From: Dehalococcoidia bacterium
GTDB lineage: Bacteria; Chloroflexota; Dehalococcoidia; UBA2979
Direction of reading: 5' to 3'
NCBI GenBank assembly: GCA_965219085.1
Contig: OZ244720.1
Coordinates: 384,001 to 448,000 of the forward strand
DNA length: 64,000 nt
Each line of letters starts with the position of its first letter. The stretch's first letter is position 1. Shown piece by piece: positions 1 to 64,000 of the stretch. Made by a program: the position numbers and the translations under genes. The notes below the pieces were generated by a model. The model was not told the DNA's origin. It ran no database searches and was given only the letters and a program-made list of their open reading frames with translations.

Positions 1-171
1 GAGTGCGCGGTCGATGTAGCGCTCGAGGACGAAGTTGACCTGCCGGTCGATGGTGACGACGTGGAGCGCCCCGGTAGTGTCAGCGGGCGCGCAGGCGGCG
101 GCGAGCGCGGCGAGGACGAGCAGCGGGGCGGACAGGAGTGCGAGTGAGCGCCGCGGAACCGAGCGAGCCAT
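1..171 (-). CDS. NfeD-like membrane protease, N-terminal part (runs off window)
   Basis: Manual translation MARSVPRRSLALLSAPLLVLAALAAACAPADTTGALHVVTIDRQVNFVLERYIDRAL: lipobox-like LAAAC followed by a segment resembling the NfeD N-terminus. Confidence 0.55.
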   Translation of the reverse strand, partial: MARSVPRRSLALLSAPLLVLAALAAACAPADTTGALHVVTIDRQVNFVLERYIDRAL

Positions 172-228
172 CGGAGCCTCCGTGGCGGCGTCGACCGCCG
201 CTACCACGATAACCCGGACGCGCCGGCG

Positions 229-260
229 TCAGAGTTCGCGCGCGATATCCGTCACGGCCG
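229..260 (-). repeat. Degenerate copy of the 3' end of the trkA-like gene
   Basis: tcagagttcgcgcgcgatatcc--gtcacggccg vs tcagagttcgcgtgcgagatcctcgtcgcggccg at 387-420. Confidence 0.65.
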
Positions 261-279
261 AGGGCGCGGGTTCTACAAC

Positions 280-322
280 AAAATACCCGCCAGTGCGGTT
301 CCCGAAAGAACCGGACGGCGGG
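280..322 (-). terminator. Probable intrinsic terminator of the ktr/trk operon
   Basis: Minus strand CCCGCCGTCCGGTTC-TTTCGG-GAACCGCACTGGCGGG followed by TATTTT. Confidence 0.6.
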
Positions 323-386
323 GAACATTGGGGCTCTCGCCCGCCGCGAGTGTCGCACGCGGCGGCCCATAGTCAAGCGCCACCCG

Positions 387-1019
387 TCAGAGTTCGCGTG
401 CGAGATCCTCGTCGCGGCCGGCGAAGACCAGGGCGTCGCCGGGCCCGATCACGCGGTCGCGGACAGGGTTCAGCTCGATCCGGCCGTCGCGCACGACGAT
501 CAGCAGCCGCCGCGTCGTGTCGCCCTCATCGAGGGCGCTCACGGTCTGCCCGTGCAGGTGCGGCGGCGCCGGGTAGACGCCGATGCCGTAGTCCGCGCTG
601 AGCGAGAGGTAGTCGCGCGCGCCGATCACGCGCAGCAGGTGGGCGAAGCGCTCGCCGCCCTCCTGCTCCGGCTGCACCACGCGGCTGACGCCGATGCGTT
701 CGAGGATCGAGGCGTGGAGGTCTGTAGAGGCCTTGGCGTAGACCGCCTCGACACCCAGCGCCTGCACGTTCATCGCCGCGAGCACGCTCGCTTCGAGCAC
801 GCCCGTGGCGACGACGGCCGCGTCCATGCCGCCGACGCCGAGGTCACGCAGGGCCAGCTCGTCGGTGATGTCGGCGACGGCCGCCTTCGTGCAGTGCGGC
901 GCTGTCCGCTGCACGCGGCCCTCGTTGCTGTCGACCGCGAGCACCTCGTGGTCGAGGTTGCCGAGTTCGCGGACGAGCTGCGAGCCGAAGCGGCCCAGCC
1001 CGAGCACGGCGATCTGCAT
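387..1019 (-). CDS. ktrA: TrkA/KtrA-family K+ uptake regulatory (RCK) subunit
   Basis: MQIAVLGLGRFG Rossmann motif, TrkA-N and TrkA-C; downstream of a TrkH gene; ATG at 1019. Confidence 0.9.
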   Translation of the reverse strand: MQIAVLGLGRFGSQLVRELGNLDHEVLAVDSNEGRVQRTAPHCTKAAVADITDELALRDLGVGGMDAAVVATGVLEASVLAAMNVQALGVEAVYAKASTDLHASILERIGVSRVVQPEQEGGERFAHLLRVIGARDYLSLSADYGIGVYPAPPHLHGQTVSALDEGDTTRRLLIVVRDGRIELNPVRDRVIGPGDALVFAGRDEDLAREL

Positions 1020-1045
1020 GGTGCGCTCCTCTCGCTGCGGCCCGG

Positions 1046-2449
1046 CTACCCGATCCGCACCTGCCCGTGCGCGTAACGGTAGCGCTCCTGCGGGCGGTCG
1101 GGGATCGAGAACGCCACGATCATCGGCCCGAGACGCCCGATGAACATCAGGATGGTCGCAAGAACCACGCTCGGGGTAGACAGATCCGGGGTGATGCCGA
1201 GCGTCCAGCCGATGTTGGCGAGAGCAGACATGGTCTCGAATAGCACGGGCAGCAGCGGCCGGTCCTCGAGCAGCAGCATCACCCACACGCCGAGGCCGAG
1301 GAAGAGCACGCCCAACGACGTGACCGCGACCGCGCGCAGCACGATCGCCTGCGGGATCTCGCGGCCGAACGCCTGGGCGCTGTGACGTCCTCGCAGCGCG
1401 GAGATCATGGCGAGGATGGTGATCATGAAGGAGCCGACCTTGATCCCGCTCGCGCTGGACGTCGAGGCGCCGCCGATGAACATCATCGGCAGGAGCAACG
1501 TGATGCTCGACACGTGCAGCGTCCCAATGTCCACGGTGGTCATGCCGGTGGTCCGATTGGCGGCCATGAAGAACACGTTCGCGAACGCGTGGACCGGGGT
1601 GAGCTCGCTGATCGGGTCGTGCTCGATCCACTCGGAGACCGCGAACATCAGCATCCCGACCACCTGTAGCGACACCATCCCGATCACGACGAGCCGCGTG
1701 TCGAGCGCCCAGCGCCGCGGGCGGCTACGCAGGTTCAAGACGGTGACGAACGAGAGCGCGCCGATGAACGTCGAGACGCCCATCACGACGATCGGATAAG
1801 GCTCGTCGATCTGCCCGGTGAAGCTGCGCGTCCCGCCCATGAGGTCAAAACCGGCGCAGTTGGCCGCGGAGAGCGCGTGGAAGAAGGCGTGCCACACCGC
1901 GGTCGCCGGGTCCGACTTCGTGAGCGACCACGGGAGCAGCAGCAGGAACGTCGTGACCTCGAGCGTGAGCATGAACAGTGCGGCGCGGCGCATCAGGCGT
2001 CGCACGTCGCGATCGCCGTCGCCGATCAGCTCGATGCCGAAGAAGTCGCGGCCGCCCAGGCCGAACTGGCCGCCGACGAGCAGGATGAGCATGCCGGCGT
2101 AGATGGTCACGCCAAGACCACCGAGCTGGATCAGGGCGAGGATCACGGCCTCGCCGAAGAGGCTGAAGTGCTCGGCCGTGTCGAAGCGGACGAGCCCGGT
2201 GACGCACAGCGCGGATGTCGAGGTGAAGAGCGCATCCCAGCCGTTGGTCCACTCGCGCGACTCGGACGCGATGGGCAGCGCGAGCAGCAGCGCGCCGACG
2301 GCGATCAGCAGCGCGAACGCCCCCGGCACCATCCACGGCCGCGGGCGGAAGCGGCGGCGGCGGGTGAGCGAGACGCGCACCGTCTCCGGGCGCTGGCGGC
2401 GACGCCGAACGACGACGTTGCCGGGGAGCCGCTGACCGAGTCGTTGCAT
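1046..2449 (-). CDS. ktrB: TrkH/KtrB-family K+ transporter
   Basis: SALCVTGL, MFIGGASTSSASGIKV, FETMSALANIG, MFIGRLGP motifs. Confidence 0.92.
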   Translation of the reverse strand: MQRLGQRLPGNVVVRRRRQRPETVRVSLTRRRRFRPRPWMVPGAFALLIAVGALLLALPIASESREWTNGWDALFTSTSALCVTGLVRFDTAEHFSLFGEAVILALIQLGGLGVTIYAGMLILLVGGQFGLGGRDFFGIELIGDGDRDVRRLMRRAALFMLTLEVTTFLLLLPWSLTKSDPATAVWHAFFHALSAANCAGFDLMGGTRSFTGQIDEPYPIVVMGVSTFIGALSFVTVLNLRSRPRRWALDTRLVVIGMVSLQVVGMLMFAVSEWIEHDPISELTPVHAFANVFFMAANRTTGMTTVDIGTLHVSSITLLLPMMFIGGASTSSASGIKVGSFMITILAMISALRGRHSAQAFGREIPQAIVLRAVAVTSLGVLFLGLGVWVMLLLEDRPLLPVLFETMSALANIGWTLGITPDLSTPSVVLATILMFIGRLGPMIVAFSIPDRPQERYRYAHGQVRIG

Positions 2450-2573
2450 CCCAGCCTCGCGTAGACCCGCCGTAAGACAGCCTACGCCCGCGCCGGACCG
2501 CGCGCAGCACGTATCCCCGCTCCAGGCGGCGCCACGGACGACGTCGTGTGAGCGGCAGCCCGGCGGGCTCGAA

Positions 2574-2753
2574 CTACTGCACGGTCACCGTCGTCGCTGC
2601 CACCGGCTTGCCGTTGCGCGCGTAGCCCTGGTGGGTGTTCGCGTTGAGCGTCACGCGCACCTCGTGCTCCCCGGGCGTGAGCCCGCCGAGGAAGAACCAC
2701 GGGCCGTAGACGCGGCCGATCTTCGCGCCGTCGACGTAGATGTGGGCGTGACC
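2574..2753 (-). pseudogene. Orphan 3' fragment of an exported GHAH-motif protein gene
   Basis: Translates GHAHIYVDGAKIGRVYGPWFFLGGLTPGEHEVRVTLNANTHQGYARNGKPVAATTVTVQ*; no upstream start; follows the TAG of the 2754-3008 ORF in frame. Confidence 0.65.
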
Positions 2754-3008
2754 CTAGATGAGGCGTACCAGGACGGCCGCAGCGCCGAGGGCAACGCTCA
2801 TCCCAACACTGGCGAGAGCAAGCGCGTACCCGAAGAACCAGCGGAAGTTGTGGATGTCGCGCTCGACGGAACTGAGCCGCTGCTCGACATTCCGCAGCCG
2901 TCCGTCCATCGCGTCGAGCCGTGCGTCGAGACGCGACTCGACACCTGCGAGTTGGGTCTGCAGCGTCTGGATGGAGGCCTGGAGTATCTCGAACTGCGAG
3001 TCGGTCAC
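2754..3008 (-). CDS. Small coiled-coil protein with C-terminal TM helix
   Basis: Heptad pattern followed by hydrophobic tail; GGAG RBS before GTG. Confidence 0.7.
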   Translation of the reverse strand: MTDSQFEILQASIQTLQTQLAGVESRLDARLDAMDGRLRNVEQRLSSVERDIHNFRWFFGYALALASVGMSVALGAAAVLVRLI

Positions 3009-3192
3009 ATGGTCTCCTGGCTACTGCGTCCCGGGGCGAGCGCCATGCGCATTCAGCAGCGACGAGTGGTGGGGTAGACCGGTTGCGCGACAATCATACG
3101 CCCTCGGAGAGCGCGCAGCGCATCAAATATTGGATATCACAAAGGTGTGCCAACAGCTCTCGTATACTCGGAGGGACGCGGGGAGGACCGGC

Positions 3193-4017
3193 ATGTTCAG
3201 GACGATCGGACACACCTTCGAGTTGATGAAGATGAGCTGGCGCGTGCTCATGCTGGACCGCGAGCTGATCCTGTTCCCGATCATGTCGGGCATCGCGCTG
3301 CTGGTGCTCGTGGGGGCGATGCTCGGGATCGGCGGGGCGACGGGAACCCTCGACCGCGTCAGCGAGGGGTCGTCCGAGTCGGTCGGGGCCGTCGACGCCA
3401 TCCTCGGGGCGGGGTTCGTCTTCGTCTCCTCGGCGATCGTGATCTTCTTCAACGCGGCGCTCATCGCCGCCGCCCTGGAACGGCTGCGGGGCGGCGACCC
3501 GAACATCGGCTCGGGCCTGCGGGCCGCGAGCGCGCGCCTGCCGCAGATCCTCGCGTGGGCGCTGATCACGGTGATCGTCTCGCTGATCCTGCAGGCGCTG
3601 CGCGAGCGCGGCGGTATCGCCGGGAGCATCGCGTCGATGATCGGCGGCGTGGCGTGGGGCCTCGCGACGTTCTTCGTGATCCCCGTGCTGGTGTCCGAGG
3701 GCGTCGGGCCGATCGAGGGGATCAAGCGCTCGGCCGGGCTGCTGGGGCAGACGTGGGGACGCCAGGTGACGGCCAACTTCGGCTTCATGATCGTGGGGCT
3801 GCTCGGGGTCCTCGTGGCGATCGTGCCGGCAGCGCTGCTCTTCTTCGTGCACCCGCTGCTCGGCATCGCCGTCGGCGTGCCGCTGGTGGCGCTGGCGATC
3901 GGCACCGTGCAGGCGCTCGAGGGCATCTTCAAGGCCGCGCTCTACGACTACGCGCGCGGCGAGCAGCCCCACGGCTTCGACCGCGACACTCTGGCGGGCG
4001 CCTACCGCTCGATGTAG
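3193..4017 (+). CDS. DUF6159-like membrane protein
   Basis: MFRTIGHTFELMKMSWRVLMLDRELILFP, multiple TM segments, GGAGG RBS. Confidence 0.75.
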   Translation: MFRTIGHTFELMKMSWRVLMLDRELILFPIMSGIALLVLVGAMLGIGGATGTLDRVSEGSSESVGAVDAILGAGFVFVSSAIVIFFNAALIAAALERLRGGDPNIGSGLRAASARLPQILAWALITVIVSLILQALRERGGIAGSIASMIGGVAWGLATFFVIPVLVSEGVGPIEGIKRSAGLLGQTWGRQVTANFGFMIVGLLGVLVAIVPAALLFFVHPLLGIAVGVPLVALAIGTVQALEGIFKAALYDYARGEQPHGFDRDTLAGAYRSM

Positions 4018-4053
4018 CCCTCGACGCGCCTCGTGGCGCCCGTCAGTCGGGCG

Positions 4054-4533
4054 TCAGCTGCCCGGGATCAGGTCGCGCGTGAGTTCGGCGTGCCCGAGGT
4101 GGGTCGCGACGTGGGTGGCGGTGGCGATCAGCAGTTGCCGCCCGCTCTCCGGCCCGCGTATCGGGTGCTCGTGGTTCGCGAGCAGCGCGGTCGCCGGGAG
4201 ACGCGAGAGCGACGCCGGGATGCGCTCGCGCAGCGATGCCCAGCGTGCCTCGAGCGCCTCGGAGGTCGGCCCCGACGACGCGAACTCCGCCTCGCGGTCA
4301 CGCTCGCCGGGCTCGCCGCACAGCATGAACAGCGTCGCCTGCTCCGCAACGCCGAGGGCGTGCGAGGCGAGGATGTAGAGGCTGTTGGCGCCCTCGGCGG
4401 CGTGGGGGCCGGTCGTCGGTCGCCAGTTGAGCCGGTCGCCGTCGAGGCCGCTCGTGAGGCCCACGAGCTGGTCGAGCGCGCTTTGCAGCTGCCCCCAGGC
4501 GGTCTCGATCTCGTCGCTGGCGAAGTCCGGCAT
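4054..4533 (-). CDS. DinB/DUF664-family protein
   Basis: ANSLYILASH...HVATHLGHAELTRD His pattern. Confidence 0.85.
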   Translation of the reverse strand: MPDFASDEIETAWGQLQSALDQLVGLTSGLDGDRLNWRPTTGPHAAEGANSLYILASHALGVAEQATLFMLCGEPGERDREAEFASSGPTSEALEARWASLRERIPASLSRLPATALLANHEHPIRGPESGRQLLIATATHVATHLGHAELTRDLIPGS

Positions 4534-4544
4534 GGTCGATTCCT

Positions 4545-4650
4545 TACGCGGGGATGCGCCGCTGCCTGGCCTCTACGCGGGGATACCCCGCTGTCCTCCT
4601 CTACGCGGGGATACCCCGCCGGCTTTCCTCGACGCGGGGATACCCCGCTG
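4545..4650. repeat. Four tandem 28-29 bp units containing the hairpin GCGGGG-ATA-CCCCGC
   Basis: ACGCGGGGAT at 4546, 4575, 4603, 4632; first unit degenerate. Confidence 0.9.
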
Positions 4651-4690
4651 GCTCCCTGTACGCCCCTCAGCAGTCTAGTAGCATGTCCCC

Positions 4691-4885
4691 ATGCCGATCG
4701 CGCGCTGTCAGTTCTGCACTGCCCAGCCTCTCGAAGAGGTCGCCGTCTCGCGGTGGCGCGACGATCCTGATGATCGCGAACGGCTCACCATCGAGCTGTG
4801 CCGGAAACACCTCCGCCGGCTGCGCAAAGCGCCGGCCGCCGGCTTCGCCCACCGGGGCCTGCGCTACAGCGCCGGGTTCTGGTAG
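4691..4885 (+). CDS. Small putative zinc-binding protein (CxxC...CxxH), 64 aa
   Basis: CQFC and CRKH; TAGCAT -10-like hexamer 6 nt before ATG (leaderless-like). Confidence 0.6.
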   Translation: MPIARCQFCTAQPLEEVAVSRWRDDPDDRERLTIELCRKHLRRLRKAPAAGFAHRGLRYSAGFW

Positions 4886-5039
4886 CGCACCACTCGCACA
4901 ACCTCGATCGAGCCCGACCGAGCGGTGGGGCGCCCTTCCCCATCCTGCTCCCAGCTCGCTCACAGCCGTCCATACTGCACGTGGAATCCGCACGATTCGC
5001 GGCGCGCGGGCAGCGCGCGGGAAGGGATCGAGGTGGCGC

Positions 5040-6320
5040 ATGCCAGGACCACTCGCGGGAATCAAGGTCTTCGAGGTCTCGCAGATCTACGCGGGACCCT
5101 ACGCCGGCCAGACGCTCGCCGACCTCGGCGCGGACGTGGTGAAGTGCGAGCCTCCGGGCGGCGAGGCCGTCCGGCTCTGGGCCCAGTTCGCGCCAGGGGA
5201 GAGCAAGGACTTCCACACGCTCAATCGTGGCAAGCGCAGCCTCGTCCTGGATCTTGGGACCGAGGCGGGCCAGGCCGCCGTCCACCGGCTCATCCCGGAC
5301 TTCGACGTCTTCCTGATCAACGCTCGGCCCGGCGTGCCGCAGCGCCTGAACATCGACTACGACACGCTGATCCAGCACCGCCCGGACCTCATCTACGTCG
5401 AGAACAGCGGGTTCGGCGACCGCGGGCCGAGCGCGACGCGCTCCGGCTCGGACGTCATCGCGCAGGCCTACAGCGGGCTGATGGCAGCCGACGGCAAGAT
5501 CGACGAATACGGCGCGCCGGAGTTCATCACCGCGAGCGCGTTTGCCGACTACCACGCCGGACTCGGCGCGGCGCTGGGCGTCGTGGCTGCGATCTACCAT
5601 CGGACGCAGAGCGGCGAGGGCCAGCGCATCTCGAGTTCCCTGCTGTCCGCCAGTCTCAACCTCGCGAGCCCCTTCGTGAGCAAGGTGCCGGTGTTCGACG
5701 CGATGGTGACGGACGTGGTGATGGCCCGCGTCCAGGAGGCGCGCAGCCGGGGTGCGAGCTACCGCGAACAGCTCGCCGCCAAGGGCGACCTGTTCGAGAC
5801 GTTTGGTAAGGCAGCCCGGCTCTACTACGGCGGGTACAACGCGAAGGACGGCGCGGTCATCCTCGGCGCGCTCACGCCCGCCAACCAGGACCAGTTCCGG
5901 CGCGCCCTCGGCGTCGAGGACGACCCGACGGCCGCCGAGGACTTCAATGCGCTCGACCCAGAGAGCGACGCGGTTGCCGAGGAGATGCTGGAGCGCATCC
6001 GCAACATCATGCTGACGAAGACGGTGGACGAGTGGCTCGAGATCTTCGACGCCGTCGGTGCGCCGGCCTCGAGCGTCCACTTCGCCGAGGAGCTGGCGGA
6101 CGACCCGCAAGTGGAGGCGATGGGCTACATGCTGGACCTGGAGCACGAGTTGACGGGTCCGGAGCGCATGGTCGGTCCGATCGTCCAGATGTCGAAGACG
6201 CCGACAGGCACGGACAGAGCCTCACCGCCCCTCGGTCGTCACACCGAGGAGCTCCTACGCGAGCACGGCTACAGCGACACGGAGATCGCCGAGCTGCGAG
6301 CAGCAGGCGGAACCGACTAG
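5040..6320 (+). CDS. CaiB/BaiF (family III) CoA-transferase
   Basis: GPLAGIKV, AGPY, DLGADVVKCEPPGG, NRGKRS, ADYHAG; paralog of 57517-58800. Confidence 0.93.
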   Translation: MPGPLAGIKVFEVSQIYAGPYAGQTLADLGADVVKCEPPGGEAVRLWAQFAPGESKDFHTLNRGKRSLVLDLGTEAGQAAVHRLIPDFDVFLINARPGVPQRLNIDYDTLIQHRPDLIYVENSGFGDRGPSATRSGSDVIAQAYSGLMAADGKIDEYGAPEFITASAFADYHAGLGAALGVVAAIYHRTQSGEGQRISSSLLSASLNLASPFVSKVPVFDAMVTDVVMARVQEARSRGASYREQLAAKGDLFETFGKAARLYYGGYNAKDGAVILGALTPANQDQFRRALGVEDDPTAAEDFNALDPESDAVAEEMLERIRNIMLTKTVDEWLEIFDAVGAPASSVHFAEELADDPQVEAMGYMLDLEHELTGPERMVGPIVQMSKTPTGTDRASPPLGRHTEELLREHGYSDTEIAELRAAGGTD

Positions 6321-7198
6321 CGAGCGGCCGAGGGCTCGCGAGCGGCGTCGGCAGGCTCCTCGCCGGGCCCCTCGTCTGCCGCGACGCGGCCGAGCAGCAG
6401 GGCGAGCGGCGAACGGCCGACGCCGATCTCGCGGCGCTCGAAGGCGGCGAGGGCGAGCGCGGCGCAGGCCAGCGCTGCGACGAGCAGCACGGCCTGGTGC
6501 CACCACACGACGCCCTCGGTCAGCACGCGCTGGGCGTCGGCGTAGTGGTAGGGGGTCAGGAAGTGTAGCCAGTCGAGCGAGGTGACGAGGTCGGCAGTGA
6601 TGTTCAGCGCGTAGGCCACGAAGGCGCCGGCTGTCATCAGCGCCGCCGCCCGTCCGCGCGTCGGCGTGAGGGTGGCGGCGAGGACCGTCGCCGCGAGCGC
6701 GAACCACGTGAACGGCAGCAGCGAGAAGGGTGCGATCGCCAGCTCACCCGCGGTCACCGCGCCCTTGAGATCGACCCACGGGGCCGTGAGCAGGAAGCCG
6801 AGCCCGGCGAGCGCGAGGATCCCTACTACGGCGATCGCGACGCCGGCGAGCTTGCCGAGGAACAGCGCCCGACGCGTGAGCGGCTGCGAGAGCAGCAGCT
6901 CGAGGGTGCCCGCACCCTCCTCGCCAGCCAGCAGCGCGCCGCCGGCGATGATCGCAAAGACTGTCATGAGCACCGGTGACCACGTGAAGAACTCGACCTG
7001 GAAGAACTGGCGCGGGTCCGAGAGGTCCTGGATCTCCCCGAAGCCGATGTTCTCCATCTCGACGCCCTCGAACTGCGCGGCGATGGCGGGGTAGAGCAGC
7101 ACGAGCATCGCGGCCAGGCCCGCGAGGCCCAGGCCCCAGCCGACGACCTGCCAGCGCAGGTCGCGCAGCGTCTTGCGCACGATCGTGCGGTCAGGCAC
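6317..7198 (-). CDS. ABC-2 type permease
   Basis: AGEEGAGTLELLLSQPLTR motif, TM helices, coupled to ATPase gene. Confidence 0.88.
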   Translation of the reverse strand: MPDRTIVRKTLRDLRWQVVGWGLGLAGLAAMLVLLYPAIAAQFEGVEMENIGFGEIQDLSDPRQFFQVEFFTWSPVLMTVFAIIAGGALLAGEEGAGTLELLLSQPLTRRALFLGKLAGVAIAVVGILALAGLGFLLTAPWVDLKGAVTAGELAIAPFSLLPFTWFALAATVLAATLTPTRGRAAALMTAGAFVAYALNITADLVTSLDWLHFLTPYHYADAQRVLTEGVVWWHQAVLLVAALACAALALAAFERREIGVGRSPLALLLGRVAADEGPGEEPADAAREPSAAR

Positions 7199-8105
7199 GT
7201 GACACCGCCCCGGAAGGCTCCTCGTAGTACGACAGGAAGAGCTCCTCGAGCGTGACCTCGTGGGTTTCGAGGGTCTGCACGCGGTGCGTGGCGAGCGCCT
7301 GGATCAGCGCGTGCATCGCGTCGTGCGTCTCGAACACGGCGTCTCGGCCCTCCAGCGAGACGAGGCGCACGCCGGGCAGCCGCTCGAACGCCGAGGGCGG
7401 CGGGGCCTCCTCGAACGTCACGGACACGCAGCGCGGCGCGAGGCGGCGTTGCTCGGCGAGGTCGCTGACGGCGACGATGCGGCCCTCGCGCAGCATTGCC
7501 ACACGGCGCGCGAGCTGCTCCACCTCGGCGAGGACGTGCGACGAGAAGAAGACGGTGCGCCCCTCGGCGACCGCCTCGCGCAGGATCGCCTCGACCTCCT
7601 CCTGCACGAGCGGGTCGAGGGCGTTCGTCGGCTCGTCCAGCACGAGCACGTCGGGCTTCGCCATGAGCGCGATCACGAGGCCGGCCTTCTGGTAGTTGCC
7701 GCGCGACAGGTCGCCGACGCGGCGGTCGCGGTCGAGGCGCAGCCGATCGACGAGCTCCTCGCGGTAGCGCCGGTCGACGCCGCCGCGCAGCGATGCGACG
7801 AGGTCGAGGCAGGCGTCGACGGAGAGCGAGTCGTAGAGCGCGAGGTCGCCGGGGAGGTAGCCGCAGCGGCGGCGCACCTCGATCGAGTCGCGCTGGGCGT
7901 CGAGGCCGAGCACCTCGGCGCGGCCGGCGTTGGGGCGGATCAGGTCCATGAGGACGCGGATGGCGGTGGTCTTGCCAGCGCCGTTGGGGCCGAGGAAGCC
8001 GAACACCTCGCCGCGCGGCACGTCGAGGTCGATGCCGTCGAGGGCGCGCACGTCGCCGTACGACTTCACGAGGCCCTCGAAGCGGATTGCCGGTGTGTCG
8101 CTCAT
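7191..8105 (-). CDS. ABC transporter ATP-binding protein
   Basis: GPNGAGKTT, LSRGN, VLDEPT, SSH. Confidence 0.93.
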   Translation of the reverse strand: MSDTPAIRFEGLVKSYGDVRALDGIDLDVPRGEVFGFLGPNGAGKTTAIRVLMDLIRPNAGRAEVLGLDAQRDSIEVRRRCGYLPGDLALYDSLSVDACLDLVASLRGGVDRRYREELVDRLRLDRDRRVGDLSRGNYQKAGLVIALMAKPDVLVLDEPTNALDPLVQEEVEAILREAVAEGRTVFFSSHVLAEVEQLARRVAMLREGRIVAVSDLAEQRRLAPRCVSVTFEEAPPPSAFERLPGVRLVSLEGRDAVFETHDAMHALIQALATHRVQTLETHEVTLEELFLSYYEEPSGAVSRA

Positions 8106-8265
8106 CGCCGTCCCGCAGTCAGCACCCCGTACAGCGTAGCGGACGCAGCACACAGCGCCTCAATCACGTTCGCCTCTGACACGGCGTATCATCGATCTGC
8201 CGGCACACCTTGATCGACCCGGGCCCGGCACAGCTACCCCGCGGCAGATCGGGAAGGGGCACGCC

Positions 8266-9507
8266 ATGAACCACACGTGGGCGCGCATGCGACGTCGAAT
8301 CGGCCTGCTCGTGGCAATGGTCGCCGTCGCAGGCCCGGCAGCGTGCGGGGGAGGGGACGAAGCCGAACCCCTGAAGATCGGCTTCCTCGGGGACTTCTCC
8401 GGCCCGCTGGCCGAGTACGGCGCCGTCATCCAGACCGGCGCGGAGCTCGCCATCAAGCACGTCAACGAGGCCGGTGGCGTCAACGGCAGCGACGTGGTCC
8501 TGGCCGTTGGCGACACGCGCGTGGACCCGGAGCAGGCGATCGCGGAGGCGCGCCGCCTCGTCGACGACGAGGAGGTACACGCCTTCGTCGGGCCGTTCGT
8601 CAGCACGCAAGTCCTCGCCGTGGCCGACAGCGTCAGCAGGCCGGACGGGATTCCGACCATCTCGCCCTCGGCGACCGCGCCGGCGCTGACCGATGCCGGC
8701 GACGACGGTTACCTGTTCCGCACTACCGGCTCCGACGCCGTGCAGGGCATCGTGCTTGCGCGGCTCGTGGAGCGCGAGGGCCATCACAACGTCGGCGTGA
8801 TCTTCCGCGACGACACCTGGGGCCAGGGGCTCTCGGAGGTCTTCGCCGCGAACTTCAGCGGTACCGCGACCCTCGCCTCGTACGCAGCCGAGGGACAGGC
8901 CAGCTACCTCGCCGAACTGCAGCAGGCTGCTGCCAACGGCGCCGAGGTACTGGTGGCGATGGGTTTCTCGGAGACCGCAGCCTTCATCCTCGAGTCGATC
9001 GAACACGACGTCTTCACGCGCTTCATCTTCACCGACGGGAACCGGAGCGAGGACCTGATCGGGCAAATCGGGGCGGGAAACCTCGAAGGCAGCGTGGGTA
9101 CGGCGCCGGGCAGCGACCCCGAGAACGCCTCGACGAAGGCATGGAACGCCGCCTACGTGGCGGAGTACGGCGCGCTGCCGGCGCTCTCGTTCGTGCGCGA
9201 GGCCTACGACGCCGTGATCGCGATTGCCCTCGCCGCCGAGGCCGCCGGTTCAACCGACGGCGCCGCCATCCGCGACCAGCTCGCGCGCATCGCCGGGCCT
9301 CCGGGCGAGGCGTATGTGGCCGGCCCCGAGGGCGTCCGGGCCGCACTCGAGGCGATCCGCGACGGCGGCGACATCAACTACGAGGGTGCGGCAACGCCGA
9401 TCGACTGGAACGCGGCCGGCGACGTGACCTCGGGCTTCATGGAGATCTATGGCTACCGCGACGGCGCGCTCGTGACCATCGAGGTGCAGCCCTTCACCCT
9501 TGAGTAG
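8266..9507 (+). CDS. Branched-chain amino-acid-type ABC substrate-binding lipoprotein
   Basis: PAAC lipobox, LKIGFLGDFSG, YLFRT, DINYEGA. Confidence 0.9.
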   Translation: MNHTWARMRRRIGLLVAMVAVAGPAACGGGDEAEPLKIGFLGDFSGPLAEYGAVIQTGAELAIKHVNEAGGVNGSDVVLAVGDTRVDPEQAIAEARRLVDDEEVHAFVGPFVSTQVLAVADSVSRPDGIPTISPSATAPALTDAGDDGYLFRTTGSDAVQGIVLARLVEREGHHNVGVIFRDDTWGQGLSEVFAANFSGTATLASYAAEGQASYLAELQQAAANGAEVLVAMGFSETAAFILESIEHDVFTRFIFTDGNRSEDLIGQIGAGNLEGSVGTAPGSDPENASTKAWNAAYVAEYGALPALSFVREAYDAVIAIALAAEAAGSTDGAAIRDQLARIAGPPGEAYVAGPEGVRAALEAIRDGGDINYEGAATPIDWNAAGDVTSGFMEIYGYRDGALVTIEVQPFTLE

Positions 9508-9650
9508 TCCAAGGCTGGCCCGGAATGACGGCAGGCCGGAGGTGGCAATCCGGACGTGGCAGTCCGGATGCAGCCCGGAGGCGAAGTGCCGCCCTCGGCG
9601 CGTGCGTGCGATGCTGCACGCGCAGGCGTGAGGGAGCGGCAGGAGCGTCC

Positions 9651-10382
9651 ATGACCTTTCGCGACGCAGGCATCGAGGCGGTCGTGTTCGACTGGGGCGG
9701 CACGCTTTCCACACACGCCACCTCGGTGCGCGTCGAGGAGCTCTGGAGGCCGGCAGCCGCGGCGATCGAGGCGCACACTTCGCACTCGGGCGAAGAGATC
9801 TGGGCCTGCCTCGCGGCCACCGAGGACGACTTCTGGCAGCGCACCGCCACCCACCAGCGCGCCGGCACGCTCGCGGACATCGTCGCCGAGGCGCACGAAC
9901 GGCTCGGCGCGGACGTGCCACTGGAGGCGCTGGACGCGGCCGCGCGCGCATACCTCGACGCGTGGGCGCCGCACATCGAGCACGACACCGGGGCCGCCGC
10001 CACGCTCGAGGCGTTGCGGGCGGCCGGGCTGCGCACGGCGATGCTCTCCAACACACACTGGCCGCGCGAGTACCACGAGCGCTTCCTCGAACGCGATGGG
10101 CTGGCGCACCTGCTCGACGCGCGCGTCTACACGTGCGAGCTCGACTACATGAAGCCGCACCGCGCGGCGTTCGAGGCGGCCCTCGCCGCCGTCGGCGTGA
10201 GCGACCCGTCGCGCGCGGTGTTCGTCGGCGACCGGCCGTGGGACGACATCTTCGGCGCGCAGCGCGCGGGGCTGCGCACGGCGCTGCGCACCAACCCGCT
10301 CGTGCCTGCGTACGACGTGGTGCCGGACGTCGAGATCGGCGGGCTGCCGGAGCTGCTCGTGCACCTCGGACTCGGCGGGTAG
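9651..10382 (+). CDS. HAD-family hydrolase
   Basis: VFDWGGTL, LSN, KPH, VGDRPWDDI. Confidence 0.9.
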   Translation: MTFRDAGIEAVVFDWGGTLSTHATSVRVEELWRPAAAAIEAHTSHSGEEIWACLAATEDDFWQRTATHQRAGTLADIVAEAHERLGADVPLEALDAAARAYLDAWAPHIEHDTGAAATLEALRAAGLRTAMLSNTHWPREYHERFLERDGLAHLLDARVYTCELDYMKPHRAAFEAALAAVGVSDPSRAVFVGDRPWDDIFGAQRAGLRTALRTNPLVPAYDVVPDVEIGGLPELLVHLGLGG

Positions 10383-10486
10383 GTCGCCGGCGTCCTCCGG
10401 CCCGGGGCACATCGCCGTCCGGCTGCGTGTACAGTCTGACAAACGTGCATCACCCGGGGCTGTCGTCCCGCATCGAGGACTGAGCA

Positions 10487-11341
10487 TTGCACCTCATCGC
10501 CCCGCGGCCCTTCCGCCTGGAACGCAGTTGGCTCGAAGCGCAGGCCTTCCGCTGGACTGAGCATGACGACGGTTGGTGCTACGGGTTCGTGAAGGGCAGC
10601 CTGATCAAGGTCCGGCTGTCCGGCGGCGGGATCGAGTTCCAGAGCGAGACGTCCGAGGAGTCACTCGCGCCCCACGTCCGGGACTACTTCCGGCTCGACC
10701 AGGACATCAAGCCGGTCTACCGCGAGCTGCGAGACCTCGGCGTCCCCATGCCCGCGCTGGTCGAGACGTACCGGGGTCTGCGGGTGCTACGCCAGGATCC
10801 GTGGGAGTGCCTGGTCGCCTACATCTGCTCGTCGAACTCCAGCGTCCCGCACATTACCGCGATGGTGAACGAGCTGGCGGATCGCTTCGGCGAGCCCCAG
10901 ACCCTCGATGACGTCACCCGCAACTCTGTGCCGTCGGCGGAGCAGCTCGTTGAGGCCGGCGAGGACAAACTGGAGGCTCTAGGCCTCGGGCTGGACAGGG
11001 GCAAGCGCCTCTACACTGCCGCCACGGCCGTCGCCGACAGCCGCCTGAAGCTCGACGACTTGTCCAGCGCGTCCTACGCGGCGGCCCGAGCCGAGCTCAG
11101 GGAGTTGCCTGGCGTCGGACCGAAGATCGCCGACTGCGTCTGCCTGTTCTCACTCGACAAGTCCGAGGCGTTTCCCGTTGACAGGCACATCCGAAACGGT
11201 CTGCAGCAGCACTATCACGACCAGGTAGGCACCGGTGCGACCTACGCGAGGCTCTCCAGGTGGGCGCGCGACTACTTCGGCGAGCACGCGGGATACGCCG
11301 GCCAACTCCTGTTCCTCGACCGACTCCAGCAAGCCCGCTGA
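10487..11341 (+). CDS. ogg: 8-oxoguanine DNA glycosylase (OGG1-type, HhH-GPD)
   Basis: GLRVLRQDPWECLVAYICSSN, LPGVGPKIADC, FPVD, AGYAGQLLF. Confidence 0.9.
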   Translation: MHLIAPRPFRLERSWLEAQAFRWTEHDDGWCYGFVKGSLIKVRLSGGGIEFQSETSEESLAPHVRDYFRLDQDIKPVYRELRDLGVPMPALVETYRGLRVLRQDPWECLVAYICSSNSSVPHITAMVNELADRFGEPQTLDDVTRNSVPSAEQLVEAGEDKLEALGLGLDRGKRLYTAATAVADSRLKLDDLSSASYAAARAELRELPGVGPKIADCVCLFSLDKSEAFPVDRHIRNGLQQHYHDQVGTGATYARLSRWARDYFGEHAGYAGQLLFLDRLQQAR

Positions 11342-11381
11342 CGGCCGCGCGTAGCGGCGTGAGCCCGGTCGCACCGATGCG

Positions 11382-11906
11382 CTACTCGCCCGGTACCGGG
11401 ACGCCCTCGTGCGCCAGCATCCAGCGCTTGCGGTCGAGGCCTGAGGCGTAGCCGCCGAGCGAGCCGTCCGCGGCGATCACGCGATGGCACGGCACGACGA
11501 TCGAGAGCGGGTTGCGGCCCACCGCTCCACCGACGGCGCGCGCCGCGCCCGGCCGGTCGATCTCGAACGCGAGCTCGCCGTACGAGGTCGTCGACCCGGT
11601 CGGGATGGTGCGCAGGCGCTCCCAGACGCGCTGCTGGAACGCCGTCCCGCGCGGCGCAAGCCGCAGGTCGGCGAGTGGGTCGGGCTCGCGGTCGGCGTCC
11701 TCGAACCACGCGGCGAGGGCTTCGACGGCCGGGGCGGCGGCGTCCGGGTCGTGCGCGACGGGCTCGCCACTGTCCGCCTCGAGGCTGTGCACCTTGTCGT
11801 CCAGCGTGCGTCGGTCGGTGACGAAGTTGATGCGATGCACGCCCGCGTCGGAGCCGCCGACGAAGAGCGAGCCGAGCTCGGTGTCGAGGATGTCGTACCA
11901 GGCCAT
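11382..11906 (-). CDS. ogt: Methylated-DNA-protein-cysteine methyltransferase
   Basis: [19 protein letters not shown]. Confidence 0.95.
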
Positions 11907-12084
11907 GCGGGGACCTCGAAGGTTCCGGGGGGAGCGGCGTCATCGTAGCGCGCGGGGCGCGTTGGTGGCGCGGGAGCGAGGATTCGAGGGTGTCGCTGGC
12001 GCGCGATTCCGGTAGTGGCCCCGGCCACCGTAGAGTGTGTCCCTGCATCGATCCCGTGCGGCCAGCATCCCCGGAGAGCCCCGT

Positions 12085-13863
12085 ATGACGACAGCAACCG
12101 AACAGGCCCGCAGTTGGCTCGGCGACTTTGGCGACGCCCTCGAGCGCGGTGACGCCGACGGCGTTGCAGCGTTGTTCCACGCCGAATCCTACTGGCGCGA
12201 CCTCGTCGCGTTCACGTGGAACATCACCACCACCGAGGGCCCGGACGACATCGCCGCGATGATCGAGGCCAGCGGCGTGGCTGCGGCCCCCAGCGCCGTT
12301 CGGCTCGACGGCGAGCCCTCCGAGGCGGACGGCGTCACCGAGGCCTGGTTCACCTTCGAAACGGCGGTCGGCCGCGGCAAGGGCTGCGTGCGCCTGCGCG
12401 ACGGTCGCTGCTGGACGCTGCTCACCACCTTGCAGGAGTTGAAGGGCTTCGAGGAGGAGCAGGGCCCGTCGCGCCCGCTCGGGCTGGAGCTCGGCGCCGT
12501 GAAGGACCGCGTCACCTGGCAGGAACGCCGCGAGCGCGAGGAGGCGGAGCTCGGCTACGCGATGCAGCCATACGTCGTGATCGTCGGGGGCGGACAGGGC
12601 GGGATCGGCCTCGGCGCCCGGCTCAAGCGGCTGGGCGTGCCGGCGATCATCGTCGAGCGCAGCGCGCGGCCCGGCGACTCGTGGCGCAACCGCTACGAGT
12701 CGCTCACGCTCCACGACACGGTGTGGTTCGACCACATGCCATACATCCCGTTCCCCGATCACTGGCCCGTCTACACCCCCAAGGAGCAGATGGGCGACTG
12801 GCTGGAGATGTACACGAAGATCATGCAGCTCAACTTCTGGGGCGGCGCCGCGTGCACGAGCGCCAGCTACGACGAGGCCGCCGGAGAATGGCGCGTCACC
12901 GTCGTGCGCGACGGCTCGGCGGTCGTGCTCCGGCCGCGGCACCTCGTGCTGGCCACGGGCATGTCCGGGCTGCCGAACATCCCCGACATCCCGGGCGCGG
13001 ACACGTTCGAGGGCGACCTGTACCACTCGAGCCGCTACCGCGCGGGCGAGCCGTACCGTGGCAAGCACTGCGTCGTGCTCGGCTCGAACAACTCCGCGCA
13101 CGACATCGCGCAGGACCTCTGGGAACACGACGCCGACGTGACCATGATCCAGCGCTCGTCCACGACCGTTGTCCGGGGCGGCAGGGGCGGGGCCGGCCTC
13201 TACTCCGAGTCGGCGGTCGAGCGGGGGATCACGACCGAGACCGCGGACCTGCTCGCTGCGTCGACGCCGTACCGGGTGGCGCCGGCGGCCGGCATCGAAG
13301 CGACGAAACGCATGCGCGAGGCCGAGGCGGAATACTACGGCCGGCTCGAGGGCGCGGGCTTCCTGCTCGACTTCGGCGAGGACGAGAGCGGCGTCGGCAT
13401 GAAGTACCAGCGCCGGGGGTCCGGGTACTACATCGATGTCGGTGCGTCGGAGCTCATCGTGAGTGGCGAAATCGAGCTCCGCACCCGTGTCAGCATCGAG
13501 CGCCTCACCCCGCGCTCCGTCGTGCTCACGGACGGGTCCGAGTTGCCCGCCGACCTCGTCGTCTATGCCACGGGCTACGGCTCGATGAACGGCTGGGCCG
13601 CCGCGCTGATCTCGCAGGAGGTCGCCGACCGCGTGGGCAAGGTCTGGGGCCTGGGCTCCGACACGGCTCTGGACCCGGGGCCGTGGGAGGGTGAGCTACG
13701 CAACATGTGGAAGCCGACGCAGCAGCCGGGGCTGTGGTTCCACGGCGGGAATCTCGCCCAGTCACGGCACTACTCGAAGTACCTCGCGCTCCAGCTCAAG
13801 GCCCGCCACGAGGGCATTCCCACCCCGGTCTACCGGCTTCCTCCGGTGCATCACCTGCAATAG
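12085..13863 (+). CDS. Flavin-containing monooxygenase with N-terminal NTF2-like domain
   Basis: GGGQGG, WRNRYESL, LATG, HSSRY, GSNNSAHD. Confidence 0.9.
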   Translation: MTTATEQARSWLGDFGDALERGDADGVAALFHAESYWRDLVAFTWNITTTEGPDDIAAMIEASGVAAAPSAVRLDGEPSEADGVTEAWFTFETAVGRGKGCVRLRDGRCWTLLTTLQELKGFEEEQGPSRPLGLELGAVKDRVTWQERREREEAELGYAMQPYVVIVGGGQGGIGLGARLKRLGVPAIIVERSARPGDSWRNRYESLTLHDTVWFDHMPYIPFPDHWPVYTPKEQMGDWLEMYTKIMQLNFWGGAACTSASYDEAAGEWRVTVVRDGSAVVLRPRHLVLATGMSGLPNIPDIPGADTFEGDLYHSSRYRAGEPYRGKHCVVLGSNNSAHDIAQDLWEHDADVTMIQRSSTTVVRGGRGGAGLYSESAVERGITTETADLLAASTPYRVAPAAGIEATKRMREAEAEYYGRLEGAGFLLDFGEDESGVGMKYQRRGSGYYIDVGASELIVSGEIELRTRVSIERLTPRSVVLTDGSELPADLVVYATGYGSMNGWAAALISQEVADRVGKVWGLGSDTALDPGPWEGELRNMWKPTQQPGLWFHGGNLAQSRHYSKYLALQLKARHEGIPTPVYRLPPVHHLQ

Positions 13864-13940
13864 CGGGGAGTCGCTCGCGTGGCATCACGCCTGGCGTACG
13901 ATCGCGCCGGCGCGGGGCGAGCGATGCACGGGAGGACACC

Positions 13941-15507
13941 ATGCCACGATGGGTGACGGTCATGCGGGTCGAGGAGCTGCCGCCGGACCGGCCGGTGACC
14001 GTGCGCGTGAACGAGCGCGACATCGCCCTGGCGCGCTGCGGGGAAGGTGGCGAACCGCACGCCCTCGACAACCACTGCCCGCACCGCGGCGGCCAGTTCG
14101 GCGACGGCACGATCAGCGGCGAGGACCTCATCTGCCCGCTGCACGGCTATGACTTCGACCTGCACACCGGCATCTCGCGCTTCGCGCCGATGGAGCGCGT
14201 CGACGTCTACCCATCGCGCATCCACCGCGGCGAGGTGCAGATCGACGCTGACGCGATACCAGCGCTGCCCGAGCACCACGACACCGGCTACCTCGACCGC
14301 TGGACGCGCCGCCACGACGAGCAGGAGCCGTACTACGGCTACCTGCAGGGGTTGCAGTACGGCCCGCCGGTGAGCGCGATGCGCACGCGCAAGCAGCTCA
14401 CGCCGCAGTGGGACGACATCCTGTTGCTGCCGGGCCAACTCGCGCACCCGCCGCGCCTCGCGAGCGAGCCGCTCGCTGCGCACTGTGATCGGGCGGCGAG
14501 CGGAGCGGCCGCTGGTGCTCGACGTGCCGTTCTTCGTCTCGCACATGTCGTTCGGCGCGCTGTCGGCGAGCGCGAAGACGGCGCTGGCGGGTGTCTCGGC
14601 GGACCTCGGGACGGCGATCGGTTCGGGCGAGGGCGGGATGCTCGACGAGGAGCGGGCCCACGCCTCGAAGGAGATCCTGGAGATGGCGAGCGGCTACTTC
14701 GGCTGGTCGCCGGAGCAGATCGCGCGCGCCGACGCCGTCGAGATCAAGATCGGCCAGTCGGCGAAGGCGGGCTCGGGCGGCCTGCTGCCCGCCGACAAGG
14801 TCACGGCGCGCATCGCCGAGGTGCGCGGCCTGGAGGAGGGTGAGGCCGCCCACTCACCGGCGCGCTTCACCGACATCCACTCGCTCGCCGATCTGCGAAC
14901 ACGCATCGAGGAGATCCGCGAGCACCTCGACGGCGGCCCGGTGGGGATCAAGTTCGCGGCCGGGCGCGTAGAGGAGGACCTCGACGCGGCGATCGAGGCG
15001 GGCGTGGACTTCGTCACGATCGACGGCCGCGGCGGCGGCACGGGCGCCGCGCCCGAGGTGCTGAAGGACCACCTGACGGTGCCGATCCAGTACGCGCTGC
15101 ACCGCGCAACGACGCACCTCGCGGCGCGGGGTATTGACGACCTCGACACATCGTGGCGACCGGCCACTTCCGGATTCGCGGCCGACGTGACGAAGGCGAT
15201 CGCGATGGGCGCGACGGCGGTGGCGCTGGCGACCGCCTCGATGGTCGCGATCGGGTGCCCGCAGTACCTCGCGTGTCACACCGGCAACTGCCCGGTCGGC
15301 ATCGCGACGCAGCGTGCGGACCTCGAGGCACGCTTCGACATTGAACAGTCGAGCGAGCGCGGACTCCGCACGTTCGAGGCCTTCCGCGAGGAGATCGAGC
15401 TGCTGTGCCGTGCGGTCGGCGTCGCCGACGTCCACGAGCTGACGACGTCACACCTCGCCACCCTCGACTCGGAGATCGCGGCCCACACGTCGATCCGTCA
15501 CGCGTGA
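13941..15507 (+). pseudogene. Rieske [2Fe-2S]-FMN-binding glutamate synthase domain fusion, frameshifted (pseudogene or assembly indels)
   Basis: CPHRGG...CPLH Rieske motif; frame change near 14475 into MSFGALS, EIKIGQSAK, DGRGGGTGAAP, CxxxxxCxxxxCPVGIATQ; compensating indels at about 15148-15178. Confidence 0.8.
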
Positions 15508-16412
15508 GGCTGTGAGGCACCCTCCGGCATCGACGCCGACTCATAGCTCATTACGGCCAACTCGTCGACGGGGCCACGTCCGTCGCCCTGCGAGTTGATC
15601 ATGCGGCGCGCGGGGATGCGCTCGATCACGTAGCGGCTGCCCTCGTACAGGCCGACCACCCACTCGTGCGGTGAGTTCGAGAGCAGCACTGGCACCTCGC
15701 GCTCGCGCAGTGCGTCGATGCGCCACTTCAGCCTGAGCTGGTCGTCGCGGTCGAAGTCCCTGCCGGTGTACGCCGTGAAGCTCGACGTCTCCGAGAGCGG
15801 ATAGAACGGCGGGTCCAGGTAGACGAAGTCGTCCGGGCCCGCGCCCTCGCACGCCTCCTCGAAGTCCACGCTGTGCAGCTCGGCCGTCGTGAGGGCGTCC
15901 GAGGCGGCGCGCAGGCCGGGCTCGTCGAGGATGCGGGGGCGCACGTAGCGCCCGTGGGGCACGTTGAACTGCCCGCTCCGGTTGACGCGATAGAGGCCGT
16001 TGAAGCAGGTCTTGTTCAGGAAGATGAGCAGCGCCGCGAGGTCGAGATCGGCCGCGCCGTCTGCGGCGACGAGCTCCCGATACTCCTCGCGCACCTCGTA
16101 GTAGCGGTCGTTGCGGCCGTCGGGATCAAGGTCGACGTAGGCGCGCTCCAGGTCGGCGAGCTGCTCGATGAGCGATTCGACGTCGTCGCGGACGGCGCGG
16201 AAGGTAGCCATCAGCTCGGCGTTGAGGTCGTTGAGGACGGCGCGGCGGGGCCGACGGTCCGGGTCCGCGGCCAGACGGAAGAAGAGCGCGGCGCCGCCGA
16301 CGAACAGCTCGTAGTAGGTGTCGATGCGAGCGGGTGCGAGCGCGGCGAGCTTATCGACGATCTGCGTCTTGCCGCCGGCCCATTTCACGAACGGGCGCGC
16401 CTCGACACGCAC
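15498..16412 (-). CDS. Dam-type (D12 class) DNA adenine methyltransferase, orphan; start uncertain
   Basis: PFVKWAGGK, LNKTCFNGLYRVN, FNVP, VYLDPPF, LSNS. Confidence 0.88.
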   Translation of the reverse strand: MRVEARPFVKWAGGKTQIVDKLAALAPARIDTYYELFVGGAALFFRLAADPDRRPRRAVLNDLNAELMATFRAVRDDVESLIEQLADLERAYVDLDPDGRNDRYYEVREEYRELVAADGAADLDLAALLIFLNKTCFNGLYRVNRSGQFNVPHGRYVRPRILDEPGLRAASDALTTAELHSVDFEEACEGAGPDDFVYLDPPFYPLSETSSFTAYTGRDFDRDDQLRLKWRIDALREREVPVLLSNSPHEWVVGLYEGSRYVIERIPARRMINSQGDGRGPVDELAVMSYESASMPEGASQPHA

Positions 16413-16556
16413 GCGGGTCTTCGCGTGGTCGGTCGGCGTCTGGCCGTTGGCCGCAGGCGTGGCGATGCGTCTCGCTCCGGGCCGGGGGGAGATGAAGTGA
16501 TGATAGGCGCGCGCCTGCGTGAAGGCATCCACAGGCCTGTCCACTCCCACTGATGC

Positions 16557-16605
16557 GCAATGTGTTGGAAATACAGTGGTAAACCTCACGTAACACACCG
16601 GAAGC
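16557..16605 (+). promoter_or_regulatory. GlnR-box-like array upstream of amtB
   Basis: GCAAT, GAAAT, GTAAA, GTAAC, GAAGC at exact 11-bp spacing (16557, 16568, 16579, 16590, 16601). Confidence 0.55.
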
Positions 16606-16651
16606 ATGCTGCACGGAGCCACTACTCGGGTGGTGCGGAAAGGAGGCGAAG

Positions 16652-17917
16652 GTGGATACGGGCGATAGTGCCTGGCTACTCATGAGCGCGGCACTCGTAC
16701 TGTTCATGACGCCTGGGCTTGCGTTGTTCTACGGAGGCATGGTGCGGGGGCGGAACGTCCTCGCGATGCTGATGAAGAACTACGTGGCCATGGGCGTGGT
16801 GACGATCACATGGGTCGTCATCGGCTACTCGCTGGCCTTCAGCGGGGACGCGGGGGGACTCGGCCTGATCGGGAACCTCGAGCTCTTCGCGCTCGGCGAA
16901 CTCGGCTTCGGCACGGAGCTGGGCATGGGCAACGAGATACAGGGGACGACGTTCCCCGACTCGGTGCACCTGCTGTTCCAGCTCATGTTCGCGATCATCA
17001 CGCCCGCGCTGATCTCGGGCGCGATCGCGGAGCGCATGAAGTTCACGTCGTGGGTCGTGTTCGTCGCGATCTGGTCGATCGTCGTCTACGCGCCGATCGC
17101 CCACTGGGTCTGGGGCGGCGGCTTCATCGGTGGACCACTCGGCGAGACTGAGATCCCCAGCCTGCAGGCGATCGACTTCGCCGGCGGCCTGGTAGTGCAC
17201 ATCAACGCTGGTGTCGCGGCGCTCGCGCTGGTGCTGGTGCTGGGTCCGCGGCTCGGCTGGCGGCGCGAAATCATTCGCCCGCACTCGCTGCCGCTGTCGG
17301 TGCTTGGCGCCGGCATCCTGTGGTTCGGCTGGTTCGGCTTCAACGCGGGTTCGGCCTTCGCGGCCGACGGCGCGGCCGGCAATGCGTTCCTCACGACGCA
17401 GATCGCGGCATCCGCCGCGGCGATCGCGTGGGTGCTGTCCGAGCAAGTGATGCACGGACGGCCGACGACGCTGGGGTTCGCCACGGGCATCGTCGCCGGG
17501 CTGGTGGCAATCACGCCCGCGGCCGGCTTCGTGAGCCCGCTCTGGGCGGGCGTCATCGGCGTCGCGGCCGGCGTGGTCTGCTTCGCTGCACTGCAGATCA
17601 AGTTCCGGTTCAACTTCGACGACTCGCTCGACGTGGTCGCGGTCCACATGGTGGGCGGCATCGTCGGTGCGCTGTTGCTGGGGCTGTTCGCGGAAGCGGC
17701 GATCGGTGGAGTTGACGGGGCGTTCTTCGGGGCGGCCGGGCAGTTCCTGCGCCAGGCGGCCTCGATCGTGATCGCACTCGCCTTCTCGTTCGTGGCAACG
17801 TACGTGATCGCGATTATCATCGACCGCACGATGGGTCTGCGCGTCTCCGAGGACGAGGAGCGGCGCGGCCTCGACATTACCCTGCACGAAGAGCAGGGTT
17901 ACGTGCTGACGGAGTAG
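16652..17917 (+). CDS. amtB: Ammonium transporter
   Basis: MTPGLALFYGG, DFAGGLVVH, WFGWFGFNAGS, DDSLDVVAVH (both His present). Confidence 0.97.
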   Translation: MDTGDSAWLLMSAALVLFMTPGLALFYGGMVRGRNVLAMLMKNYVAMGVVTITWVVIGYSLAFSGDAGGLGLIGNLELFALGELGFGTELGMGNEIQGTTFPDSVHLLFQLMFAIITPALISGAIAERMKFTSWVVFVAIWSIVVYAPIAHWVWGGGFIGGPLGETEIPSLQAIDFAGGLVVHINAGVAALALVLVLGPRLGWRREIIRPHSLPLSVLGAGILWFGWFGFNAGSAFAADGAAGNAFLTTQIAASAAAIAWVLSEQVMHGRPTTLGFATGIVAGLVAITPAAGFVSPLWAGVIGVAAGVVCFAALQIKFRFNFDDSLDVVAVHMVGGIVGALLLGLFAEAAIGGVDGAFFGAAGQFLRQAASIVIALAFSFVATYVIAIIIDRTMGLRVSEDEERRGLDITLHEEQGYVLTE

Positions 17918-17923
17918 CCGAAG

Positions 17924-18262
17924 ATGAAAATGATCATCGCCTACATCAATCCGTTCAGGCTGAACGAGATCCGCGACGCTCTCCGTGAGGCGGGCGTGAC
18001 GGGACTCTCGGCCGGCAACATCCAGGGTTTCGGCCGCCAGGCCGGCCACACGGAGACCTACCGTGGGGCCGAGTACGAGGTCGAGTTCCTGCCCAAGGTC
18101 CGCATCGAGGTGCTTGTCGACGACTCGCTGGCGCCCACGGTCATCTCGACCATCGAGGAGACCGCGCGGACAGGTTCCATCGGCGACGGTAAGATCGCCG
18201 TGTTGCCGCTGGAAGACGTCGTGCGCATCCGCACCGGCGAGCGGGGGGTGGACGCCCTCTAG
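17924..18262 (+). CDS. glnK: PII nitrogen regulatory protein (Tyr51 present)
   Basis: GFGRQ...YRGAEY, TGSIGDGKI, RIRTGE. Confidence 0.95.
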   Translation: MKMIIAYINPFRLNEIRDALREAGVTGLSAGNIQGFGRQAGHTETYRGAEYEVEFLPKVRIEVLVDDSLAPTVISTIEETARTGSIGDGKIAVLPLEDVVRIRTGERGVDAL

Positions 18263-18300
18263 CGTATCCAGCGGTCTGGAATGGGCCGGAGAACCGCGGA

Positions 18301-20712
18301 ATGGTTGACGTTGCAGCGCTACGACCATTCCTGGAGGCGCGCTCGGCAGTAGCCGGGCGCGCCTTCGGGCGTCCGCCCGCCGAGGCCGGCCTCGCGCTCT
18401 CCAACGGCCTGAGCGACGCGCTCGACGTGTGCCTGCGCGACCTCGCCGAACCGGTCGCGGGGAGCGGCGCGGCTGTCGTCGCGCTCGGCAGCTATGGCCG
18501 GCGCGAACTCTGCCGGCACTCCGACGTCGACCTCATGCTGCTGTTCGCGGGCGAGCCCGATCAGGACGTCGTCAACCGCGTGCTCTACCCGCTGTGGGAC
18601 AGCGGCCTGCAGGTGGGGCACTCGACGCGCAGGCTTCAGCAGGTGGTTCCGGCCGCGCGCGACAACGTGCAGACCTGCACCTCACTCCTCGACGCGCGGC
18701 TCGTCTCGGGTGACGAGACGCTGTTCCGGCGGTTCCGGAACGAGTTCCGCAACTTCGTGCGACGTCGCCGCCCGTGGATGCACGAACAGCTCGCCACGGG
18801 CCGCGAGGCGCAGCTGCGGCGCGAGCCGTGGCAGCCGCAGGAGCCCGACGTGAAGACGGGCCGCGGCGGGTTGCGGTCGCTGCAGACCGTGCACTGGCTG
18901 GACCTCTCGCAGGCCCTCGCCGACGACCGCGAAGTGGCGTGGCTCACTCCCGAACTCGCCGAGGCGCGCGAGCTGCTGCTCGCCACGCGCAACGCGCTGC
19001 ACGCACTCGACGAGCGAGCGAACGACCGACTGCGGCGTGACGTCATCGACCGCGTCGCCGACAGCCTCGGCACGACCCGGCGCGACTGGAGCCGCAGCGT
19101 CACGGAGGCGATGCGCGTGGTCGACGCGGCCGCGGCCGAGGCGCTGCGCGCGGGCGACTCGGCGGCGGCCGGGCCGCGATGGCGGCTGCCGGTCCCATGG
19201 CGACGGCGTCGCGCCGAGGACGGAGAGGAGGCCACGGCCGCCGCGGCGGGGAGCAGCGACTTCGACCGGCTGGTGGAGGCCCTACAGGGCCTCGGCCCCG
19301 GCGGGCCGCTCGACCCGCTGCCCGCGAGCGAATGGCTGGAGCGCGTCCTGCCCGAGTGGGGAGGACTGCGCTACGAGCCACACGTCACGCTCTTCCACAC
19401 GCATCCCGTCGACGTGCACATCTGCCGCACCGTCGTCGAGGCGAGGGCGGCGATGGAGACGGACGACTTCAACGCCGGCACGCCCGAGGCCGCGGCCGGC
19501 ATCGGCGACCCGCGCGAGTTGCTCCTCGCGGCGTTCCTGCACGACATCGGCAAGGGGCGCGAGGGCCAGCACAGCGGGCGCGGCGCCATGATGGCGGAGC
19601 GCTTCGCCGTCCGCGCCGGCCTGGGCGACGAGGCCGCGCAGCGCCTGGCCCACGCGGTGCAGCACCACCTGCTGCTGCCGGACGTGGCGACGCGACGTGA
19701 CATCTCCGACGAGCGCGTGATCCGCGAGGTCGCCGACACCGTGGGCGACATGCGGACGCTCAACCTGCTCTACGTCCTCTCCGTCGCCGACGCGCGTGCG
19801 TGCGGTTCGGACGTGTGGAACGCCTGGAAGGCGCAGCTCATGCGCTCGCTCTACCTGCGCGTGTCCGAGGAGCTCTCGGGCGTCTCGCTGCGGACCCCGG
19901 CCGTGCGCCGAGACGCGGCGGTGCGCGAGCTGTCCGGCCGGGTCGAGGCGCAGGCCGTCGAGGCGCACCTCCAGCAGATGCCAATCGGCTACCTGCTCTC
20001 CATGGAGCCCGAGGCTATTGGGCGGCACATCGAGCTGATCGAGAGCGGGGTCACGTCGCGACAGGAGGCGGGCGGCGGCGGTCCGATCGCACCAGTGCTC
20101 CACCACGACCAGCTCGGCAGCCTCGACCGGCTCACGATCGTCACGGGCGACCGGCCCGGTATCCTGCAGGCCGTAGCAGGGTCGCTGGCGGTGCATAACG
20201 TGAACGTCCTCGGCGGCACCGCCTACACGCGCGACGACGGGGTGGCGATCGACGTCATGCACGTCGGCGGCGCGCGTGGCCGCGCCATCGACGAGCAGCG
20301 CTGGGAGCGCATCTTCGACTCGATGAGCAGCGCGCTCATCGGCGAGTTCCCCATCGAGGCGCGCCTCGCCGCGGCGCGGGCTTCGTACGGGGCGGAGCCC
20401 GCGGCCGCGCTCCCCACCACCGTCGACGTCGACAACGCCAGCTCCGACGAGTACTCGATCGTCGAGGTGCATGCCGCCGACCGGCTCGGCTTGCTCTACA
20501 CGATCACCACGGCGCTGCGGGACATGTCGCTCGACATCCACATGGCGAAGGTGAACACCTTCGGCAACGAGATCGTCGACGCGTTCTACGTGCGGCGTGA
20601 GAACGGCCTTCGCATCGAGGCCGGCGACGAGATCGAGCGGCTCGTGGCGCGCGTCACGTCGGCGGTCGCAGCGCTCGACGGGGACGGCGCCGGGTCGGCC
20701 CGCGCGCCGTAG
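18301..20712 (+). CDS. glnD: PII nucleotidyltransferase (NT, HD and two ACT domains)
   Basis: GSYGRRELCRHSDVD, PDVKTGRGGLR, LHDIGKG, DRPGIL, DRLGLL. Confidence 0.9.
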   Translation: MVDVAALRPFLEARSAVAGRAFGRPPAEAGLALSNGLSDALDVCLRDLAEPVAGSGAAVVALGSYGRRELCRHSDVDLMLLFAGEPDQDVVNRVLYPLWDSGLQVGHSTRRLQQVVPAARDNVQTCTSLLDARLVSGDETLFRRFRNEFRNFVRRRRPWMHEQLATGREAQLRREPWQPQEPDVKTGRGGLRSLQTVHWLDLSQALADDREVAWLTPELAEARELLLATRNALHALDERANDRLRRDVIDRVADSLGTTRRDWSRSVTEAMRVVDAAAAEALRAGDSAAAGPRWRLPVPWRRRRAEDGEEATAAAAGSSDFDRLVEALQGLGPGGPLDPLPASEWLERVLPEWGGLRYEPHVTLFHTHPVDVHICRTVVEARAAMETDDFNAGTPEAAAGIGDPRELLLAAFLHDIGKGREGQHSGRGAMMAERFAVRAGLGDEAAQRLAHAVQHHLLLPDVATRRDISDERVIREVADTVGDMRTLNLLYVLSVADARACGSDVWNAWKAQLMRSLYLRVSEELSGVSLRTPAVRRDAAVRELSGRVEAQAVEAHLQQMPIGYLLSMEPEAIGRHIELIESGVTSRQEAGGGGPIAPVLHHDQLGSLDRLTIVTGDRPGILQAVAGSLAVHNVNVLGGTAYTRDDGVAIDVMHVGGARGRAIDEQRWERIFDSMSSALIGEFPIEARLAAARASYGAEPAAALPTTVDVDNASSDEYSIVEVHAADRLGLLYTITTALRDMSLDIHMAKVNTFGNEIVDAFYVRRENGLRIEAGDEIERLVARVTSAVAALDGDGAGSARAP

Positions 20713-20716
20713 GAGG

Positions 20717-21184
20717 CTACTGGCGGTTCACCCACGCCGCGAGGCGGTCCTCGACGCCGTCCGGGAACGCCTGATGCGTCCCCGCCAGCACCTCGGCCAG
20801 CGGCAGCCAGCGCGCGGTGAACGGGGCGTCACCCTCGATCGCGGTCATCGGCTCCAGGTCCGGCGGGGCGTGGCCCGGCGCGAAGGTGGCGAGGTACTCG
20901 AAGACGATCTCGTGGCCCGGCACGCCCTCGAGGGTGAAACGGTTCTCGATCACACCCAGCAGGTCGCGCATGACCACGTCGCGGCCGAGCTCCTCGCGCA
21001 GCTCGCGGACGGCGGCCTCGGCGGCCGACTCGCCAAACTCCACCTCGCCGCCGAGGGCGCGGTAGAAGGTGAGGTCGCGCAAGGAGTCGTGGCCCTCGGC
21101 CATGAGCAGGTGGTCGTCGTGGAGCACGAGGCAGATGGCGATGACGCGGATGCGCGGCGGCGGAGGCTGGCTGGCTTCCGGCAC
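20717..21184 (-). CDS. NUDIX hydrolase
   Basis: GGEVEFGESAAEAAVRELREELG Nudix box. Confidence 0.9.
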   Translation of the reverse strand: MPEASQPPPPRIRVIAICLVLHDDHLLMAEGHDSLRDLTFYRALGGEVEFGESAAEAAVRELREELGRDVVMRDLLGVIENRFTLEGVPGHEIVFEYLATFAPGHAPPDLEPMTAIEGDAPFTARWLPLAEVLAGTHQAFPDGVEDRLAAWVNRQ

Positions 21185-21343
21185 GTCCGGCCCCGTTCCG
21201 CCCGCCCGAGGTGATACGTGGTGCGCCGAAGGGGAATCGGGTGTCCTCGGCGCGAGTCCCTGCGGCGCGCGCAGTGTAGGATACGCGGGCCCGGTCGCAG
21301 ACGGCGGCCTGCTGGGGCAATCGGATGCTGGAGGATAAGCGAA

Positions 21344-22591
21344 GTGGCCAACGAGATTTACGAGGTCGGCGAAGCGCCCCCGGTTGGGGAAGTGCCGCCG
21401 AAGATGTACGCCAGCCTGATCCGCGAGAGCCGGTTCGGCCCGCCTCGCGACGCGTTCCAGATCGAGGCGATCGACACGCCGACGCCGGGACCGCGCCAGG
21501 TGCTGGTCTATGTGATGGCCGCGGGCACCAACTACAACAACGTGTGGGCGGCGCTCGGCTATCCGGTCAACGTGATCGGCGCGCGCCAGCGCCAGGGCGC
21601 CGAGGAAGACTTCCACATCGGCGGCTCGGACGCCTCGGGCATCGTCTACGCGGTGGGCGACGAGGTCACGAACGTCAAGGTCGGCGACGAGGTCGTGCTC
21701 TCGTGCGGCATGTGGGACGAGAACGCCCCGGACATCGTCGCCGGCGGTGACCCGATCATGTCGTCGAGCAACAAGATCTGGGGCTACGAGGAAAACTGGG
21801 GCTCGTTCGCCCAGTTCACGCTCGTCGACCACTACCAGTGCTACCCCAAGCCGGAGCACCTGACGTGGGAGGCCGCGGCCGCCTACATGCTCGTCGGCGC
21901 GACGGCGTGGCGGATGCTACGCGGCTGGGCGCCGAACGTCGTCGAGGAAGGCGACCCGGTGCTGATCTGGGGCGGCGCGGGCGGCCTCGGGTCGATGGCG
22001 ATCCAGATCACGCGCGAGTTCGGCGGCCTGCCGATCGCCGTGGTCTCCGACGAGTCCAAGTACGAGTTCTGCCTGCAGTTGGGCGCGAAGGGCGTGATCA
22101 ACCGCCGCGACTTCGACCACTGGGGCCGGCTTCCCGATGTCGACGACGCCGAGGCGTTCGGCGCGTGGGCGGGCGGGGCGCGCCTGTTCGGCCGCGCATT
22201 CTGGGACGCGCTCGGTGAACGCCGCAACCCGAAGATCGTCTTCGACCACCCGGGCGAGGCGACGATCCCGACCTCGATCTTCCTGGTCGACAACGGCGGG
22301 ATGGTGGTGATCTGCGCCGGCACGTCGGGCTACAACGCCGACGTGGACCTGCGCTACCTGTGGATGCGCCAGAAGCGCTTCCAGGGCTCGCACTTCGCCA
22401 ACGTCGAGGAGTGCACCGAGTTCAACGACATGGTGGCCCAGGGCCGCATCGAACCGGCGCTGTCACGCGTCTTCCAGTTCGGCGAGGTCGGCGAGAGCCA
22501 CCAGCTCATGTACGAGAACGCGCACCCGCCGGGGAACATGGCGATCCTGGTTGGCGCCAGGGAGGAAGGCCACACCGACTTCCCGTTCTAG
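21344..22591 (+). CDS. ccr: Crotonyl-CoA carboxylase/reductase
   Basis: [41 protein letters not shown]. Confidence 0.9.
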
Positions 22592-22607
22592 GGAGTAAGC
22601 TCACTAG

Positions 22608-23609
22608 ATGGGGAAGGTCTACGGCGAGCGGTGGGAAACGCTGGCCTCCCTCGGTGAGGGAGGCCAGGCGCGCGCGTTCCACGTCAGGGACCTGCAGAGT
22701 CCGGATGGCGACGAGCGCTGGGTCCTCAAACGACTGAAGAACACGCAACGGATCGGGCGCTTCGAGGACGAGATCAAAGCGCTGCTCACAATCGAGTCTC
22801 CGAGGATCCCCCGAGTGGAGGATTACTCCCTCGGCGATCCTGCGTACCTCGTGTACCCATACATCGGTCCGTCACTCGACCAAGTCGCGGACACGCTCTC
22901 CTTCGATCAGGCACTCGACTTGTACTGGGATGTCGCGGAGGCAGTGAGTGCCGCGCACTATCACAATGTCGTGCATCGTGACCTGAAGCCGCAGAACATC
23001 GTGGTCGACGAGAACCCGGACGGCAGACGCGCCTACCTCATCGACTTCGGGATCTGCCAGATCGAGGACGGGCACGCCTTTACCGTCACCGAGGAGCCTC
23101 TCGGGAGCCGGAGCTTCGCGGCACCGGAACTAGAAGCAGGGTCTCCTGTTGCGGTCGGGCCGAAGAGCGATGTCTATAGCTTGGGGAAGCTGCTGTATTG
23201 GATGGTCACGCAGGGCAAGATGTTCGCCCGGGAGAACTTCGGCGCGGCGATTCAGTCCGTGCCCGTCGAACGGGGTGTAGAGCGATCGTACGTTCGGAAT
23301 CTGCTGTCACGCACTGTCCTCATCGACCCTACAGAACGGATCTCGGCTCAGACCCTCACCAGCGACGTCAAGGTCGCTAGACGCCTTATCCGGCTAGGAG
23401 TGAACCTGATCGGGGCCAGTGATCAGATCTGCCCGGTCTGCCGCGAGGGCACCCTTCGGCGCCGGACCGGAACAGACATCCGGAACACGGGTTTCAACCC
23501 TACAGGCGATCCGGACGAGTGGTTCCGACTCCTCCACTGCGACTACTGCGGTTACCTCCAACTGCACGACATTAGCGGTACCGGGGCGCGGGATCTTTGG
23601 GAGATCTAG
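22608..23609 (+). CDS. Hanks-type Ser/Thr kinase with C-terminal zinc ribbon
   Basis: LGEGGQA, HRDLKPQN, DFG, APE, SDVYSLG; CPVC...CDYC; visibly more A/T-rich than flanks. Confidence 0.9.
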   Translation: MGKVYGERWETLASLGEGGQARAFHVRDLQSPDGDERWVLKRLKNTQRIGRFEDEIKALLTIESPRIPRVEDYSLGDPAYLVYPYIGPSLDQVADTLSFDQALDLYWDVAEAVSAAHYHNVVHRDLKPQNIVVDENPDGRRAYLIDFGICQIEDGHAFTVTEEPLGSRSFAAPELEAGSPVAVGPKSDVYSLGKLLYWMVTQGKMFARENFGAAIQSVPVERGVERSYVRNLLSRTVLIDPTERISAQTLTSDVKVARRLIRLGVNLIGASDQICPVCREGTLRRRTGTDIRNTGFNPTGDPDEWFRLLHCDYCGYLQLHDISGTGARDLWEI

Positions 23610-23665
23610 CGACCCAAAGTCGCCAGCAAGCCAGCAGATCGTTGCCGCGCGAGACGAACACACCA

Positions 23666-23693
23666 GCGGCCGATCGCACATGCGATCGGCCGC
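23666..23693. terminator. Perfect 13-bp inverted repeat between convergent genes
   Basis: GCGGCCGATCGCA-CA-TGCGATCGGCCGC. Confidence 0.55.
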
Positions 23694-23725
23694 CGTCGTT
23701 GCGGCGTCGCGTGTGCGAGGCCTCG

Positions 23726-24616
23726 CTAACGCAGCAGCGAGGCGAAGGCGCTTTCGATATCGGGCTGGGCGAACTCGAAGCCGGAGGCGGTGAGCGCCTG
23801 CGGGACGATGCGCTGGCTCGCGAAGAGCTCGGCCGGATCCTGCCCGAACGCGAGCCGGTAGGCGAACATCGGCACCGGGAACAGCGTCGGGCGGCGCAGC
23901 GCTCGGCCAAGGGCCTTCGTGAACCCGGCGTTGGTCACCGCGTCCGGCGCGGCGACGTTGACCGCGCCGCTCACATCGTTCGTCAGCGCGTGCTCGATTG
24001 AGCGCACCTCGTCCTCGAGCGTGACCCACGGCATCCACCAGCGGCCGTTGCCGAGGTTGCCGCCGACGCCGAGGCGGAACGGGAGCAGCAGCCGCGAGAG
24101 CGGCGCGCCTTCCCGCGAGAGCACGATCGCCGAGCGGTGACGGACCGTACGGATGCCGTGCTCCTCGGCGCGTGTCGCCTCGCGCTCCCACGCGATGACG
24201 AGGTCGGCGAGGAAGCCCGTGCCGGGCGCTGCGGTCTCGGTCAGCTCCTCGTCGCCGCGCTCGCCGTAGTAGCCGACGGCGGACTGGCCGACCAGCACCT
24301 CGGGGCGATCCTCGCTCGGCAGCGAACCGAGGTGTTCGACGAGCGTGCGGGTCGAGTCGATGCGGCTGCTGTGCAGCAGGTCGCGGCGCGCGGCCGACCA
24401 TCGACCCTCGCCGATGCTGGCGCCGCTGAGGTGGACCACGGCGTCGTAGCTGGCGAACGCGCCATCGCGCACCCAGCCGGCGGCGGGATCCCATTGCGAG
24501 GCCGGATCGCTCTCCGGACCGCGGCGGATGGCGGCCGCCTCGTGGCCGGCGGCCGCGAGTCGCTCGCGCAGGGCCGAACCGATGAGCCCGGTCCCCCCGG
24601 TGATCGCAATGCGCAT
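23726..24616 (-). CDS. TIGR01777-family NAD-dependent epimerase/oxidoreductase
   Basis: ITGGTGLIG, SRIDST, SAVGYYG, ASQRIVP. Confidence 0.9.
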   Translation of the reverse strand: MRIAITGGTGLIGSALRERLAAAGHEAAAIRRGPESDPASQWDPAAGWVRDGAFASYDAVVHLSGASIGEGRWSAARRDLLHSSRIDSTRTLVEHLGSLPSEDRPEVLVGQSAVGYYGERGDEELTETAAPGTGFLADLVIAWEREATRAEEHGIRTVRHRSAIVLSREGAPLSRLLLPFRLGVGGNLGNGRWWMPWVTLEDEVRSIEHALTNDVSGAVNVAAPDAVTNAGFTKALGRALRRPTLFPVPMFAYRLAFGQDPAELFASQRIVPQALTASGFEFAQPDIESAFASLLR

Positions 24617-24876
24617 GGCTACCGTCCTCTCGTGCACTGGGAGCGGTATCTCTGCCTACCATGATATGGCGGGCGCCTCGACAGTGACGAGGCTTCATAA
24701 CGAACGGGCGTAACTCGGCCCGCGCACCCGAATCGGGCGTGGACGCCCCGCAGCCGCTTCGGATATTGGCTAGAATGGGAGGCGCGGCGGGGCTTCCAGC
24801 CCCGGTACTCACAACGCGCCCAGGCAGGCCTTGCCTGCCGGGGGTCGTTGTGCGAGCGGTGACTGGAGGTCTTGCC

Positions 24877-26184
24877 ATGACGCTTGCAACGCCGGTATCC
24901 ACCGACGTAGCCACGCTGACGGTCGACGGCGCCACCTACGAGCTGCCCATCATCGAGGGTACCGAGGGTGAGCGCGCCATCGACATCTCGCAGCTGCGGG
25001 CAAGCTCCGGGCTCATCACCTACGACTCGGGCTACGCCAACACGGGCAGCACGCTGAGCGACATCACATTTGTCAACGGCGAGGAGGGCATCCTCCGTTA
25101 CCGCGGCTATCCGATCGAGCAGCTCGCGGAGCGGAGCACATTCCTCGAGACCTCCTACCTCGTGCTCCACGGCGAGCTGCCGTCGCAGGTGCAGCTCGAC
25201 GCGTTCACCGACCGCATCACGAACCACTCGCTCATCCACGAGAAGATCCTGCGGATGTACGACGCGTTCCCGCTGGACGCGCACCCGATGGCGGTGACCG
25301 CGGCGGTGGTGGGCTCGCTCTCGACCTTCTACCAGGACTCGCTTGACCCGCTCGACCCCGAGCAGGTGGACATCTCGACGTACCGGCTGCTGGCGAAGCT
25401 GCCGACGATCTGTGCGTTCGCCTTCAAGTACGCCATGGGCCAGCCGTTCAACTACCCGCGCAACGACCTCAGCTACGCCGAAAACCTGCTGTGGATGACA
25501 TTCGGGGTGCCCACCGAGGAGTACAAGCTCAGCGACGCGAACGTACGGGCCCTCGAGACCCTGCTGATCCTCCACGCCGACCACGAACAGAACTGCTCGA
25601 CGAGCACCATGCGGATGGTGGGCAGCTCGCGCGCCAACATCTACGCCTCCGCCTCGGCGGCCATCATGGCGCTGTGGGGTCCCCTCCACGGTGGCGCCAA
25701 CCAGGCCGTGATCGATATGCTCGAGGACATCGCCGCCGTCGAGGGCAGCGCGAAGGCGTTCCTCGAGAAGACCAAGGACACCAACGACACCACGCGGCTG
25801 ATGGGCTTCGGCCACCGCGTCTACAAGAACTTCGACCCGCGCGCCACGATCCTCAAGCGCCACGCCTACGAGGTGATCGAGCAGCTCGGACACTCGCCGC
25901 GGCTGCTCGAGATCGCGCTCGAACTCGAGAATCTCGCGCTCAACGACGACTACTACGTGCAGCGCCAGCTGTACCCGAACGTGGACTTCTACAGCGGCAT
26001 CATCTACGAGGCGCTCGGCGTGCCGAAGAACGGCTCCACGCCGCTCTTCGCCCTCGGCCGCATGCCGGGGTGGATCGCGCACTGGCGCGAGCACCACAGC
26101 GACACGAAGAACCGGCTCGGCCGGCCGCGCCAGATCTACACCGGCCCGACCACGCGGAACTACATCCCGATGGCGGAACGCTAG
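24877..26184 (+). CDS. gltA: Citrate synthase
   Basis: ILHADHEQNCSTS, GPLHGGAN, LMGFGHRVYK, YPNVDFYSG. Confidence 0.97.
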   Translation: MTLATPVSTDVATLTVDGATYELPIIEGTEGERAIDISQLRASSGLITYDSGYANTGSTLSDITFVNGEEGILRYRGYPIEQLAERSTFLETSYLVLHGELPSQVQLDAFTDRITNHSLIHEKILRMYDAFPLDAHPMAVTAAVVGSLSTFYQDSLDPLDPEQVDISTYRLLAKLPTICAFAFKYAMGQPFNYPRNDLSYAENLLWMTFGVPTEEYKLSDANVRALETLLILHADHEQNCSTSTMRMVGSSRANIYASASAAIMALWGPLHGGANQAVIDMLEDIAAVEGSAKAFLEKTKDTNDTTRLMGFGHRVYKNFDPRATILKRHAYEVIEQLGHSPRLLEIALELENLALNDDYYVQRQLYPNVDFYSGIIYEALGVPKNGSTPLFALGRMPGWIAHWREHHSDTKNRLGRPRQIYTGPTTRNYIPMAER

Positions 26185-26208
26185 CCCGCAGCGGCCGCTC
26201 ACGCACAG

Positions 26209-26242
26209 ACCCGCCGTCGCGCGTTGCGCACGGCGGGTTTCT
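26209..26242 (+). terminator. Intrinsic terminator after gltA
   Basis: ACCCGCCGT...ACGGCGGGT stem followed by TTCT. Confidence 0.6.
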
Positions 26243-26268
26243 GTGGCCCATAACCATAGCCTTGGCCT

Positions 26269-27895
26269 TGTCGTTGAGCAGCGATTCGGTCAGTAGTTAA
26301 CGGAGCAGCGATTCTGTCAGTCCCCAGCCAGCGAGCAGGGGGTGACAGTGCAGCAGTCCGAAGAAGCACGACGCTACGTACTCGACAGGGTGATGGCCGG
26401 AGATCTGCGAGCCTCTCAGGCCGCCGAGATCCTGAGCATCAGCGAGCGACACGCGTGGCGGCTCCTCGCCGCCTACCGCGCGCGCGGAGCCGCGGCGTTG
26501 GAGCACGGCAACCGCGGGCGCCGTCCGCACAACGCCGTCCCGGCCGACGTCGCCTCGGCCGTGGTGCGCTTCGCCACCACCCGCTACCCGGGAGCGAACC
26601 ACACCCACCTCGCCGAGTTGCTCTGGGAGCACGAGGGCCTGGACGTGAGCAGTTGGACCGTCCGCCGGATCCTGGCGCGGGCCGGCATCGCGAGTCCCCG
26701 CCGGCGCCGGCCGCCCGAGCACCGTGTCCGGCGTGAGCGGATGCCCCGCGAGGGGATGCTGCTCCAGGTCGACGGCAGCCACCACGCCTGGCTCGAGCAG
26801 CGCGGCCCGCGCTCCGCCCTGCTGCTCGCCGTTGACGATGCGACCGGCGCAGCCGTGCACGCCCTCTTCCGCCCCGTCGAGGACGCGCGCGGCTACTTCC
26901 TGTTGCTGGAGGAGATCGTCCGGCGCTGCGGCATCCCGCTCGCCCTCTACAGCGACCGCCACGGCGTCTTCAAAGCCTCCTCCGACGGACGGCGGGGCCT
27001 GAAGGTCGCAACCCAATTCGCACGGGCGATGCGGGAACTCGGGATCACCCAGATCTTCGCCCGCTCACCGCAGGCCAAGGGCCGCGTGGAACGTGCCGCG
27101 GGGACGTTCCAGGACCGCCTGGTGACCGAACTCAGCGACGCCTCGGCCTCCACCATCGCCGAGGCCCAGACCGTGCTCGAGCGCTTTCTGCCGCGCTTCA
27201 ACGCCCGCTTCCGGGTCCCGGCAGCCGAGCCCGCGGTGGCCTACCGCCCGCTCGACCCCGCGCTCCCGCTCGCCTCCATCCTCAGCTTCCGGCACCCCCG
27301 CAGCGTCGCCCGCGACAACACGGTCAAGTACCGCTGGCGCACGCTCCAGCTGCTGCCCGGGCCCGAGCGGACCAGCTACGCCGGGGCGCAGGTCGAGGTG
27401 GTGGAACGGCCGGGCGGCGAGCTCTCCGTCCTGCACCAGGGGGAGACGATCCCCTCGCGCGAGGCACCGCCGCGCGCCGGGGTGCTGAGGGCGGCGCGCT
27501 CCGAGCTGGCCCGGAACCCCGACCACGAGCGCATCGCCTCAGGGCTCGGTTCCGGAGGAGCACCCCGGCGACTCCCCGTGGCGCCCGCCGTCCTGGCGGC
27601 GGAGGGTGCGCCCAACGGGGCCGCCGTGAAGCCCGAGCCCGGGAGCAAGCAGCTCCGCCCACCCACGCCCCGACAGCTCGCCCGCTGGAAGGCCATCCAG
27701 CAGGCGCAGTTGCAGGGGCTCTCGATGCGGGCGACTGCCAGGCTGCTCGGTATCTCCCGTGTGACCGTCAGCAACTACGTCCGCGCCAACGGGGTGCCTG
27801 GACGCCGGAACGGCGCTACGGCACCCTCCGGCGGCCAGCGCGGTACTGACAAAGTCGCTGCTCCGTTGGACTGACAGAATCGCTGCACGTCGACA
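26269..27895 (+). mobile_element. Complete ISNCY / IS1202-family-like insertion sequence
   Basis: Ends TGTCG...CGACA, each with two GCAGCGAnTynGTCAGT sub-repeats; 7-bp TSD TTGGCCT at 26262-26268 and 27896-27902. Confidence 0.9.
26342..27874 (+). CDS. DDE transposase (ISNCY/IS1202-like) with extra C-terminal HTH
   Basis: LQVDGSHHAW, VDDATG, LYSDRH, SPQAKGRVER..TFQDRL; C-terminal LSMRATARLLGISRVTV. Confidence 0.92.
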   Translation: MTVQQSEEARRYVLDRVMAGDLRASQAAEILSISERHAWRLLAAYRARGAAALEHGNRGRRPHNAVPADVASAVVRFATTRYPGANHTHLAELLWEHEGLDVSSWTVRRILARAGIASPRRRRPPEHRVRRERMPREGMLLQVDGSHHAWLEQRGPRSALLLAVDDATGAAVHALFRPVEDARGYFLLLEEIVRRCGIPLALYSDRHGVFKASSDGRRGLKVATQFARAMRELGITQIFARSPQAKGRVERAAGTFQDRLVTELSDASASTIAEAQTVLERFLPRFNARFRVPAAEPAVAYRPLDPALPLASILSFRHPRSVARDNTVKYRWRTLQLLPGPERTSYAGAQVEVVERPGGELSVLHQGETIPSREAPPRAGVLRAARSELARNPDHERIASGLGSGGAPRRLPVAPAVLAAEGAPNGAAVKPEPGSKQLRPPTPRQLARWKAIQQAQLQGLSMRATARLLGISRVTVSNYVRANGVPGRRNGATAPSGGQRGTDKVAAPLD

Positions 27896-27910
27896 TTGGC
27901 CTGCGCGGCC

Positions 27911-28295
27911 CTAAGATTCTGCAACGTCGCGGTTCGGCTTGTATTCATCCGGCAGCGACTTCTCGAATGACTCGAACACGGTGCCGATGGGCTTCGGCTT
28001 GGGCCCTCCTTCGGGGGATTTCCGTGTACTTCGCCTCTACGCGCCTTCTCCTTGGCCGAGATAGCTTCCTGAAGAGCTCGCTCAGGTTGTGATTGCGCCC
28101 ATGCCACACGCCGTCGTCGTCGAGTGCATATTTGAGGAGCAGCTCTGCCAGATACAAGCCGATCACCTGACGGCCCACTCTGAAACCAAGAAGCCTTGGA
28201 TCGTCCGAGTCATGCGGGAAAGGCGCGTTGAAGTAGTCAAGCACGCCTTCCAGCCACACAATTGACGGCTTCGCTTTCGGGTCTCGTTTAGTCAT
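27911..28295 (-). pseudogene. HEPN-like gene relic, apparently internally deleted or frameshifted
   Basis: ELLLKYAL...HNLSELFRKL pattern; a different frame supplies a plausible C-terminus ending at TAG 27911-27913; A/T-richer. Confidence 0.45.
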
Positions 28296-28432
28296 ATGGA
28301 TTCTCGCGATCCGTCGGGAGGCTAGCAGGACGATGGTAGCACGCGCGTTCTGTAAGCGTCGGGCATTGGCAGCTACTACGACGTCTGGCCTGTGGCGCGG
28401 TATCGTGCGAGTGCGGAGCGAAGGACGCGCGC

Positions 28433-28996
28433 ATGACACAGTTGCCGGACCTGCCCCCGGGCACCCCCGACCGCAAGGAACTCGACCCCATCGAGATGGC
28501 GATGCACGAGCTGGCGTACGGCGTCTACGTCGTCGGGTCGGTCGAGGATGGCCAGGCGAACGGGATGATCGCGGACTGGGTGATGCAGGTCTCATTCGAG
28601 CCGCGCCTGCTCGTCGTGGCGTTCGAGGACGACTCGCGCAGCCTGGAGCGCATCCGCAACAACCGCGCGTTCACCGTCAATGTCCTGGAGGAAGGGCTGG
28701 ACGGCATGGCGCTCGCGCGCGAGTTCCTGCAGCCGTTCGACGCCTCGAAGATCCAGGGCCGGAGCGAGGCTGCGTCGGCGCAGCGCTACCACAAGCTGGA
28801 CGAGGTGGAGCACACGCTGCGCCCCTCGGGCTGCCCAGTGCTGGATGACGCACTGGCATGGATCGAGTGCGAGGCGGAGCAGTTCATCGAGGTGGGCGAC
28901 CACGTGCTCGTGATCGGCCGTGTGCTCGACGGCGAGGTCGTCGGCTCCGGGGACCCGCTGACCTCGGTCTACACGGGGTGGACGTACAGCGGGTAG
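28433..28996 (+). CDS. Flavin reductase-like protein
   Basis: YGVYVVGS, QVSFEP, GCPVL, GDHVLVIG. Confidence 0.9.
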   Translation: MTQLPDLPPGTPDRKELDPIEMAMHELAYGVYVVGSVEDGQANGMIADWVMQVSFEPRLLVVAFEDDSRSLERIRNNRAFTVNVLEEGLDGMALAREFLQPFDASKIQGRSEAASAQRYHKLDEVEHTLRPSGCPVLDDALAWIECEAEQFIEVGDHVLVIGRVLDGEVVGSGDPLTSVYTGWTYSG

Positions 28997-29050
28997 ACGC
29001 GGCCGAGCCGCCTTGTCGGCGCCGCCGCCGGCTGTGCGGGTGGAGCCTGG

Positions 29051-29408
29051 TTGCAATCGGCCGCTGCCGTACATTGCAATCAGCCGAAGGTAACACTTGC
29101 AATTGGACGACCTATAACATTGCAATCGGCCGAGTGGATACCTGGAGTCTCACGGCCCGTGCGCGGCGTGCGTTGCGGTCTGCGCTGCTGAAGCTGGATT
29201 TGCAATTGGACGGGTCGTAACCTTGCAATTGGACGACCAGTAACGTTGCAATCGGCCGAAGTGCGGATCTCCAATGTCACGGCCGGTACGGAGCGTGCGC
29301 TGCGGTCGGCGCCGCTGAACCACGGCTTGCAATTGGACACACGGTAACATTGCAATCGGACGGGCCCTAACATTGCAATTGGCCGAACCAGGGCCTTACA
29401 ATTGGCCG
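29051..29408 (+). repeat. Array of eleven 23-bp-period units (TTGCAATyGGmCG-N5-TAAC) in three blocks
   Basis: Units at 29051, 29074, 29097, 29120; 29200, 29223, 29246; 29327, 29350, 29373, 29396; homologous linkers give a 126-127 bp higher-order repeat. Confidence 0.95.
29373..29402 (+). promoter_or_regulatory. Putative sigma70-type leaderless promoter formed by the last two repeat units
   Basis: TTGCAA-N18-TACAAT, 6 nt before ATG 29409; no SD sequence. Confidence 0.55.
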
Positions 29409-30845
29409 ATGAACGCGACGCTCCATCGGAGACTCATCGCACCGCGGTTCGCCGAGGCACTCGAGGACTCGCCGGTCGTGCTCATCGAGGGTCCGCGGCA
29501 GTGCGGCAAGACCACGTTCGCGCAGATGATGTGCGCGCCGGCGTTCCTGCCCGAGGGCGCACCGCGGGCCGATGCCGCGGACGCGAGCTACACCTACCTC
29601 AACTTCGATGACAACGTCGTCCGGGCCGCCGCGGAGGCCGACCCGATGGGCTTCATCGCCGACCTGCCTGAGCGCGTCGTCCTCGACGAGGTGCAGCGCG
29701 TGCCGGGGCTCTTTACGGCCTTGAAGCTGGCCGTTGACCGGCGGCGCACGCCGGGCCGCTTCGTGCTCACCGGCTCGACGCAGGTGCTGGCGATCCCGGC
29801 CCTCGCGGACTCGCTGGCGGGCCGCATCGAGACTGTCCGGCTGCACCCGCTCGCGCAGCGTGAGTTACACCCGGAGGCCCCTGCCGGCCCCGCCGGCGAA
29901 GGGTTCATCGCCGGCCCCGCCGGCGAAGGGTTCATCGACGGCCCCGCCGGCGAAGGGTTCATCGACGGCCCCGTCGGCGAAGGGTTCATCGCCGACCCCG
30001 CCGGCGAAGGGTTCATCGACGGCCCCGTCGGCGAGGGGTTCATCGACGGCCTGTACGGCGATGGCTTTCCGCCGCGGCAGACGGAGCGCCTGGGAGCCGA
30101 GCTTGCTGAGCGCATCGTCGCCGGAGGCTACCCGCCCGCACTTGCACGTCCGTCCGGACGCCGCCGTGCGAACTGGTACCGCAACTTCATCGAGGCGCAG
30201 GTGCAGCGCGACGTCGGCGAGCTCGCGCGCATCGCGAGCCTCGACGCCCTGCCGCGATTGCTCACCCTCGCGGCGACGCAGACGGCGCGCCTGTTCAACC
30301 TGAGCAGCCTCGCCTCACGGTTCCAGCTCAGCCGTCCGACGATCGGGAGCTACATGACGCTGCTGCAGCGGGTGTACCTGCTGGAGCAGCTACCGCCGTG
30401 GTACAGCAACCGCGGAAAGCGCCTGATCAAGACACCGAAGCTTCACCTCGGCGACACCGGGCTGGCGTGCGCGCTGCTCGGCGTCTCCGCCGCGGCGCTC
30501 CGCAACGACCGCCCGCTGCTCGGGCATCTGCTCGAAACCTTCGTCTTCCAGGAGCTGCGACGGCAGGCGACGTGGCACGACGACCCGGTGGAGTTCTTCC
30601 ACTACCGCGACAAGGACCGCGTCGAGGTCGACATCGTCCTGGAGTCGGGCGGCCGCGTCGCGGGGGTCGAGGTCAAGGCGGGCGGCACCGTGACGGCCTC
30701 GGACTTCCGCGGGCTGCGCAAGCTGCGGGACGCGTCCGGGGACCACTTCGCGGCGGGCGTCGTGCTCTACGACGGCGAGACGAGCGTCGGCTTCGGCGAC
30801 CGTCTCTACGCCGTGCCCGTGCGTCTGCTGTGGGAGGGGCGCTGA
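29409..30845 (+). CDS. AAA_14 ATPase with DUF4143 (wHTH and PD-(D/E)XK-like C-terminus)
   Basis: GPRQCGKTT, VLDEVQ, LTGS, SLAGR, GGYP, KTPKLHLGDTGL, EVDIV...VEVK. Confidence 0.92.
   Translation: MNATLHRRLIAPRFAEALEDSPVVLIEGPRQCGKTTFAQMMCAPAFLPEGAPRADAADASYTYLNFDDNVVRAAAEADPMGFIADLPERVVLDEVQRVPGLFTALKLAVDRRRTPGRFVLTGSTQVLAIPALADSLAGRIETVRLHPLAQRELHPEAPAGPAGEGFIAGPAGEGFIDGPAGEGFIDGPVGEGFIADPAGEGFIDGPVGEGFIDGLYGDGFPPRQTERLGAELAERIVAGGYPPALARPSGRRRANWYRNFIEAQVQRDVGELARIASLDALPRLLTLAATQTARLFNLSSLASRFQLSRPTIGSYMTLLQRVYLLEQLPPWYSNRGKRLIKTPKLHLGDTGLACALLGVSAAALRNDRPLLGHLLETFVFQELRRQATWHDDPVEFFHYRDKDRVEVDIVLESGGRVAGVEVKAGGTVTASDFRGLRKLRDASGDHFAAGVVLYDGETSVGFGDRLYAVPVRLLWEGR
29886..30050 (+). repeat. 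In-frame 27-bp tandem repeat x6 (GPAGEGFID)
   Basis: GGCCCCGCCGGCGAAGGGTTCATCGAC variants. Confidence 0.95.
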
Positions 30846-30880
30846 GCGCCATCCACCCCGCTCGCTCGGCAACGCCCCGG

Positions 30881-31849
30881 TCAGAATGTCGCGATCGGGT
30901 TGACCGGCGACCCTGTGCCGCGCTCCAGGCGGAGCGGGTTGAGCGTGAAGCAGAACTCCCAGCGGCTGCGTTCCGCGCACGCCTCGGCAAGGCGTTCGAG
31001 GTGCGCGTTGTCGATCAGCCGCAGGCCCATCGCCACGAGCGCGATCTCGTGCACCGGCAGGCGCGTCTTCGGGTAGGGCCGGTCTGTCATGTCGTTCACC
31101 ACGTCGGAGGCGAGCAGCGCGACGCCGCGCTCGCGGATCCACGGCATGCACGCCACGTGGTAGCCGGAGTGCTCCTCGGGCGGCTCCTCACCGGCGGCCA
31201 TCGCCGCCTCCACCTGCGCGCCGTAGCCGGTGCGCAGCAGCAGCACGTCGCCCTCCTCCACGCGCACGCCCTGCGCCTTCTCGGCAGCCTCGATGTCCTC
31301 GGGGAAGACGCCATCCATCGGGTCGAGTGACTCGACGCCGCGCAGGCGGGCGATGTCGAGCAGCACGCCGCGCGCCATGATGCCGTCGCGCATGACGTCC
31401 GAGGTCTGCTCGAGCGCGCCGTCCGAGGTCCGGATCAGCGCGGCCGAGCGGCCGTTGTACATCTGGCCACGGAAGAAGACGTGCCCGAGGCCGTCGATGT
31501 GCGTGAAGATGCTGCCGTGGAAGATGAAGGAGAGCCGCTCGCCCGCCCACTGCAGCGCGTTCTCGCCCGGGAAGTCCGGGTCGGGCGCCTCGTCGCCGAG
31601 GGCGTAGCGCTCGCCGCTCTGCGCCATCGTGATGGTCGGGTTGGACCCGGCGAGCGCGGGGCCGGGCCACCGGATCACGCGCGAGCAGGAGACACTGACG
31701 CCGTCCCGCACGAGCGAGGCTGCCTGGCGGCGCTTCTCGGGCGTGATCAGGTTGAGCGTGCCGAGCGTGTCGTCGTCGCCCCAGCGGCCCCAGTTACTGA
31801 GCGTGTCGAACCAGGCCAGCACCTCGTCCTGCGTCGGCGTCTCCGGCAC
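30881..31849 (-). CDS. Cyclase-family (kynurenine formamidase-like) metallohydrolase
   Basis: NWGRWGDDD, HGSIFTHIDGLGH, GDVLLLRTG, GTGSPVNPIA. Confidence 0.9.
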   Translation of the reverse strand: MPETPTQDEVLAWFDTLSNWGRWGDDDTLGTLNLITPEKRRQAASLVRDGVSVSCSRVIRWPGPALAGSNPTITMAQSGERYALGDEAPDPDFPGENALQWAGERLSFIFHGSIFTHIDGLGHVFFRGQMYNGRSAALIRTSDGALEQTSDVMRDGIMARGVLLDIARLRGVESLDPMDGVFPEDIEAAEKAQGVRVEEGDVLLLRTGYGAQVEAAMAAGEEPPEEHSGYHVACMPWIRERGVALLASDVVNDMTDRPYPKTRLPVHEIALVAMGLRLIDNAHLERLAEACAERSRWEFCFTLNPLRLERGTGSPVNPIATF

Positions 31850-31996
31850 GTTGTCACCTCCCCGCGCGAGACTGTACTACGAACCCTTGCGTTCGGCGGA
31901 GTGCCGAGAGCGGTCGGCCCGGTTGCACTTGCAGTGGGGTGATATTGGACTCTAGAACGTGCGACAGAAGCGCAGTGTTGTGAATGGTCGGATCGT

Positions 31997-33314
31997 ATGA
32001 CCACGCGCGACGTGATGGAGCGCAGCCGCCGCGGGGCGTTGACCGCCCTGCCGCTCGCGGTGTTGGCCGCCCTCGCGCTGCTCGCCATCACGATCCGCTC
32101 CGAGGCCGGACCCGGCCCCCTCGCCGCGGCGACGCCGACGCCCGACGCCGCGCTCAAGCAGCAGTGCATCGAGGGTGCGGCGGTGGGTTCGGGCAACGAC
32201 GGGCTCGCGTCGGACTGCGCGCTGCTGCTGGCGGCGAAGGACACCCTGCGCGGCACGGCGACGTTGAACTGGAGCGCGAGCACAGCCATCGCCGACTGGA
32301 CCGGCGTCGCGGTCAGCTCCAGCCTGCAGCGCGTGACGGGCGTGACGCCGACGAACCAGAGCCTCAACGGCGCAATCCCCACCCAGCTGGCCGGCCTCAC
32401 GGAGCTGCGCGACCTGCAGCTCTCCTACAACGCCCTCACCGGCTCCATCCCCGCCGAGCTGGGCTCGCTCGAGCAGCTCGACATCCTCTACCTCTTCAGC
32501 AACCAGCTCACGGGCTCGATCCCCGGCGAACTCGGCAACCTCGCCAACCTGCGCTTCCTCGGGCTCCGCGACAACCAGCTCAGCGGCGCCATCCCCTCCG
32601 GGTTCGCAACGCTGTGGAGCCTCCAGGACCTCTACCTCAACAACAACCAGCTCAGCGGCGCGATCCCGGCCGCGCTCGGCGACCTCGGCCTGAGGGTCAT
32701 CTACGTCTCCGGCAACAGCGGCCTCAGCGGCTGCATCCCCGCCGCGCTGAGCAGCGTTCGCTACAACGACCTCGCGACGCTCAGTCTGGACGACTGTGAG
32801 GCGGAGGCGACGCACACGCTGACGGTGTCGAAGGGCACTGGGGGATCAGTCGATCCGGGCGCGGGCACGCACAGCTACCGCAGCGGGGCGCTGGCGCGCG
32901 TGCTGGCCATACCGGGCTCCGCCTTCCGCGTCGCCTCGTGGGGCGGCGACTGCGCCGGCACGCCCCGGACGGAGACGGCGTGCGTGCTGACGATGGACGC
33001 GAACAAGACGGCGAGCGTGACCTTCGAACGCGCGCAGACGCTCACGGTATCGGCGGGCGAGGGCGGCAGCGCCGACCCTCCCGCCGGCTCGCACCGCTAC
33101 GCGCTGGGCGCGAGCGTGACGGTCACCGCGACACCCGACGGCGGCTACGCGGTGGCGTCGTGGGGCGACGACTGCAGCGGGAGCGCCACCACCTGCGTGC
33201 TGACGATGTCCGCGGACCGCAGGGTGAGCGTGACGTTCGTGCGCCTGAACACGCTCACCACCACAGGCCGGCGAGAGCGGGAGCATCGACCCCACAGCCG
33301 GCACCCACCTCTAG
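31997..33314 (+). pseudogene. Secreted plant-type LRR plus InlB-B-repeat-like protein, frameshifted and truncated at the IS481
   Basis: Signal peptide; LxxNxLxGxIP repeats; WGGDC...CVLTMDANKTASVTF repeats; third repeat shifts frame near 33265 and ends at TAG 33312-33314. Confidence 0.8.
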
Positions 33315-33315
33315 C

Positions 33316-34363
33316 TGTAGTGTCCCGGGACGTTGTTTACAGGCGTGAGGCGGGGACAGCCCCGCCGATACCGCCGTGCGGTCGGCGAGCATTGTAGCGA
33401 TAGAGCCAGCGCGGGAGCACGTGGAGGCGTTCGGCGTTGGAGCGGTATGGCCGGGCGTACGCCCATTCGTTCTGCAGGATCTGGATGAAGCGCTCGGCCT
33501 TGCCGTTCGTCTGCGGCCGGTAGGGTCGGGTGTGCAGCAGCTCCACGCCCGCGGCGGCGGCCGTGCTGCGGAAGCTGCGCGCGACGGTGTAGGCCTTGGC
33601 GTTGTCGGTCAGCACGCGCCTGACGCGCACGCCGCGCCGGCTGAACGCCGCGAGCGCCTGCTCGAGGAAGGCACTACAGCTCGCGGCCCGCTCGTCGGGC
33701 AGGGCGGCGACGTACGCGTAGCGGCCGTGGTCGTCCACGGCGACGTGTAGGTACTCAAGGCCCAGCGACCGTCCCCGCTGCGGCCCGGAGCGCGTCTCGG
33801 CGAAGCCGGGTGCGATGCGCTTACCGCCACCCTCGGGGATGCGCCCCAGCTTCTTCACGTCGATGTGCAGCAGGTCGCCGGGGGCTGGGTGCTCGTAGCG
33901 GACCGTCTCGCGGGTGACACGATGCAACCGGTCGAGGCGGTTGAGGCCAAAGCGCCTGAGCACGGCGTAGACCGTGGAACGGGCGAGCCCGAGCGCCCAG
34001 GCGATGCGATGCGGCCCGAAGCCCGCACTGCGGCGCACGGCGCAGATGCGTTGCTCCAGCTCGGGTGCGGTGCGCCGGGGGTTCGAGCGCGGCGCCGAGG
34101 TGCGGTCCTCGAGCCCGTCCGCTCCTGCCTCGCGGAAGCGCCGCACCCACTTCGCGACCGTTGGGCGCGAGACCGGGAAGCGACGGGCGACCTCGGCCTG
34201 CGGCCAGCCGTCCTCCACCTCCCGGACCAACTCCAACCGGGTGACCGGCGTCAGACGCGCGTTACGATGTGCCACGAGAGGCTCCTCCCCTGCTACTGGT
34301 GCTTGCAACACACACAGCAGCAGGCGGAGCCCCTCACCTGCAACAACCTACGTGGGAACTACA
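33316..34363 (-). mobile_element. IS481-family insertion sequence
   Basis: Imperfect IRs TGTAGT...ACTACA; flanks TCTAGC and GCTAGC (NCTAGN target type). Confidence 0.9.
33337..34275 (-). CDS. IS481-family transposase
   Basis: AHRNARLT, PGDLLHIDVKKLGRI, VLTDN, RPQTNGKAERF. Confidence 0.95.
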   Translation of the reverse strand: MAHRNARLTPVTRLELVREVEDGWPQAEVARRFPVSRPTVAKWVRRFREAGADGLEDRTSAPRSNPRRTAPELEQRICAVRRSAGFGPHRIAWALGLARSTVYAVLRRFGLNRLDRLHRVTRETVRYEHPAPGDLLHIDVKKLGRIPEGGGKRIAPGFAETRSGPQRGRSLGLEYLHVAVDDHGRYAYVAALPDERAASCSAFLEQALAAFSRRGVRVRRVLTDNAKAYTVARSFRSTAAAAGVELLHTRPYRPQTNGKAERFIQILQNEWAYARPYRSNAERLHVLPRWLYRYNARRPHGGIGGAVPASRL

Positions 34364-34383
34364 GCTAGCGGCGTCCGAGGCTG

Positions 34384-35421
34384 CTACTGAAGCGGCAGCG
34401 GGGGCTGCCACCACGCCGGCCGCGCGCTCACCTCGATCGATACGACCCACTTCACCCAGTGGTAGCCGCGCCGCCCCGGCGCCACGAGGCGCGCCGGGAA
34501 GCCGTGCCCCGCGCTCAGTGGCTCGCCGCCGACGTGCGTCGCGAGCAGCAGGCCGCGCGCCTCACCCATCGGGAAGCGCCGCGAGTAGCCGGTGACCGAG
34601 CGCACGACGACGCTGCGTGCCTCCTCGCCCACGCCGGCGTCGCCGAGCAGCGCGTCGAGGGGCACGCCGGTCCAGTCCTGCGTCGTGTGCCAGCCGCCCG
34701 TGCAATCGAGCGTCGCGCGTCGCTGGGCGCTGGCGAGGGCCTCGATGTCCCCGTAGCCGAGCTCGAATGGCGACCGCACGTCGCCGAGGACATGGAGGCG
34801 CCAGCCCGCGCGGTTGAGGTGCTGGCGCTGGTCGCCGAGCCAGTTCGTCTGTGGGTGGGCGTTGCCGGTGAAGCTCGCCTCCTCGCGCGAGCCGGTGAAG
34901 CGCCGGTCGGCGGCGGTGACCGTCGAGACGACTTCGAGGCCGCGCCACAGCACGAACCCCGCGCCGCCGAGGGCGATCGTGCGCAGCGCCGCCCGCCGGC
35001 TCGCCATGTCGGCGGGCTTCACGCGCGGCCAGTGCGCGCTTGCGTGCGTGGCGAACGGGATCACGAGCACCACGGCGAGCACGGCGTGCAGCACCATCGG
35101 CCGCATCGAGCCGTAGCCGGGGATCGCGACCTCCGGTGCCGCGCCCAGTACCCACAGCAGCCCGACCGCGAGCGTGGCGAGGAACAGTACGCCGAGCAGC
35201 GCCGAGGGCAGCGCCCACAGCCCCGCGCCTTGCCGCATGAACGAGCGCATGACGATGCGCCACTTCCACACGAGCAGCACGATGAGCGTCATCCCGCCGA
35301 TGCCGTGTACCCACAGCACCCACGCGCCGTCGGGGCTTCCGGTGAGGTAGCTGCCAATGCCCGAGGCCAGCTCGAGCAGCAGCAGGGCGAAGATGGCGAG
35401 GTTCGTCGCGCGTGCGCTCAT
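34384..35421 (-). CDS. Membrane-anchored molybdopterin-dependent oxidoreductase (sulfite oxidase family)
   Basis: LDCTGGW, HGFPARLVAPGRRGYHWVKWV; N-terminal TM helices. Confidence 0.88.
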   Translation of the reverse strand: MSARATNLAIFALLLLELASGIGSYLTGSPDGAWVLWVHGIGGMTLIVLLVWKWRIVMRSFMRQGAGLWALPSALLGVLFLATLAVGLLWVLGAAPEVAIPGYGSMRPMVLHAVLAVVLVIPFATHASAHWPRVKPADMASRRAALRTIALGGAGFVLWRGLEVVSTVTAADRRFTGSREEASFTGNAHPQTNWLGDQRQHLNRAGWRLHVLGDVRSPFELGYGDIEALASAQRRATLDCTGGWHTTQDWTGVPLDALLGDAGVGEEARSVVVRSVTGYSRRFPMGEARGLLLATHVGGEPLSAGHGFPARLVAPGRRGYHWVKWVVSIEVSARPAWWQPPLPLQ

Positions 35422-35564
35422 CGCCGGTCTCCGAGCGTGGTGGCGGTGCATTCCAGCCTACACCGCGGACCGATCGACTCGAGGGGCGGGAGAAGGCGCG
35501 CGCTATCATCGGCGCGCTTCCGCGCGATCGCCGTTGCGGTCGCTTGGCGCGAGGAGGTCGGCCG

Positions 35565-36476
35565 ATGACAGGACGGATGACGGAGCCGTTGAGCGGCCGC
35601 GTGGCCGTCGTCACCGGCGCCGGCCGCGGCATCGGAGCCGCGACTGCGCGCCAACTCGCGATCATGGGCGCGCGCGTCGTCGTCAATGACCCCGGCGTGA
35701 ACCGGGCAGGGGAGGGACTCGACCGCGGGCCCGCCGACGGCGTCGTGCGCGCGATCGCCGAGGCTGGCGGGACGGCCGTCGCCAACTACGACTCGGTCGC
35801 CGACTTCGAGTCGGCGGGCCGCATTATCGAGACGGCGCGACGCGAGTTCGGCGGCATCGACATCCTGGTGAACAACGCGGGCATCTCCGCCGGCGCGCCG
35901 ATTCAGCACCTCGAGCCCGAGCTGTTCGACACCGTCGTCGGCATCCACCTGCACGGCACGTACAACTGCACGCGCCACGCAGTCCCCGACATGATCGAGG
36001 CGGGCTGGGGGCGCGTCGTGAACCTCGTCTCGCGCGCCGGGCTGCTCGGATCGGCGGGCGCGGCGGCCTACGCGGCGGGGAAGGGCGGCATCTACGGCTT
36101 CACGAACGCCATCGCGCGCGACCTCGAACCGCTCGGCGTGACGGTCAACGCTGTCAACCCCGCCGCCACGCACACGCGCATGGTGAGCGAGGCGCTCGAG
36201 GAGGCGCGCGAGCGCGGCCTCGATGACGCCTCGGCGCAGCGCATGCTCGCGATCGCGCAGCAGCCCGAGGAGCTGGCGACGGTGATCGGGTTCCTGTGCA
36301 CCGAGGAGGCGGGCGGGATCAGCGGGCAGACGTTCTTCGTGCAGAACGGCGCCGTCGGCCTCTTCGCCCCGCTGCAGGTCACGCAGACACTGCTGACCGA
36401 CGAGGACTGGACGCCGGAGACCCTCGCGGAGGCGGCGAAGCGACTCCAGCTCCACCCCCTCGGGCAGCTCTACTGA
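35565..36476 (+). CDS. SDR-family oxidoreductase
   Basis: TGAGRGIG, NNAG, YAAGK. Confidence 0.93.
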   Translation: MTGRMTEPLSGRVAVVTGAGRGIGAATARQLAIMGARVVVNDPGVNRAGEGLDRGPADGVVRAIAEAGGTAVANYDSVADFESAGRIIETARREFGGIDILVNNAGISAGAPIQHLEPELFDTVVGIHLHGTYNCTRHAVPDMIEAGWGRVVNLVSRAGLLGSAGAAAYAAGKGGIYGFTNAIARDLEPLGVTVNAVNPAATHTRMVSEALEEARERGLDDASAQRMLAIAQQPEELATVIGFLCTEEAGGISGQTFFVQNGAVGLFAPLQVTQTLLTDEDWTPETLAEAAKRLQLHPLGQLY

Positions 36477-36495
36477 CCAACGGGATGAGATAACG

Positions 36496-36969
36496 CTACA
36501 GTCTGAAGCCCTCGCGGCGGGCGAGTTGGATGAAGTCGATGCACTCTATTCCCAGCTCATCGCAGACGTCCGGTATCTTGTGTGGCTTCGTTGGGCGGGT
36601 TCGACGCTTCTCGTAGGTGACTACTGCGCAGCGGTTGATTTGCGCTACCGAAATCACGAATGGGTCGGCGACACTGCGCTCGCGCTCCACGTCGACCAAT
36701 GTCGGAAACCCATCGTTGATGTCGCGCGCTTGTCCCTGTACGGCAGCATCGGTCGGGACTATCAGGTGTTCGCGTTCTTGTACCCATGCGAGGAGATCGT
36801 CGTCCTTCTCCTGCAACTCTACGTGCACTTCCTCACTTATCAGCGCCGTACCGCGTGTGATCAAATCCGCGGTGAAGTCCCATACCCCTGGGAAGACGTC
36901 AGGAGGATATAGATCTCGCCAGTTGCCGATCAATATGCTCGAGTCAATGCTGTATCGAGCATCCCCCAT
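36496..36969 (-). CDS. DUF4411-family PIN-like protein
   Basis: YSIDSS, YPPDVFPGVW, ADPFVI, VVTYE, KIPDVC. Confidence 0.88.
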   Translation of the reverse strand: MGDARYSIDSSILIGNWRDLYPPDVFPGVWDFTADLITRGTALISEEVHVELQEKDDDLLAWVQEREHLIVPTDAAVQGQARDINDGFPTLVDVERERSVADPFVISVAQINRCAVVTYEKRRTRPTKPHKIPDVCDELGIECIDFIQLARREGFRL

Positions 36970-36976
36970 TGCCAGC

Positions 36977-38128
36977 CTATCCGACTTCCTGAGATACGCG
37001 CTCGAAGTGTTTCGCACGCACACCAAGGTACTCTGCCGCGTCTGCAGTTGTGATGCTCCCAGTATCCAATGCGGACAGCACTAGCCCGGAATAGTATTTC
37101 CCGGATAGAGAAACGCTGTTACGGGGTGGCGAGGGGCCACCCCCGCCCCGTTCTGCGCGTTGCTGACGGTCCTCAACTCGGCTGAGCTCGAAGCGCTCTG
37201 CAAGTTCATCTCGCCTAGCGTGGTATTCGGACTGCGTTATCGAGCCGTAGTCAAGCAGGCGGCGCCAGATGACTTCTTCACTCACGCCGTATGTTCTGGC
37301 GGTCCACGCTACCGAGTCATCGTAGGGCCGTGGCGCCTGCCTCTCGAAGTCTGACGAGGGAACTAGCGCCTCGGCTGCAACAGCGTTGCAGTACTGCTCG
37401 GCAGCATCATCACCGCGCAGGTCACACAACCCGGTTCGACCGAGAGCCAAGTGTGTCAGCTCATGGAATAGGGTGAAGACTTTGCCCGCCTGAGCGTCCT
37501 TGCGATTGACTACGACCGCTGGGAGTGTCTCCGCGCGCAACGAGAAGCCGCGCATTTCGTTGAGCTCGACATCCGCTGACTGGAAGACCAGAACTGATGC
37601 TCGTTCAAACAAAGTTCTCCAGTTGTTGAAGGTCTCCCTCCCTGCGGGCCAGCTCTTCTGTGTGTCGAGATCGACACCGAGGAAATCCCTCACAAGCCCC
37701 GCTGACCCACGAGGCTCCGTGTCTATCTGAATTGACAGGGAGAACGTGCGGATGTCTTCCTCTAGCTCCTCCGCGAGATCTAATGCGATGCGTTGGCGGA
37801 AGCGTGCCCGCCGTATCTCACGAGCGAGCGCGGGGCTGATATCCCTGGTGTCACCGACCGTCCCGAGGCGAAAATCCGCGATGGGGACGACGGCCGGCGG
37901 GGGCTCGCTACGGAAGAGGGCCGCGAACGGCCGTCGATAGACACTTGCTATCTTGCGCAACTGTTTCAGGGTAGGTGGTCGTTCGCCACTCTCCCACTCC
38001 GAGAGGCGCTCAGGCTTCACTTGCAGTCTGCGTGCTGCGGCGTCGATGTCATACGCCGCTGATTCCCGCGCCCAGCGCAGGACTTCGGGCTGCACGAGAG
38101 CCATCTGACGAGGCACGGTCGCCTCCAC
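36977..38128 (-). CDS. XRE-HTH plus ImmA/IrrE metallopeptidase; start uncertain
   Basis: LRWARE...WESGERPPTLKQL; FTLFHELTH; EQYCNAVAAEAL. Confidence 0.9.
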   Translation of the reverse strand: MEATVPRQMALVQPEVLRWARESAAYDIDAAARRLQVKPERLSEWESGERPPTLKQLRKIASVYRRPFAALFRSEPPPAVVPIADFRLGTVGDTRDISPALAREIRRARFRQRIALDLAEELEEDIRTFSLSIQIDTEPRGSAGLVRDFLGVDLDTQKSWPAGRETFNNWRTLFERASVLVFQSADVELNEMRGFSLRAETLPAVVVNRKDAQAGKVFTLFHELTHLALGRTGLCDLRGDDAAEQYCNAVAAEALVPSSDFERQAPRPYDDSVAWTARTYGVSEEVIWRRLLDYGSITQSEYHARRDELAERFELSRVEDRQQRAERGGGGPSPPRNSVSLSGKYYSGLVLSALDTGSITTADAAEYLGVRAKHFERVSQEVG

Positions 38129-38138
38129 TAGTACGCCG

Positions 38139-39113
38139 CTATGCGCCGTTCAGCGCACGGTCGAGCGCCGCGAGTTCGTCGGCGGCCCAGCGCTGCGACA
38201 GCGCCGAGTTGGGCACGAGCCCCGCGGAGCCGTGGAACGCGCCAGGGTAGACGTGCAGCTCGACCGGGACGCCTGCCGCCATCAGCCGCTGCGCGTACGT
38301 CACATCCTCGTCCACGAAGAGGTCGAGCGTGCCGACGTTGATGTAAGTGGGCGGCAGCCCGGCAAGGTCCGAGGCGCGGGCTGGGGCGGCGTACGGCGAG
38401 ACGTCGTCGCCGCCGGCGTTGCCGGCGAGGTAGGCGTCCCAGCCCTGGAGGTTGGCCGCGCGGTTCCACACCCGCTCGTCCGTGATCGCCTCGCTGCTGC
38501 GCGTCGTGTTGGTGTCGTCGATCATCGGGTAGACGAGGAACTGGAAGCTCACGTCCACCTCGCCGCGGTCGCGCGCGACGAGGGCGAGCCCGGCGGCGAG
38601 CCCGGCGCCCGCGCTGCCGCCACCGATCGCGATGCGGCTGGCGTCGATGCCGAGCTCGGCGGCCGCTTCGGCGAACCACGCGAGGCCCGCGTAGCAGTCC
38701 TCGATGGGCGCGGGGAACGGGAACTCCGGCGCGAGCCGGTACTCGACCGAGGCGACGAGCACGTTGAGCGTGTCGGCGATGCCCGCGCAGTACGGATCGC
38801 TCATCTCGACGTTGCCGAGGACCATGCCGCCGCCGTGGATCCAGTAGAAGGCGGGGGCGTTGGTCCGGAGCCCGGCGGGCCGGTAGGTACGGACCATCAC
38901 GTCGGGCGCGCCCTCGGGGCCCGGCGCCATGTGGTCCTCCATCGCGACGTTGTCGGGCATGGGCGCGGCGGGCATCGCGGCGCGCCGCTCGGCCATGCCC
39001 GCACGCGCTGCCTCGATGTCGGCGAGGTCCATGCGCATCGGCATGGTGTCGAGGACGGCGCGGTGCTCAGCGTCGAGCTGCAGGTTGAGGTCAAGTGCGG
39101 GCGAGGTGGTCAT
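38139..39113 (-). CDS. HSL-family alpha/beta hydrolase (esterase/lipase)
   Basis: IHGGG, YRLAPE, GGSAG, GAFHG. Confidence 0.93.
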   Translation of the reverse strand: MTTSPALDLNLQLDAEHRAVLDTMPMRMDLADIEAARAGMAERRAAMPAAPMPDNVAMEDHMAPGPEGAPDVMVRTYRPAGLRTNAPAFYWIHGGGMVLGNVEMSDPYCAGIADTLNVLVASVEYRLAPEFPFPAPIEDCYAGLAWFAEAAAELGIDASRIAIGGGSAGAGLAAGLALVARDRGEVDVSFQFLVYPMIDDTNTTRSSEAITDERVWNRAANLQGWDAYLAGNAGGDDVSPYAAPARASDLAGLPPTYINVGTLDLFVDEDVTYAQRLMAAGVPVELHVYPGAFHGSAGLVPNSALSQRWAADELAALDRALNGA

Positions 39114-39266
39114 CGTGCGTCTCTCCGTAGGTGCATGCGTCGTGTCGGGCCGATGGTACAACCTCGCGCGCGATCGACAACGCTCCCGTGGGGACCCGGC
39201 GGCGGTTCTGTTAACGTGCGCATGCGCATCATCGGATGTTAGGCTGGGCGGCGTCGGAGGACGCTC

Positions 39267-40487
39267 GTGGCCCCCTTCCTCGCGCCGGACTGGTTCAACG
39301 ACTCGTACCTCGGCATCGAGGTCGAGCAGTACGTCGGCCTCGCCATCCTGGTCGCCGTGGCGCCCCTTACGTACGCGATCATCTCCCTGGCGCTCAGGCT
39401 GTACCTGCGCGCGCGCCTCCACGAAGACGACCGCGAGTTCTGGGAAAAGGAGCGGTCGCGGTTGGGGCGCGCGCTCTGGGCGCTGGCCGTGGCGATCACG
39501 TTCTTGCTGGGCTTCCCCGCCCTCGGCTTCCCCGAGGCGGTCGAAAGCATCGTCGATCAGATTGCGAGCCTGCTCGGCGCAGGGGCGCTCGTGCTGCTCG
39601 GCTTCCGCGGCGTCGACATCTTCACCAACGTGCTCAAGCGGCGCGCGGAGCTGACCGCGAGCCGCCTCGACGACCAGCTCGTGCCGGTCACGAACACGGT
39701 TCTCAAGGTGGCCACGCTCGTGATCGGGATGCTCTTCATCCTGGGCAACCTCGGAGTCAACGTGACGTCGCTGGTGGCCGGGCTCGGACTGGGCGGGCTG
39801 GCGGTCGCGCTCGCGGCGCAGGACACGTTCCGCAATCTGCTCGGCGGGGTCACGATCTTCGCGGACCGGCCGTTCCAGGTCGGCGACTGGGTGGTAGTCG
39901 GGGGCATCGAGGGGACGGTCGAGTACGTGGGGTTCCGCTCCTCGCGCGTGCGAACCTTCTACAACTCAGTCGTGACGGTGCCGAACGGGCGCATTGTCGA
40001 CACGCACGTGGACAACATGGGTATGCGCCAGTGGCGGCGTTACAAGACGACCCTCGGGCTCGACTACCACACGACGCCCGACCAGGTGCAGGCGTTCGTC
40101 GAGGGTATCCGCGCACTGATCCGCGCGAATCCGGGCATGCGCCAGGACTTCTACATCATCGAATTCACCGAATTCGCTCCGTCCTCGCTCGACATCATGG
40201 TCTACTGCTTCATCGACGCGCCGGACTGGAACGCCGAGTTGCGCACGCGCCACGTGCTGAACCTCGACATCATGCGGCTGGCCGAGGAGCTGGGCGTGGA
40301 GTTCGCCTTCCCCACGCAGACGCTGCACGTCGCCTCGCTGCCGGGTCAGCCGGCCGAGGTCCCCGAGGCGCCGGGACGGGAGCGGCTCGGCGAGGCGGTC
40401 GACGGCTTCGGCCCGGCGGGCAGCAGCGGTCAGCGCACGGACCAGCCGATCACGTCGGGCTACGACAACGCGCCGGACGGAGCGTAG
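39267..40487 (+). CDS. MscS-family mechanosensitive channel
   Basis: AGLGLGGLAVALAAQD, DRPFQVGD, FAFPTQT. Confidence 0.93.
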   Translation: MAPFLAPDWFNDSYLGIEVEQYVGLAILVAVAPLTYAIISLALRLYLRARLHEDDREFWEKERSRLGRALWALAVAITFLLGFPALGFPEAVESIVDQIASLLGAGALVLLGFRGVDIFTNVLKRRAELTASRLDDQLVPVTNTVLKVATLVIGMLFILGNLGVNVTSLVAGLGLGGLAVALAAQDTFRNLLGGVTIFADRPFQVGDWVVVGGIEGTVEYVGFRSSRVRTFYNSVVTVPNGRIVDTHVDNMGMRQWRRYKTTLGLDYHTTPDQVQAFVEGIRALIRANPGMRQDFYIIEFTEFAPSSLDIMVYCFIDAPDWNAELRTRHVLNLDIMRLAEELGVEFAFPTQTLHVASLPGQPAEVPEAPGRERLGEAVDGFGPAGSSGQRTDQPITSGYDNAPDGA

Positions 40488-40558
40488 CTCGTCCGACCGC
40501 GCTCAGGACTCCTCGCCTTCCGCCCGCTGTGCGCGCTCCCTGCTAGACTGCGCGCGCC

Positions 40559-42238
40559 GTGACCATCGTCATCGACCGCGATGTGCCCGTACCGATGCGC
40601 GACGGCGTCGTGCTCCGCGCCGATGCCGTGCGCGACGCGCAGGCGGGGCAGACGCCCGCGCTGCTGTTGCGCACGCCGTACCTGAAGGAAGGCAACTTCT
40701 CGTCGGTGTTCTCGCCCTTCGACGCCGTCGCGCGCGGGTACGCCGTCGTGATCCAGGACTGCCGCGGCACCGGTAAGTCCGACGGCGAGCTGCACCCCTT
40801 CCTGCAGGAGATCGATGACGGCTACGACAGCGTCGAGTGGTCCGCGGCGCAGGAGTGGTGCGACGGGCGCGTCGGCATGTACGGCATGTCGTACATGGGC
40901 GCGACGCCGTGGCTCGCCGCCATCGCCGCGCCGCCGTCCCTCGCTGCGATCGCGACGTTCATGACCGGCTCCGACTTCCTCGAGGGCTGGACTTACGAGG
41001 GCGGCGCGTTCCATCTCGGCTTCAACACCGGCTGGGTCGCCGCTAACCTCTCGCTGCGCGTGCTCGAACGCAGCGGCATCGACCGGGCGGCCTACGAGGA
41101 GCGCGAGGGTCAGGCGATGCGCGCACTCGCGCGACTGCGCGCGACCGGCGCCTTCACGCCACTCGACGAACTGCCGCTCTACCGCACGGTCGCGCCCGCG
41201 CCGTACTACTTCGACTGGCTCGCGCGACCGGAGCGGGACGAGGAGTGGGAGACGGTCTCGATCGCCGCGCAAGCGGGCAACGTCACCGTCCCGGCGCTCG
41301 GCGTCGGCGGCTGGTACGACCTGTTCGCGGGCGGGCCGCCGCAGACCTTCGGCGCCGTGCGCGAGCGCGGCGCCACCGAGGCCGCGCGCGAGGGCCAGCG
41401 CCTGGTGATGGGCCCCTGGAACCACTCGCTCCCGGCGAATTCCATCGTCGGCGCCGTCGACTTCGGGCGCGAGGCAGCGCCCGACCTCGGCGAGCGCGTG
41501 CTGCGCTGGTTCGACTGGCAGATCCTCGGTCGCGAGCCGTCCGAGGAACTCGTGGCGCCCGTGCGCTACTTCACGATGGGGCCCAACACCTGGCAGGAGG
41601 CCGAGACGTGGCCGCCGCCGGAGGCCTCGCCGACCTCGTTTTTCCTGCGCGGCGACGGCGCCGCGAACGCGGCGGGCGGCGACGGCCGCCTCGAACGCGA
41701 GCCCGGCGCCGACGAACCGCCCGACGAGTTCCTGTACCACCCGCTGCGGCCCGTGCCGACCGTCGGCGGCGGGGGCCGCGTCGACGGCGCGTTCGACCAG
41801 AACCGCGTCGAGGGGCGGCAGGACGTGCTCGTCTACGACTCGGCGCCGCTCGGCGAACCCCTCGAGGTCAGCGGGCCGCTGTCGGTCGAGTTGCACGTGG
41901 CAACCAGCGCGCCGTCGACGGACTTCACCGCGAAACTCGTCGAGGTCGCGCCGGACGGCTTCGCGCGCAACCTCGGCGACGGCATCGTGCGCGCTCGCTT
42001 CGAGCCGGGCGTGGTGCGCGCCGTGACCATCGACCTGCGGCACACGAGCAACGTCTTCGCGGCCGGCAGCCGCATCCGGCTCGAGGTGTCGAGCAGCAAC
42101 TTCCCGCGCTTCGACCGCAACCCGAACACGGGCGAGGCGCCCGCGTCGGCGACACGATTCGTGCCCGCGCACCAGTACGTGCATCACTCCGCGGCGTATC
42201 CCTCGAGCCTGATCCTGCCCGTCGTCGCGACCGTGTAG
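40559..42238 (+). CDS. CocE/NonD-family hydrolase
   Basis: RTPY, QDCRG, GMSYMG, GGWYD, GPWNH, SSSNFPRFDRNPN. Confidence 0.93.
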   Translation: MTIVIDRDVPVPMRDGVVLRADAVRDAQAGQTPALLLRTPYLKEGNFSSVFSPFDAVARGYAVVIQDCRGTGKSDGELHPFLQEIDDGYDSVEWSAAQEWCDGRVGMYGMSYMGATPWLAAIAAPPSLAAIATFMTGSDFLEGWTYEGGAFHLGFNTGWVAANLSLRVLERSGIDRAAYEEREGQAMRALARLRATGAFTPLDELPLYRTVAPAPYYFDWLARPERDEEWETVSIAAQAGNVTVPALGVGGWYDLFAGGPPQTFGAVRERGATEAAREGQRLVMGPWNHSLPANSIVGAVDFGREAAPDLGERVLRWFDWQILGREPSEELVAPVRYFTMGPNTWQEAETWPPPEASPTSFFLRGDGAANAAGGDGRLEREPGADEPPDEFLYHPLRPVPTVGGGGRVDGAFDQNRVEGRQDVLVYDSAPLGEPLEVSGPLSVELHVATSAPSTDFTAKLVEVAPDGFARNLGDGIVRARFEPGVVRAVTIDLRHTSNVFAAGSRIRLEVSSSNFPRFDRNPNTGEAPASATRFVPAHQYVHHSAAYPSSLILPVVATV

Positions 42239-42272
42239 GCTGAACTCGGCGACAGGCGAACGGAGGACGCTG

Positions 42273-42668
42273 ATGGTTCAGTCCGAACAGCAGACGAGCG
42301 TCGAAGCAGCCGCCATCGAGCGCATGCAGGAGTTCTCGCGGGCCATGGTCAAGGGTGACCCCGAGGCCCTTGAGGAGCTCCTCGCGCCGGACTTCACGTA
42401 CACGCACATGGGCGGTCGCGTGGAGCCTCGTGACGAACTGATCGAGTCGGTCCACAACGGTCGTCACAACGACCGCATGGACTTCGAGCACATGGGCGTG
42501 CGGACGTACCCGAGCACCACGATCGTGAACGGCCTCAACCACATGCGGATCGACTACGCGGACCGCCCCTCGCTGGCCTTCGACTCGCACTTCACAGGCG
42601 TGTGGGTCGACGTCGACGGCACCAGCAAGCTCGTCGTCTACCACTCCACGCGGGTGCCGGAGGAGTAG
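42273..42668 (+). CDS. NTF2-like (DUF4440) protein
   Basis: LLAPDFTYTH...FTGVWV pattern; GGAGG RBS. Confidence 0.85.
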   Translation: MVQSEQQTSVEAAAIERMQEFSRAMVKGDPEALEELLAPDFTYTHMGGRVEPRDELIESVHNGRHNDRMDFEHMGVRTYPSTTIVNGLNHMRIDYADRPSLAFDSHFTGVWVDVDGTSKLVVYHSTRVPEE

Positions 42669-43298
42669 ACGCCGGGGCGTTCCGTCGTTGACGGGCGAGA
42701 GCCCGTCGGCCGCGCCCTCAAGGACACTCCGTTCCGATGGCTGGACCTTCGGAAGCTGTCTGAGGCTCTCTTTCCCGCCGATTCCATCCGGACAGTCTGC
42801 TACTTCACGGCTCGCCTCGAAGTCCGACCCGCCAACCCCGGTCAGGCCCAGCGGCAGCAAGCCTACCTCCGGGCCTTGAGCACACTCCCGGATGTCGAGG
42901 TGCACCACGGGACCTTCCGGTCCGGCGTGAAGCGCCGCCCGCTGGCCGAGCCGGTGCCGGGGCTGCCGAGCCGCGTCCTCGTACGAGACTCCGAGGAGAA
43001 GGGCTCGGACGTGAACCTCGCCACCCGACTGCTGGTGGACGGGTTCAACGGGGAGTACGAGCAGGCGGTCGTCGTGTCCAACGACGCGGACTTCGCGGGC
43101 GCCATGCGGTACGTGCGCGACGGCCTCGGGCTCCGCGTCACGCTCGTCAACCCCGACGCTCGGACGAGCAGCCCTCGCGACCTGGCTGCGGCGGCGACCT
43201 ATGTGAAGCGCCTGTGGCGGAGCCACCTCCGCCGCAGCCGGTTCCCCGACAACGTGCGCGACGAGGTGGGTGCGATCACCAAACCGTCTGGCTGGTGA
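42669..43298 (+). pseudogene. NYN/LabA-DUF88-like PIN nuclease gene with eroded 5' end
   Basis: ALKDTPFRWLDL, YFTAR, EEKGSDVNLA, SNDADF; VDGREPVG where VDGFNLY is expected; no start codon. Confidence 0.7.
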
Positions 43299-43337
43299 GG
43301 TCAGCGGCAGAGTGCGCCGGCCCGGCCGGCTGCGTGT

Positions 43338-44669
43338 CTACGTCTCGACCGCGAACGGCGCCACGCCGGGCGCGTACCCGAAGCCGATCTGCTCGATCTC
43401 CTCGAGCGCGCGGTACTGCTCCTCGGTGTAGCCCATGACCTCGCGGTAGACGTACTCGTTGTGCTCGCCGAGCAGCGGCGGGCCCGTGCGGATGTGGTTC
43501 GGCGTATTCGCCATCCGCAGGTTCAGGCCAGGGTAGAGGTGCGTCCCGGTCGAGGTGTTCCCCGTCTCCTCGAAGAACCCGCGCTCGGCGAGTTGCGGGC
43601 AGGCGTACGCGGCAGCCTCGTTCTGCACCGGGCCGGCGATCACGCCGGCCGCCTGCAGCCCGAGGAAGAGCGCGCGCTGGTCGTGCTTGCGCGTGTGCTC
43701 GGCGAGCGCCTGGTCGAGCGCCTCCTGGTCGCGGTAGCGTCCGGCGGCGGTCTGCCAATCCTCGTTCGCGAAGAGGTCGTCGGCGCGGAGGAACTCGCAG
43801 ATGGACTCCCACGCCTCGTCCGAGTCGCAGTCGATGGCGATGTAGTCGTCCTCGCCGCGGCAGGGGTAGTAGTTGTGCGGGGCGTGCGTGCGGTGACGGT
43901 TGCCTTGCGGCTCGGTGTTGCGGCCGTTGGCGGTGTAGTCGAGCAGGAACTCGCCGAGGATGGGCAGGAACGCCTCGGCCAGTGGCTGCTCCAGCAGCTG
44001 GCCGCGCCCGGTCCGCCGCACGTGGCGCAGCGCCATGCTGACCGCGAACGCGCCCTGGATGCCGGCGATCGCATCGCTCGTCACCACGTCGCCGGCGGCC
44101 TCGATGATGTCGTCGGGGTAGGAACGGATGTGAGTGTGGCCGATCACGGCCTCCATGTGCAGCCCGAAGCCGCGGTAGTTCTTGTACTCGCCGTTGAGTC
44201 CGAAGCCCGGCATGCGCAGCATGATCAGCCGAGGGTTGCGCTTGCTCAGCACGTCGTAGGTGATGTTCGCCTTCTCAATCGTCTCCGGCACGTTGTTCTC
44301 GACGACGACGTCGCAGTGTTCGATGAGGTCGAGGAACGCCTCGCGGCCTTCGGGCGTGGTGATGTCGGCGGTCATGCTCAGCTTGTTGCGGCCGTGCGAG
44401 TTGAACGACGCCCCCTTGTTCCAGGGGTCGGGCGTGCCGACGAAGTCGGGGAAGCCGGCGAGCGTGACGCCGTGCGCGGCCATCGCCTTGAGCTCCTCCG
44501 GCGTCGGTGGCCGGCGCTCGGCCCCCCGCGTCGCGGGCTGAATGCGCGTGCGAGGCTCCACGCGGATCACCTCGGCGCCCCACTCCGCGAGCAACTGCGT
44601 GACGTGCGGCCCGGCCCACACCACGGTGATGTCGGCGACGCGCACGCCCTCCAGCGGTAGATTGCCCAC
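43338..44669 (-). CDS. CaiB/BaiF CoA-transferase (Asp-containing subunit)
   Basis: PLEGVRV, WAGP, GRNKLS, TSDAIAG. Confidence 0.92.
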   Translation of the reverse strand: MGNLPLEGVRVADITVVWAGPHVTQLLAEWGAEVIRVEPRTRIQPATRGAERRPPTPEELKAMAAHGVTLAGFPDFVGTPDPWNKGASFNSHGRNKLSMTADITTPEGREAFLDLIEHCDVVVENNVPETIEKANITYDVLSKRNPRLIMLRMPGFGLNGEYKNYRGFGLHMEAVIGHTHIRSYPDDIIEAAGDVVTSDAIAGIQGAFAVSMALRHVRRTGRGQLLEQPLAEAFLPILGEFLLDYTANGRNTEPQGNRHRTHAPHNYYPCRGEDDYIAIDCDSDEAWESICEFLRADDLFANEDWQTAAGRYRDQEALDQALAEHTRKHDQRALFLGLQAAGVIAGPVQNEAAAYACPQLAERGFFEETGNTSTGTHLYPGLNLRMANTPNHIRTGPPLLGEHNEYVYREVMGYTEEQYRALEEIEQIGFGYAPGVAPFAVET

Positions 44670-44693
44670 GATTCGCGTCCTCCGTTTGCCTCG

Positions 44694-45908
44694 CTAGATT
44701 GCGCCGACGCCCCTGAGCAGGGCGAGGTCCGCCGCCGGCACGTCGAGCAACTCCGTCAGCACCTCAGCGGTGTGCTCGCCGAGCAGCGGCGCGCGGCGCG
44801 GGTGCTGGCGCGGCGTCTCGCCCATGACGAGCGGCCGGCCGGGGTACTCGAAACTGCCGGCGACCGGGTGCTCGATCTCTTCCCACACGCCGCGGCCCCG
44901 GAACACGGGGTCCGCGACGATGTCTTCCGGGGTGTTGATGACCCCGGACAGCAGGCCGTGGCTCTGCGCCTCGATCAGCGCCTCGCGCTTCGTGCGCGCC
45001 ATCGACCACCCGAGGTAGGCCGTCGAGACCTCCTCGACAAACGCGGGGTCGAGCGTGAGCGGGGGCTGCATCAGGCGCTCGTCACCGGAGAGGTGGCCGA
45101 GGCCGATCATCTCGACGAACTGGTGGATCTTCGGCCCGATCGCGGTGATGTTGACGTACCCATCGAGGCACGGCTGGGCGCCACCGCCGAGCACCATGCC
45201 CGCGACGCCGCCGCGGCGGCTGCTCGGCGTGCCCTGGTACGCGTAGGTCGTGAGCGACGCCGTGCGGCGGTCACGCGAGCCCATCTGCGTCTCGTAGACG
45301 GAGACGTCGATGTGGTCGCCCTCGCCGCCCGCTTCGACGCGCAGCGTTGTCATGGCGACGGACCAGGCGCCGACGAGCCCCGCCTGCATCAGCGCGAGGC
45401 TGCCGCCCAGCTTGAGCGGCTCGCGCTCAGCGGAGCCCGTGGAGCTGACCGGCCCGCCCATGCCCTGCAGCACGATGTCCGAGGCGCGGAAGCCGAGCTC
45501 GACGTACGGCCCGTTCCGTCCCCACGGCGTGATCGAGCAGTAGATGAGGCCGGGCCGGTTCGCCGAGAGCTGCTCGTACCCGATGCCGAGCTCCTCGGCG
45601 TCGCCGGGGTCGAAGTCCTCCACGACGACGTCGGCCTGCTCGATGAGGCCGAGCAGGAGCTCGAGGCCGTCCTCGGTCTCCGGGTCGATCGTGACGGAGC
45701 GCTTGTTGGTGTTGAGGTGCAGGAACAGCAGCCCGCGCTCGGGGTGGGGGATGTCGCCGGCGAAGGGCGGGACGTTGCGGGTGGGGTCGCCGCCGGGAGG
45801 CTCGACCTTGATGACGTCCGCGCCGAAGTCGGCGAGCAGCTTGGTGCAATGCGGCCCGGCCACGCCGGTGGTCAGGTCGACTACGCGAATACCGTCGAGC
45901 GCCTGCAC
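44694..45908 (-). CDS. CaiB/BaiF CoA-transferase (catalytic Asp apparently absent)
   Basis: ALDGIRV, AGP, LNTNKRS, APLLGEH; SLALMQAG at the Asp position. Confidence 0.9.
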   Translation of the reverse strand: MQALDGIRVVDLTTGVAGPHCTKLLADFGADVIKVEPPGGDPTRNVPPFAGDIPHPERGLLFLHLNTNKRSVTIDPETEDGLELLLGLIEQADVVVEDFDPGDAEELGIGYEQLSANRPGLIYCSITPWGRNGPYVELGFRASDIVLQGMGGPVSSTGSAEREPLKLGGSLALMQAGLVGAWSVAMTTLRVEAGGEGDHIDVSVYETQMGSRDRRTASLTTYAYQGTPSSRRGGVAGMVLGGGAQPCLDGYVNITAIGPKIHQFVEMIGLGHLSGDERLMQPPLTLDPAFVEEVSTAYLGWSMARTKREALIEAQSHGLLSGVINTPEDIVADPVFRGRGVWEEIEHPVAGSFEYPGRPLVMGETPRQHPRRAPLLGEHTAEVLTELLDVPAADLALLRGVGAI

Positions 45909-46033
45909 CGCTCCTCCTGCTGTCCGCCGTGGCCCGGTTGGGGGCGGATCATAGCAGCCGCGCGCGTGTGCGCCCGCCCGAGGCGGGGCTATCGTTCGGC
46001 GCACACATCCCGGAGGTTCGAGGGGGGAAGGAG

Positions 46034-46159
46034 ATGTCTGTAGGCGACGGCTTCAAGTTCGGGTTCGGGTTCACCTTCGGGGCCGCATTGGCGTCGCTGG
46101 TGGCGTGGATTCCGCTGGTCATCGTGCTGGGGGTCGTGGGCGGCTTCTACGGCAGTTGA
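46034..46159 (+). CDS. Small membrane protein, 41 aa
   Basis: AAGGAG RBS; MSVGDGFKFGFGFTFGAALASLVAWIPLVIVLGVVGGFYGS. Confidence 0.6.
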   Translation: MSVGDGFKFGFGFTFGAALASLVAWIPLVIVLGVVGGFYGS

Positions 46160-46186
46160 GGCGCGAGCCGCGGCCCCTCGACGCGC

Positions 46187-46921
46187 TTACGCTCGCTCGC
46201 CGATCTCGAAGCGCATCAGGAACCACGTGCCGACCAGGAGCGAGACGGCGACGACGGCGACCGAGGCGATCGCGGCCTGCGATCCCTCGAGGCTCCCGCT
46301 GACCGGCCGCGCCGTGGTGAGCGCATCGGCGATACCGAACACGAACTGGCGCACGCTGATCCAGCGTGTGCCGTCGAAGAAGTTCGTGATGAACGCCTCC
46401 CAGACGAAGACGTACGCGAGGCCGATGATGAGCGCGCGGCTGGTGATCGTGCTGAGCGCGACGAATAGCCCGCTATAGACGACGCCACCTGCAACGGTGG
46501 CAACCGCGGCGGCCCACCACAATGACTCCGTGTCGAATCCGCCCAATACGATGAGGGCGGTGATCAGCGTGGCGGGCACGGTGAGCGCGATCGTCGCCGC
46601 CGAGGCCACGACGACCTTCGCCACGACGATGCGCCAGCGGGCAAGCGGGTGCGCGAGCAGGTAGACGACCGTTCCGTCCTCCACCTCGGAGCCGAGCGCC
46701 GAGGTGCCGAACACGAGCGCGCCGATCGGCAGCAGCAGCGTGAACACGAAGCCGCCGATCACGTTGTTGGCCGCCTCGTAGGGCTCGTTGTCCGCGGCGT
46801 CGCTCGCGAACCGCACGATCAGTGCGACTCCAACGGGGATGAGCGCGAGCAGCGCGATCAGGATCGCGCGCCGCCGGCCCAGCAGCTGGTGCGCGGTCAG
46901 CGACAGCAGCGTAAGCGTCAT
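46187..46921 (-). CDS. ABC-2 permease
   Basis: SEVEDGTVVYLLAHP, TM helices; ATGA overlap. Confidence 0.88.
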   Translation of the reverse strand: MTLTLLSLTAHQLLGRRRAILIALLALIPVGVALIVRFASDAADNEPYEAANNVIGGFVFTLLLPIGALVFGTSALGSEVEDGTVVYLLAHPLARWRIVVAKVVVASAATIALTVPATLITALIVLGGFDTESLWWAAAVATVAGGVVYSGLFVALSTITSRALIIGLAYVFVWEAFITNFFDGTRWISVRQFVFGIADALTTARPVSGSLEGSQAAIASVAVVAVSLLVGTWFLMRFEIGERA

Positions 46922-47841
46922 GACCCCACCAGGTACGAGAACACGCTCTCGAGCGACTCGTCGGCCGGGCGCAGCTGGTGCAGCGTGACGCCTGAGTCGC
47001 GCGCCGCACGCGCGATCGCCGCGGTGAACGCGCCGAAGTCCGTCGTCCGCACGTCGAGGCGGCTGTCGGCCAGCTCGATGGCCGAGACGTGCGGCAAGCC
47101 GACAAGCACCGCCGCCAGCGCGCGGTTGTCGCTGGAGCGCAGCTCGAACACGTGCGGGCGGTCGGTCATCAGGCGGCGGATCTCGCGGAAGTCTCCGGAT
47201 GCGGCGAGCCTGCCGTTGACGATCACGAGCACGTTCTCGGCGAGCCGCTCGACCTCCTCGAGGATGTGCGAGGAGAAGAGGATCGTGCACCCCTCGGCCG
47301 CCATGCGGCGCAGCATCTCCATGAGCTGGAGCCGCTGGCGTGGGTCGGTACCATTGAAGGGCTCGTCGAGGATCAGGATCTCCGGATCGTGGACGAGCGC
47401 GGCGGCGATCTTGGCGCGCTGGCGCATCCCCTTGGAGTAGCCACTCATCGGCCGGTCCTGCGCGTCCTCCAGCTCGACGCGCGCGATCGCGCGGCGGGTG
47501 GCGTCCTCCGGGTCCGGCAGCCCGTGCAGCCGCGCGCTGGCGAGCGCGAAGTCGTGCGCTCCGAGGAACGGGTAGACGGACTCGCGCTCCGGCACCAGCC
47601 CCACGCGGCGGAAGATGTCCGGGTTGCGCCACGCGGACGCGCCGAGCACCGAGATCGCCCCGGCGGAGGGACGCAGGAACCCCGCGATCATGTGCAGCAT
47701 CGTGCTCTTGCCCGCGCCGTTGGGGCCGAGCAGCCCTGTGATGCCGGGCTCGAGCCCGAACGAAATGTCGTTCACCGCCACGACGTCGCCGTACCAGCGC
47801 GAGACGTTGCGGACTTCGACCCTCGCTGCCTCCGACGCCAT
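46918..47841 (-). CDS. ABC ATP-binding protein
   Basis: GPNGAGKST, YSKGMRQR, LDEP. Confidence 0.93.
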   Translation of the reverse strand: MASEAARVEVRNVSRWYGDVVAVNDISFGLEPGITGLLGPNGAGKSTMLHMIAGFLRPSAGAISVLGASAWRNPDIFRRVGLVPERESVYPFLGAHDFALASARLHGLPDPEDATRRAIARVELEDAQDRPMSGYSKGMRQRAKIAAALVHDPEILILDEPFNGTDPRQRLQLMEMLRRMAAEGCTILFSSHILEEVERLAENVLVIVNGRLAASGDFREIRRLMTDRPHVFELRSSDNRALAAVLVGLPHVSAIELADSRLDVRTTDFGAFTAAIARAARDSGVTLHQLRPADESLESVFSYLVGS

Positions 47842-48785
47842 CAGATGGACCCCCGGTAACGCCGAACGACGATCGCCGAGGCAAGCGCCGTCCAGGCGAG
47901 CGTGGCCAGCGGCCAGATGTAGCCGGGGAAGTCGGCGTAGGCGATCTGGTCGCCCGTCTCGTCGCGGCTGGCGGCCCCGGCAACGTCGGACCATGCCGGG
48001 ATGGCGTCGAAGATGTAGAGCGTGGAGCCCTCCACGACGTGGAGGGGGCTGATGAAGAGCAGGTAGCGCAGTTGCTCGTTGTCGCTCAGCGAAGCGACGG
48101 TGCTCACGGCGGTGAGCGAGACCAGGAAGATGGCGATCACGCTGATCATGGCGAAGGCCCGGCGCTCGGCGTACGAGGCGATCAACACGCCGACGGAGCC
48201 GAAGGTCACGCACAGCAGTACACCGCTGGCAGCGACCCTCGGCAGGTCGCCGATGTTGTCGCGCATCCAGTCGAGGCCGTCGGCCGCGCCGAGCGCGTTG
48301 CCCGCGAACAGGAGCAGCTGCGGCACCACGGTGAGCGCGACCAGGCTACTGGAGAGCGCCGCGATCTTCGCGAGCGCGTAGTCGTCGCGCTCGATGGGGC
48401 GCGAGAAGTAGAGCGCGAGCGTGTTGGAGCGCCGGTCGTTGCCTACCAGATCGGAGGCAATCGCCGCCACGAACAGCACGAGGATGTACTGGATCAACGT
48501 GTAGTACTCGTGGGGCTGGAAGATCTCGAACTCATCGCTGGGCAGGACGGCGCCGAGGATGAGCGCGAGCACAGCCGGGAAGAACGCGAACGCCACCAGG
48601 ACGAACGCCATCACCTTCGGCAGCGCGCCGCGGCCGATGCCGAAGGCGTTGCGCACGCTGAGCACGTAGAGCGACCGCAGCGCGTAGACGCGTCCGAGGC
48701 GCGGGCCCTCGTAGCCCTGGTAGCCGAGGTCGTAGATCGTCCCGGAGGGTCCGGGCGAGGTCGGCGCCGGCTCAGCCTGCGCCAT
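47841..48785 (-). CDS. ABC permease
   Basis: IYDLGY, DRRSNTLALYFSRPI. Confidence 0.88.
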   Translation of the reverse strand: MAQAEPAPTSPGPSGTIYDLGYQGYEGPRLGRVYALRSLYVLSVRNAFGIGRGALPKVMAFVLVAFAFFPAVLALILGAVLPSDEFEIFQPHEYYTLIQYILVLFVAAIASDLVGNDRRSNTLALYFSRPIERDDYALAKIAALSSSLVALTVVPQLLLFAGNALGAADGLDWMRDNIGDLPRVAASGVLLCVTFGSVGVLIASYAERRAFAMISVIAIFLVSLTAVSTVASLSDNEQLRYLLFISPLHVVEGSTLYIFDAIPAWSDVAGAASRDETGDQIAYADFPGYIWPLATLAWTALASAIVVRRYRGSI

Positions 48786-49710
48786 TCGAGGCCTCCGCGG
48801 CGGGCTCCGCGTCCGGGCGGAACAGCTCCTCCAGCGACCGGCGTCGCTGCTCCAGCCGCACGAGCGGCAGGTCCAGGGTGACGACAGCGTCGAGGATGGT
48901 GTCGTGCACGCCGTGGGAGCCACCGGCGGCCGCGACCTCGACCTCGCGGCCGAGCGCCCGTACCTCGAGGCCGCGCTCGGCGAGCAGCGCGGCGAGGCGG
49001 TCTGCGCCCCACTCCACCTCGACAGCGAGGACGGCGGTCTCGTCGGTCAACTCGGCGATGCGGCCAGTGCGCATCAGCTTGCCCTCGTCGACCACGATCA
49101 GGCCGTCGCAGACGCGCTCGATCTCCGTGAGCAGGTGCGAGGACATGACGATCGAGATCCCGAATTCGTGCCCGGTACGCTCGACGAGGTCGAGCATCTC
49201 GTCGCGTCCCTGCGGGTCGAGGCCGTTGGTCGGCTCGTCCAGGAACAGCAACTGCGGGTCGTGCGCGAGCGCCTGTGCGAGCTTCACGCGCTGCTTCATG
49301 CCCGTGGAGTAGCCGCCCATGTGGCGGTAGCGCTCCTCGAACAGCCCGACGTGGCGGAGCACCTCGGAGGCGCGCTCGCGCGCGGCGGAGGGCGGGATGC
49401 CGCTCATGCGCGCCATGTGGATGACGAAGTTCGTCGCCGACTGATCCGGCGGCAGGCAGTCGTGCTCCGGCATGTAGCCGACGATCTCGCGGACGCGGAG
49501 CCCCTCGCGCGCCGCGTCGATGCCGAGTACCTCGGCGGTGCCGGTGGTGGCGTCGACGAGACCGAGCAGGACCTTGATGAGCGTGCTCTTGCCGGCGCCG
49601 TTGGGGCCGACGAGACCGATGATGCCCGGCTCGATGTCGAGCGTGAGGCCGTCGAGGGCTGTAACGCGCCCGTAGCGCTTGGTGAGGCCGGTGGTTTCGA
49701 TGAGCGGCAC
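48772..49710 (-). CDS. ABC ATP-binding protein
   Basis: GPNGAGKST, YSTGMKQR, LDEPT. Confidence 0.93.
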   Translation of the reverse strand: MPLIETTGLTKRYGRVTALDGLTLDIEPGIIGLVGPNGAGKSTLIKVLLGLVDATTGTAEVLGIDAAREGLRVREIVGYMPEHDCLPPDQSATNFVIHMARMSGIPPSAARERASEVLRHVGLFEERYRHMGGYSTGMKQRVKLAQALAHDPQLLFLDEPTNGLDPQGRDEMLDLVERTGHEFGISIVMSSHLLTEIERVCDGLIVVDEGKLMRTGRIAELTDETAVLAVEVEWGADRLAALLAERGLEVRALGREVEVAAAGGSHGVHDTILDAVVTLDLPLVRLEQRRRSLEELFRPDAEPAAEASNGAG

Positions 49711-49826
49711 GATTCTCCCTCTACCGATAAGCGTAGCCCAGCTCGCGGGCAGGTGCTCGCGGCGCCTCATCGGTGGGCGCCGCGAGCTCCGTGTGGGGTG
49801 CTTGTGCGTATTGTCACTAACGAGCG

Positions 49827-50695
49827 GACAACTACTTCGACAGCGCGATGCACTCGACCTCGCCAGGCAAGTGCTGGCGGCTGAGCGACCCGCAGGCCGA
49901 CGCGTGGGCGGAGCAGCAGCAGACTGAGCTGGACCCGGACGCCCGGAAGGAGATCCATCGGACCATGTGAGACTACTTCCTGCTGAAGGTGTGCTGGCCG
50001 CGGGTGCCAGCGTGCCGTACATCCAGACGTACCAGCCGTGGCTGCGCGGGATCCGCTTCGGCGGCATCTTCGGCGCCAACAGCTCCTACTACGACTGGGG
50101 CGACAAGGTCCCAGGCGCCTGGATCGACCCGGACATCGACGGCCGCGCCTGGTGCCGCCAGTACCAGGCAACGATCAGGCAACGGCTCCGTTGTAGCGGA
50201 GACCAACGAGGGGCGGCCGCAAGGCCGCCCGTTCGCACGCTGTCTTACCTCCCGACGTCCGGCTGGCTGGCGGTCGGCTTCGACGGCGACAACTACTTCT
50301 ACAACTCGGTGCACTCGGAGTTGCCCGGCAACCGCTGGCGGCTCAGCGACCCGCAGGTCGACGCGTGGGCGGAGCAGCGGCACACGGAGCTGGACCCGGA
50401 CGTCCGGAAGGAGATCCACAAGACCATGTGGGACTACTTCCTGCAGAAGATGTTCTGGCCGCCGGTGCCGTCCGGCCTCGGGCTCCAGATCTACCAGCCG
50501 TGGCTGCACGGAATCCGCTTCGGCGGCATCTTCGGCGCCAACAGCTCCTACTACGACTGGGGCGACCAGGTTCCAGGCGCCTGGATCGACCCGGACATCG
50601 ACGGCCGCGCCTCGTACCGCCAGTAGCAGGCAACGATCAGGCAACGCCTCCGCCGTAGCGGAGACCAACGAGGGGCGGCCGCAAGGCCGCCCCTC
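49827..50695 (+). pseudogene. Two tandem orphan 3' ends of an ABC (family 5-like) substrate-binding gene, each with its downstream hairpin
   Basis: About 400-bp direct repeat (49827-50230 vs 50288-50692); copy 1 has TGG>TGA, an indel and TAG>TAC; no 5' part in the window. Confidence 0.75.
50670..50695 (+). terminator. GC-rich hairpin
   Basis: GAGGGGCGGCC-GCAA-GGCCGCCCCTC; partial copy at 50208-50230. Confidence 0.6.
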
Positions 50696-50798
50696 CTGCT
50701 GTCCCCGGCGCGGCATCCCCATCGCACGCCGCGTTGTGCGCTATGCTCCCCCCGAGCGGCGCCCGCGCGGGCGCACCGCAGTGTGATGCGAGGACCCG

Positions 50799-51782
50799 AT
50801 GCAGATCAGCAATTCCGTGCGCGCCGCCATGGTGCCGGACGAGAACGTGATGCACCCCGACTTCACCTCGATCTACCTGGTCGGGGCGCCCGGCGCCCAG
50901 TCGCTCACCATCGACTCCGGCGAGGCGGTCGAGCGTTACCAGTGGTTCCTGCGCGGCTACCTCGCGGCCACGGAGCACGCCGAGATCGGCATCGCGACCA
51001 TCACCCACCACCACGCCGACCACTCGGGCAACCTCAAGTGGACCAAGGAGTTCCTCAACGCCGAGATCGCGATCCCCAGGGGCGGGCGACGGCTCCTCAA
51101 GGGTCGCATCCCGCGCAAGGTCGAACAGTACGGCGACGGCGACGTGCTCGACCTGGGTGGCGGCGTCCGCCTCCAGGTCATCGAGACGCCCGGGCACAGC
51201 TCCGACTCGCTGTGCTACTACCTGGAGGAAGAGGGCGTGCTGTTTACCGGCGACACCCTGCTCGGTTCCTCGACGACGACGGTCTGGGACCTCGGGCCGT
51301 ACCGGCGCAGCCTGGAGCGGCTGCTGCAGTTGCCGAACCTCCAGGTCATCTGCCCCGGCCACGGCAAGATCGTGAACGACCCGCGCGAGCGCCTGCAGAT
51401 GTACGTCGACCACCGCAACATGCGCGAGCAGCAGATCATCGAGGTGCTCCAGGACGGCGAGCAGATCAGCAGCTGGGACATCATGCTCCGCGTCTACGGC
51501 GACTCAATCGACACGCGGCTGCGCAGCGCCGCCGACGGCAACGTGCGCAGCCACCTCACCCAGCTGATTGACGAGGGCCGCATCAACGAGTACGAGGGCA
51601 GACCGAAGCGCAAGCGCAGCGAGCGCGCCATCCAACACCAGCACGAGCACGAGCGTGAGCGCGACCGCATCCTGCGCGAGGCGAAGAGGATCGAGGCGGC
51701 CCGCAGCCGCGAGGAGGTCCGCAGGCAGGAGAACCCGCCCAGCGAGCAGTGGTCGAAACCGCCGCTGTACGACCTCGCGTAG
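50799..51782 (+). CDS. MBL-fold metallohydrolase (LACTB2-like)
   Basis: THHHADH, TPGHS, FTGD, PGHG. Confidence 0.9.
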   Translation: MQISNSVRAAMVPDENVMHPDFTSIYLVGAPGAQSLTIDSGEAVERYQWFLRGYLAATEHAEIGIATITHHHADHSGNLKWTKEFLNAEIAIPRGGRRLLKGRIPRKVEQYGDGDVLDLGGGVRLQVIETPGHSSDSLCYYLEEEGVLFTGDTLLGSSTTTVWDLGPYRRSLERLLQLPNLQVICPGHGKIVNDPRERLQMYVDHRNMREQQIIEVLQDGEQISSWDIMLRVYGDSIDTRLRSAADGNVRSHLTQLIDEGRINEYEGRPKRKRSERAIQHQHEHERERDRILREAKRIEAARSREEVRRQENPPSEQWSKPPLYDLA

Positions 51783-51884
51783 CCGGCGGGGCCCGGCTGT
51801 GCGCACACGACCGCATCGCATCGTCCGCGCTTGCCTGCAACGGCGTCCCGTCGGTAGGCTGCGCTTCTGCCGGGGGGCAACATC

Positions 51885-53093
51885 ATGACTGGACCGCTCG
51901 AGGGGGCGCGGGTTCTCGACCTCACACAGGGGGTCGCGGGTCCGTACGCGACAAAGCTGTTCTCGGACTACGGCGCGGAGGTCATCAAGATCGAGCGCCC
52001 GGGAGGCGGCGACGCCTCGCGCCGCCTTGGCCCGTTCCCCAACGACGAGCCTCACATCGAGGCGAGCGGGATGTTCCTGCACCTCAACACCGGCAAGCGC
52101 AGCGTCACGCTCGACCTCAGCACCGCGACCGGGCGCAACCTGCTGCTCCGGCTCGCCGCCGAGGCGGACATCATCGTCGAGAGCTTCCGGCCCGGCGCCC
52201 TCGAACGCCTCGGCATCGGCCCCGACGTGCTCGCCGAGGCGAGCCCGGCGGCGGCGCTCGTGCGCATCTCGAACTTCGGCCAGGACGGCCCGTACCGGGA
52301 CTTCGAGGCCGACGACATGCTGCTCTACGCCTCCGGCGGCGTGATGCAGATCACCGGCGACCCCGACCGCGAGCCGCTCAAGCTGGGGCTCTACACGCCG
52401 CTGTTCTTCGCCGGCTGCGTGGTCGCCGGCATGATGATGGGTGCGCTCCGCACCTCCATGCGCGACCAGCAGGGCGAGCGCGTCGAGATTTCGATCCATG
52501 AGATCCTGACCGCCTCGATGGACCGCGGCGGTCCGAACATCGTCGCCCACCAGTACTCGGGCTCGCTCATGATCGAGCGCATGAAGAACGTCGTCTTCAG
52601 CGGGCTGCCGAGCGGCGTCTACCCCTGCGCCGACGGCTACGTGCAGGTTGCGACCCAGCCGGCGTGGTTCGCGCGGATGTGCCGCGCGATGGGCCGCGAG
52701 GACCTGCTCGAGGACGAGCACTTCGTCGCGAACGTCTACAACCCGGACTTCCTCCCCGAGGTCGAGGCGATCTTCTACCCCTGGATCCTCGCGCACACGA
52801 AGCAGGAGGTGATGGAGATCGCGCAGGCCGAGGGCTGGCCGGTGTGCGCCATCAACACCGTCGAGGACGCCTATCGCGATCCCGCCTTCCGCGCGCGCGG
52901 CTTCTTCCAGACCGTCGATCACCCCGTCGTGGGTCCGCTCGAATACCCCGGCCTGCCGGTGCGGTTCACCGCCACGCCGGGCGAGATCCGGCCCGCCCCC
53001 CTGCTCGGCGAGCACACGTTCGAGGTGCTCACCGAGCGCCTCGGCCACACGCCCGAGGAGGTCGCGATCCTCGGGCAGCGCGGCGTGATCTAG
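51885..53093 (+). CDS. CaiB/BaiF CoA-transferase (catalytic Asp apparently absent)
   Basis: GPLEGARV, LNTGKRS; YTPLFFAG at the Asp position. Confidence 0.9.
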   Translation: MTGPLEGARVLDLTQGVAGPYATKLFSDYGAEVIKIERPGGGDASRRLGPFPNDEPHIEASGMFLHLNTGKRSVTLDLSTATGRNLLLRLAAEADIIVESFRPGALERLGIGPDVLAEASPAAALVRISNFGQDGPYRDFEADDMLLYASGGVMQITGDPDREPLKLGLYTPLFFAGCVVAGMMMGALRTSMRDQQGERVEISIHEILTASMDRGGPNIVAHQYSGSLMIERMKNVVFSGLPSGVYPCADGYVQVATQPAWFARMCRAMGREDLLEDEHFVANVYNPDFLPEVEAIFYPWILAHTKQEVMEIAQAEGWPVCAINTVEDAYRDPAFRARGFFQTVDHPVVGPLEYPGLPVRFTATPGEIRPAPLLGEHTFEVLTERLGHTPEEVAILGQRGVI

Positions 53094-53102
53094 GAGTTGA
53101 CG

Positions 53103-54404
53103 ATGGCCGACCCGGCAAAACCACTCGACGGCGTACGCGTGCTGGCCCAGGCCATCGTCTGGGCGGGGCCGTTCGGGACGCTGATCCTCGCCGACCTCGG
53201 CGCCGAGGTGATCGAGATCGAGTCGCTCCAGCACCTCAACCCGACGCGCACGAACTTCCGGCACATCCCGCAGGAGTTGCTCGACGGCCGCGGCGGCGCC
53301 TCGTACCTCAACCGCGACGGCAGCGAGGGCTTCTGGAACCGCCAGGCGTGGTTCAACTACGCCAAACGCGGCTGCAAGTCCGTCACGCTCGACCTGCAGA
53401 GCGAGCGCGGGCACGAGCTGTTCCTTGACCTCGTGCGCCACAGCGACGCGTACATCGAGAACAACGCCGCCGACGTCGTCGACAACCTCGGCATCGGCTA
53501 CGAGGTGCTGCGCGAGGCCAACCCGCAGCTGATCATGGTTCGCTTCCCGGGCTTCGGCATCGAGGGGCCGTACCGCGACTTCAAGGGGTACGGCGCGAAT
53601 ATGGAAGCCGTCGCCGGCCACACCGCGATCCGCGGCTACGAGGGTTCTGATCCCTCCGACACGCCTGCCTCGCTGCACGGCGACCCCACCGCGGGCTCGG
53701 CGGTCGCGTTCGCACTACAGGCCGCGCTCTTCGCGCGCGACCGCACGGGCGAGGGTCAGCTCGTCGAGGTCTCGCAGGTCGAGGCCGTGACCCCGCACCT
53801 CGGGCACTCGTTCATGGACTACGCGATGAACGGCCGCGTGCAGGGCCACTGGGGCAACCGCCACCCCTCGATGGCGCCCTACGGCGCGTTCCCGTGCGCG
53901 GGCGACGACCGCTGGATCGCGATCGCGATCCCCTCGGACGAGGCGTTCGCGAGCCTGTGCGCCGAAATGGGCCGCCCCGAGCTGGCCGAGGACGAGCGCT
54001 TCGCCGACGCCGCGGTGCGCTACGCCAACACCGACGCGATCAACGCCGAGGTCGCCGCCTGGACCCCCGGGTTCCCGAACCACGATCTGATGGTGCGGCT
54101 CCAGGCCGCGGGCGTGCCGGCGATCGCGCTGACGCACCAGGAGGAGATGACGACCGACCCGCACCACGTCGCGCGCGGCTACTTCCAGCCGATCGAGCAA
54201 CACGAGGCGGGGACGCACCTCTTCCCCGGCCCGATGGCGCGCTTCGAGCGCACCTCGCTGCTCCCGGCGCGCCCCGCACCCACCCTCGGAGGCCATAACG
54301 AGGAGATCCTGCGCGGCGTGCTCGGCCTCGACGCCGACGCGTACCAGCAGCTGATCGACGACGAGGTGATCGGCACGGTCTACGTGGAGGACGCGACCGC
54401 CTGA
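53103..54404 (+). CDS. CaiB/BaiF CoA-transferase (Asp-containing subunit)
   Basis: PLDGVRV, WAGP, HGDPTAG. Confidence 0.92.
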   Translation: MADPAKPLDGVRVLAQAIVWAGPFGTLILADLGAEVIEIESLQHLNPTRTNFRHIPQELLDGRGGASYLNRDGSEGFWNRQAWFNYAKRGCKSVTLDLQSERGHELFLDLVRHSDAYIENNAADVVDNLGIGYEVLREANPQLIMVRFPGFGIEGPYRDFKGYGANMEAVAGHTAIRGYEGSDPSDTPASLHGDPTAGSAVAFALQAALFARDRTGEGQLVEVSQVEAVTPHLGHSFMDYAMNGRVQGHWGNRHPSMAPYGAFPCAGDDRWIAIAIPSDEAFASLCAEMGRPELAEDERFADAAVRYANTDAINAEVAAWTPGFPNHDLMVRLQAAGVPAIALTHQEEMTTDPHHVARGYFQPIEQHEAGTHLFPGPMARFERTSLLPARPAPTLGGHNEEILRGVLGLDADAYQQLIDDEVIGTVYVEDATA

Positions 54405-54436
54405 CGCCCGCACGCCCAGCCATGGGCGTCGATTTC

Positions 54437-54461
54437 CCGTACGTAGTACTCCGTACATGAT
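54437..54461 (+). promoter_or_regulatory. Shared upstream motif CCGTAC-N14-ATGAT, copy A
   Basis: Same motif and spacing at 55779 and 56440. Confidence 0.6.
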
Positions 54462-54555
54462 GAGCGCATCCACGATGTGATGCGCCGCCCGCGCCTGATC
54501 GGTGGCGGCGCGCCGGAGCCCCCTCCGGCCGCGGCTTGCTGGACTACAGGTGCGG

Positions 54556-55647
54556 ATGTCTCGCAACGGGGCGTTTCGGCGCTGGCTGCTGCTCCTGTCC
54601 GGGGCGCTCGTCTGCGCGCTGCTCGGCGCGGGCATCGTCCTCGTGGCCGGCGTCGGATTCGCGCAGGACGGCGGCGCCGAGGTCCGCATCACGGCCATGC
54701 GCCACGACGATGGGCGCATCGAGTTCGCGCTGCAGGAGCGTGCGGGCGCGGGGTGGAGCGACCGCCTGCTGCCGCGCGCGCGGTTCTTCCCGGCGAGCGG
54801 CCGCGAGGGCCGCTGGCTGGTCTCGACGCCGCTCACCGTTGGTCCTCTCGAGGCGACGGCCGTGTCGACTCCGACGGTTGCGCCCGCCGCGACCGCGACG
54901 CATGAGGCGACCGCAACGGTCGAACCGCCGCCTTCGGCGCTGAGTCTGGCCGGGATTGTGGTGGCGCCCGAGAACTGCGACGGCTACGACCGCGACCACT
55001 TCGCCAGCTATAACGCCCGATCCCTTCGCGACCGCTGGGATGCCGATGACGGCGCAGCCGACGGCGTCATCACGGGGTGGTACACCGGGCTGCGACTGGC
55101 GAACAGCGGGCAGGCCGTCCACGTCGAGCATGTCGTCGCCCTCAAGGAGGCGTGGTGCTCCGGGTATCGGGAGCCCTCGCTCGGTAACTGGCCAACCAAC
55201 CTTCGGCCCGCGCAGGCTGCGCTGAACTTGTCGAAGTCAGACCGCGACCCTGCGGAGTGGGATCGGCCGGACCTTCCCGGGTGGTGCCGGTATCTCGCGC
55301 TCCACGCCCAAGTGAAACGGCAACTGAGGATGACCGCCGACCGCGCGGAATTGGACTACATCGCCCGCTCCTGGGCCGCCGGCTGCGGCGATGTTGTGGC
55401 CGCTCCGGCGGCCGAGCCCACGGCGACATCCGAGCCAACGGTGACGCCGACACCGACGGCCGGAGCGGCGTATAGCGGGCCGCAGCCCGCCAGGACGTGC
55501 GGGGCGTTCGGCTGGCGCGTGGACCGTCGCACGCACCCCAACCTGTACGCCGCTCTCAGTGCTCTCGGGATGCGCGACGGCAATAGCGACGGGATCATGT
55601 GCAACGCGGAGCGGGCCTACCGCGGCCCCGACTACCCCGCGCCGTGA
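54556..55647 (+). CDS. Secreted protein: shared N-domain, PT linker, HNH/DUF1524-like nuclease domain, excalibur-like tail
   Basis: Signal peptide; EVRITAMRHDDGRIEFALQER; VEHVVALKEAW...NLSKSDRDPAEW; RDGNSDGIMC. Confidence 0.8.
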   Translation: MSRNGAFRRWLLLLSGALVCALLGAGIVLVAGVGFAQDGGAEVRITAMRHDDGRIEFALQERAGAGWSDRLLPRARFFPASGREGRWLVSTPLTVGPLEATAVSTPTVAPAATATHEATATVEPPPSALSLAGIVVAPENCDGYDRDHFASYNARSLRDRWDADDGAADGVITGWYTGLRLANSGQAVHVEHVVALKEAWCSGYREPSLGNWPTNLRPAQAALNLSKSDRDPAEWDRPDLPGWCRYLALHAQVKRQLRMTADRAELDYIARSWAAGCGDVVAAPAAEPTATSEPTVTPTPTAGAAYSGPQPARTCGAFGWRVDRRTHPNLYAALSALGMRDGNSDGIMCNAERAYRGPDYPAP

Positions 55648-55682
55648 GCCTCGGCCGGGCGGGTCTGCTACCGCCCGGCGCC

Positions 55683-55768
55683 GCCCAGGCGATGGCGCCC
55701 ACTTCCCGCAGCCTCGCGATCTCGGCGTCGTCGATGCCGTGCTCGGTGTCACCTCGTCGGCGTGGCGG
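55683..55768 (-). repeat. Degenerate copy of the 3' end of the CoA-transferase at 57517-58800
   Basis: Encodes EHGIDDAEIARLREVGAIA vs EHGVDDAEIARLRELSAIA; aligns with 57515-57601. Confidence 0.85.
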
Positions 55769-55778
55769 GCGGCATATC

Positions 55779-55803
55779 CCGTACATTGCATCCCATATAT
55801 GAT
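55779..55803 (+). promoter_or_regulatory. Shared upstream motif, copy B
   Basis: CCGTACattgcatcccatatATGAT. Confidence 0.6.
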
Positions 55804-55894
55804 GCCCGTATCCGTCACGTGATGCCTGCGCCCCGGCACGGCTCCGGCCCGGTGCTCGATACGGGTTGACCGGCGGCGTGGGAGGAATCGGGCC

Positions 55895-56431
55895 ATGGCG
55901 ATGTTGAGACCGAGCGCGAGGGCGCTCATCCTGGCGTTCTTCGTGGGTGTAATCGCCCTCGGCGCTGGCATCGCGGTGGCGCACGACAGCGGCACGGAGG
56001 TGCGGATCACCGCAATGCGTCTCGACGACGGTCGCATCGAGTTCGCGCTCCAGGAGCGGGAGGGCGAGGGATGGAGCGAGCGCATCCTCCCTCGCGCGCG
56101 CTTCTTCCCGGCGAGCGGGAGCGAGGGGCGATGGCTCAACTCCACGCCGATCACCGTCGGTGAGTTGGAAGCAGGGGCGTCGGCTACGCCCACGGCGACA
56201 CCGACCGCCACGCCCACGGCGACACCGACTGCTACGCCCACGGCGACACCGACTGCTACGCCCACGGCGACACCGACTGCCACGCCCACATCCGAGTTCC
56301 ACTGTCATTGTCGACGTGTCATCAACGCCGGTACTCGTTGTGACCGGCGATATACGGCGCAAGGGGGCCCCGGATATTGCCATACGGGGGAGTCCCACGG
56401 AGCCTTCAATACTTGGCCGCCGCGACACTAG
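55895..56431 (+). CDS. Secreted protein: shared N-domain, (ATPT)n linker, short Cys/His-rich C-terminus
   Basis: EVRITAMRLDDGRIEFALQER...PRARFFP; 24-bp tandem repeat at 56182-56290; GGAGG RBS. Confidence 0.8.
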   Translation: MAMLRPSARALILAFFVGVIALGAGIAVAHDSGTEVRITAMRLDDGRIEFALQEREGEGWSERILPRARFFPASGSEGRWLNSTPITVGELEAGASATPTATPTATPTATPTATPTATPTATPTATPTATPTSEFHCHCRRVINAGTRCDRRYTAQGGPGYCHTGESHGAFNTWPPRH

Positions 56432-56439
56432 CTAGTGTT

Positions 56440-56464
56440 CCGTACGTGATAGCCCATTCATGAT
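56440..56464 (+). promoter_or_regulatory. Shared upstream motif, copy C
   Basis: CCGTACgtgatagcccattcATGAT. Confidence 0.6.
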
Positions 56465-56554
56465 TGTGTGGGCTCGCGGGCGGCGGCCTCGAACGATCCG
56501 TACCCGCGATCCACAGTCGGAAGCGGCGCGGAACTGTCACAGGGGGAGCGGACG

Positions 56555-57487
56555 ATGACGACGATCGGCAAAAGTGGCAAGACGCTCATCATCGCGCTGC
56601 TCGTGGGCGTGATCGCGCTCGGCGTCGGCCTCGCGGTCGCGCACAACGACGGTACGGAGATTCGCATCACGGCGATGCGCCACGACGACGGGCGCATCGA
56701 GTTCGCGGTCCAGGAGCGCGAAGGCGAGGGGTGGGGCGAGCGTGTCCTGCCGCGCGCACGCTTCTTCCCGGCAAGCGGCCGCGAGGGCCGGTGGCTCAAC
56801 TCCACGCCGATCACCGTCGGCGTGGTCGACGAGCTGGAGACAGCGACGGCCACCCCATCACCCACCGCTACGGCAACGCCGAGCGCAACGGCGACCCCTG
56901 TACCAGCGGCTACACCGATGCCTACTGTAACGGCGACGCCCGCGCCGGCCCAGAGCGCATCAGCATCGCGCACATATACCATCGAGGACCCGCACGACCG
57001 CTTCCAGGTCAACGACATCACTGAGCTTCAGGTAAAGGTTGGGGCGACGACCATCGCAATACGGGTTACGTCAGGCGAGTTCTTCTCGTTCTCCGAGCAA
57101 TGGACCGGAGACAGCAGTTACGTCCACCTGAACTTCGACTTCGATAACGATCCTGGTGAGCATGGCTTGTACGACGATGATCTCCTGGTGGCTGTGCGTG
57201 GAAGTACGGCGACGTTCTACGATACCACTGGCGACACGTTCGTTCGATTGGGCAGTTCTAGCGTAACTCAGGAAGATGAGTCGGGGGCAACCTGCACAGT
57301 CGTCTGTGAGGTTCTGTCATTCGAGATCCCGAGAGAACACTTTGGCGACGCGACGATTGCGGCTGTGTCGGTAACCGGCGCATGGGCCCTTTCGTCGCCG
57401 GATTGCGATAGCTACGGCTGCTCTTGGTACGACTATGATTGGGTGCCGGATGTCCTGGAGCCGCATCCGGTCATCGCCCTCGACTGA
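56555..57487 (+). CDS. Secreted protein: shared N-domain, PT linker, acidic beta-rich domain
   Basis: EIRITAMRHDDGRIEFAVQER...PRARFFP; C-terminal DNA visibly A/T-richer. Confidence 0.8.
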   Translation: MTTIGKSGKTLIIALLVGVIALGVGLAVAHNDGTEIRITAMRHDDGRIEFAVQEREGEGWGERVLPRARFFPASGREGRWLNSTPITVGVVDELETATATPSPTATATPSATATPVPAATPMPTVTATPAPAQSASASRTYTIEDPHDRFQVNDITELQVKVGATTIAIRVTSGEFFSFSEQWTGDSSYVHLNFDFDNDPGEHGLYDDDLLVAVRGSTATFYDTTGDTFVRLGSSSVTQEDESGATCTVVCEVLSFEIPREHFGDATIAAVSVTGAWALSSPDCDSYGCSWYDYDWVPDVLEPHPVIALD

Positions 57488-57516
57488 TCGTGGACGATAG
57501 TCGGTCGGCGTGCCGC

Positions 57517-58800
57517 TCAGGCGATGGCGCTCAGTTCCCGCAGCCGCGCGATCTCCGCGTCGTCGACGCCGTGCTCGTGTAGCACCTCGTCCGTGTGGCG
57601 GCCGAGGGGCGGTGAGGGGCGCGTCGAGCCCGTCGGTGTCTCCGACATCGACACGATCGGGCCGACCATCGTCTCGGGGCCCGTCAGCTCGTGCTCGAGC
57701 TCGATCATGTAGCCCATCGCCTGCACCTGCGGGTCGGTGGCGAGGTCCTCGGGCCAGTTCACCTTCGAGATCGGCGCGCCCTCACGGTCGAAGATCTCGA
57801 GCCACTCGTCCATGGTCCTGGTGAGCATGATCTTGCGGATGCGCTCCAGCATCACGTCGACGAGCTTGCGGTTCTCCGCCGGAAGCGAGTCGAAGTCGGG
57901 GTCGGCCGTCGGGTCGTCCTCGACGCCGATCGCGCGCCGCATCTGGTCGCGGTTGAGCGGGGTGAGCGCCCCAAGGATGACGCCGCCGTCCTTGACGGCG
58001 TAGCCGCCGTAGAACAGGCGGGCCGCCGCCCGCCCCATCTGGTCGAAGAGGTTGCCGCGCGCCGCGATCAGCTCGCGGTAGCTGCCGCCGGCCTCCTGCA
58101 CCTCGCGCATGCGGTCCAGCGCCCGGTCGGTGGTCTGGGCGTCGATCGCGGGCAGCTTGCCGATGCGCGTGCCCTGCATGGCGAGGCCGGCCTGCAGCAG
58201 CGATGTCTGGACGTGCTGGCCCTTGCCGGTGCGCTCGCGGTGGAAGAGCGCCGCGGAGATCGCCATCGCGCCGGCCAGCCCGGCGTGGAAGTCGGCGGGC
58301 GCGGTCGCGGTGATGATCTCCGGTGCGCCGTGCTCGTCGACCTTGCCGTCACCGGCGAGGAGGCCCGAGTAGGCCTGCGCCACGGCGTCCGAGCCCGAAC
58401 GGAACTCGCTGGGACCGCCACGCCCGAAGCCGGTGTTCTCGAAGTAGACGAGGTCCGGGCGGAACTGCTTCAGCGTTTCGTAGTCCACGCGCAGCCGCTC
58501 CGGCACGCCGGAGCGAGCGTTGATCACGAACACGTCGAAGCCCGCGATGATGCGGTGCACCAGCTCCTGGGCGTCGGTCGACTGCAGGTCCATGACGAGC
58601 GACCGCTTGCCGCGGTTGAGCGAGTGGAAGCCCTTGCTCTCGCCAGGCACGAAGCCGCCGGACTGGCGGATGCCCTCGCCGCCCGGGGGTTCGACCTTGA
58701 TCACGTCGGCGCCGAGGTCGACGAGGTTGAGGCCGCAGTAGGGCCCGGCCACGATCTGCGAGACCTCGAACACCTTGATGCCATCCAGCGGACCCGGCAT
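57517..58800 (-). CDS. CaiB/BaiF CoA-transferase, close paralog of 5040-6320
   Basis: MPGPLDGIKVFEVSQI, NRGKRS, ADFHAG. Confidence 0.93.
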   Translation of the reverse strand: MPGPLDGIKVFEVSQIVAGPYCGLNLVDLGADVIKVEPPGGEGIRQSGGFVPGESKGFHSLNRGKRSLVMDLQSTDAQELVHRIIAGFDVFVINARSGVPERLRVDYETLKQFRPDLVYFENTGFGRGGPSEFRSGSDAVAQAYSGLLAGDGKVDEHGAPEIITATAPADFHAGLAGAMAISAALFHRERTGKGQHVQTSLLQAGLAMQGTRIGKLPAIDAQTTDRALDRMREVQEAGGSYRELIAARGNLFDQMGRAAARLFYGGYAVKDGGVILGALTPLNRDQMRRAIGVEDDPTADPDFDSLPAENRKLVDVMLERIRKIMLTRTMDEWLEIFDREGAPISKVNWPEDLATDPQVQAMGYMIELEHELTGPETMVGPIVSMSETPTGSTRPSPPLGRHTDEVLHEHGVDDAEIARLRELSAIA

Positions 58801-58950
58801 GTACGATCCCTCCCTCTACGTCGTGGCCTTCGCCCCGTGCGCCGCGTGATGCGGCGCGCCGTTTCGGTTCATCTACGCGAGGCAGCGAGCACGCGCAACG
58901 TGGACGGTTCAGAGCGGTGACGCGAGAGCCAGTCTGTAGCTGGACGTGCG

Positions 58951-59229
58951 TCAGGCCGACGCTGAGCTATGTGTGCTGCTGCCCGTTGAGCGCTCTTTGA
59001 AGCGATCGAGGGCGCGATCGGCCATTCCGGCAATGTCGAAGAAGTAGCGTGCGTGTGTGCGCCTGAGGTCGTCTTCGGACTCACCGTAGAAGAGCACAAC
59101 CTCGTGGCTGCTGCCCAAGGCCTCGCGCTCGCGCTCTGAGTACGCCGCAAGCGCCTCACCGACTTCCTCGATCGGGGTGACGCTGACCTCGCTGGTGTCA
59201 TGGTCGTAGTCGAGCAGGAAGTACTTCAT
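58951..59229 (-). CDS. Putative CapRel-type antitoxin/sensor, stand-alone
   Basis: YFLL...A..AY...E...EVVL...S..DLRRTHARYF resembles the CapRel C-terminal domain; ATGA overlap with the SAS gene. Confidence 0.65.
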   Translation of the reverse strand: MKYFLLDYDHDTSEVSVTPIEEVGEALAAYSEREREALGSSHEVVLFYGESEDDLRRTHARYFFDIAGMADRALDRFKERSTGSSTHSSASA

Positions 59230-60017
59230 TCGAACATCCGTGTGAGCGCGTCGATCGCGTCGCCCACAATCCGTTGCTGGGCGTCGCTGAGGGCTACTTC
59301 GAACTCGCCCGGCAGTGTATCAGAGGGGATCGATGCCAGAGCATGTAGCTGCATCGCCGTGGCTGCTGCAGTCAGCAGTTCCATCAGCGCACCTCCAAGG
59401 TCTGGCGCGTTTCGATCATCAGTGCCGTCAGACTCAAGGCGACGTGCTGCGGTAGCGTCCAATCCCGCGCAAAGCAGGGATGCATCATCCAGCACCTTGC
59501 GCGCCGCAGACGGGCCGCCTCCGTACTTGATCTCGGGATCCAGATTGTTTGCGAGTGCCTCAGACGCATTCGCCCACATGTCTTCCCACAGCGTGCGCAC
59601 CTGCACCTCAACCGGCCGCCCCTGCGCTCGAACGACGATGTGGATCGCGCGGTATCCGTCGCGCGGAGTCGTCTGGTAGTCACGCTCGCGCATGACCTCC
59701 CAGGCTCCGCGGATGCGATAGAGCACCTGCCGCTGCTCGACCATCGTCGGCAGGACTACGCGACACCCAGCGATGTCCTCCAGCCGAGACAGGTCGCTCG
59801 TCGAGCGGCGAAGCTTCTCGACCACGGTCTCGAAGCGCTTCAGGCGTGATTGGACCGGCGCACCGTCTGCGAAGCTCCCGATGGCTTGGGCAACTTCGAG
59901 CAGCGGCTCAGCGAATGTGTCCCGATAGTCGGCGTAGATCTGGCGATCCGCCTCACTCGGCGTTTCGTCTTTGCGCAGGCGCTCACCCGCGCGTCTGACT
60001 TGACTGCGACTCACCAT
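59226..60017 (-). CDS. RelA/SpoT small alarmone synthetase (toxSAS, CapRel-like)
   Basis: SRSQVRRAG, RLKR..T..EKL, DIAGCR, DGYRAIH, EVQVRT...WA. Confidence 0.88.
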   Translation of the reverse strand: MVSRSQVRRAGERLRKDETPSEADRQIYADYRDTFAEPLLEVAQAIGSFADGAPVQSRLKRFETVVEKLRRSTSDLSRLEDIAGCRVVLPTMVEQRQVLYRIRGAWEVMRERDYQTTPRDGYRAIHIVVRAQGRPVEVQVRTLWEDMWANASEALANNLDPEIKYGGGPSAARKVLDDASLLCAGLDATAARRLESDGTDDRNAPDLGGALMELLTAAATAMQLHALASIPSDTLPGEFEVALSDAQQRIVGDAIDALTRMFE

Positions 60018-60063
60018 GCTTGATCCAGCGTCGCACATTGCCGGGCCCCGCGCCCGGCGCCGG

Positions 60064-60669
60064 CTACTGACAGTAGCCGGCGTTCTGGAGGAGTTCCGCC
60101 TGGCGGAACGCGAGGTTGATCCACTCGTTCACCGTGACATTGCTGAACGCGATCTCCTCGGTCGAGCCGGCGGCCTCGATGATCACTTCCTGGTCGCGCA
60201 GGGCGTCGCGCAAGCCCTCGTAGGTCTGCCGCAGCAACTCGTGCAGGGCCGCGGTGCGTTCCGGCGGCTCGATCAGCGAGAGCTGGTCCAGGGCCGCTTC
60301 CACCGCTCCGTATTGCCCCGGAAAGATCGACTCCGCGCGCTCTTTGCGCTCGGCAAGCGACAGCTCTTGCGGGTCGCGAGGGTCGCCGCTGGCGAGGAAG
60401 TCCGAGGCGAAGGTGCGCGTGAGTCGGCAGACCCTGGCCCCCCAGATCGCGACCGCGCGGTCCTCGCCCTGGAGCGCGGGGTCGATGGTGGCAGTGGGGG
60501 TGGGGGTCTCGGTCGTGATGCCCCCGGCGGTCGGGGTGGGCGTCGGGGTCGGCGTCGGGGTTTGCTCGGTCTCGCCACCGGGACAGGCCGTGATGGCGAG
60601 CGTCAGCATGAGCGTGATACTCAGCGCGAACAGCCGCGAGCGGTACGTCCAGAGTCGCCTGGAGGTCAT
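60064..60669 (-). CDS. Putative lipoprotein with PT linker
   Basis: ITAC lipobox, (PT)n, helical domain. Confidence 0.75.
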   Translation of the reverse strand: MTSRRLWTYRSRLFALSITLMLTLAITACPGGETEQTPTPTPTPTPTAGGITTETPTPTATIDPALQGEDRAVAIWGARVCRLTRTFASDFLASGDPRDPQELSLAERKERAESIFPGQYGAVEAALDQLSLIEPPERTAALHELLRQTYEGLRDALRDQEVIIEAAGSTEEIAFSNVTVNEWINLAFRQAELLQNAGYCQ

Positions 60670-60787
60670 GGGTAGGGTGCCTTCGCCGTCCCGTGGCGAA
60701 CCGCGATTGCGGTGGGAAGCGGGTGCGCTCCGGCCATTCTAACCCGCGGGCCCGGCCACTGGGCAGGCCGTGAGACGGGGTCGCGCG

Positions 60788-60858
60788 GAAACGCCGTCGC
60801 AATACCCCAGCAAGAAATGCGTCACTCAGTCTTCATCGAGGCGACACCGCGGTGAAAC
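60788..60858 (+). promoter_or_regulatory. GlnR-box-like array upstream of the second amt
   Basis: GAAAC, GCAAT, GCAAG, GTCAC, TTCAT, GACAC, GAAAC at exact 11-bp spacing (60788 to 60854). Confidence 0.55.
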
Positions 60859-60899
60859 CGCCCCCGCCTAGTGTTTCGGCTGGAAAGGAGGGTAGTCGT

Positions 60900-62384
60900 A
60901 TGAGAGTGCATTATCTCAGCCCCGTTGCGTTAGTGGTGGGTGTCGGGGCTGCGCTGGTTGCGGGGACAAGCTTCGCTGCCGCACAGGAGGTGGAGGACGC
61001 GATTGCGGATTTGACCGCCGCGCTCGACACCGCCTGGCTGCTGCTCGCCGGCGTCCTGGTGTTGTTCATGCAGGCCGGGTTCGGCCTGGTCGAGTCGGGA
61101 TTCATCCGCTCGAAGAACGTCACCAACATCCTGATGAAGAACGCGCTGGACCTCTCGTTCGGCGCGATCGCCTACTGGGCGGTCGGTTTCGGCCTGGCCT
61201 ACGGCACCACCGAGTTCATCGACATCAGGTTCTTCGGCGGTGGCAGCTTCTTCTTCGGAGGAGAGGACGCGGACTACGCGACGTTCTTCTTCCAGTTCGC
61301 GTTCGCGGCCACGGCAGCGACGATCGTGTCGGGCGCGGTCGCGGAGCGGACGAGGTTCGCCGCGTACCTGATCTACACGGTGGCCATCACCGCCGTGATC
61401 TACCCGGTGGTCACCCACTGGGTGTGGGGCGAGGGTTTCCTGAGCGCCTACGCCGGTTCGATCCAGTTCGGCGATAACGGCATGATCGACTTCGCCGGCT
61501 CGACCGTCGTCCACTCGGTGGGCGGCTGGGCCGCGCTGGTCGGCGCGATCATGGTGGGAGCACGCCGCGGCAAGTTCGGCCCGGGCGGGATCGTCAACGC
61601 CCTGCCCGGTCACTCGATGCCGCTGGGCTTCCTCGGCGTGATGATCCTGTGGATCGGCTGGTACGGCTTCAACGCCGGTTCGACGCTCGGCCTGAGCGGC
61701 GGCTTCGCGGACCTCGCGGCGCGTGTCGCGGTGACCACTACGCTCGCGGCGGGAGCCGGCGCTGCAACGGCGATGATCATCTCCAGGCTGCGCACGGGTC
61801 ATTCGGACCTGTCGCTGACGCTCAACGGTGTGCTGGGCGGCCTGGTCGGCATCACGGCCGGCTGCGCCACGGTGGAGCCGTGGGGCGCGGTCATCATCGG
61901 CATCGTCGCCGGCGCGATCATCGTGGGCGGCGTGGAACTGCTCTACAAGTTCCAGATCGACGACCCGGTGGGTGCGGTGCCCGTGCACCTCTTCAACGGC
62001 ATCTGGGGCACGCTGGCGGTCGGCCTGTTCTCGACCCAGGCCAACCTCGCCCCGAACTACGCAGACTCCGCCAACTACGGCCTGCTGGTCGGCGGCGGGA
62101 TCGAGCTGTTCCTGTACCAGGTCATCGGCGTGGTGACCGTGGGTGTCTGGACCGTGGTGACGTCGGTCATCCTGTTCGGCATCATCAAGTACACGATTGG
62201 ACTGCGGGCTGCGGAGTCCGAGGAGGAGAGCGGCCTCGATGTGGCCGAGCACGCCATGGAGGCGTACCCCGAGTTCACCGGTGGTCGCGACCCGTTCGGT
62301 CCGCACTTCGGTGCGCCGGCGCTCCAGGCGGGCGGTGCATCCATTGCGGGCAGCGCTCCCATCCCCACGGACGACGCAGGGTAA
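60900..62384 (+). CDS. amt: Ammonium transporter, second paralog
   Basis: FMQAGF, DFAGSTVVH, WYGFNAGS, DDPVGAVPVH. Confidence 0.96.
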   Translation: MRVHYLSPVALVVGVGAALVAGTSFAAAQEVEDAIADLTAALDTAWLLLAGVLVLFMQAGFGLVESGFIRSKNVTNILMKNALDLSFGAIAYWAVGFGLAYGTTEFIDIRFFGGGSFFFGGEDADYATFFFQFAFAATAATIVSGAVAERTRFAAYLIYTVAITAVIYPVVTHWVWGEGFLSAYAGSIQFGDNGMIDFAGSTVVHSVGGWAALVGAIMVGARRGKFGPGGIVNALPGHSMPLGFLGVMILWIGWYGFNAGSTLGLSGGFADLAARVAVTTTLAAGAGAATAMIISRLRTGHSDLSLTLNGVLGGLVGITAGCATVEPWGAVIIGIVAGAIIVGGVELLYKFQIDDPVGAVPVHLFNGIWGTLAVGLFSTQANLAPNYADSANYGLLVGGGIELFLYQVIGVVTVGVWTVVTSVILFGIIKYTIGLRAAESEEESGLDVAEHAMEAYPEFTGGRDPFGPHFGAPALQAGGASIAGSAPIPTDDAG

Positions 62385-62735
<351 letters not shown>

Positions 62736-62869
62736 CCGCTGAGGACCGGGAACCGGAAACCCGTGACCGTGTCCCCGAGCGTGCGCGACTGGATTCCAGG
62801 CGCCACGCTCGGGGCGCGGTGATCGGACCCGGCCCCCGGCCTCGGAGGACACGTGGCGGGAGTTTCCCC

Positions 62870-63202
62870 GTGAACGCACAATCGACTACAGAGGTTCCCC
62901 CGGCTACCCGCATCGCGGTGGGTGACCTCGTCATCGACCGCGAGCGGTACCTCGTCACCATCGGGGAGCGCACGGCGGAGCTCACGTACATGGAGTTCGA
63001 GGCGCTGTACTTCATCGCCGCCGCGGAAGGGCGGGTCGCCTCGTACGAGACGCTTGCGGGAGCGCTGTGGGAGGACGCCGACGGTGATCACCGTCGGCGT
63101 CTCGCGGTACTGGTGTCGCGCATCCGCTCCAAGCTCGGTCACGGTGCGGACTACCTCCAGACCGTGCGCCAGGTCGGTTACCGGCTACTCGCGCACGAGT
63201 AG
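62870..63202 (+). CDS. Stand-alone OmpR/PhoB-type winged-helix DNA-binding protein (GlnR C-domain-like)
   Basis: LTYMEFEAL, SRIRSKLG, TVRQVGYR; no receiver domain. Confidence 0.8.
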   Translation: MNAQSTTEVPPATRIAVGDLVIDRERYLVTIGERTAELTYMEFEALYFIAAAEGRVASYETLAGALWEDADGDHRRRLAVLVSRIRSKLGHGADYLQTVRQVGYRLLAHE

Positions 63203-63283
63203 CGCGACTGGCTCCGCCACCCGCTACGATGCCCCGGAGCCGGCGCGACGCCGGCGCACCATCGTTGCGGGCATCGAGGCGCC

Positions 63284-64000
63284 ATGGCCACGCGAGACCT
63301 CCATCAAGTCGCCATCGTCGGCGCGTACAACACGGTGCAGGCCCGCCACCTGGCGGGCGAAACCTCCTTCTCGATCACGCTCGACGCCGTGCGCGGCGCG
63401 CTCGCCGACGCAGGCATGGAGGCCGCCGACGTTGACGGCCTGAACATCACCACGGGTACGGGCGGCGGTTCGCAGAACCAGCGCGACTGGGTGCACCAGT
63501 TTGGCGGCCGGGCGATGTGGATGGGCGCGCAGTCGACCGGCGTCCCGGCCGTCCTCGAGGCGGCCTCGGCGATCGCGGCGGGTTACTGCCACACCGTCGT
63601 GCTCGCCAACGGGCAGGCAGGCGCCTACACGGAGCGCGCCTCGACGGCCCCGTGGACGCGACCGAGCAACGAGTTCGTCGAGTGCTGGGGGCTATACACG
63701 GCGGCGGAGTTCGCGCTCATCGCGCAGCGACACATGCACCTCTACGGCACGAAGCCCGAGCACCTCGCAGAGGTCGCCTCGGCGGTACGCACGCACGGCG
63801 GGATGAACCCCGACGCGGTCTACTCGAACCGCGTGATCACGCCCGAGGACGTGCTGAACTCGCCGATGATCGCCGACCCGTTCCGCCTGCTCGACTGCGC
63901 CATGACCGGCGAGGGCGGCGCGGGCCTCGTGCTCACGACGGTCGAGCGCGCCCGCGACCTCGAGGTGCAGCCGGTGTACGTGCTCGGCGGCGGCCTCGAC
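63284..64000 (+). CDS. Thiolase-family (SCP-x-like) protein, runs off window
   Basis: VAIVGAYNT, ALADAG...DVDG, MIADPFRLLDCAMTGEGGAG. Confidence 0.88.
   Translation, partial: MATRDLHQVAIVGAYNTVQARHLAGETSFSITLDAVRGALADAGMEAADVDGLNITTGTGGGSQNQRDWVHQFGGRAMWMGAQSTGVPAVLEAASAIAAGYCHTVVLANGQAGAYTERASTAPWTRPSNEFVECWGLYTAAEFALIAQRHMHLYGTKPEHLAEVASAVRTHGGMNPDAVYSNRVITPEDVLNSPMIADPFRLLDCAMTGEGGAGLVLTTVERARDLEVQPVYVLGGGLD

What the first reader, a model, noticed from the sequence alone, without database searches (positions are those of the whole stretch)
54556..57487. Polymorphic secreted-protein array: constant ~55-aa domain, PT linker, swappable cargo
Seen: three tandem genes with signal peptides share E(V/I)RITAMRxDDGRIEFAxQERxGxGWxxRxLPRARFFPASGxEGRWLxSTPxTVG almost unchanged. 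After a Pro/Thr linker they diverge completely: an HNH/DUF1524-like nuclease with excalibur-like tail, a 46-aa Cys/His peptide, and an acidic beta-rich domain. The cargo DNA of genes B and C looks A/T-richer than the constant part. I do not recognise the constant domain. Inference: a novel surface-anchoring or export-targeting domain displaying interchangeable effectors, diversified by recombination at the constant region or linker. No immunity genes are visible, arguing for surface display over classical polymorphic toxins.
Basis: partly seen in the sequence, partly recalled or inferred. Interest (0 to 1): 0.75.

Follow-up and report, generated by a model that had tools for sequence, protein, structure and literature searches.

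The report
Unnamed head module on secreted proteins
Three neighbouring genes of an uncultured Chloroflexota bacterium each start with the same small, uncatalogued protein module and carry different working parts behind it; the module heads a large family of exported proteins and probably pairs them up and holds them at the cell surface.

Summary
Genes A (54556-55647), B (55895-56431) and C (56555-57487) share a signal peptide and one 55-residue all-beta module, then a Pro/Thr linker, then unrelated C-terminal parts.

The module matches nothing in Pfam, NCBIfam or PDB sequences, and has no convincing fold match. It is not confined to these genes:
- 24 copies lie in this genome.
- 1640 cluster representatives match it in a 1.84-billion-protein library.
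- It occurs in 18 of 18 sister-genus genomes but is patchy elsewhere in the phylum.
- It usually sits as a tandem pair just after an AxA-type signal peptide.
- Cargo includes RCC1, LRR, trypsin-like, CAP, nuclease and many unannotated domains.

Two repeats model as one compact unit (pTM 0.82). Single repeats are predicted to homodimerise (0.57 against a best control of 0.02).

Sister genomes show real module swapping at this site. The same nuclease carries a lipoprotein signal instead of the head, or the same head and tail flank an SNase.

Best reading, inferred only: a pairing and cell-envelope retention module, not a toxin array.

The parts
54556..55647 (+). Gene A, 363 aa: signal peptide, one head module, PT/Ala linker, GmrSD_C-like nuclease, PT linker, Cys-containing tail
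   Evidence: ORF. The ATG at 54556 matches the start of the G416 orthologue.
54556..54666 (+). A: N-terminal hydrophobic signal segment (residues 1-37, ending GFA|Q)
   Evidence: Sequence. No dedicated signal-peptide predictor was available.
54679..54843 (+). A: head module, one repeat (residues 42-96)
   Evidence: E 3.3e-31; E 2.0e-29.
54976..55401 (+). A: nuclease cargo (VEHVVALKEAW motif), related to GmrSD_C/DUF1524 only transitively
   Evidence: No direct Pfam hit at E<=5. It aligns with the PF07510-positive region of P0064 at 37% identity, E 2e-12. It is 84% identical to the lipoprotein orthologue in L028.
55462..55644 (+). A: C-terminal tail (residues 303-363, ...CGAFG...MRDGNSDGIMCN...), 'excalibur-like' by motif only
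   Evidence: 85% identical to the tail of the SNase-bearing protein of G416. No PF05901 hit at E<=5.
55680..55771 (-). Relic copy of the 3' end of the convergent CoA-transferase gene, lying between A and B
   Evidence: Repeats D3 (91%) and D10 (86%) pair it with 57512-57604. In G407 and G408 the nuclease gene abuts the transferase gene directly.
55895..56431 (+). Gene B, 178 aa: signal peptide, head module, (TPTA)n linker, 46-aa Cys4/His5 C-terminal module
55997..56161 (+). B: head module, one repeat (residues 35-89)
56291..56428 (+). B: Cys/His C-terminal module. It also occurs after PT linkers at the C-terminus of other proteins.
   Evidence: 89-93% identical in P0263-P0266. It is fused to the nuclease in L028/G414.
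56555..57487 (+). Gene C, 310 aa: signal peptide, head module, PT/Ala linker, acidic orphan cargo
   Evidence: M30 of the listed ORF. It equals P0067 at 310 aa.
56657..56821 (+). C: head module, one repeat (residues 35-89)
56990..57484 (+). C: acidic cargo, low GC, no relatives found by word-indexed search
   Evidence: GC 0.574 and pI 4.05. Only a self-hit. One 31% relative in G447. The ESM Atlas lead to PF09985 is untested.
53097..54404 (+). Left flank: CoA-transferase-like gene (435 aa), conserved border of the variable site
   Evidence: It matches at 85-88% in sister genomes. The family name is from my reading of the sequence, not from a scan.
57517..58800 (-). Right flank: convergent CoA-transferase-like gene (427 aa), conserved border

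Best explanation
A, B and C encode Sec-exported proteins. After signal-peptide removal, each mature protein would begin with one copy of an uncatalogued ~55-residue beta module.

Family-wide, this module normally comes as a tandem pair whose two repeats pack into one compact unit. The single-repeat heads seen here form their own subfamily and are predicted to pair, so A, B and C would work as homo- or heterodimers.

I infer that the paired unit holds the protein non-covalently at the cell envelope, with the Pro/Thr linker as a spacer that pushes the cargo outward. In this reading it does the job that a lipid anchor does for the orthologous nuclease in sister genomes.

The array sits in a variable site between two convergent CoA-transferase genes, where whole modules (head, nuclease type, Cys/His tail) have been exchanged at domain and linker boundaries. 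Gene A is an extracellular DNase.

Shown here: the family, its architecture, the mosaicism and the purifying selection. Predicted: the pairing. Inferred: the envelope retention.
For: Family size and spread:
- 24 copies at E<=1e-5 in this genome.
- 1640 representatives at E<=1e-3 and 1275 at E<=1e-10.
- 18 of 18 other genomes of the genus carry it.

- Copy number: 192 have two copies, 50 have one, 19 have three to five.
- Position: 214 N-terminal (median first-domain start at residue 33), 29 short, 16 C-terminal, 2 internal.
- In the up to 216 carriers examined, the uncharged run before the module ends with A at -1 in 119. It has A, V or G at -3 in 140, and Q or H at +1 in 133. That is the signal peptidase I pattern.

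Structure and pairing:
- The tandem-pair model has pLDDT 91.0 and pTM 0.82. A single repeat gives pLDDT 80.4 and pTM 0.64.
- Homodimer test: score 0.57 against a best control of 0.02. In calibration that mark was reached by 20 of 30 proteins solved as pairs of one chain and 1 of 23 solved as single chains. The runs share at least 94% of contacts and the partner's pLDDT is at least 82.
- Of the positions that are invariant or at least 90% conserved, R7, A10, F20, R39, F41, G48, R49, W50, L51 and S53 lie in that interface.
- Single heads are a separate lineage: 54 of 63 have another single head as nearest neighbour.

Selection: dN/dS is 0.08-0.16 at dS 0.53-0.72 among the three heads.

Interchange with a lipid anchor:
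- 5 of 5 syntenic orthologues of the nuclease (L028-L032) carry a Cys-containing lipoprotein-type signal plus a long PT linker and no head.
- G416 has the same head and tail around an SNase domain (PF00565, E 3.9e-15).

Need for such a module: the genome has PBP transpeptidases (3 matches) and FtsW/RodA (2 matches). No SLH and no sortase match was found (completeness 92.7%).

Cargo is extracellular in character: RCC1 19, LRR 13, trypsin-like 9 and CAP 4 of 100 representatives. Nucleases, cadherin and a family-3 solute-binding domain also occur.
Against: - No ligand or envelope partner is known, and nothing here measures binding or localisation.
- One family member (P0157) also carries SLH domains. 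That would be redundant if both were wall anchors.
- The solute-binding carrier has no ABC-transporter genes beside it. The argument that a binding protein must be tethered therefore does not apply.
- The lipid-anchor swap shows only that the N-terminal parts are exchangeable, not that they do the same job.
- The pairing is a model's confidence, obtained with my own alignment. Calibration counts hold only roughly.
- I could not compare the coordinates of the dimer model with those of the tandem model.
- Both censuses are biased. favours sequences like B's head, and one search lists the highest scorers, which are multi-copy.
Confidence: 0.45

Rival explanations
1. The module is a lectin- or adhesin-like binder of an external target, such as host matrix, particles or other cells. 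The proteins are released, and the module aims the cargo at that target rather than at the producer's own envelope.
For: Much of the cargo is protein-interaction repeats of eukaryotic type: RCC1 19, LRR 13, plus Ank, cadherin, fn3 and CAP among 100 representatives. The predicted signal peptides look cleavable, which would leave no membrane anchor. Conserved R17 and E19 are not in the predicted interface list and could form a binding site. The family is lineage-restricted with large expansions.
Confidence: 0.22
2. The module is only a pairing or folding scaffold. It dimerises single-head proteins or forms a rigid N-terminal cap, has no binding target, and retention is achieved some other way or not at all.
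For: The homodimer prediction scored 0.57 against a best control of 0.02. The tandem model is compact with pTM 0.82. Most conserved positions fall in the inter-repeat interface. In L028 the nuclease and the Cys/His module are one chain. In the window they are two chains that each bear one head. Pairing could reunite them.
Against: In 192 of 261 carriers the pair is already within one chain, so dimerising cargo cannot be the family's general role. A mere cap would hardly be kept at dN/dS about 0.1 across some 1640 clusters and at either terminus.
Confidence: 0.2
3. The three genes are a polymorphic toxin or effector array. On this reading the head is a trafficking domain for inter-bacterial competition, with the nuclease as toxin and the immunity genes lost or unrecognised.
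For: The layout is a constant N-terminal part with variable C-terminal parts. Gene A encodes a nuclease. The cargo of B and C is compositionally foreign.
Against: No ORF for an immunity protein follows any of the three genes. Most family cargo is not toxic. Orthologues of the nuclease are ordinary lipoproteins. The nuclease was replaced by an SNase, which is typical of secreted DNases. The head is preceded by a plain signal peptide. No secretion-system genes were seen in the ORFs flanking the array.
Confidence: 0.05
4. The module is a sorting tag recognised by a dedicated export or processing enzyme, as LPXTG, PEP-CTERM or T9SS C-terminal domains are.
For: It has a fixed position next to the signal peptide in 214 of 261 carriers. 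It is lineage-restricted. No sortase was found.
Against: It is a folded, duplicated 55-residue domain. It occurs at the C-terminus in 16 carriers and internally in 2. Copy number runs from 1 to 5. No co-occurring enzyme was sought or found.
Confidence: 0.05

Closest known systems
SLH (S-layer homology) domains, PF00395
   Same: A repeat of about 55 residues used in multiples that pack into one unit. It sits next to the signal peptide or at the C-terminus of exoproteins and carries varied cargo. This description of SLH is from established knowledge, recalled.
   Different: SLH is helical and normally triple. This module is all-beta and normally double. No SLH match exists in A, B or C or in this genome. 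Binding to wall polymer is unproven here.
Dockerin modules of cellulosomal enzymes
   Same: A short constant module joined by Pro/Thr linkers to many unrelated catalytic cargoes, with pairing and duplicated-segment logic (recalled).
   Different: Dockerins are Ca-binding helical modules, mostly C-terminal, with a known cohesin partner. No partner is known here, and no Pfam hit was found.
Polymorphic toxin systems (CDI, Rhs, and similar)
   Same: Constant N-terminal part, variable C-terminal part, cargo of atypical composition, and cassette exchange between strains.
   Different: No immunity genes. Cargo is mostly binding repeats and hydrolases. Export is by a plain signal peptide.
Secreted GmrSD_C/DUF1524 and SNase nucleases
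   Same: A's cargo aligns with a PF07510-positive protein. The G416 variant carries PF00565. Both are extracytoplasmic DNase types.
   Different: A itself does not reach any Pfam threshold. The N-terminal head is not part of those families.

Membership tests
The unnamed head-module family (profile built from alignment A3) | Significant match to the 60-position profile over nearly its whole length | tested here: met
   A matches at E 2.0e-29, B at 2.4e-31 and C at 8.4e-31, each over positions 2-59.
The unnamed head-module family (profile built from alignment A3) | Position directly after an AxA-type signal peptide and before a Pro/Thr-rich linker | tested here: met
   Seen in A, B and C. The median P/T/S/A fraction is 0.47 in the 30 residues after the last repeat.
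The unnamed head-module family (profile built from alignment A3) | Two repeats forming one unit | tested here: inconclusive
   A, B and C each have one repeat. Pairing is predicted (0.57 against a best control of 0.02; calibration 20 of 30 against 1 of 23) but not measured.
GmrSD_C / DUF1524 (PF07510), for A's cargo | Match to the Pfam model above its cut-off | tested here: not met
   No hit at E<=1 or E<=5 for A's cargo. None for 5 of 5 orthologues either.
GmrSD_C / DUF1524 (PF07510), for A's cargo | Homology to a bona fide member, and the His-containing catalytic motif | tested here: inconclusive
   37% identity over 135 columns, E 2e-12, to the region of P0064 that scores 28.9 bits against a cut-off of 23. 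HVEHVVALKEAW in A aligns with HVDHIVALKEAY in P0064. That this motif is catalytic is recalled, not tested.
Excalibur (PF05901), for A's tail | Match to the Pfam model | tested here: not met
   No hit at E<=5 for the 55-residue tail. The resemblance of DGNSDGIMCN to the Ca-binding motif is recalled only.
SNase (PF00565), for the G416 variant of gene A | Match to the Pfam model above its cut-off | tested here: met
   E 3.9e-15, 56.6 bits against a cut-off of 21, profile positions 1-106 of 107.
SLH-type anchoring domain (PF00395) | Match to the Pfam model | tested here: not met
   No hit in A, B or C, in 20 module copies at E<=10, or in the genome.
Polymorphic toxin system | An immunity gene directly downstream of each toxin-bearing gene | tested here: not met
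   The gaps hold no such ORF. A-B contains only the CoA-transferase relic, B-C is 123 nt, and C abuts the transferase gene.
Polymorphic toxin system | C-terminal domains are toxins | tested here: inconclusive
   A encodes a nuclease. B's tail and C's cargo have no assignable function. Family cargo is mostly non-toxic.
Sec signal peptide cleaved by signal peptidase I | n-h-c structure with small residues at -1 and -3 | tested here: inconclusive
   A crude pattern count supports it. The hydrophobic runs are long (median 22.5 residues), and no dedicated predictor or experiment was available.
Bacterial lipoprotein, for the orthologues of A in sister genomes | Lipobox with an invariant Cys at the end of the signal peptide | tested here: inconclusive
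   Read by eye in 5 of 5 orthologues: VAAC, AASC, IAAC, VLAC, VAAC. The lipobox pattern is recalled, and no predictor was run.

The most novel reading that the evidence does not exclude
The module is a new fold that founds a lineage-specific surface-display system in wall-bearing Chloroflexota that appear to lack sortase and SLH. A two-repeat beta unit docks exported proteins onto an envelope component. A single-repeat subfamily lets separately encoded proteins pair in combination. In this array that would reunite the nuclease (A) with the Cys/His module (B), which sister genome G414 encodes as one chain.
Probability: 0.2. Interest if true: 0.8.

Novelty: new variant of a known kind. Interest (0 to 1): 0.6.

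Why it matters
About 1640 protein clusters carry this module. They include many large LRR, RCC1, ankyrin, cadherin and protease proteins of uncultured Chloroflexota, yet no library searched here names the module.

Knowing what the module binds, and that it pairs, would say where these proteins sit and whether they act on the cell's own surface or on a partner organism. It would also supply a compact, linker-ready display or dimerisation tag.

The locus itself is a clean natural example of domain-level cassette exchange. Across sister genomes the same site is empty, holds one gene, holds a fused gene, or holds three genes.

At the least, the family deserves a curated profile so that these proteins stop being annotated as hypothetical.

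Tried and rejected
- **Pfam and NCBIfam on A, B and C, and on 20 module copies:** no meaningful hit. Only low-complexity PT matches appeared, at E>=0.009.
- **PDB by sequence:** nothing for A's cargo. With the tandem profile, one row at E 0.87.
- **A propeller-blade lectin idea, of the RSL type (recalled):** no such structure was among the listed matches.
- **ESM Atlas:** no usable hit for the tandem pair. For C's cargo there is a 0.95 lead to PF09985, which Pfam scanning does not confirm.
- **Earlier findings of this scan, searched by sequence:** nothing.
- **Papers:** 0 hold the motif string RARFFP. The two topical searches gave only general papers on sponge symbionts, seen as listings and abstract starts, with none on this module. 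This does not show that the module is unpublished.
- **The search for related loci with alignment A3:** failed because the alignment is not conserved enough.
- **Promoter and terminator scan of 54300-57700:** uninformative. It found 0 promoters and 1 terminator-like site inside gene A on the opposite strand.
- **The tethered-binding-protein argument:** the SBP_bac_3 carrier has no ABC-transporter neighbours, so I dropped it.
- **Recent gene conversion among the three heads:** rejected, since dS is 0.53-0.72.
Full report
**1. What is there**

The region holds three + strand genes between two convergent CoA-transferase-like genes (53097-54404 + and 57517-58800 -):
- A: 54556-55647, 363 aa.
- B: 55895-56431, 178 aa.
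- C: 56555-57487, 310 aa. I used 56552 in several calls, which adds one codon.

Each protein starts with a basic stretch and a hydrophobic run of 20-27 residues ending in GFA|Q (A) or AVA|H (B and C). A few residues later comes the same 55-residue stretch, EVRITAMRxDDGRIEFALQER.G.GW..R.LPRARFFPASG.EGRWL.STP.TVG. A Pro/Thr/Ala linker follows, and after it the three proteins have nothing in common.

The nucleotide sequences of the three heads are 82-85% identical. Most differences are synonymous: dS is 0.53-0.72 and dN/dS is 0.08-0.16. They are therefore old paralogues under strong purifying selection, not fresh copies.

Genome GC is 0.698. C's cargo has GC 0.574, in the lowest 0.5% of 400-nt genome windows. 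B's tail has GC 0.609, in the lowest 2%. The heads and A's nuclease are ordinary.

**2. The constant part is an uncatalogued but large family**

Searches against known collections found nothing:
- Pfam and NCBIfam give nothing for it.
- Pfam at E<=10 on 20 separate copies gives nothing.
- A profile search of PDB sequences gives one row at E 0.87.

In the window's own 3.3-Mb genome the module occurs 24 times at E<=1e-5, in about 14 loci. From reading the translations, several LRR proteins and an RCC1 protein carry it. So do a trypsin-like protein, a 1879-aa giant and, at its C-terminus, a 910-aa protein. One further carrier has a family-3 solute-binding domain (SBP_bac_3, E 1.2e-16).

Wider searches:
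- A word-indexed search found 162 proteins. The few that have names are called Chloroflexi or Chloroflexota bacterium.
- A full HMMER pass over 1.84 billion cluster representatives found 1640 at E<=1e-3, 1275 at E<=1e-10 and 367 at E<=1e-30.

Distribution among genomes:
- All 18 other genomes of the genus have it, with 4-23 matches each.
- 1 of 6 other genera of the family has it.
- None of the 16 genomes sampled from other families of the class has it.
- In an even sample of the phylum, 9 of 401 genomes have it. Only 16 candidates per genome were scored there, so that count is a floor.

Record titles of close relatives place the lineage in Dehalococcoidia.

**3. Architecture of the family**

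This sample is biased. favours heads like B's, and one search lists the top scorers.
- Copy number: 192 have two copies, 50 have one, 14 have four, 4 have three, 1 has five.
- Position: 214 carry the module at the N-terminus, with the median first repeat starting at residue 33. Another 29 are short proteins, 16 carry it at the extreme C-terminus and 2 internally.
- In the up to 216 proteins examined, the uncharged run before the module has a median length of 22.5 residues. It ends with A at -1 in 119 and with A, V or G at -3 in 140, and is followed by Q or H in 133.

That is the signal peptidase I pattern, so the mature proteins probably begin 0-9 residues before the module. No dedicated predictor was available, and the long hydrophobic runs leave an uncleaved signal-anchor possible.

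Cargo among 100 representatives:
- RCC1 19, LRR 13, Trypsin_2 9, CAP 4 (one of these also has RCC1), cadherin or fn3 2.
- One each of SLH, matrixin, Thioredoxin_4, PD40, ankyrin, Big_5, PPC and CarboxypepD_reg.
- No family at E<=1e-6 in 46.

One search adds SNase, GmrSD_C, Gmad2, Glug and CARDB.

**4. Structure and pairing**

- A single repeat models as a long beta hairpin plus short strands (pLDDT 80.4, pTM 0.64).
- A tandem pair models much better, as one compact body (pLDDT 91.0, pTM 0.82).
- Neither model has a convincing match among solved structures (details under Tried and rejected).

Two copies of the single repeat were tested as a homodimer:
- The score was 0.57 against a best control of 0.02.
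- In the tool's calibration this mark was reached by 20 of 30 proteins solved as pairs of one chain and by 1 of 23 solved as single chains. These counts hold only roughly, because my own alignment was used.
- The three runs share at least 94% of contacts, and the partner's pLDDT is at least 82.
- The model supports pairing but does not show it.

The interface covers residues 2-14, 16, 18, 20-23, 25, 33, 36, 39, 41 and 45-61. Most of the conserved positions lie in it: R7, A10, F20, R39, F41 and G48-S53. R17 and E19 are conserved but not in the interface list, which makes them candidates for a functional surface.

Repeat identity is positional:
- First repeats are nearest to first repeats in 140 of 195 cases.
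- Second repeats are nearest to second repeats in 154 of 195.
- 54 of 63 single heads are nearest to another single head.

The heads of A, B and C thus belong to a distinct single-repeat subfamily. Two of the 63 'singles' are fragments of frameshifted genes of this genome.

**5. The locus is a site of module exchange**

In sister genomes the two CoA-transferase genes are conserved at 85-90%, while the content between them varies.

| Genome (locus) | Content between the transferase genes |
|---|---|
| G406 | Nothing; 81 nt |
| G407 (L031), G408 (L029) | The nuclease gene alone, abutting the transferase gene |
| G403 (L030) | The nuclease gene plus other DNA |
| G418 (L032) | The nuclease gene plus one head-bearing gene with a cargo unlike C's |
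| G414 (L028) | One 419-aa gene: nuclease, tail, PT linker and the Cys/His module of B as a single chain |
| G416 (L035) | An A-type head and A-type tail flanking an SNase domain, plus a second head-bearing gene |

In all five orthologues L028-L032 the nuclease lacks the head. It begins instead with a signal ending in a lipobox-like Cys (read by eye) and a PT linker of about 100 residues.

The pairwise comparisons are mosaic:
- Window A against G416: residues 1-108 are 74% identical, residues 303-363 are 85% identical, and the middle is unrelated.
- Window A against G414: residues 129-362 are 84% identical, and the N-termini are unrelated.

The breakpoints therefore fall at the end of the module and in the linkers.

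Between A and B lies a 92-nt relic (55680-55771) of the transferase gene's 3' end. It is 86-91% identical to the real end at 57512-57604 and differs from it by a 1-nt indel. This marks the old junction between the nuclease and transferase genes, and shows that B and C were inserted later.

Family-wide, 61 single-head proteins fall into 18 unrelated cargo clusters. Of pairs whose heads are at least 85% identical, 142 carry unrelated cargo and 80 carry related cargo.

**6. The cargoes**

- **A's cargo.** It hits no Pfam model directly. It aligns at 37% identity (E 2e-12) with the PF07510-positive part of P0064, including HVEHVVALKEAW against HVDHIVALKEAY. In P0064 the nuclease is N-terminal and two modules are C-terminal.
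- **A's tail.** It is 'excalibur-like' only by a recalled motif, with no PF05901 hit. A nuclease replaced in place by a non-homologous nuclease points to selection for extracellular DNase activity.
- **B's 46-residue Cys4/His5 part.** This is not a free cargo. It is a conserved C-terminal module, 89-93% identical across carriers. It follows PT linkers on the G414 nuclease and on proteins whose middle part I read as lipoprotein or SH3b-like, without a test. Gene B is thus head, linker and tail with nothing in between.
- **C's cargo.** It is an orphan: a self-hit only and one 31% relative in G447. The ESM Atlas lead to PF09985 (0.95, 186 shared features) is not confirmed by Pfam.

**7. How it most likely works**

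Shown: export signals, a conserved two-repeat beta unit, linkers, extracellular cargo, exchangeability and purifying selection.

Predicted: single heads pair.

Inferred:
- The paired unit retains the protein at the cell envelope, and the linker acts as a spacer.
- The genome makes peptidoglycan: 3 PBP transpeptidase matches and 2 FtsW/RodA matches.
- No SLH and no sortase match was found at 92.7% completeness, so some other retention device is needed.
- The head occupies the place of a lipid anchor in an otherwise orthologous protein.

Against this reading:
- Nothing measures binding.
- P0157 combines the module with SLH.
- The solute-binding carrier has no transporter neighbours.

Rivals are an outward-directed adhesin, a pure pairing scaffold, a sorting tag and a polymorphic toxin array. 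The toxin array is least likely: there are no immunity genes, the cargo is mostly harmless, and a plain signal peptide precedes the head.

**8. Comparison and novelty**

The system works like SLH-, dockerin- or CWB-type modular exoproteins, but it fails their membership tests. It is a new domain family used in a known way, which I class as a new variant of a known kind.

I found no paper on it. One search found 0 papers with the motif string, and searches gave only listings of general papers on sponge symbionts. This does not prove that it is unpublished.

**9. Verdict**

Novelty, breadth and cargo swapping are supported. Anchoring is plausible but unproven. Export targeting is unlikely. Recombination acts between genomes at module borders, not recently among the three heads.
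- Interest is 0.6.

Noticed in passing
window 59226-60038 (-) and 58951-59229 (-): A 269-aa protein with a RelA_SpoT domain (PF04607, E 3e-17) sits directly upstream of a 92-aa ORF with no Pfam family. The stretch has lower GC, 0.60-0.64. This could be a small alarmone synthetase with a partner gene.
   Followed up: partly
genome G000:C1 975645-977422 (-), 1814350-1815659 (+), 3137969-3138848 (-), 1096993-1097298 (+): Several module-bearing genes of this genome are split over two overlapping frames or truncated. They are either pseudogenes or single-base assembly errors in a one-contig assembly.
   Followed up: no
window 56168-56290; also genome G000:C1 772770-778409 (-): B's linker is a near-perfect 12-nt (TPTA)n array (family D2). 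The 1879-aa carrier has a run of about 80 TP dipeptides. Such repeats are likely substrates for the linker-to-linker recombination seen between genomes.
   Followed up: partly
P0264-P0266: The 46-residue Cys4/His5 module of gene B ends other proteins too. Those proteins have a lipoprotein-type signal and a domain that I read as SH3b-like, without a test. The module is 89-93% identical across these carriers while the rest differs. It is a second mobile terminal module of unknown role.
   Followed up: partly
window 51885-54404 and 57517-58800; many places in G000: The CoA-transferase-like genes flanking the array belong to a large paralogous set. The 5.7-kb query matched dozens of places per genome at 67-80% identity.
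   Followed up: no
L034 234-4373 (-): A 1380-aa RCC1-rich protein in a related MAG has two very divergent copies of the module (domain E 0.0026 and 15). They carry longer insertions, which suggests the family reaches further than the profile sees.
   Followed up: no
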